Of a stretch of 26,419 nt of DNA, positions 1-26,419 are shown one piece after another. This stretch comes from Paraspadella gotoi (lineage: Eukaryota; Animalia; Chaetognatha). The notes beneath the pieces are model-generated. The model saw nothing but the letters and a program-made list of their open reading frames with translations, made no database searches and was not told the origin of the DNA. Every line of letters begins with the position of its first letter. The stretch's first letter is position 1. The position numbers and the translations under genes are program-made. The stretch is from assembly GCA_051294375.1 (NCBI GenBank), contig CM119270.1, positions 9,997,387 through 10,023,805 of the forward strand. The letters run 5' to 3'.

Positions 1-716
1 GCCCTTGGGCCAACGAGGCTACAGGGGCCGCCCGAGCATGGTTTGCTTGCCCCGGGTCACCGACCCACGCGAAGCCCGCCCCTAGGCAGCGCCCCGGGGA
101 AGGCGATTCGGAAGATGACATACTGTGGCGAGGGCGACCTTTCGTCTGTTCGTGCCAGTCGTCCGTCGGATAACGGACGCAAACGCACTACTCATGCAAT
201 GATTCGATAAGCTGGCTGTATAACGCTGCGTATTGGCCCTGGAATAGTCTGCCCCCTGGGGCCGCCCCTAGAGCCACTCCGCGGGGCGGAGGATTTGGGA
301 GATGACATATCTCCCTCGCCAGGAGCGGATGCAACTGCTAGTCAACTGTTGATTGTTCCCGCTTGCGGAGTGGGCATCGCTGCTGGTTTCGCTGCTGCTG
401 CCGCCGGGGGCATGGGAACCGTCGTCATTGGTCTCGTTTGATCTAAATCGGCCGCAGCGTTCGCCGTCCCAGGGTCCTGAAGGGGCTGGGAAGGAGAAAA
501 AACAGCATAGGAGGAGGGAGCGGATTGAAAAAAGGTAGGTGCAGCATGGGTGGGAGCAGGAGTTTGAACATAGACCAGTTGTGGCTGATATTGTGCCACC
601 TGATTAACCGGCATCTGTCGGGGCACCGGCGCCGCGCCGTGCAGCATGGGATGATGATTTCCCCAGCACTGATTACATGGTACACTAGATCTACATCTAA
701 CATAATCGTCGGCCTG
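1..716 (-). pseudogene. Decayed BEL/Pao LTR-retrotransposon gag fragment (end of Zn-knuckle cluster plus P/A/Q-rich linker)
   Basis: Extending ORF 342..647(-) upstream in frame from 716 gives QADDYVRCRSSVPCNQCWGNHHPMLHGAAPVP. This matches the CxS-x3-CxxC-x3-HHxxLH third knuckle typical of BEL/Pao Gag. The frame continues toward base 1 through in-frame stops (TGA 342-344 and a later TAG). GC-rich relative to the window; ends at the TIR junction near 717-720. Confidence 0.7.
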
Positions 717-3027
717 TATACTTTTATTAAAAAATTTTTTTTTGATAAGTAAAGGTTTTGGGCGAGATCAATTACAAAACGACCAATCAGCCCGACGCGG
801 AAGTCTCGTGTCTCGTCAGCCATGCATTCATCTCTCTCTCCATCCAGATAGAGCATTATACTTTTAAGATTCTGTTGCATGCGGCGAAAGAAGGCCATTC
901 ACAATTCAACGCATAGAAAATAATAAAACAGGTAATTTTGCATATTCTTCATATTTTATTCAAAAATATAAAAAACTATTTTTAAAAAATAGTTGGCATT
1001 CGATTATCGAAGGATTCATTAAAAAACAAAACATTTTGCAATATTGTAGAATAATTACTACAAAATTAATTAATTTGAAAACCGAAGACAAAGTGGGCTA
1101 TGACTACGGATTAATTGAAATCATCTGCAAGCATTTTCTAATAAGAAAATATCATTTTTGCTAACGGTTTAATAAAAAAAGTTTTGAGCAAACAATGTCG
1201 GATCGTGCCTACGATAATAATTAATTAATAATCGAATTATTAATTAATTATTAATTAAGTTTAATATTATAAATGTAATTTAACTTTATATTCAACTTAT
1301 CATCACTCGGATGTCTTAAAATTGGGTTGTGACAGTTATTAAATATGTTTTGTTGTCATTTTATCAAAAAAACATATCCTCTATTTATTTTATGTCTCCT
1401 TCTCTCTCCTCTTCTCTCACTCACTCTCTCTCTCTTTCACTAGGTCACTCTCTCTTCTCTCTCTCTCTATCTCTCTCTTATCTTTTTTTTTTTCTGCAAT
1501 TGCGAGGATCTGTTATGCTTTTCAAGATTTTTTTTTACACTTGCATCTATTTTTCTTACAGTTAATTCATTAATTAATTCATTAATTAAATTAAAACATT
1601 TATTAGTAATCATTAATATTAAAGATTCAAGTAATGTGACTTAACTGTTTTTCCATCTAAAACATTTCCCCTGGCACAATTCGTAATACTTTTATATTAT
1701 TATATAATTAATAAATATTTAAAAGCTTCAGTGCAAACACGATGAAAATAATTCAAAAGTTATATGAAAATCGATTAAGTAGTAAAAGGAAAAAAAAATT
1801 TAAGAGAACTAGAAGTTTAAAAAGTGTTCAATTTTGGCCGCCTTACTAGATATTAGGCTTACTAGATTATATTGCATGTGATAAAATGTAAAAAAAAAAA
1901 AAAAAAAAAAAATATCGAATAATAATTTATCAATTTTTATGTATTTTGTAAGTTATTTTAAGTATTTTTATTAGTGAGTAAAATAACAACTTTTTTATTC
2001 GCTAATTTTTATCTCGGATCTTCTTCTTTTCTATCTTTCTCTCTCTATCTCTCTCTCTCTCTCTGTCTCTCTCTCTCTTTTGCAATTGCGACGATCTTAT
2101 GCTCTTTTAACTGCTCTCTCTCTCTCTCTCTCTCTCGTCTCTCCCCCTCTCTCTCTCATCTCTCTCTCTCCTCTTTTGCAATTGCGACGATCCTTATGCT
2201 TTTAGGATTTTTTAACTTGTATATTTTTCTGCTTTCAAGTAAATGTGGACTTAGGTTTTTTCCTTTAAACTCATTTCCCCTGGCAATTCGTCAACTTTAT
2301 ATTAGCTTTCTTACAACACTTTCCTACCGCTCACAACATTTATCTCAATCTATTATGGGTTAAAATAATAAAACAAAGATTCAAGTAAATTGTGACTCAT
2401 ATTTTTTTCATTTAAACTCATTTCCCATCGTACGGTTTCTCGAAACTTTTCTATCAAGCATCGTACACATTTTTCTACCACGACAAAAATTTGAACTCAT
2501 CTATCATCATTATGATTAATAGAGTAGCTTATTGGCGTTAAAATAAGTAAAAAGATTTTAGTAAATGCGACTTATGTTTTTTCCACTTAACTCATTCCAC
2601 TCACAACGCGTGCTCATTGGCGATTCCGTCGAAACCGTTATATCCAGCCTTTTATCACACACTTTCCTACCACACCACAATTTCATTTCAATCCAACCAG
2701 CCAATTCACGAGTTATTGGAGTCTTTTTGCTAAGGTGGGACGGATGGACGGTTGATTGACTGATTAATTAATTATTGATTATTAATTGACTAATTGGATT
2801 AATTACTGGATTAATTATTTGACTTATTAACTACATCCTGCATATACATTTACTTTAAAGAAACCAGAAGCTATATAATTAGTGAAACAGGTTTTTTTGT
2901 TTTTTTCGCATTTAACTCATTTCACTCAAAAGATTCCATCGACACTTGGTTTCCTGTTTAATCACACACGTTTTCTACTCACATACAAATTCAGGTCAAT
3001 CGATAATTAAGTGGTTAAAAGCTATCT

Positions 3028-3310
3028 TGGTCAAATTGCATAATTTAATCAACATTGCATAATTTGGTCACTGAATAATTGGTTACTGACAATAATTTTG
3101 CGGTCTACTGACATAATTTGGTCAACTGACATTACTTTGGTCAACTGACATAATTTGATCCAATTAAGAATAATTTGGTTCAACCGGGCATAATTTTGTT
3201 AACTGGCATAATTTATAACTAGCCTATTGGTCAACCAGGCATAATTGGTCAACTTGCATAAACTTGATTAACTATGCAGAATTTGGTCACTGGCATTAAT
3301 TTGGGGTCAA
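3028..3310 (+). repeat. Degenerate 18-bp minisatellite (CATAATTTGGTCAACTGR)n followed by (CAAT)n
   Basis: Visible tandem units such as gacataatttggtcaactgacattactttggtcaactgacataatttg; (caat)n at about 3310-3338. Confidence 0.85.
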
Positions 3311-3735
3311 TAATCAATCAATCAATCAATCAATCAATAGAGCGAGAGAGAGAGAGAAACTTTAAAAAATTCAATAAATGTGTCTTTTGGGTTTACTAAT
3401 TTGAACTCTTTCATCTACGATTCCTCAAAAATTTTTATCACCTTTATCACATACTTTTCCTACGGGCACACAACAAAATTCAATTTCGATTTATCTATCC
3501 AATTTTTAATAAACAAAATAATATGAGTAAAATTTAAGTAAAAATACTTCAAGTACAATTGACTCTTTGTTTTCGCATTTTAACTCATTTCACTCGCACA
3601 TGACGATTTCCATCGAAATTTATATCGGCTCAATCACACACTTTACCTACAGCCATACAAAATTCAAGTCAATTGCACGTATCACACTCATGAGCAATTG
3701 GCGTTCAAATAGTGAAATATATTTTTGTGTTCTCA

Positions 3736-4220
<485 letters not shown>

Positions 4221-4621
4221 TCAATCACATTCTTTCATCCACAGTTTCTACCCACACATCCACCCCACAATTTCATACCATCCATCCCATCCAATCAGGG
4301 TATTGGAGTTTTTTGCTAAGTGGGACGGAGGACGACGGAGGAGACGGACGGACGGACAGACGACGCGAGGACATCATTTTTTGCCTAATTTATCATAATC
4401 GATGTTCTGACACTGATATAAGTGTGTGCCCGACAATATTGAGGGGCGGACGAGGACCGAAAAAGGTGAGTTATAGAGTCGGGATTGCTGATAAGCAGAT
4501 CCCGACTAAAAAAATTATGTCCAATTTTGTCCATTTTCAACTTTGTCCTGAGATTTGAATGACAAGATGGTTTGAGAAAAAATTTTTTATTCGGTTTTCG
4601 GGTCCTTTTTATCTCCTTACT

Positions 4622-5438
4622 TGAGTCAGTTTCTATTCAATTGAAAATCTATTGTTTGCCTTTGAATTAATTTTAAAATTGACTAGTCAAAAACTCACAT
4701 TTTCAAGTTTTATTACAATTTTGTTAAACAAAAATTGTTTGATTACTTACAATTCTGGCAAATATTCTATTCAACTGAGCTTCCAACACCTAAAAAATTA
4801 TGGGCAAAATATTCAATACTTTGGCTGTAAAAAATAATTTTAAGCCGACTTTTAATTTGTGAGGTTTTGTGAGGTGCATTTTTTTTAAAATAAAACTCGT
4901 TTTTTTAACTAATTTTATAGTTTCATCAGATGAGAAACACACTAATTGTTCAAGTTTAAAAAAAAACGCATTCTTTTAATGTCATAGGAGCTTTCAGGAC
5001 ATTTTTTTTCTCCCAATCGACACGTTTTTGCGGAAAAAATTTCCGCAGAAAATTATCGATTTTTTAAATCTGCTAGCACCAAACTTCCGCTAAAATCTTG
5101 CACTACTCCTATTTTTTTTACAATACATTAAAAGATTTTAAAAATTAGTGAGAAGGAGAAAAAGATAAGAGAAGCAAAGTACGGGTTGAAAAAAAAAACG
5201 GGCAGGGAGAGGGAGAACAAGTGGAAAAAAAAAATATATGAGGAAAAGAGGGAGAACAAGAATGATTAAAGAGAAAAAAAACAAGAAAGAAGGAAGAAAG
5301 AGAATCAGATAGGGAGAAAAGCAGAGATAGAGCGGAAGGGAAATAAAGGTAAAGGAAGAAAAAATGGATGACACAGATAATTATGAGGAGAGAAAAGTAA
5401 GAGAAAGGGGAAAGACAGAGAGAAAGAGAGAGGGACAG
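4622..5438 (+). repeat. ~810-bp direct duplication, copy 1
   Basis: Nearly identical to 6808-7619 (tgagtcagtttctattcaattg ... gagagagggacag); differences are mostly 1-bp indels. Confidence 0.9.
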
Positions 5439-6779
5439 TAGTAAGAATGAGGGTGAAAATACAAGGAATTTTGTAATAGAACAGTTCTCTGTTTGTTTCA
5501 GAAGAAGGATATACTAGACAACTAGACAGTTTTTATTGCGTATTTTTGTATATTAATAAAATTCAAATCTCTTTGTTTGTGAGACCATCTGTTTATTGAA
5601 GACCAAAATCAAGCAAATATTTGCTATTTTGTGTGTAAAAGCGAAATGCACGTTAAAATCTAGTATGAGTGCAGACAGAAGAGCAAATTTAATATAGAAA
5701 GGTTAAAGGGAAAATGCTCATAGTAGAGTAAGAGACATACCATAGTCGGTAGAAAAGTTTCAAAGAGACGGAAAAAATTTAAAAAATGGGAAATTGGGGA
5801 GAAAAAATTTTCAGGGGGTAATAAATTTCAGAAAAAAAGTAGTAATTCAGAAATGGAGAGGAAAATAAGAAAAAAAAGAAAGAAAGAGAGGGCTGGAGGG
5901 TGCAAAGGTTTTAAAACAAAACAAATGAGTGCAGGAAGCGAACACGCAAATGGTTATAATAGCTTCCGGGTTCAATCTTTACTCATTTTTTTATTGCTCC
6001 CGGTTTGCGGTTCCACAAATCGGCCGTTGCACAGTGTTTGCTTACCGTTCCCGGAATGGTCCAATCTCTGTTCTCAACGAGAATTAACTGAAAAGAGTTG
6101 CGACAGGATGTAGAGATATATGTCCCCCTTTTCCGCCCAATTTATTGTTTGCCTTTTGTTATTTACCGTTTTCTGGATAGATGTCTTTTTTCTTCTTTAG
6201 GGATTAACTCCTATTTTCTTTCTTACCAGATATTCTAGGCACATTAGATTCTTATGGATTTTCCACCGTCACCAAACTGCCTTTTCGAGGCTTTAGGACC
6301 TTACTGGTCACGTCACCCTTTTCGAAGTACCATTTATCAACACACTGGCAGCGCTGCCCCCATCGAAAAGCGGTGGGGGCATCGAGGATAGCAAAGAAAC
6401 CGGTGGCCACAGACTCGTTCGATTCGTCTGACGCAGCCGATTTCCGCCCAACCGGAGTTGCAAAAGAAAAAGAAACGAAGAAGCGACGACAGCGAGCATA
6501 ACTGAAGCAAAGCACGGCTCCTCTCCAGAACCGATTGTGGCCTACATAAACCCAAGGCCGAACTTATTCGGCCATTCAGGCGGTGCGCCGGCCGATTCAA
6601 CAGGCGGTGGTACACATGCTCCAGATCAGATGGTGACGAATCGCCAGGAGTTCCGATGTAATACTCGACACGACTCGCTCCGTCAACTCCGCATTGCTAC
6701 TTTTGTGGACAGACATATGGATCTGGGAGTGTACAGGCCTTCAGGCACTCGGTGTCAGGCGAAGCCACTAGCACCGGGC

Positions 6780-6804
6780 NNNNNNNNNNNNNNNNNNNNN
6801 NNNN
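6780..6804. other. Assembly gap (25 N)
   Basis: Run of n. Confidence 1.
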
Positions 6805-6807
6805 CTC

Positions 6808-7619
6808 TGAGTCAGTTTCTATTCAATTGAAAATATATGTTTGCCTTGAATTAATTTTAAAATTGACTAGTCAAAAACTCACATTTTAGTTTTTATTACA
6901 ATTTTGTTAAACAAAAATTGTTTGATTTATTTACAATTCTGGCAAATATTCTATTCAATGAGCTTCCGACACCTAAAAAATTATGGGAAAATATTCAATA
7001 CTTTGGCTGTAAAAAATATTTTAAGCCGACTTTTAATTTGTGAGGTTTTGTAGGGCATTTTTTTTAACAACTAAAACTCGTTTTTTTAACTAATTTTATA
7101 GTTTCATCAGATGAGAAAACAACTAATTGTTCAAGTTTAAAAAAAACAGCATTCTTTTAATGTCATAGGAGCTTAGGACATTTTTTTTCTCCCAATCGAC
7201 ACGTTTTTGCGGAAAAAATTTCCCGCAAAAATCTGTCGATTTTTTAAATCTGCTTGCAACCAAACTTCCGCTAAAATCTTGCACTACCTCACTTTTTTTT
7301 TACAATACATTAAAAGATTTTAAAAATTAGTGAGAAGGAGAAAAAGATAAGAGAAGCAAAGTATGGGTTGAAAAAAAAAACGGCAGGAGAGGGAGAACAA
7401 GTGGAAAAAAAAAAATATATGAGGAAAAGAGGGAGAACAGAATGATTAAGAGAAAAAAAACAAGAAAGAAAGAAGAAAGAGAATCAGAAGGGAAGAGAAA
7501 AGCAGAGATAGAGCGGAAGGGAAATAAAGGTAAAGGAAGAAAAAATGGATGACACAGATAATTATGAGGAGAGAAAAGTAAGAGAAAGGGAAAAGACAGA
7601 GAGAAAGAGAGAGGGACAG
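6808..7619 (+). repeat. ~810-bp direct duplication, copy 2 (starts at the gap edge)
   Basis: Matches 4622-5438 and begins 4 bp after the N gap. Confidence 0.9.
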
Positions 7620-8890
7620 GAGAAAGTTCAAAGAGAAAAGTAATAAGAAAAGGAGTAGAAAAAGGAAAAAAGTTTTATACTATAGCATGCCGTTTTTTTG
7701 CCTAAGCAGTACTATATCTAAAATATGTGAAGATCTTACGTGCAATTTAATCTCTAAAAGTTGGTCTTACCATGAAAAATTGGTTTTAATTTAATTTCTT
7801 CTTAATTAAGGATGATACCGTATTTGGAATGACGTGGTAAAGAAATCATGTCTTACTGTATTTTTGAAAGCCATAGAATTCACCCAGTGACTTCTATGTT
7901 ATAAAGAGAAGATAACTATAACGAACCATTTTTTTAAATAAAAGGGTGTTTCATATTTATCAGTGGGAAAAAAGAAATAATAGTTAGTAAAGTTCCAATT
8001 CATTGTTGAAAATACCCAAATAGAAATCACTGACAGGTTACGATATAAAAAATTGAAAAAACACTTGCTATTTGTTGAAAAGCAGGTGCAAGTGAAGATT
8101 TAGTGTGTGCAGATAAAAAATTTTAAATGTTCCTTTGTCTTACAAAAGGCCTCCTGTTTTGTAAAGCCCTCTAGTAGAATAGAAGTAAGGAAGATAAAAA
8201 GGACCCGAAAACCGAAATAAAATTTTTTTCTCAAACCATCTTGTCATTCAAATCTCAAGACAAAAGTGAAAATGGACAAAATTGGACATAATTTTTTTTA
8301 TTAAAAGTAGCAAAAATGATATTGATTCTTGATTAGAAAATGCTGCAGATGATTTCAATTAATCCGTAGTCTAGCCCACTTTGTCTTCGGGTTCAAATTT
8401 AATTAATTTTGTAGGTAATATTCTAGCAATATTGCAAAAAGTGTTTTTTTTTAATGAATTCCTCGATAGAAATCATTGCCAACTATTTTTAAAAATAATT
8501 TTTTTTATATTTTTGAAAAAAAATATGAAAATGATGCAAATTACATGTTTATTAATTGTTCTTAATTGCTTGCAATTTGTGAATGGCCTTCTTTCGCCGC
8601 ATGCAACATAATCTTAAAAGTATAATGCTCTATCTGGGATGGAGGAAGAGGAGGATGAATGCGTGGCTGACGAGACACGAGACTCGCGCTCGGGCTGATT
8701 TGGTCGTTGTAATGATCTCGCCAAACCTTACTATCAAAAAAATTAATAAAAAGTATATATATATATAATTTAATTTGCATATTGCTGTAAATCATGATTA
8801 AATGGAAATTCAAACAAAAAATAATTGAATCGATATGAAACAAAGAAAATGGACTGCCTCACTAATGGAACTTGATAACTTGATAGTTGA

Positions 8891-9270
8891 AAGTTTGAAA
8901 AATGATGCAAGTTTAAAAAATTATGTAAGTTTAAAAAATTATGCAAGTTGAAAAAATTATGCAAGTTGAAAAAATTATGCAAATTCAAAAAATTATACAG
9001 GTTGAAAAAATTATGCAAGTTAAAAAAATTATGCAAGTTGAAAAAATTATGCAAGTTTAAAAAATTATGCAAGTTAAAAAGATTATGCAAGTTGAAAAAA
9101 ATATGTAAGTTGAAAAAATTATGCAAGATGAAAAAATTATACAAGTTAAAAAATTATACAAGTTAAAAAAATTATACAAGTTAAAAAAATTATACAAGTT
9201 GAAAAAATTACCCAAGTTTAAAAAATTATGCATGTTGAAAAAATTATGCAAGTTAAAAAAAGTATACAAG
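8891..9270 (+). repeat. 18-bp minisatellite (GCAAGTTGAAAAAATTAT)n, roughly 21 units
   Basis: Clear tandem array that explains the KKLCKL and FFNLHN pseudo-ORFs. Variant units (aaaaatgatgcaagttg) occur inside HINE-like copy B at about 11950-11995 and 13450-13620. Confidence 0.95.
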
Positions 9271-9276
9271 TACAAG

Positions 9277-10492
9277 TACTTCAGGTTCGATGGACGGTAC
9301 TACGCCCAGCCTGGTGGCTTAGGGATGGGCAAGTCGACATCAAGTCCTCTGGCAGATTTCTATATGGAGGACTATGAGGTGGAAGCTTTGGCCTCTTTTC
9401 GATCGTTGCATGGGGAAGAGTCAGTCCTCTTCTCGTATCAGAAAGCAGACGATACCATTCTGGCCATGCGCAAAGACCTCATTGAGGATCTTTTGAACCA
9501 CCTGAACAGCATCCATGTGAGAATCAGGTGGATATGTGAGAGGGAGGTGAATGGGTCAATTCCAATGCTCGATGTGTTGATTCAACGCAAATAGGGTGGC
9601 TCATTAGAATTTTCAGTCTACCGCAAACCGACCCACACAGACCAATACATTCCCTTCACCTCGCATGCCCCCTGTCTCACAAGCTCGCCACGGTCAGATC
9701 CCTTACCAGGAGAGCCGTTCTGATTCCGTCAACCCCTGAGCTTCAGGCCGCCGAGCTTGAGCACGTCAAAAGAGCCTTGGCGATTAATGGCTATCCTCTG
9801 TGGGCCTTCGAGAAGGCTAGGTATCGGCCACACCTGGCTGAGGACAGTGGCCAACCAGGGGCTGTCCAAGTAACCGCTGACGCAGGTTCTACCTCCACCC
9901 CCCAGGAGGTGAAACGGGAGCTTGCTGCTGAAGAACTGACCGCGCCCACCACAGCGCAAGTGGAAGATAAGCAGAAGCGCCCAAGGAATGTGGGCCACTT
10001 GTCCCTCCCCTACCACCAGGGGATCACTGAATCATTGGTGCGGATGCTAGCAAATCAGGGGATCTCCGCGGTTCTCTGCGTGAGCAAATGGTGAAACCAA
10101 AAGACAAAATCTCCAGACAAAAAACATCCAGAGCCGTCTATTGGGCGGCCTGTGCAGGGGCGGGTAACCAAGCCTGTACAGCAGCATACGGGGGCGAGAC
10201 AGGCAAATCTCTTACAGATCGATTCCAGCATCACAAAAAGCCTTATCGTGATGCCCGAGGTCACTACTTGTCCGCAATAGCTGAGCATTCAGCAGAAACA
10301 GGCCATCTGTTCAGAGAATCAGACTGTCTCGTGCTGTCCCATGACCCAAACTGGTTCTCAAGAGGTATTAGAGAAGCAGTCTACATCAAAGCCCTTGAGC
10401 CCTCTTTGAACCGTGATAGAGGACGATTCGACCTCCCTCCAAGCTATGATTCGTTTACCAAAAACCCCGCCGCCACCACGCCTGCACAATGA
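9277..10492 (+). mobile_element. Penelope-like retroelement, 5'-truncated pseudogene: C-terminal RT, thumb/linker and GIY-YIG endonuclease
   Basis: Motifs: YFRFDGRYYAQPGGLGMG..SPLADFYME (RT4), KADD (RT5), HLNSIH, PMLDVLI (RT7), VYRKPTHTDQY, HKLATVRSLTRRA, NGYP, LPYHQGITE, then AVY..C....C..YGGETGKSL.DRF.HH...SAIAEH...GH...R.IREAVYI...PSLNRDRG. Disrupted by TAG 9592-9594 and frameshifts near 9670 and 10073. The linker lacks a Cys-rich finger, consistent with the Penelope/Poseidon type. Confidence 0.95.
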
Positions 10493-11160
10493 TTCCCCTG
10501 TCTCCACTCAATCGAGACAGGCGGACGACCTTGCGCAGGCAATGGGCAAATGATGCTCTCCTTCAAATGCTAACCTCAAGCCCCTCTTCTGTGGACTGAG
10601 CGGTTCGCCCAAAACGACGGCTTCAGGAGGAAGGAGAGAAGTCATCATTCTGTCGAAAGCGGCAAGAATGGACAATCGCCGCCTCGCCCAGCAGGCGAGA
10701 AGAGGGCAGGCCGGCAGGCGTATCAGGTCAGAGCAGACATAAGAGTGGCATGGAAATTTTTCGCTGGTACAATCCCCGGTGCAGAATTTACCAGTTCAGT
10801 CGCACTTTCTCTCAGCCATTGACGCGCCAATGACCTCACCATCGTCATGCCCTTCATTTGGATAAACCAAGGGGGGCACAGCTTCATTTTGAGCTCTTTT
10901 TTACTCCTTAAATTTAACTTTATAAATCATATAACTTAACACTTAAAATTCTTACAACTTCATTTTTCAAAAATTTATTTCAATTTTCACTTTCTATCCC
11001 TTAGTTAACTATTTATCCATTAGATAATGTTAAATTTCACTATTTTAGTTTTTCAAAGCATTTATCTTTGTTGTACATTGCACAATGTATCATTTATTAT
11101 TTATTTATTCTCTTTCTCTCTCTTCTTTCTCCTTTCTCTCTTCTCTCTCTAATTTACTTC

Positions 11161-12255
11161 TTTTTTAGTCGGATCTGGCTTATCAGCAGATCCCGACTCT
11201 ATAACTCACTTTTTCGGTCGTCGGTCCGCCCCCTCAATAGTTGTCGGGCACCAACACTATAGCATGTTCAGAACATGATTATCGATAAATTATGCAGAAA
11301 AACCCAATACTCGTAGATTGCATGATGGATGGAAACGAAATTTTGTGTGTCGGGTAGGGAAGTGTGTGATTGAGATGTATATGAAGTTTCGAGGGAATCG
11401 TGCGAGTGGAATTGGTTTAAATGGAAAAACAAAAAAATATAATTCACTATTTGAACACCCAATTGCTCATTCCCGAGTGGATGGGGCGAATTGGCTTGGA
11501 ATTTTATATGTGGGTAGCCAAGTTGGTGATTGAACAGAAATCAAGTTTCGATGGAATAGTTTGAGTGGAAATTGATTTAAAATGGAAAAAACAAAAACCC
11601 TGTTCCATATAATTGATTATGCTATACTTTTTCCTTTTATATTAACATGTATCTGCAGGGATGTATCATAAGTTGTCAATAATTATCAGTAAGTAACTCA
11701 ATGTAAATTAAATGTTAAAAGTGTAATAATTAGTCAATCTAATGTAATCAATAATTCATTAATCCGACTAGATATAAGTACGGTCTTTGACGCAATTGGG
11801 CCAGTTGGAAATAGATTTAAATGGAAAAAACTAGTCTTAACATTTACATATGATCTTTATGAATTTTAATGATTATTAATAAATGGTTTTAATTAATTTA
11901 AATTTAACTTAATTAATGTGGAAAAAATGTTGCAATTTAAAAAATTAGTGCAGCGTTGAAAAAATGATGCAAGTTGAAAAAATGGATGCAAAGTGTAAAA
12001 CTTTTAAAAGCATAAGGACATCGTGCCGCGCAATTGCATAATTGAGGAGAGAGAGAAGAGAGAGAGAGCGAGAGAGAGAGAAAGAGATGAGAGAGAGAGA
12101 GGGAAATAAAATAAGGAATATAAAAACTTGATGTTGCAAGATAGCAAGAATGAGTAAACATCACGAATGGCGATTGCATAATTTTAACAGAGTTCAAACA
12201 GTCCACTAAATGGATCAATTTGTTTTTCTTAATCACCAGATATAGTCGAAAACGC

Positions 12256-12289
<34 letters not shown>

Positions 12290-13920
12290 CGATGAGAGAG
12301 GAGAGAGATGAGAGACGATCGGTTTTCCAGGACGAATCAAGCAGCGGCAGCAGCAGAAGAGTCAGCCAGAAAAAATAAGAGAAGAAATCGAAAAGGCAGC
12401 CAGCAAGAAAGACCAGAGAGAGAAAGACGCAGAAAAAGGGAAAGAGGGCCTGCAGATGCTTCTGCAAGGAATCGCGTTTTTTTTTTCCGATCGATACCAG
12501 CACTGGAGAAAAAGGGAGAGAAAATAGGCTACAACTATAATTAAGAGAGAAAATCAGGTATAATTAATCAATTATTAATTAATATCAGTCGAATTTACTT
12601 CATCATATTAATTATTCAAGTCATCAATCAAGTCCCAATGCATTATCGGCATTATTCTCAATCGTCGTCAGGTTGATTTTTGTATGGTTAGTGACCGGAA
12701 AACTACTAAAACAAACAATTTATAATACAAATCTTAATTAAACGTAAGTTGCCTAATTAATTGTGCATACATGGAGTGGATGAGGGGCAAGTTGACCTAG
12801 TGATTGTTTCGTATCGTGGGGTAAGGGCAAAGATGTTGGATTGAACACGAAAACAAGTTTCGATGGGAATCAGTTTGAGTGGAAAATGAGTTTAAATATG
12901 GAAAACCAAACATTGATTAATGTCTTTCTTTTTCCTATTTATATTTAAATGAATATGGCAGGGATGTATTATAAACTCAAATATTAATCAGTCTAATTAA
13001 TTAAATTGGTCAATAATCAATAATTCTTAATTAATCAGCTCAATTAATACCGTCATACCGTACCCACTCTGCCAAAGCTCCGTAATAACTCGTGGAATGG
13101 ATGGGTGAATTCAGGAATGAAGATTATTGTGTGTTGGGTAGGAAAAGTGCTGTGACGAAAGCCGTGAATATAAAGGTTCGAGCTGGAAACGTACGAGTGG
13201 AAAATGAGCGTTTAAATGAAAAAGATATGAGTTCACAATTTACTTGAATCTTTTTATTTATTTTAACCACTGACTAGATGGAATGAAATTTTGATTGAGC
13301 CGGTAGGAAAACGTTGTGAGAAGAACCCAGATATTTAAAGTTTTGACGAGAATTGTGCAACGTGGAAAATGAGAATTTCTGTTAAATGAATTAATGACTT
13401 GACGTAATAAATATGATTATTAATATACATTAATAATTATAACTGAGTGAAAAATGATGCAATTTTAATACAAAAAATTAATCTAGTTAAAAACATGATG
13501 AACAATTGTGAAAAATGATGCAGAGTTGAAAGAATGATGGAAGTTGAAAAAATGATGCAAATTGAAAAAAAGATGCAAATTGGAAAAAATGATGCGAAGT
13601 TGACAAAAAATGAGCAAGTTAAAAAAAATCTTAAGCAATCGAATTGCATATTGCTAAAAAAAAAGAGAGAGAGAGAGAGAGGACGAGAGAGAGAAGAGAC
13701 ATAACTAAAAATAAATATTAATTAATATATTATTAAAAATTAATTAATTATATAATGTATTTACTTAATAAATTAATAAAGTTAATTAATTAATTAATTA
13801 TTTAATTTAATTACTTAATAAATAATTATTAATAAATAGATTATTATTAAATTTATCTATTTAATCTAATTATAATTAATATGCGGTAGGCAGTTCGACA
13901 TTGTTTGCTCAAGACTTGTT
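11161..13920 (+). mobile_element. Helentron-associated (HINE-like) non-autonomous element, copy B, inverted relative to copy A
   Basis: 5' end tttttt-agtcggatctggct-tatc-agcagatcccgact-ctataactcactttttcggtcgtcggtccg is the reverse complement of about 4445-4512. 3' end gtaggcagttcgacattgtttgctcaagacttgtt is the reverse complement of about 1178-1211. Shares the internal modules (gagtggaaatgagtttaaatggaaaaa) and GA tracts. Confidence 0.7.
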
Positions 13921-14776
13921 AAAAAGTTTGTATGTCAATTTCCTCACTTTGGCCCTGTCCCCTCATTCTGACAACTAATTCTGTCTCAACACTGTTGTTG
14001 GAAAGCAACTTTTACCCTTATCTCTCGCTCTTCTCTCTCTCCACTCCTTCTGTCAACAGTACTTGGAACGTACGTCGAAGCCTCCTCGTTTGTCTCCCCC
14101 GTCTTGTAGCTGGTACGGAAGAAGGGCCGTCCCAAACGTCCCCTCGAAGTGTCGCCGGAGTAGACGCGACGAAACTTGGGGCCGGTGGGCGAGCGCCGGA
14201 AGCATTGAGGCGTCGTGGAAACGAGACTCGTGATCGCCGATGGCCAGCGTCACGAGTGTGGTCGACAAGGTCGTCACGAATGTGGTACATGGAGTGACCA
14301 TCAGTCTGTCCACAAATGCTGGAGCCCAAGTCTATCACACATAACAGAGGCCATCACCATTGGCAGTCCGTAAGTGGTACTCCACAAGCCTAAACTTCGG
14401 CGGTGGGACCATCAAGCGGCTCGATAAGGCCAATGCCCTCACCCCACCGTCTCCACCACTGCTCACACCAAGCTCCCCACTCACCCGCTCACACACTCGC
14501 GATCGTAGACCCCCCGTCACGCTCCGCACTCCGACGTGACGGTACTGGGTGGCCTAACCTCGTAAAAGGCCATTTTTGGATGGGCTGAGAAAGTCTAAAG
14601 TCTATGGGCCTATGTATCTGGTGAAAAAGAGAAAAGGAGGAGTGTAATCTCCTAAGAAAGTAATAAAACACAATCTATCAAAGACAGGAAAATAGTAGAA
14701 CAAATGACACATGAAATAATGCAGAAAGAGGCGCCATATCCTCACACTTCTTATGCACAAATTTCAAACCAAACTG

Positions 14777-14830
14777 TCAAAACGCTGATGAAGGCTTGTA
14801 AAGCAAGTCGAAACATGTCTGTTCAATTGA
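14777..14830 (+). ncRNA. Minimal type I hammerhead ribozyme (Penelope-type)
   Basis: Core CUGAUGA 14785-14791 plus one extra A; stem II GGCUUGU/GCAAGUC 14793-14809; GAAA 14810-14813; 1-bp stem III closed by the palindromic loop CAUG; GUC cleavage triplet ending at 14819; stem I AACG/UGUU, extendable by UCAA/UUGA. Confidence 0.85.
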
Positions 14831-15092
14831 AATGAAATTCGTTGCAAACAAAAACTTTGTCAATTCTCTAAACAAGTCTAATTAAAATTTCACTTATTAT
14901 TTGTAAACAAAAAAAAATTGTTTGAAATTATTCTACCAATGAATTACATGACTAAAGAAAGTATTTTTATATGTCATAACCAGGGATGCTGGAGGCGCTG
15001 AATTTTGCCTGCCTTCGCTCCCCACCTCCCCAGACCCCCTCGCCTCCGGTTTTGCGTTCTAGTTATGGCGATTTCGCCTAAACTAAACTCAG

Positions 15093-16161
15093 TTTAGAGT
15101 TAGGGTTGAGTTGGTTTAGGGTTAGGGTTGAGTAGTTAGGTTAGGGTGAGTAGAGTTTTAGGGTTTTAAGAAGAGATTGAGTTAAGTTAAGTTTTTGTAC
15201 ATTTTTAGGCCTTAGTTAATTTAATGTCATTTTTTAGGGATAGGGGTGAGGGGGAAGGAAAAGTGTTGTTTGAATCGATCCAATAAGAAAGCCCGAACGG
15301 TTAGGAGTGAGGCTTAGGGTAAGGTACTGCTGGCGAGGGACATAGGTGATTGAGGGAAGAGCACGGAAGATGTACCGGAGGCCTGGGCCCGTTAGACGGG
15401 TTAATAAGAGGCTTAAGGTAAGAGAGGGCCCGCGTGGGATTATAATATCAAGGTGGATAGGGTTGAGGAGAGTTGAGAGGTTACGGAGACCCCAATTTGG
15501 GAAGGCTTGGTATTAAGGTTCTAGGGTATATGGGGGGGACCCGAGCGAACGCGCGAGGGTTGAATGCCCTCATAAGGCGTGGTAGCGGGTGGGTGTCTTG
15601 AGTTAGCTGGGGCGCGCACCACCGCATGCGGGAAGGCCGGGCCCGGGTTAGGAGGAGAGGGCATAGGAGTTGAAAGGGAGTGCTTGGCTTTAGGGTAGGG
15701 CTTGGGGCAGGACACCATGGTTTGTGCCACTCGAGGCGTAGTCAAAGGTTCGTGTTAGGGTTAGGGTTGAGCATACGGAGATGGGTTACAAAAGGGAAAA
15801 AAAAGGGCCCGGCCTGGGCCCACTGTACGGGTTAGGGAGAGGCATGGAAGATTGCAAACGGGAGGCATAGTTTAGGGTTAGGGTGGGGAGGGGCCCGTGG
15901 TTGATGCGATCAAAGGCAGTTAGGGTTAGGGTATTGAGGCACGGAGATGTACGGGGAGGCCCCCTCGGCCTGGGTTAGGGTTTAGGGGAGAGGCGCAGAG
16001 TTGAACGGAAGCTGGGTTAGGGTTGGGGAGGGGCCCGTGGTTGATGCATCAAAGGCGGTTAGGGTTGAGGCATGGAGATGTACGGGAGGCCCAGGCCCGG
16101 GTTAGGGTTAGGGGAGAGGCACAGAGTTAAACGGGAGGTTTGGTTTAGGGTTAGGGTTGGG
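15093..16161 (+). repeat. G-rich satellite (about 130-165 bp unit) interspersed with telomere-type TTAGGG monomers and dimers
   Basis: Many ggttagggttaggg blocks. Unit markers gggcccgtggttgatgc at 15891 and 16031 and ggagatgtac at about 15943 and 16074. Units become more degenerate toward the left. Confidence 0.85.
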
Positions 16162-16683
16162 AGAGGAGCCTGTAGGTGAATGTTCATCCCCGTGTTAGCT
16201 GCGCTTTTCATTATATTGCTACTTATTTATCACTGGCGAGGTCCGCCAGTGGGGCGACGTGGCGACATCGCCAAAAGCCCTGGAGTCGATGATCGCCATG
16301 GCAAATTTCGCAGAACCAACTAGAACCACACCTGCGAACTCGTGCGTGATCGCCGGCGACATGCGCTATTTGAATGAACTACAACTAAGAAGTCAAAAAT
16401 ATCATAGTCGTTAACTGAGTATTTTCACAACTATATATTTTGTTAATAGGGATTATAATTTTTTGATCGTTATTATTGAAAAGAGTTTAGCTTCATCGCG
16501 ACAAGTTTTTTTTCTTCTGAATAGGGGTAGCCCCTCTCAATGGGGTGAATCAAAAATTTAGTATGGGAACATGCTCAAACGAAAATTTATGCATTTTTAA
16601 GTTTACTTTCAACGTACAAAAAATTTCTTATATGGCTCTATAACCAAATATTTATTTTGTAATATTTTTTTATAGAAAGGAAA

Positions 16684-16915
16684 NNNNNNNNNNNNNNNNN
16701 NNNNNNNNNNNNNNNNNNNNNNNNNNNNNNNNNNNNNNNNNNNNNNNNNNNNNNNNNNNNNNNNNNNNNNNNNNNNNNNNNNNNNNNNNNNNNNNNNNNN
16801 NNNNNNNNNNNNNNNNNNNNNNNNNNNNNNNNNNNNNNNNNNNNNNNNNNNNNNNNNNNNNNNNNNNNNNNNNNNNNNNNNNNNNNNNNNNNNNNNNNNN
16901 NNNNNNNNNNNNNNN
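16684..16915. other. Assembly gap (232 N)
   Basis: Run of n. Confidence 1.
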
Positions 16916-17346
16916 TTTGATTATTCTTTATATAAACGAGAGAGACCTAATAATGTATTTCGTTGGCGGGAAAACTGTCCATGCCTCGGTGGCCATTTGT
17001 TCATTCTCTCCTCTTTTCATTTTGCTATTACACGCATTTTGGTTTGTTTTATTTACGATGAATGATTCATTGTGTCAATGATGATTATCATCGCATCAAT
17101 GAATGACTATTGAAGAGACAGTAATTATTGATAAGTGTTAAATGACAGAACCGTTCAATATAAGCAGTCCCTGAGCTTCGGATCAGGCTGTAACACCATG
17201 TTACAGGCGGGTTAAGCGCCCAGTCCCTCTTAACCTGACCAGACGACACGGGCTAGAACCCGGACCTTTGGGTTGGGAGGCGAATGATTTGCCTCTGGCA
17301 CAATGGCCGCTGATGAACGGTTGGTGGATTTCTTAGTCCACCATCA

Positions 17347-17359
17347 TCCCGCCCCTCCC
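17347..17359 (-). promoter_or_regulatory. Polypurine tract GGGAGGGGCGGGA
   Basis: Directly precedes the TG of the 3' LTR on the - strand. Confidence 0.75.
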
Positions 17360-17525
17360 ATAAGCGGAATTAGTTCTGTTGTAGTCTCTTCTGTGAATTG
17401 TTTGTTTGTTGGTGGAAAGTTCGTCAGCCAAGTTGTATGGAGCATGTCGCCTGATGTGTTGTGGCGAAAGTGCATCGCCAGGTTGAGGCATGTCGCCTGA
17501 AGTGTGTTGTTGGCTGTTGTGTTCG

Positions 17526-17543
17526 GAAGTCGGTATCAGACCA
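17526..17543 (-). promoter_or_regulatory. Candidate primer-binding site TGGTCTGATACCGACTTC
   Basis: Starts with TGG (complement of tRNA CCA) 1 nt downstream of the 5' LTR end on the - strand. I do not recognise the cognate tRNA. Confidence 0.6.
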
Positions 17544-17674
17544 ATGAAGAGTAATGATAAGTGTTAATGGAAGAACGTTCAATTAACAGATATCAAGTCG
17601 TCCTCTGAGCTTCGGAAGGCTGTAACACCATGTTACAGCGGGTTAAGCGCCCCATCCCTCTTAACTGCCAGACG

Positions 17675-17745
17675 ACCGGCCGGGCTAGAACCCCGGACCT
17701 TTGGGTTGGGAGGCGAATGACTTGCCTCCGGCACCAATGGCCGGT
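17675..17745 (-). promoter_or_regulatory. tRNA-derived Pol III type-2 promoter region in the 5' LTR (more degenerate copy at about 17245-17310)
   Basis: 71-nt segment closed by ACCGGCC/GGCCGGT (acceptor-like). A-box-like TGGTGCCGGAGG (17736-17725); B-box GGTTCTAGCCC (17692-17682) in a T-arm-like hairpin. The anticodon arm does not pair, so this is not a functional tRNA. Confidence 0.75.
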
Positions 17746-17777
17746 GATGAACGGTTGGTAGATTTTAGTCCACCATA

Positions 17778-17962
17778 CTATCATCGTATCAAATGAATGA
17801 TTATCATCATATCAATGAATGACTATCATCGCATCAAATCATTTGATTATCAATCACATCAGTCATTTTGTTATCATGCGCATCAATTATTGGTTATCAT
17901 CGCGTCAATATTTGGGTTATCATCGCATCAATATTTGGTTATCAATCGCATCAATATTTGGT
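17778..17962 (+). repeat. ~22-bp minisatellite (TATCATCGCATCAATgaatgac / atttggt)n; left remainder at about 17057-17110
   Basis: Tandem units are visible on both sides of the TRIM insertion. Confidence 0.85.
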
Positions 17963-19827
17963 TTACCCATCGAAAGCATGGTCGATCCTTATGCTTTTAA
18001 GATTTTTTTTATAAAAATATGTTAATAAAAAACCAATGGTAGCTGATAAACGCTTCAGAATTTAGCAATATCTAAATTTTAAAAAAAACAATTTTTGGAA
18101 TAATAGAAATGTTATAATTTGGCAAAAACCTTTTTATTTTCGCCTATAAAAACAAAAGCTCAAGAGGTGAAAGCGCAACGTTTTTTGCGCCTCCGCATTT
18201 GTCTCAAGTCCGAGTTCGCCACCTCAAAAAACATGCGCCTCCGCGCGTTTCTAGTCTGCCTCCCGGATCGCGTCTGCATCTCTGGTAATAACAAATATAA
18301 AATTTCTAAAGGAAGGAAGCGATGTGCACTCAAAACCGAAAACGATCGGGGCTAAAAAAGTAGGGATTGCACTCGAAATCGGGAGCGGGAGGGGTCTCGG
18401 GAAGCGCCGGATTGGCAGCGGTGGAAAATCGATCGCTTCCACGTCTCTGCGTGAGAACCAGCGTGAAAAAGCTAAAAGCCCTTTGGAGATTGAAAAATAA
18501 CAACAAGTAAATCTGCTTTTATATTTGTCGGTGAATATGACGATCAATTAAATTACGAAACCCGATAACTATCGAAAATACTGACATCCGAGTCGTAGAT
18601 TTACGATGCGATTATCGTGCGAGGTACTTTCACTTTGCATTTTATTGCTTTGCATTTTACTTGTCTTTTTGCATTTATTTGCATTGCTTTGTATTGCATT
18701 CATTTGCATTGATTTTAATTATTTGAAAGAAGTATTTGGCTCTTTATCAGAAAGATAGTCGGCAATCAGTTAACGTCATAACTCATTTAGGTTTAAATCG
18801 TGATCTAAGTCGTTCAGTCGGCAGATTCCTTTGTGAAACATTTTCACTCGTAAACGCGATGTGACGCGACGAGAAATAAAGAACACGATAAAAATTTCAA
18901 TATTAATAAAAAAAAATAATAATGTAAGCTCGGATCTTCTCACGGTCGGAATGATTTGAAAGGTTGAGACGCCGTCCACCGTCAAGAATAGGGAAAGATG
19001 AAAGAGAGAGAAAGTGTAGTATACGAAGTGTAATATAAGTGAGAGAGTTAGAGTGAGAGTGAGACTGAGAGAGTGATAATAATGGGGGTGAAAGTGTGTG
19101 AGTATAATTGGAGTGGAATTTGTTTTAAAGTAAAAAAAAATCTGGATCAATGGAAAAAAAGGATGAAAGCCAAGAATTAGGAAGAATAAAACGAGGATCA
19201 CATCGCGGGGAATTTGGAAAGACGATAATTTTAAAAGAAAGGTAAAATATTTAAGTAAAAAAACAAGAACAAATTTAAATAAAATTAATACAGAATAAAA
19301 TCTCTTTAAACAGAACAAAATATTTATAAGAATCCGAATAATGGCTAAACCAAAACCATTTTGAATTGAATAAATGCAACCAAACGTGAATTTTTTTTTC
19401 CGTTTCCTCTTTAAAAGTATGACTTTCTCTGTTTGCTGTGAAAAAGCCATTCGCTTGTGATAAAATAAAATAGCAGGGAGGATATACGATATACTGGCGG
19501 AGAGAACTCTTACTTACAAACGAGGATTTATGATTACATATAACGATACCGCGCCTCAGCCTCAGAACTCAGGGGGAGCGAGACGGTGGGGGGACAAAAC
19601 GACGAAAAAGGGGGGAGCAAAAACAAGGGGGCTTTTTTTCAAAGAGGGCGATAATCTGGGCGAACATCAGACGTCCAACTCGATTACGTACAACACGAAA
19701 ATTGTTCCTCTGTTTTTCTCCGATTTAGGGTCAAAAATATTGTGCCTTGGGGGATCGCGAGACCGCGAGGCAGCGGTGAAAGATTGACGGAGCGCTTGGG
19801 GAAGCGAGGGATAGAGGGAGGGAGAGT

Positions 19828-19947
<120 letters not shown>

Positions 19948-20120
19948 GCCGTGTTGGAGGATTGAGAAGTGGGGGGAGAAAGGTGAAGGCGGGGATGCGG
20001 TAGATGGTTTGGTAACGAAGGAAGAAAAGAAAGAAAAGATCATGGGAAGTAAAGTGTGGTAAAGAATTGAAGGAACAGAGAAGTTTATGGGAGTAGAATA
20101 GCCACGACGACGACGACCAC

Positions 20121-20212
<92 letters not shown>

Positions 20213-20224
20213 CGACGATGATGA
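20121..20224 (+). repeat. (GAT)n microsatellite with GAC variants
   Basis: Directly visible; gives the poly-Met and poly-Ile pseudo-ORFs. Confidence 0.98.
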
Positions 20225-20387
20225 TTATTCGTGCGGTTGGAAAATTTCCTGTTAAAATTTTAAAAGAGAAAATACCTATTTGTTTTCTCAAACTATTAAG
20301 ATTAAAAATCTCGAAAGTAAAAACGAAAGGAAAGACTTTTTGGATTTTTTTTTTCGGTCTCTTCGTTGCAGATCTCAATGTCTCAAT

Positions 20388-20424
<37 letters not shown>

Positions 20425-20544
20425 AGAAAGAAAGAAAGAAAGAAGAAAGAAAGAAAGAAGAAAGAAAGAAGAAAAAAGAAAGAAGAAAGAAGAAAGAAAA
20501 GAAAGGAAAGAAAGAAAGAAGAAAGAAAGAAAGAAGAAAGAAAG

Positions 20545-20574
<30 letters not shown>
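20388..20574 (+). repeat. (GAAA/GAA)n tract ending in poly(A)
   Basis: Directly visible. Confidence 0.95.
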
Positions 20575-20575
<1 letters not shown>

Positions 20576-20684
20576 GTAGTTCTCCGTGGCGACAGCTTCC
20601 CTCATCAATCATCACACGAAAAAAGCAACGAAATAAACTCGAAATCTCTTTTCTCAGAATGTTGTAACGAAAAATGGCGCGATT

Positions 20685-20721
<37 letters not shown>

Positions 20722-21505
20722 GACAGAGAGAGAGAGAGATAGAAACGAATTTATAAAGGTTGATTCTCGTCTAAATCAGCGATGGTGAAAAACGATTTTT
20801 GATCAACGGGAGGAAAACAGTGAGGCCGGAAAAAAAGGAAGAGAGTAAGAGTTTAAAAAACGACGTTTTTATTGTGGAAAAAGGAACTGCTTCGTTGGAA
20901 AACCCTAAAATGATAGAGTTGAAAGAAAAAAAGGGTAAGAAGTAAAATGAAATAAAGAAAAGCAGAACCTTTACTTGAGAATTGGATAATGTATAAGAAG
21001 GGAACAATGGAAGCCAAGAAAGGACAATTTTAATGAGTTGACAATTGGTTTGAAAGGGTTTCAAGAGTATGAAGGTAACAAGAAACCCCTAATATACGTT
21101 TTATACGAATAACAATAACATCGAAAAAACGATTCTATTCACGGTTTTATTTTTGGCATTCGATTCATCACCACTCTGATCAGTGATCACTTTCACACGC
21201 CGAACGACTTAGTAATGGGTGAACTTCGGATTTTCGACCCTGGCAGTTCGTGCCACTTTCTAAAATCCAAAACATTCCTAATAGCAAATAGATTCTGAAT
21301 ATCATCAGTATATCTTTCACACGATATCAGCCTCACTTATCAAGCCTAAACTGTGAATCAATCACATTTACTATTCATGTAAATCGAGTAAATTCTTTTT
21401 TAAATCGTTCTCTTTCTTCGATTGATGATCGAAATAAAAGATCGAAATAAAAAAGCGAATAGGATACGAAGCAATATAGTCGAGAGTAAAAACACGAGCG
21501 AAGTA

Positions 21506-22844
21506 CATGGTGACAATTTTACAAGCGCCGGTAGAAATACGTTGTCATTTGCAAACCAGTGGTTATTTCATTGATTTTAAAATTTAGTTGGGTAGAAAAT
21601 ACTAAAACTATTTATGTGTTAAAATTTTCTATTGATCAGTTAAGATATGCCGTGACAATGAGTGGAGAAAGTTGGCTTTTCAAATCGGGTGAGGAGACTT
21701 ACCACCGGTCTTTCTCTCTAAACCCTTCCTCTCTCCTCTTTCTCTGCCCTAGCTTTGACAATGACCTTAGATTGACCGGACACAGTAATAGGGCCGAGGC
21801 GACCGTAAGGTCAAGTTGGTTTGGACAATGTAAGAGAAGTAGAAAAGAAGTGAGACGAGCTCTCTCCTGATCCACTTTTATCATCGCCCGGACCAACTTT
21901 ACCTTAAGGTCGCCTCGGCCCTATTACTGTGTCCGGTCAATCTAAGGTCATTGCCAAAGCAAGGGCAAAGTGACCGTGTGGATAGACCGGCTCGGAGAAA
22001 GAGGAGAGAGGAAGGGTTTAGAGAGAAAGACCGGTGGTAAGTCGCCTCACGGGTTTCATTTTCCAACTCGCTGTTTTTATATTCAATTTTTTTTTGTAAC
22101 TTTAAGCACTTTTTTAAACAAAGTATTAATTAAAATATAATATAATAAATATAATAATAAATATAATATTAATATCCTCAGAAAGCCCTTAAAAATATGA
22201 AGAGAATTATATACTTACGAATACTGTAGTATAAAATTTAATTGGCCCAGCTTTAATTTAATTAGGATATTCAAAAACGAGACATCTTTTTAAAAATCAA
22301 TAGCTGGAGAGTAAATTTATAATTTTTATCAAATTGTGATTGGCTATCTTAAATCTTTTTTTCTCAGGCTTTTTCATGATACTTATATAAATAATAATAT
22401 TTTTGTTATAATAATTTAAACAGGTCATATATTTTGAAAAAAAGATTTAAAATTTTAAATAATTAACTTTTGACACTCTTAATTGAACCAAGGCTGGGTA
22501 GCTTACTTTTTAGGTTAGAACTTTCGTAAGTATATCAATCTCTTCATATTTTTAAGGGCTTTATGAGGATATTAATATTGTTAATATGTTAATAAGTACT
22601 TAGTTTAAAAAAGTGCTAAAGATTAAAAAAAATTGAATTTAACTGTGTTGGAAAATAAAACCCGATTTGAAAAGTCAACTTTCTCCACTCATTGTCAAGG
22701 CATATCTTAACTGATCAATATAAAATTTTAACACATAAATAGTTTTAATATTTTCTACTCAACTAATTTTTGAAATCAATGAAATAACCACTCGTTTGCA
22801 AATGACAGCATATTTCTACCGGCGCTTGTAAAATTGTCACCATG
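21506..22844. mobile_element. Tc1/mariner-type long-TIR MITE, copy 1 (TA TSD)
   Basis: ta|catggtgacaattttacaagcgccggtagaaata ... tatttctaccggcgcttgtaaaattgtcaccatg|ta. TIRs are about 330 bp (right arm about 22520-22844; left arm interrupted by a nested MITE). No transposase. Confidence 0.88.
21690..22049. mobile_element. Palindromic 360-bp MITE with TGAGG...CCTCA ends and 4-bp TSD CGGG
   Basis: Arms tgaggagacttaccaccggtctttctctctaaacc... and ...ggtttagagagaaagaccggtggtaagtcgcctca. CGGG at 21686-21689 and 22050-22053. The empty site aaatcgggtttcatttt is seen in host copy 2 (about 23747-23763). Confidence 0.88.
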
Positions 22845-23928
22845 TATTCACCGTACGTAGATACAGTGTAATTTTAGTTATTGTTCAATCGGTTGTAGTC
22901 TATATGCATATCGTATAGAATTTCGAGTCCTAACTTCGAATCAGAACCTCTCTCACCGCCAGAGACAACTGAAAAAAGAAAAGTGGAGTCGCGCGAGAGT
23001 TGGATCTCAGACTCAAAGATAAAGCGATTGAAGAATGAGATTGAAGGCGAGGGCGGAATAAGGGTTGGGGTGATCGTCAAGGATTTAATAATATTTCAGA
23101 TAAGATACATGTATACAATATTGTTAGTAATATTTTAATTAGCCTCCAATTTAGTAATTAACTTTCGTTCAAATTTTGTCTCTAAATTTTCTCAGTTCCA
23201 AAGTTTAATATTTCATAGATTCCCAGGAACTCAGCGCCTATTTTGTAAACATTTTGTCTAAGTAGAATAAACAAAGGAAGAGAGACGAGAGGGAGGCCGA
23301 GATTTTAGTACATTCCATTTTTAGATCTCAAGGGAGTAAGACGCAATATTTTAACAACCGTTTGATTTACTAATACAACTTTGGCAATCTACAATTATTT
23401 CAGGTAACTTCAAAAAATAAGACTAGTCAGTCATGTACCACCTAGCTCTCTATCTGTCATCTATTGAGGGTCACAGGTCACGTTACCGACAATATAATAC
23501 ATAAGAATGATAGCGAGTTAATTGATTATATTTTCATAATGCAGTTGTGAAAAAATTTGTAGAGGGGATACATGGGTGACAATTTTACAAGCGCCGGTAG
23601 AAATATGCTGTCATTTGCAAACCAGTGATTATTTCATTGATTTAAAAATTAGTTTGTAGAAAAATACTAAAACTATTTATGTATTTAAAATTTTATATTG
23701 ATCAGTTAAGATATGGCTTGACAATGAGTGGAAGAAGTTGGCTTGTAAATCGGGTTTCATTTTCCAACTCACTGTTTTTAAATTCAATTTTTTTAAACTT
23801 TTAGCACCTTTTTAAACAAAGTGTTTATTAAAATATTAACAATATTAATATCCTCAGAAAGCCCTTAAAAAATATGAAGAGAATGATATACTTACAAAAA
23901 GCTCTAACATAAAAAGTGAGCTGCCCAG

Positions 23929-25272
23929 AAAGACGTAGTAAAATTCCTAAGTTTAACTTTAATTAAATCTAAAAGTGAGGAACGAACAACATTATACTTA
24001 TGAACATTTATGCATAAAAAAATTTATAATAAATTTTACACATTTAGCAGTAGGCCATATTTATACTAGTACTAAACCAATAAATGTTAAAATTTCAAAA
24101 CAGTTTTTTCTAAAGATTTTTTAGCAGATTTGGATTTGTCATAAAAGGTTGATAAAAAGAAATATAACTCTTTTGAAAAATTCCTTCATTAATGGGTCAA
24201 AATTAGAAAAAGCTATATTTTAAAGTCTGAAATTATTTTTGATTATATTAACTGTAGTTTTTTTTGATTTTTAACCCCACTTAATGAAAGAATTTTTAAT
24301 GTCGCCTGATGTTTGGAAAATGATCGCGTTAGGCTCGTGAATTTTATCTTTGTTCGGAAGTCTCATGAAAGTAATTCTGAGTGGTATACAGACCTTTATA
24401 ACAGTGTCCTGAGCTGGATGCTGAACACATGTCGCGTTAAGCCTCCTCTTAATCCAACACGGGTGATGCTCGGCACCAATGGCGTGAAAGTTGGTGATTA
24501 GCCAAAAGCTATTTTGGAAAATTATTTTATAAATAAGTTTTTTTTATAAACCCTAATCGAAAGAATTTTAAAATGATATATTTTTACGTTGAGAATTAAA
24601 TTAACATTAAGAAAGCCATTAACATAAAAGACAGGACTCGATCCCTCAAACTCTGGGCACACGATTATTACCTTTATTATTGTCGCGAACTGCGACATGT
24701 TGAAACATAATATTCCATTTACTTTTTACTATAGTATTACTTTACGTAAAACAAATGAACATTATAATTGTATATAATCAAGAGAACGACTAGTAAGTAT
24801 TGTTGTAAATCTCTATTTATGGAAACTTCTTTATTATTCATCTTTATTTTTGCCTCACAAGGATTTTGATTTGATATATGTTAATTTTATATTATTGGTT
24901 AATGTTATTAATGATTGTTAACGAAATATTAGTATTGCTTGCTATTGCTTGCTATTGATTTTTTCCTTGGGTTGATATGCATATAAGAATATCTATTGCT
25001 TTGATTATTTTTATTAAGGTCTGTTTTTAATAACGAACAAATAAAAGACTTTGTTCTGGAAAACATTTTATTGTTTAGCTAAACTTTTGGAGTCAGCGAC
25101 GCACGTGGCAACGTTAATCAACCGTTCGCCACAGATAGTACTATATATAAATATAGCCTACTGCGAAATTTAAAAAACATAAATTTTTTTTTTTACAAAT
25201 TAATGTTCACTGATGGTATGTTGTTCATAATTGACTTTTAGAATTTTCGTATGTAACTTTCACTACGCCTTA
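23929..25272. mobile_element. Non-autonomous DNA transposon with 8-bp TSD (hAT- or P-type)
   Basis: CTGCCCAG is duplicated at 23921-23928 and 25273-25280, and a single ctacccag is present at the empty site in copy 1 (reverse complement of about 22494-22502). Imperfect TIRs: aaagacgtagtaaaatt versus taaggcgtagtgaaagtt (reverse complement of the right end). Confidence 0.8.
24299..24504 (-). mobile_element. Deletion-riddled fragment of the tRNA-LTR TRIM (part of interior plus one LTR)
   Basis: Colinear matches to 17444-17775: atgtcgcctgatgt, tgttcggaagtc, tgaa..gtaat, cctgagct, gttaagc, cctcttaa, cggcaccaatggc, gttggt. Confidence 0.75.
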
Positions 25273-26419
25273 CTGCCCAGCCTTGGTTCAATTAAGAGTA
25301 TTAAAAGTGAATTATTTAAAATTTTAAATTTTTTTCAAAATATATGACCTGTTTAAATTATTATAACATAAAATATTATTATTTATATAAGTATCATGAA
25401 AGAGCCTGAGAAAAAAGGATTTAAGAAAGCCAATCACAATTTGATAAATATCATAAATTTACTCTACACTACAGCTATTGATTTTTAAAAAGATGTCTCG
25501 TTTTTGAATATCCTAATTAAATTAAAGCTGGGCCAGTTAAATATTTTATTTGTAAGTACGTCATTCTTTTTATATTTGAAAGGGCTGGGGCTTTTCAGAA
25601 GATATAATTATATTATTTTTATTTAAATTTCTTCAGAAAACTTACTACGAAAATAAGAGAAAAAATTGAATCTAAAAAAAGTGAGTTGAAAATGTAAACC
25701 CGATTTTACAAGCCAACCTTTCTCCACTCATTGTCAAGGCATTTCTTAACTGATCAATATCAAATTTTAACACACCACATAAATAGTTTTAGGATAATTT
25801 CTTACTAAACTAATTTAAAGTCATGAACATAGACCACTGGTTGGCAAATGACAGTCTGTATTTTATCGCGCGTCTTGTAAATTTGTCTACTACCATTTGT
25901 ATTGTCAGGCTTTTTATTAATACCTTAACTATTAAGGTTAATTGATTAATAGTTATGCCTGACAACAACGTATGAATTAGGTACAGCGTAAGTATGACAA
26001 TCACTTTGACGGATTTTGGGCAAAGGGTAAACGTTTTGTCTACGTTTTAAATACTATTATCAATAAATTTAGCTATTATAAAAAAGCTTTGAAATAAATT
26101 GGAAAGGAAAAAGGATGACCATTAAACACTTCATCTCTTTCTTGTTTTGGTTTTGTTTTTGTTTTCGTTCTTCATTTTTTTCTTATTCGCAGAAGAAAAC
26201 TCAAATACCGAGAAAAAAAAAGCATTAAAATTCGAAGTCGAAAATTCGGAAAGCGAAAACGACGAACGACGAAGACACGAATTCTTTCGGAGCACGAAAT
26301 TTGAAAGATGAAACTTAAATAAGAAGAATAAGAACCAGTTTTTGTTCTCAGAGAGAGAGAGAGAGAGCGAGAGCGAGAGGAACTGACAGACAGACAGACA
26401 GAAGAGCGAGAGAGAGGAG

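What the first reader, a model, noticed from the sequence alone, without database searches (positions are those of the whole stretch)
17111..17777. Complete miniature LTR retrotransposon whose LTRs carry a tRNA-derived Pol III promoter
Seen: two ~235-bp direct repeats with TGA..TCA ends, a TGG-starting PBS-like site, a PPT, a 4-bp TSD (CTAT) and no ORF. Each LTR contains a 71-nt tRNA-like unit (A box, B box, acceptor-like stem) in the element's sense orientation. Known: Cassandra TRIMs carry 5S-derived Pol III promoters in their LTRs. From memory, and to be verified, a tRNA-bearing counterpart called Helenus has been reported with 4-bp TSDs in animals. Inference: a SINE/LTR hybrid, transcribed by Pol III and mobilised in trans by an autonomous LTR partner (a 4-bp TSD would fit a Gypsy-type integrase), possibly an uncatalogued family. 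A second, decayed copy in this same window suggests it is repetitive.
Basis: partly seen in the sequence, partly recalled or inferred. Interest (0 to 1): 0.85.

Follow-up and report, generated by a model that had tools for sequence, protein, structure and literature searches.

The report
Helenus-type mini retrotransposon, tRNA-like LTRs
This is a real, abundant, gene-less 667-base jumping element of an animal whose two end repeats each carry a decayed tRNA gene copy that likely serves as its promoter; it is a new family of a kind described in 2024 (Helenus), not a new kind.

Summary
Observation mostly confirmed. Window 17111-17777 (minus strand) is a non-coding LTR element: two 233-236-bp LTRs, a 198-bp interior with PBS and PPT, and a 4-bp TSD (CTAT) splitting one unit of a 22-bp tandem repeat. 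A profile of 10 tRNAs not chosen for likeness finds only the two LTR segments in 26.4 kb (E 6e-6, 1e-4; next 4.5), although ARAGORN and Rfam call no tRNA. Contigs of public runs show a high-copy family: 95, 97 and 19 contigs leave the LTR end at 17777 into mixed, AT-rich flanks, and a second species holds it. Corrections: the outer end reads TA..CA, not TG..CA; PBS variants in other copies fit tRNA-Trp; the A box is degenerate; the assembly is indel-rich, so LTR divergence cannot date it. It meets Kojima's (2024) definition of animal Helenus (TRIM, tRNA-derived LTR, 4-bp TSD); none of 12 motifs matched his consensus file. Pol III transcription and a Gypsy helper are inferred, untested. New member of a known kind.

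The parts
17107..17110 (.). Target-site duplication CTAT (left)
   Evidence: Sequence; empty site restores tandem unit
17111..17346 (-). 3' LTR (236 bp)
   Evidence: Alignment with 5' LTR; contig pieces begin at 17111 and PBS-side joints land on 17111
17188..17206 (.). Near-palindromic hairpin in the post-tRNA part of the LTR (copy at 17620-17638)
   Evidence: Self-match; positions; role unknown, dimerisation signal is a guess
17243..17310 (-). tRNA-derived segment of the 3' LTR (B box 17250-17260, A-box-like 17292-17302)
   Evidence: nhmmer with unselected tRNAs E 1.1e-4; positions
17347..17359 (-). Polypurine tract, 13 nt, abutting the 3' LTR
   Evidence: Sequence; not covered by laid contigs, so seen in this copy only
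17347..17544 (-). Non-coding interior, 198 bp, with a 12-nt direct repeat spaced 46 nt
   Evidence: interior-to-LTR junction also in a contig of organism B (record 2)
17529..17543 (-). Primer-binding site; degenerate here, tRNA-Trp-like in other copies
   Evidence: Joint variants 17531-17538 to 17111 compared by eye with Fig. S2 of PMC10886601
17545..17777 (-). 5' LTR (233 bp), sense termini TA..CA
   Evidence: loose ends behind 17777 in 95, 97 and 19 contigs
17674..17744 (-). 71-nt tRNA-derived segment of the 5' LTR (B box 17682-17692, A-box-like 17725-17736); predicted Pol III start near 17744
   Evidence: nhmmer E 5.7e-6; 48 identical of 77 columns with tRNA-Gly(CCC) of L020 (motif-selected)
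17756..17775 (-). Short hairpin in the 33-nt U3-like stretch at the LTR start (copy 17322-17343)
   Evidence: Sequence
17778..17781 (.). Target-site duplication CTAT (right)
17058..17963 (.). ~22-bp tandem repeat array into which the element inserted
   Evidence: TRF on the element-free flanks, 10.1 copies, 80% matches; flank-to-flank joints 17110 to 17792 in 6, 6, 2 and 2 contigs
24231..24503 (-). Decayed second copy: interior plus PBS-side LTR, PBS and middle of the tRNA part deleted
   Evidence: Score 114 vs max 55 in 60 shuffles; 221 matches, 43 mismatches, 95 deleted bases

Best explanation
This is a gene-less miniature LTR retrotransposon (TRIM) of the Helenus type with a tRNA-derived segment in each LTR, likely transcribed by RNA polymerase III from that segment and likely copied and inserted by the proteins of an autonomous Ty3/Gypsy element. 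Shown: LTR pair, PBS, PPT, 4-bp TSD, no ORF, tRNA ancestry of the LTR segment, many independent insertion sites with AT-rich flanks. Inferred steps: (1) TFIIIC binds the A/B boxes of the 5' LTR and Pol III starts near 17744, reading about 630 nt leftwards; this strand has no run of four T, so the RNA would cross the interior and the 3' LTR and end at a weak site or in the flank; (2) a Gypsy Gag packages the RNA and host tRNA-Trp primes at the PBS; (3) the ~200-nt strong-stop DNA jumps to the same sequence in the 3' LTR, the PPT primes the second strand, and the 33 nt upstream of the tRNA head are restored from the 3' LTR; (4) the Gypsy integrase inserts it at an ATAT/ATAG/CTAT-like site, leaving a 4-bp TSD. 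The tRNA-like unit is not a working tRNA and not the primer. My odds: identity as Helenus-type TRIM 0.9, Gypsy helper 0.8, Pol III promoter in use 0.6-0.7.
For: Anatomy and exact TSD inside a tandem unit. Unselected-tRNA profile hits only the two LTR segments; top 11 of 10,376 sliding windows are these two sites, minus strand. Family-wide LTR boundary at 17777 with mixed flanks (agreement 0.42-0.46) whose majority letters begin ATAT or ATAG (ATAT also). 8,626 contigs of one run lie on 454 bases. PBS variants share a core with 12 of 13 complementarity to the honeybee tRNA-Trp end printed in Fig. S2, where Gypsy-32_NVi and Helenus-2_SyJa use Trp. Animal Helenus have 4-bp TSDs and Gypsy-like PBSs (PMC10886601); Drosophila Gypsy-group elements give 4-bp TSDs with ATAT/TATA motifs, Pao-group 5-bp (PMC3276498 passages); ant PbTRIM gives 4-bp ATAT (PMC3532108 passages). 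No T4 on the sense strand; 5.4% of 2,000 shuffles also lack one, a weak support.
Against: ARAGORN and Rfam find no tRNA. The profile hit covers only model positions 24-67, not the D arm/A box. The A box lacks the TRGCY and YGG that Kojima finds in most Helenus, and the B box has T at the purine position, so the promoter may be dead. No terminator is visible in the 3' LTR. No transcript was seen, no autonomous partner was found (no genome held), the TSD is shown for one copy only, and the PPT-LTR junction had no cover in the laid contigs. The host's own tRNA-Trp is not known.
Confidence: 0.72

Rival explanations
1. Same TRIM, but the tRNA-derived segment is an inert relic of an old SINE insertion into the LTR and the element is transcribed by Pol II (own weak promoter or read-through).
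For: Degenerate A box, one B-box mismatch, no tRNA call; no Pol III terminator; Kojima states that Pol III function of Helenus is unvalidated.
Against: Only 33 nt lie upstream of the tRNA head, with no TATA box by eye; B-box core GGTTC and acceptor/T-stem pairing are kept (fold; loose-end letters pair 7 of 7 with one G-U); no T4 on the sense strand.
Confidence: 0.19
2. Helenus-type TRIM moved by a non-Gypsy helper (BEL/Pao or Copia).
For: No partner found; BEL elements can share PBS types (BEL-4_NVi in Fig. S2).
Against: 4-bp TSD and ATAT-like targets fit Gypsy; Pao-group and Copia give 5 bp. A 5-bp reading (ACTAT) would put the end at 17776, but the family end is at 17777.
Confidence: 0.05
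3. An ordinary tRNA SINE locally duplicated in tandem, mimicking LTRs.
For: LTR bins have far more contig depth than interior bins, and head plus 130-nt body looks SINE-like.
Against: Fixed boundary 33 nt upstream of the head with mixed flanks; no tail; PBS, PPT and one TSD around both repeats; interior-LTR junction in other copies, in a second species and in the decayed copy. Solo LTRs and errors in the window's interior explain the depth ratio.
Confidence: 0.02
4. A retrozyme-like element whose RNA ends are made by a self-cleaving ribozyme in the LTR.
For: No T4 terminator; long hairpin-rich LTR part behind the tRNA head; Helenus-2_SyJa/SyUm, also Trp-primed, show a hammerhead-like core there by eye.
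Against: No hammerhead core on the sense strand even with one mismatch; no Rfam ribozyme at E up to 10.
Confidence: 0.02

Closest known systems
Animal Helenus (TRIMp3), Kojima 2024, PMC10886601 (main text parts 1-5 of 6 and passages of part 6; supplement parts 1 and 5-11 of 11 read)
   Same: TRIM of 667 bp (range 311-1263), tRNA-derived non-functional segment in both LTRs in sense orientation, PBS for a tRNA 3' end one base after the LTR, PPT, 4-bp TSD, GGTTC in box B, no complementarity between the tRNA-like unit and the PBS. Trp PBS as in Helenus-2_SyJa; TA start as in Helenus-3_TheEle, -2_EuAn, -1_MeDo, -3_MeDo (by eye).
   Different: No sequence match: 0 of 12 motifs found in Data S1 (line breaks can hide a match) and no likeness by eye. 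A box lacks TRGCY/YGG. The head sits 33 nt from the LTR start with ~130 nt behind it and no T run after it, whereas most listed animal LTRs have the head in the middle or 3' part, often followed by a T run (by eye; MLe and the Synergus families are exceptions).
Cassandra and Ajax (5S-derived TRIMp3); known here only through Kojima's text, Kalendar 2008 not held
   Same: TRIM with a small-RNA-derived Pol III promoter in the LTR; Cassandra is the only validated case.
   Different: 5S-type promoter, 5-bp TSD for Ajax; here tRNA-type A/B boxes.
PbTRIM of ants, Zhou and Cahan 2012, PMC3532108 (passages)
   Same: Animal TRIM of 480-781 bp, 4-bp TSD, ATAT preference, many solo LTRs.
   Different: Leu PBS; no tRNA-derived LTR segment mentioned in the passages read.
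tRNA-derived SINEs (SINE2)
   Same: tRNA head followed by an unrelated body.
   Different: Here the head is inside a fixed-end LTR; no tail, PBS and PPT present, 4-bp TSD.

Membership tests
TRIM | Two LTRs around a short interior, under 1000 bp, no coding capacity | tested here: met
   667 bp
TRIM | PBS after the 5' LTR | tested here: met
   TGG at 17541-17543; variants in other copies fit tRNA-Trp 12 of 13; this copy is degenerate
TRIM | PPT before the 3' LTR | tested here: met
   13 purines at 17347-17359; one copy only
TRIM | Dispersed repeat with fixed ends | tested here: met
   95, 97, 19 contigs leave 17777 into mixed flanks; second copy in window
TRIM | Canonical TG..CA termini | tested here: not met
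   Sense termini TA..CA; four listed hymenopteran Helenus LTRs also start TA, so not disqualifying
Helenus | tRNA-derived sequence in the LTRs (the paper's naming criterion) | tested here: met
   Unselected-tRNA profile E 5.7e-6 and 1.1e-4, next hit 4.5; ARAGORN and Rfam negative
Helenus | GGTTC in box B | tested here: met
   17682-17692 and 17250-17260
Helenus | [quoted passage not shown] | tested here: not met
   Box A reads TGGTG..AGG
Helenus (animal) | 4-bp TSD | tested here: met
   CTAT with reconstructable empty site; one copy; other copies not testable on short contigs
Helenus (animal) | PBS shared with an autonomous Gypsy of the same host | not testable with these tools
   No genome held
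Named Helenus family | Sequence identity to a listed consensus | tested here: not met
   0 of 12 motifs; animal consensuses compared by eye only; Repbase/Dfam not available
TRIMp3 | Transcription by Pol III from the LTR | not testable with these tools
   Only contigs were available; no raw RNA reads
SINE2 | Starts at the tRNA head, ends in a tail, variable TSD | tested here: not met
   Boundary 33 nt upstream of the head; no tail
Retrozyme | Hammerhead ribozyme in the LTR | tested here: not met

The most novel reading that the evidence does not exclude
An independently born, very abundant TRIMp3 in an animal lineage with no reported Helenus, whose LTR still holds the whole ancestral SINE (tRNA-Gly-like head plus a ~130-nt hairpin-rich body) behind a 33-nt stub of the old LTR, with no Pol III terminator: a snapshot of the proposed SINE-into-LTR origin, and a high-copy system in which Pol III-driven LTR retrotransposition in animals could be tested directly.
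Probability: 0.25. Interest if true: 0.6.

Novelty: new member of a known kind. Interest (0 to 1): 0.35.

Why it matters
Helenus was defined in 2024 from sequence alone; its Pol III transcription, its helpers and its origin from SINE insertions are all unproven. A high-copy animal family with a Trp PBS, a sharp target preference and an LTR that is mostly tRNA head plus body gives a concrete handle on all three: find the Trp-primed Gypsy, map the RNA ends, and look for a free SINE with the same body. For annotation it warns that such LTRs escape ARAGORN and Rfam and would be filed as SINE fragments. The class itself is known, so the surprise is modest.

Tried and rejected
No whole genome is held, so copy number, TSD survey, solo LTRs and partner search could not be run. 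Exact-pattern scans found no relatives in metagenome, prokaryote or viral contigs; BLASTN of the element against the 122 motif loci gave no hit at E 1e-3. No RNA holder listed; X9 is only guessed to be RNA and is contigs, so expression was not judged. Dating by LTR divergence rejected: 16 gap openings to 11 mismatches, and two other repeat pairs in the window are equally indel-rich (29 to 12, 41 to 15; a third has 0 to 10), and one laid contig lacks two PBS letters of the window, so assembly error is likely. Contig depth was not used as a copy number. Functional tRNA rejected: no cloverleaf (fold z -1.9 and -1.3), anticodon stem 3 of 5 pairs. Self-priming rejected: the unit's 3' end does not match the PBS (by eye). 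Isotype not settled: Gly(CCC) scores best (z 7.0-7.7) but was selected by the motif; unselected Lys, Val and Cys reach z 5.3-6.2. Host phylum not determined; Pfam scan of 15 frames found no host gene. Earlier findings by sequence and place: none. Literature searches listed no later Helenus survey; three other listed papers mentioning Helenus were seen as listings only.

Full report
Observation. The window is repeat-rich animal DNA (36% GC; a broken Penelope-like RT/GIY-YIG element at about 9290-10490; no host gene found among 15 frames; 'animal' is an inference from these). At 17111-17777 lies a 50% GC island made of two direct repeats, 17111-17346 and 17545-17777, around a 198-bp interior. 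The repeats align with 207 matches, 11 mismatches and 33 gap columns. On the minus strand a TGG follows the first repeat after one base and 13 purines abut the second. No frame of 80 aa overlaps the element. CTAT stands on both sides. The flanks are a ~22-bp tandem array; taking out the element and one CTAT restores the array, and the intact unit at 17816-17837 has a single CTAT, so the TSD is not a chance match. A deletion-riddled second copy lies at 24231-24503 (score 114; 60 shuffles 41.6 +/- 4.5, max 55).

Family evidence. No genome is held, so I laid contigs of 6 of the 13 listed public runs. In organism A the element is highly repeated: 8,626 contigs of run X3 lie on 454 bases. In three of four runs a top loose-end row is at 17777 (95, 97 and 19 contigs, median 210-255 letters, agreement 0.42-0.46), that is, many unrelated flanks; their majority letters begin ATAT or ATAG, and 6 of the 12 listed pieces that reach this end extend over CTAT (some are the same locus in different runs, and the list favours long pieces). 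No shown row lies at the tRNA head (24 rows shown, 1057 not). Laid on the left LTR, 41 contigs read ..CCACCATA and then AT-rich flank, so the family's sense termini are TA..CA and the extra C of the left LTR is the exception; this also favours the 4-bp over a 5-bp TSD reading. Joints from the interior to the LTR start carry one-letter variants of a common PBS core that is complementary at 12 of 13 positions to the honeybee tRNA-Trp end in Kojima's Fig. S2, better by eye than any other tRNA end printed there. One such contig matches this copy but lacks two of its PBS letters, which with the indel excess in other repeat pairs points to assembly errors. Organism B (X10) holds an LTR end with another flank and an interior-PBS-LTR junction with the same spacing (2 contigs laid). 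Against: the PPT side (17347-17394) had no cover, so that junction is seen in this copy only.

The tRNA-like unit. ARAGORN and Rfam call nothing. Best match was tRNA-Gly(CCC) of L020, 48 of 77 columns, 0 of 200 shuffles, but it was selected by the motif. For a fair test I used the 14 distinct tRNAs without the motif, dropped 4 of 80 nt or more, and built a profile from 10: it hits only 17719-17679 (E 5.7e-6) and 17287-17245 (E 1.1e-4) in the whole window, next E 4.5, and the top 11 of 10,376 sliding windows are these two sites on the minus strand. So tRNA ancestry is shown, the isotype is only suggested. The B box matches the recalled consensus at 10 of 11; the A box is degenerate and lacks the TRGCY/YGG of most Helenus; the hit does not include the D arm. 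Acceptor and T stems can pair, the D and anticodon stems cannot, so it is not a tRNA. The sense strand has no T4 over 667 nt (5.4% of 2,000 shuffles likewise): compatible with Pol III read-through, but it leaves the 3' end unexplained. No hammerhead core lies on the sense strand.

Mechanism. Most likely Pol III starts at the head of the 5' LTR near 17744 and reads through; a Gypsy particle packages the RNA; tRNA-Trp primes; the ~200-nt strong-stop DNA jumps to the 3' LTR, which works even if the RNA runs on past it; the PPT primes plus strand; integrase leaves a 4-bp TSD at an ATAT-like site. The general steps are established LTR biology as summarised in PMC10886601; their use here is inferred. 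The Gypsy assignment rests on TSD length and target (PMC3276498 passages: Gypsy group 4 bp, ATAT/TATA; Pao 5 bp; PMC3532108 passages) and on Kojima's PBS comparison. The main rival is that the tRNA segment is a dead relic and Pol II makes the RNA.

Comparison. Kojima names any TRIM with a tRNA-derived LTR segment Helenus, reports it in six animal phyla with 4-bp TSDs, considers it multiply born from SINE insertions, and says Pol III function is unvalidated (supplement parts 1 and 5-11 of 11 read, fungal parts 2-4 not). The element meets that definition. It matches no listed family (0 of 12 motifs; by eye). Its oddities have precedents there: TA starts in four wasp families, a Trp PBS and a long post-head LTR part in Helenus-2_SyJa, a similar CGCCTCCCA arm in fish families. 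Repbase and Dfam were not available, and the host phylum is unknown, so 'uncatalogued' and 'new lineage' are not shown. Searches listed no later survey. This scan's own unchecked notes hold 39 similar findings in at least 13 genomes, none from this genome.

Verdict. Real, well-formed, high-copy Helenus-type TRIM; new member of a known kind; interest 0.35. It would deserve about 0.6 if the host also carries a free SINE with the same head and body or if Pol III transcription were shown.

Noticed in passing
window 14779-14822 (+): A hammerhead-ribozyme-like core (CTGATGA, 6-bp stem II, GAAA, palindromic CATG, TC) of the minimal type that I recall from Penelope-like elements; found by pattern, no Rfam hit.
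   Followed up: partly
window 9290-10490 (+): Broken, 5'-truncated Penelope-like element (RT remnant plus GIY-YIG frame); homologues with RT and GIY-YIG domains.
   Followed up: partly
window 21504-22847, 23568-23928, 25273-25887: Several copies of a large inverted-repeat (MITE/foldback-like) family, including 187-nt arms 95% complementary and a ~360-nt near-palindrome at 21689-22050. The LTR flank in organism B resembles this family near 25669-25700 by eye.
   Followed up: no
window 4622-5445 and 6808-7626: 820-bp direct duplication, 94% alike, differing mostly by indels, the second copy right after an N gap: possibly an assembly duplication.
   Followed up: partly
window 17058-17963: The 22-bp tandem array that holds the element is itself a high-depth repeat family in the host's runs.
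   Followed up: no
window 15100-16180: GC-rich stretch with scattered TTAGGG units and internal direct repeats.
   Followed up: no
PMC10886601 Data S1, Helenus-2_SyJa-LTR and Helenus-2_SyUm-LTR: By eye these LTRs carry a hammerhead-like core (CTGATGAG..CGAAAC with pairing stems) behind the tRNA-like part; the paper's text mentions hammerheads only in a reference title. If real, a tRNA-headed retrozyme-like element in gall wasps. Not folded or tested.
   Followed up: no
L001, L008, L086, L102, L117, L119, L120 (ARAGORN 'Ala-CGC' and 'Trp-CCA' calls): A family of near-identical tRNA-like heads with inconsistent isotype calls, probably a SINE of the sampled animals.
   Followed up: no
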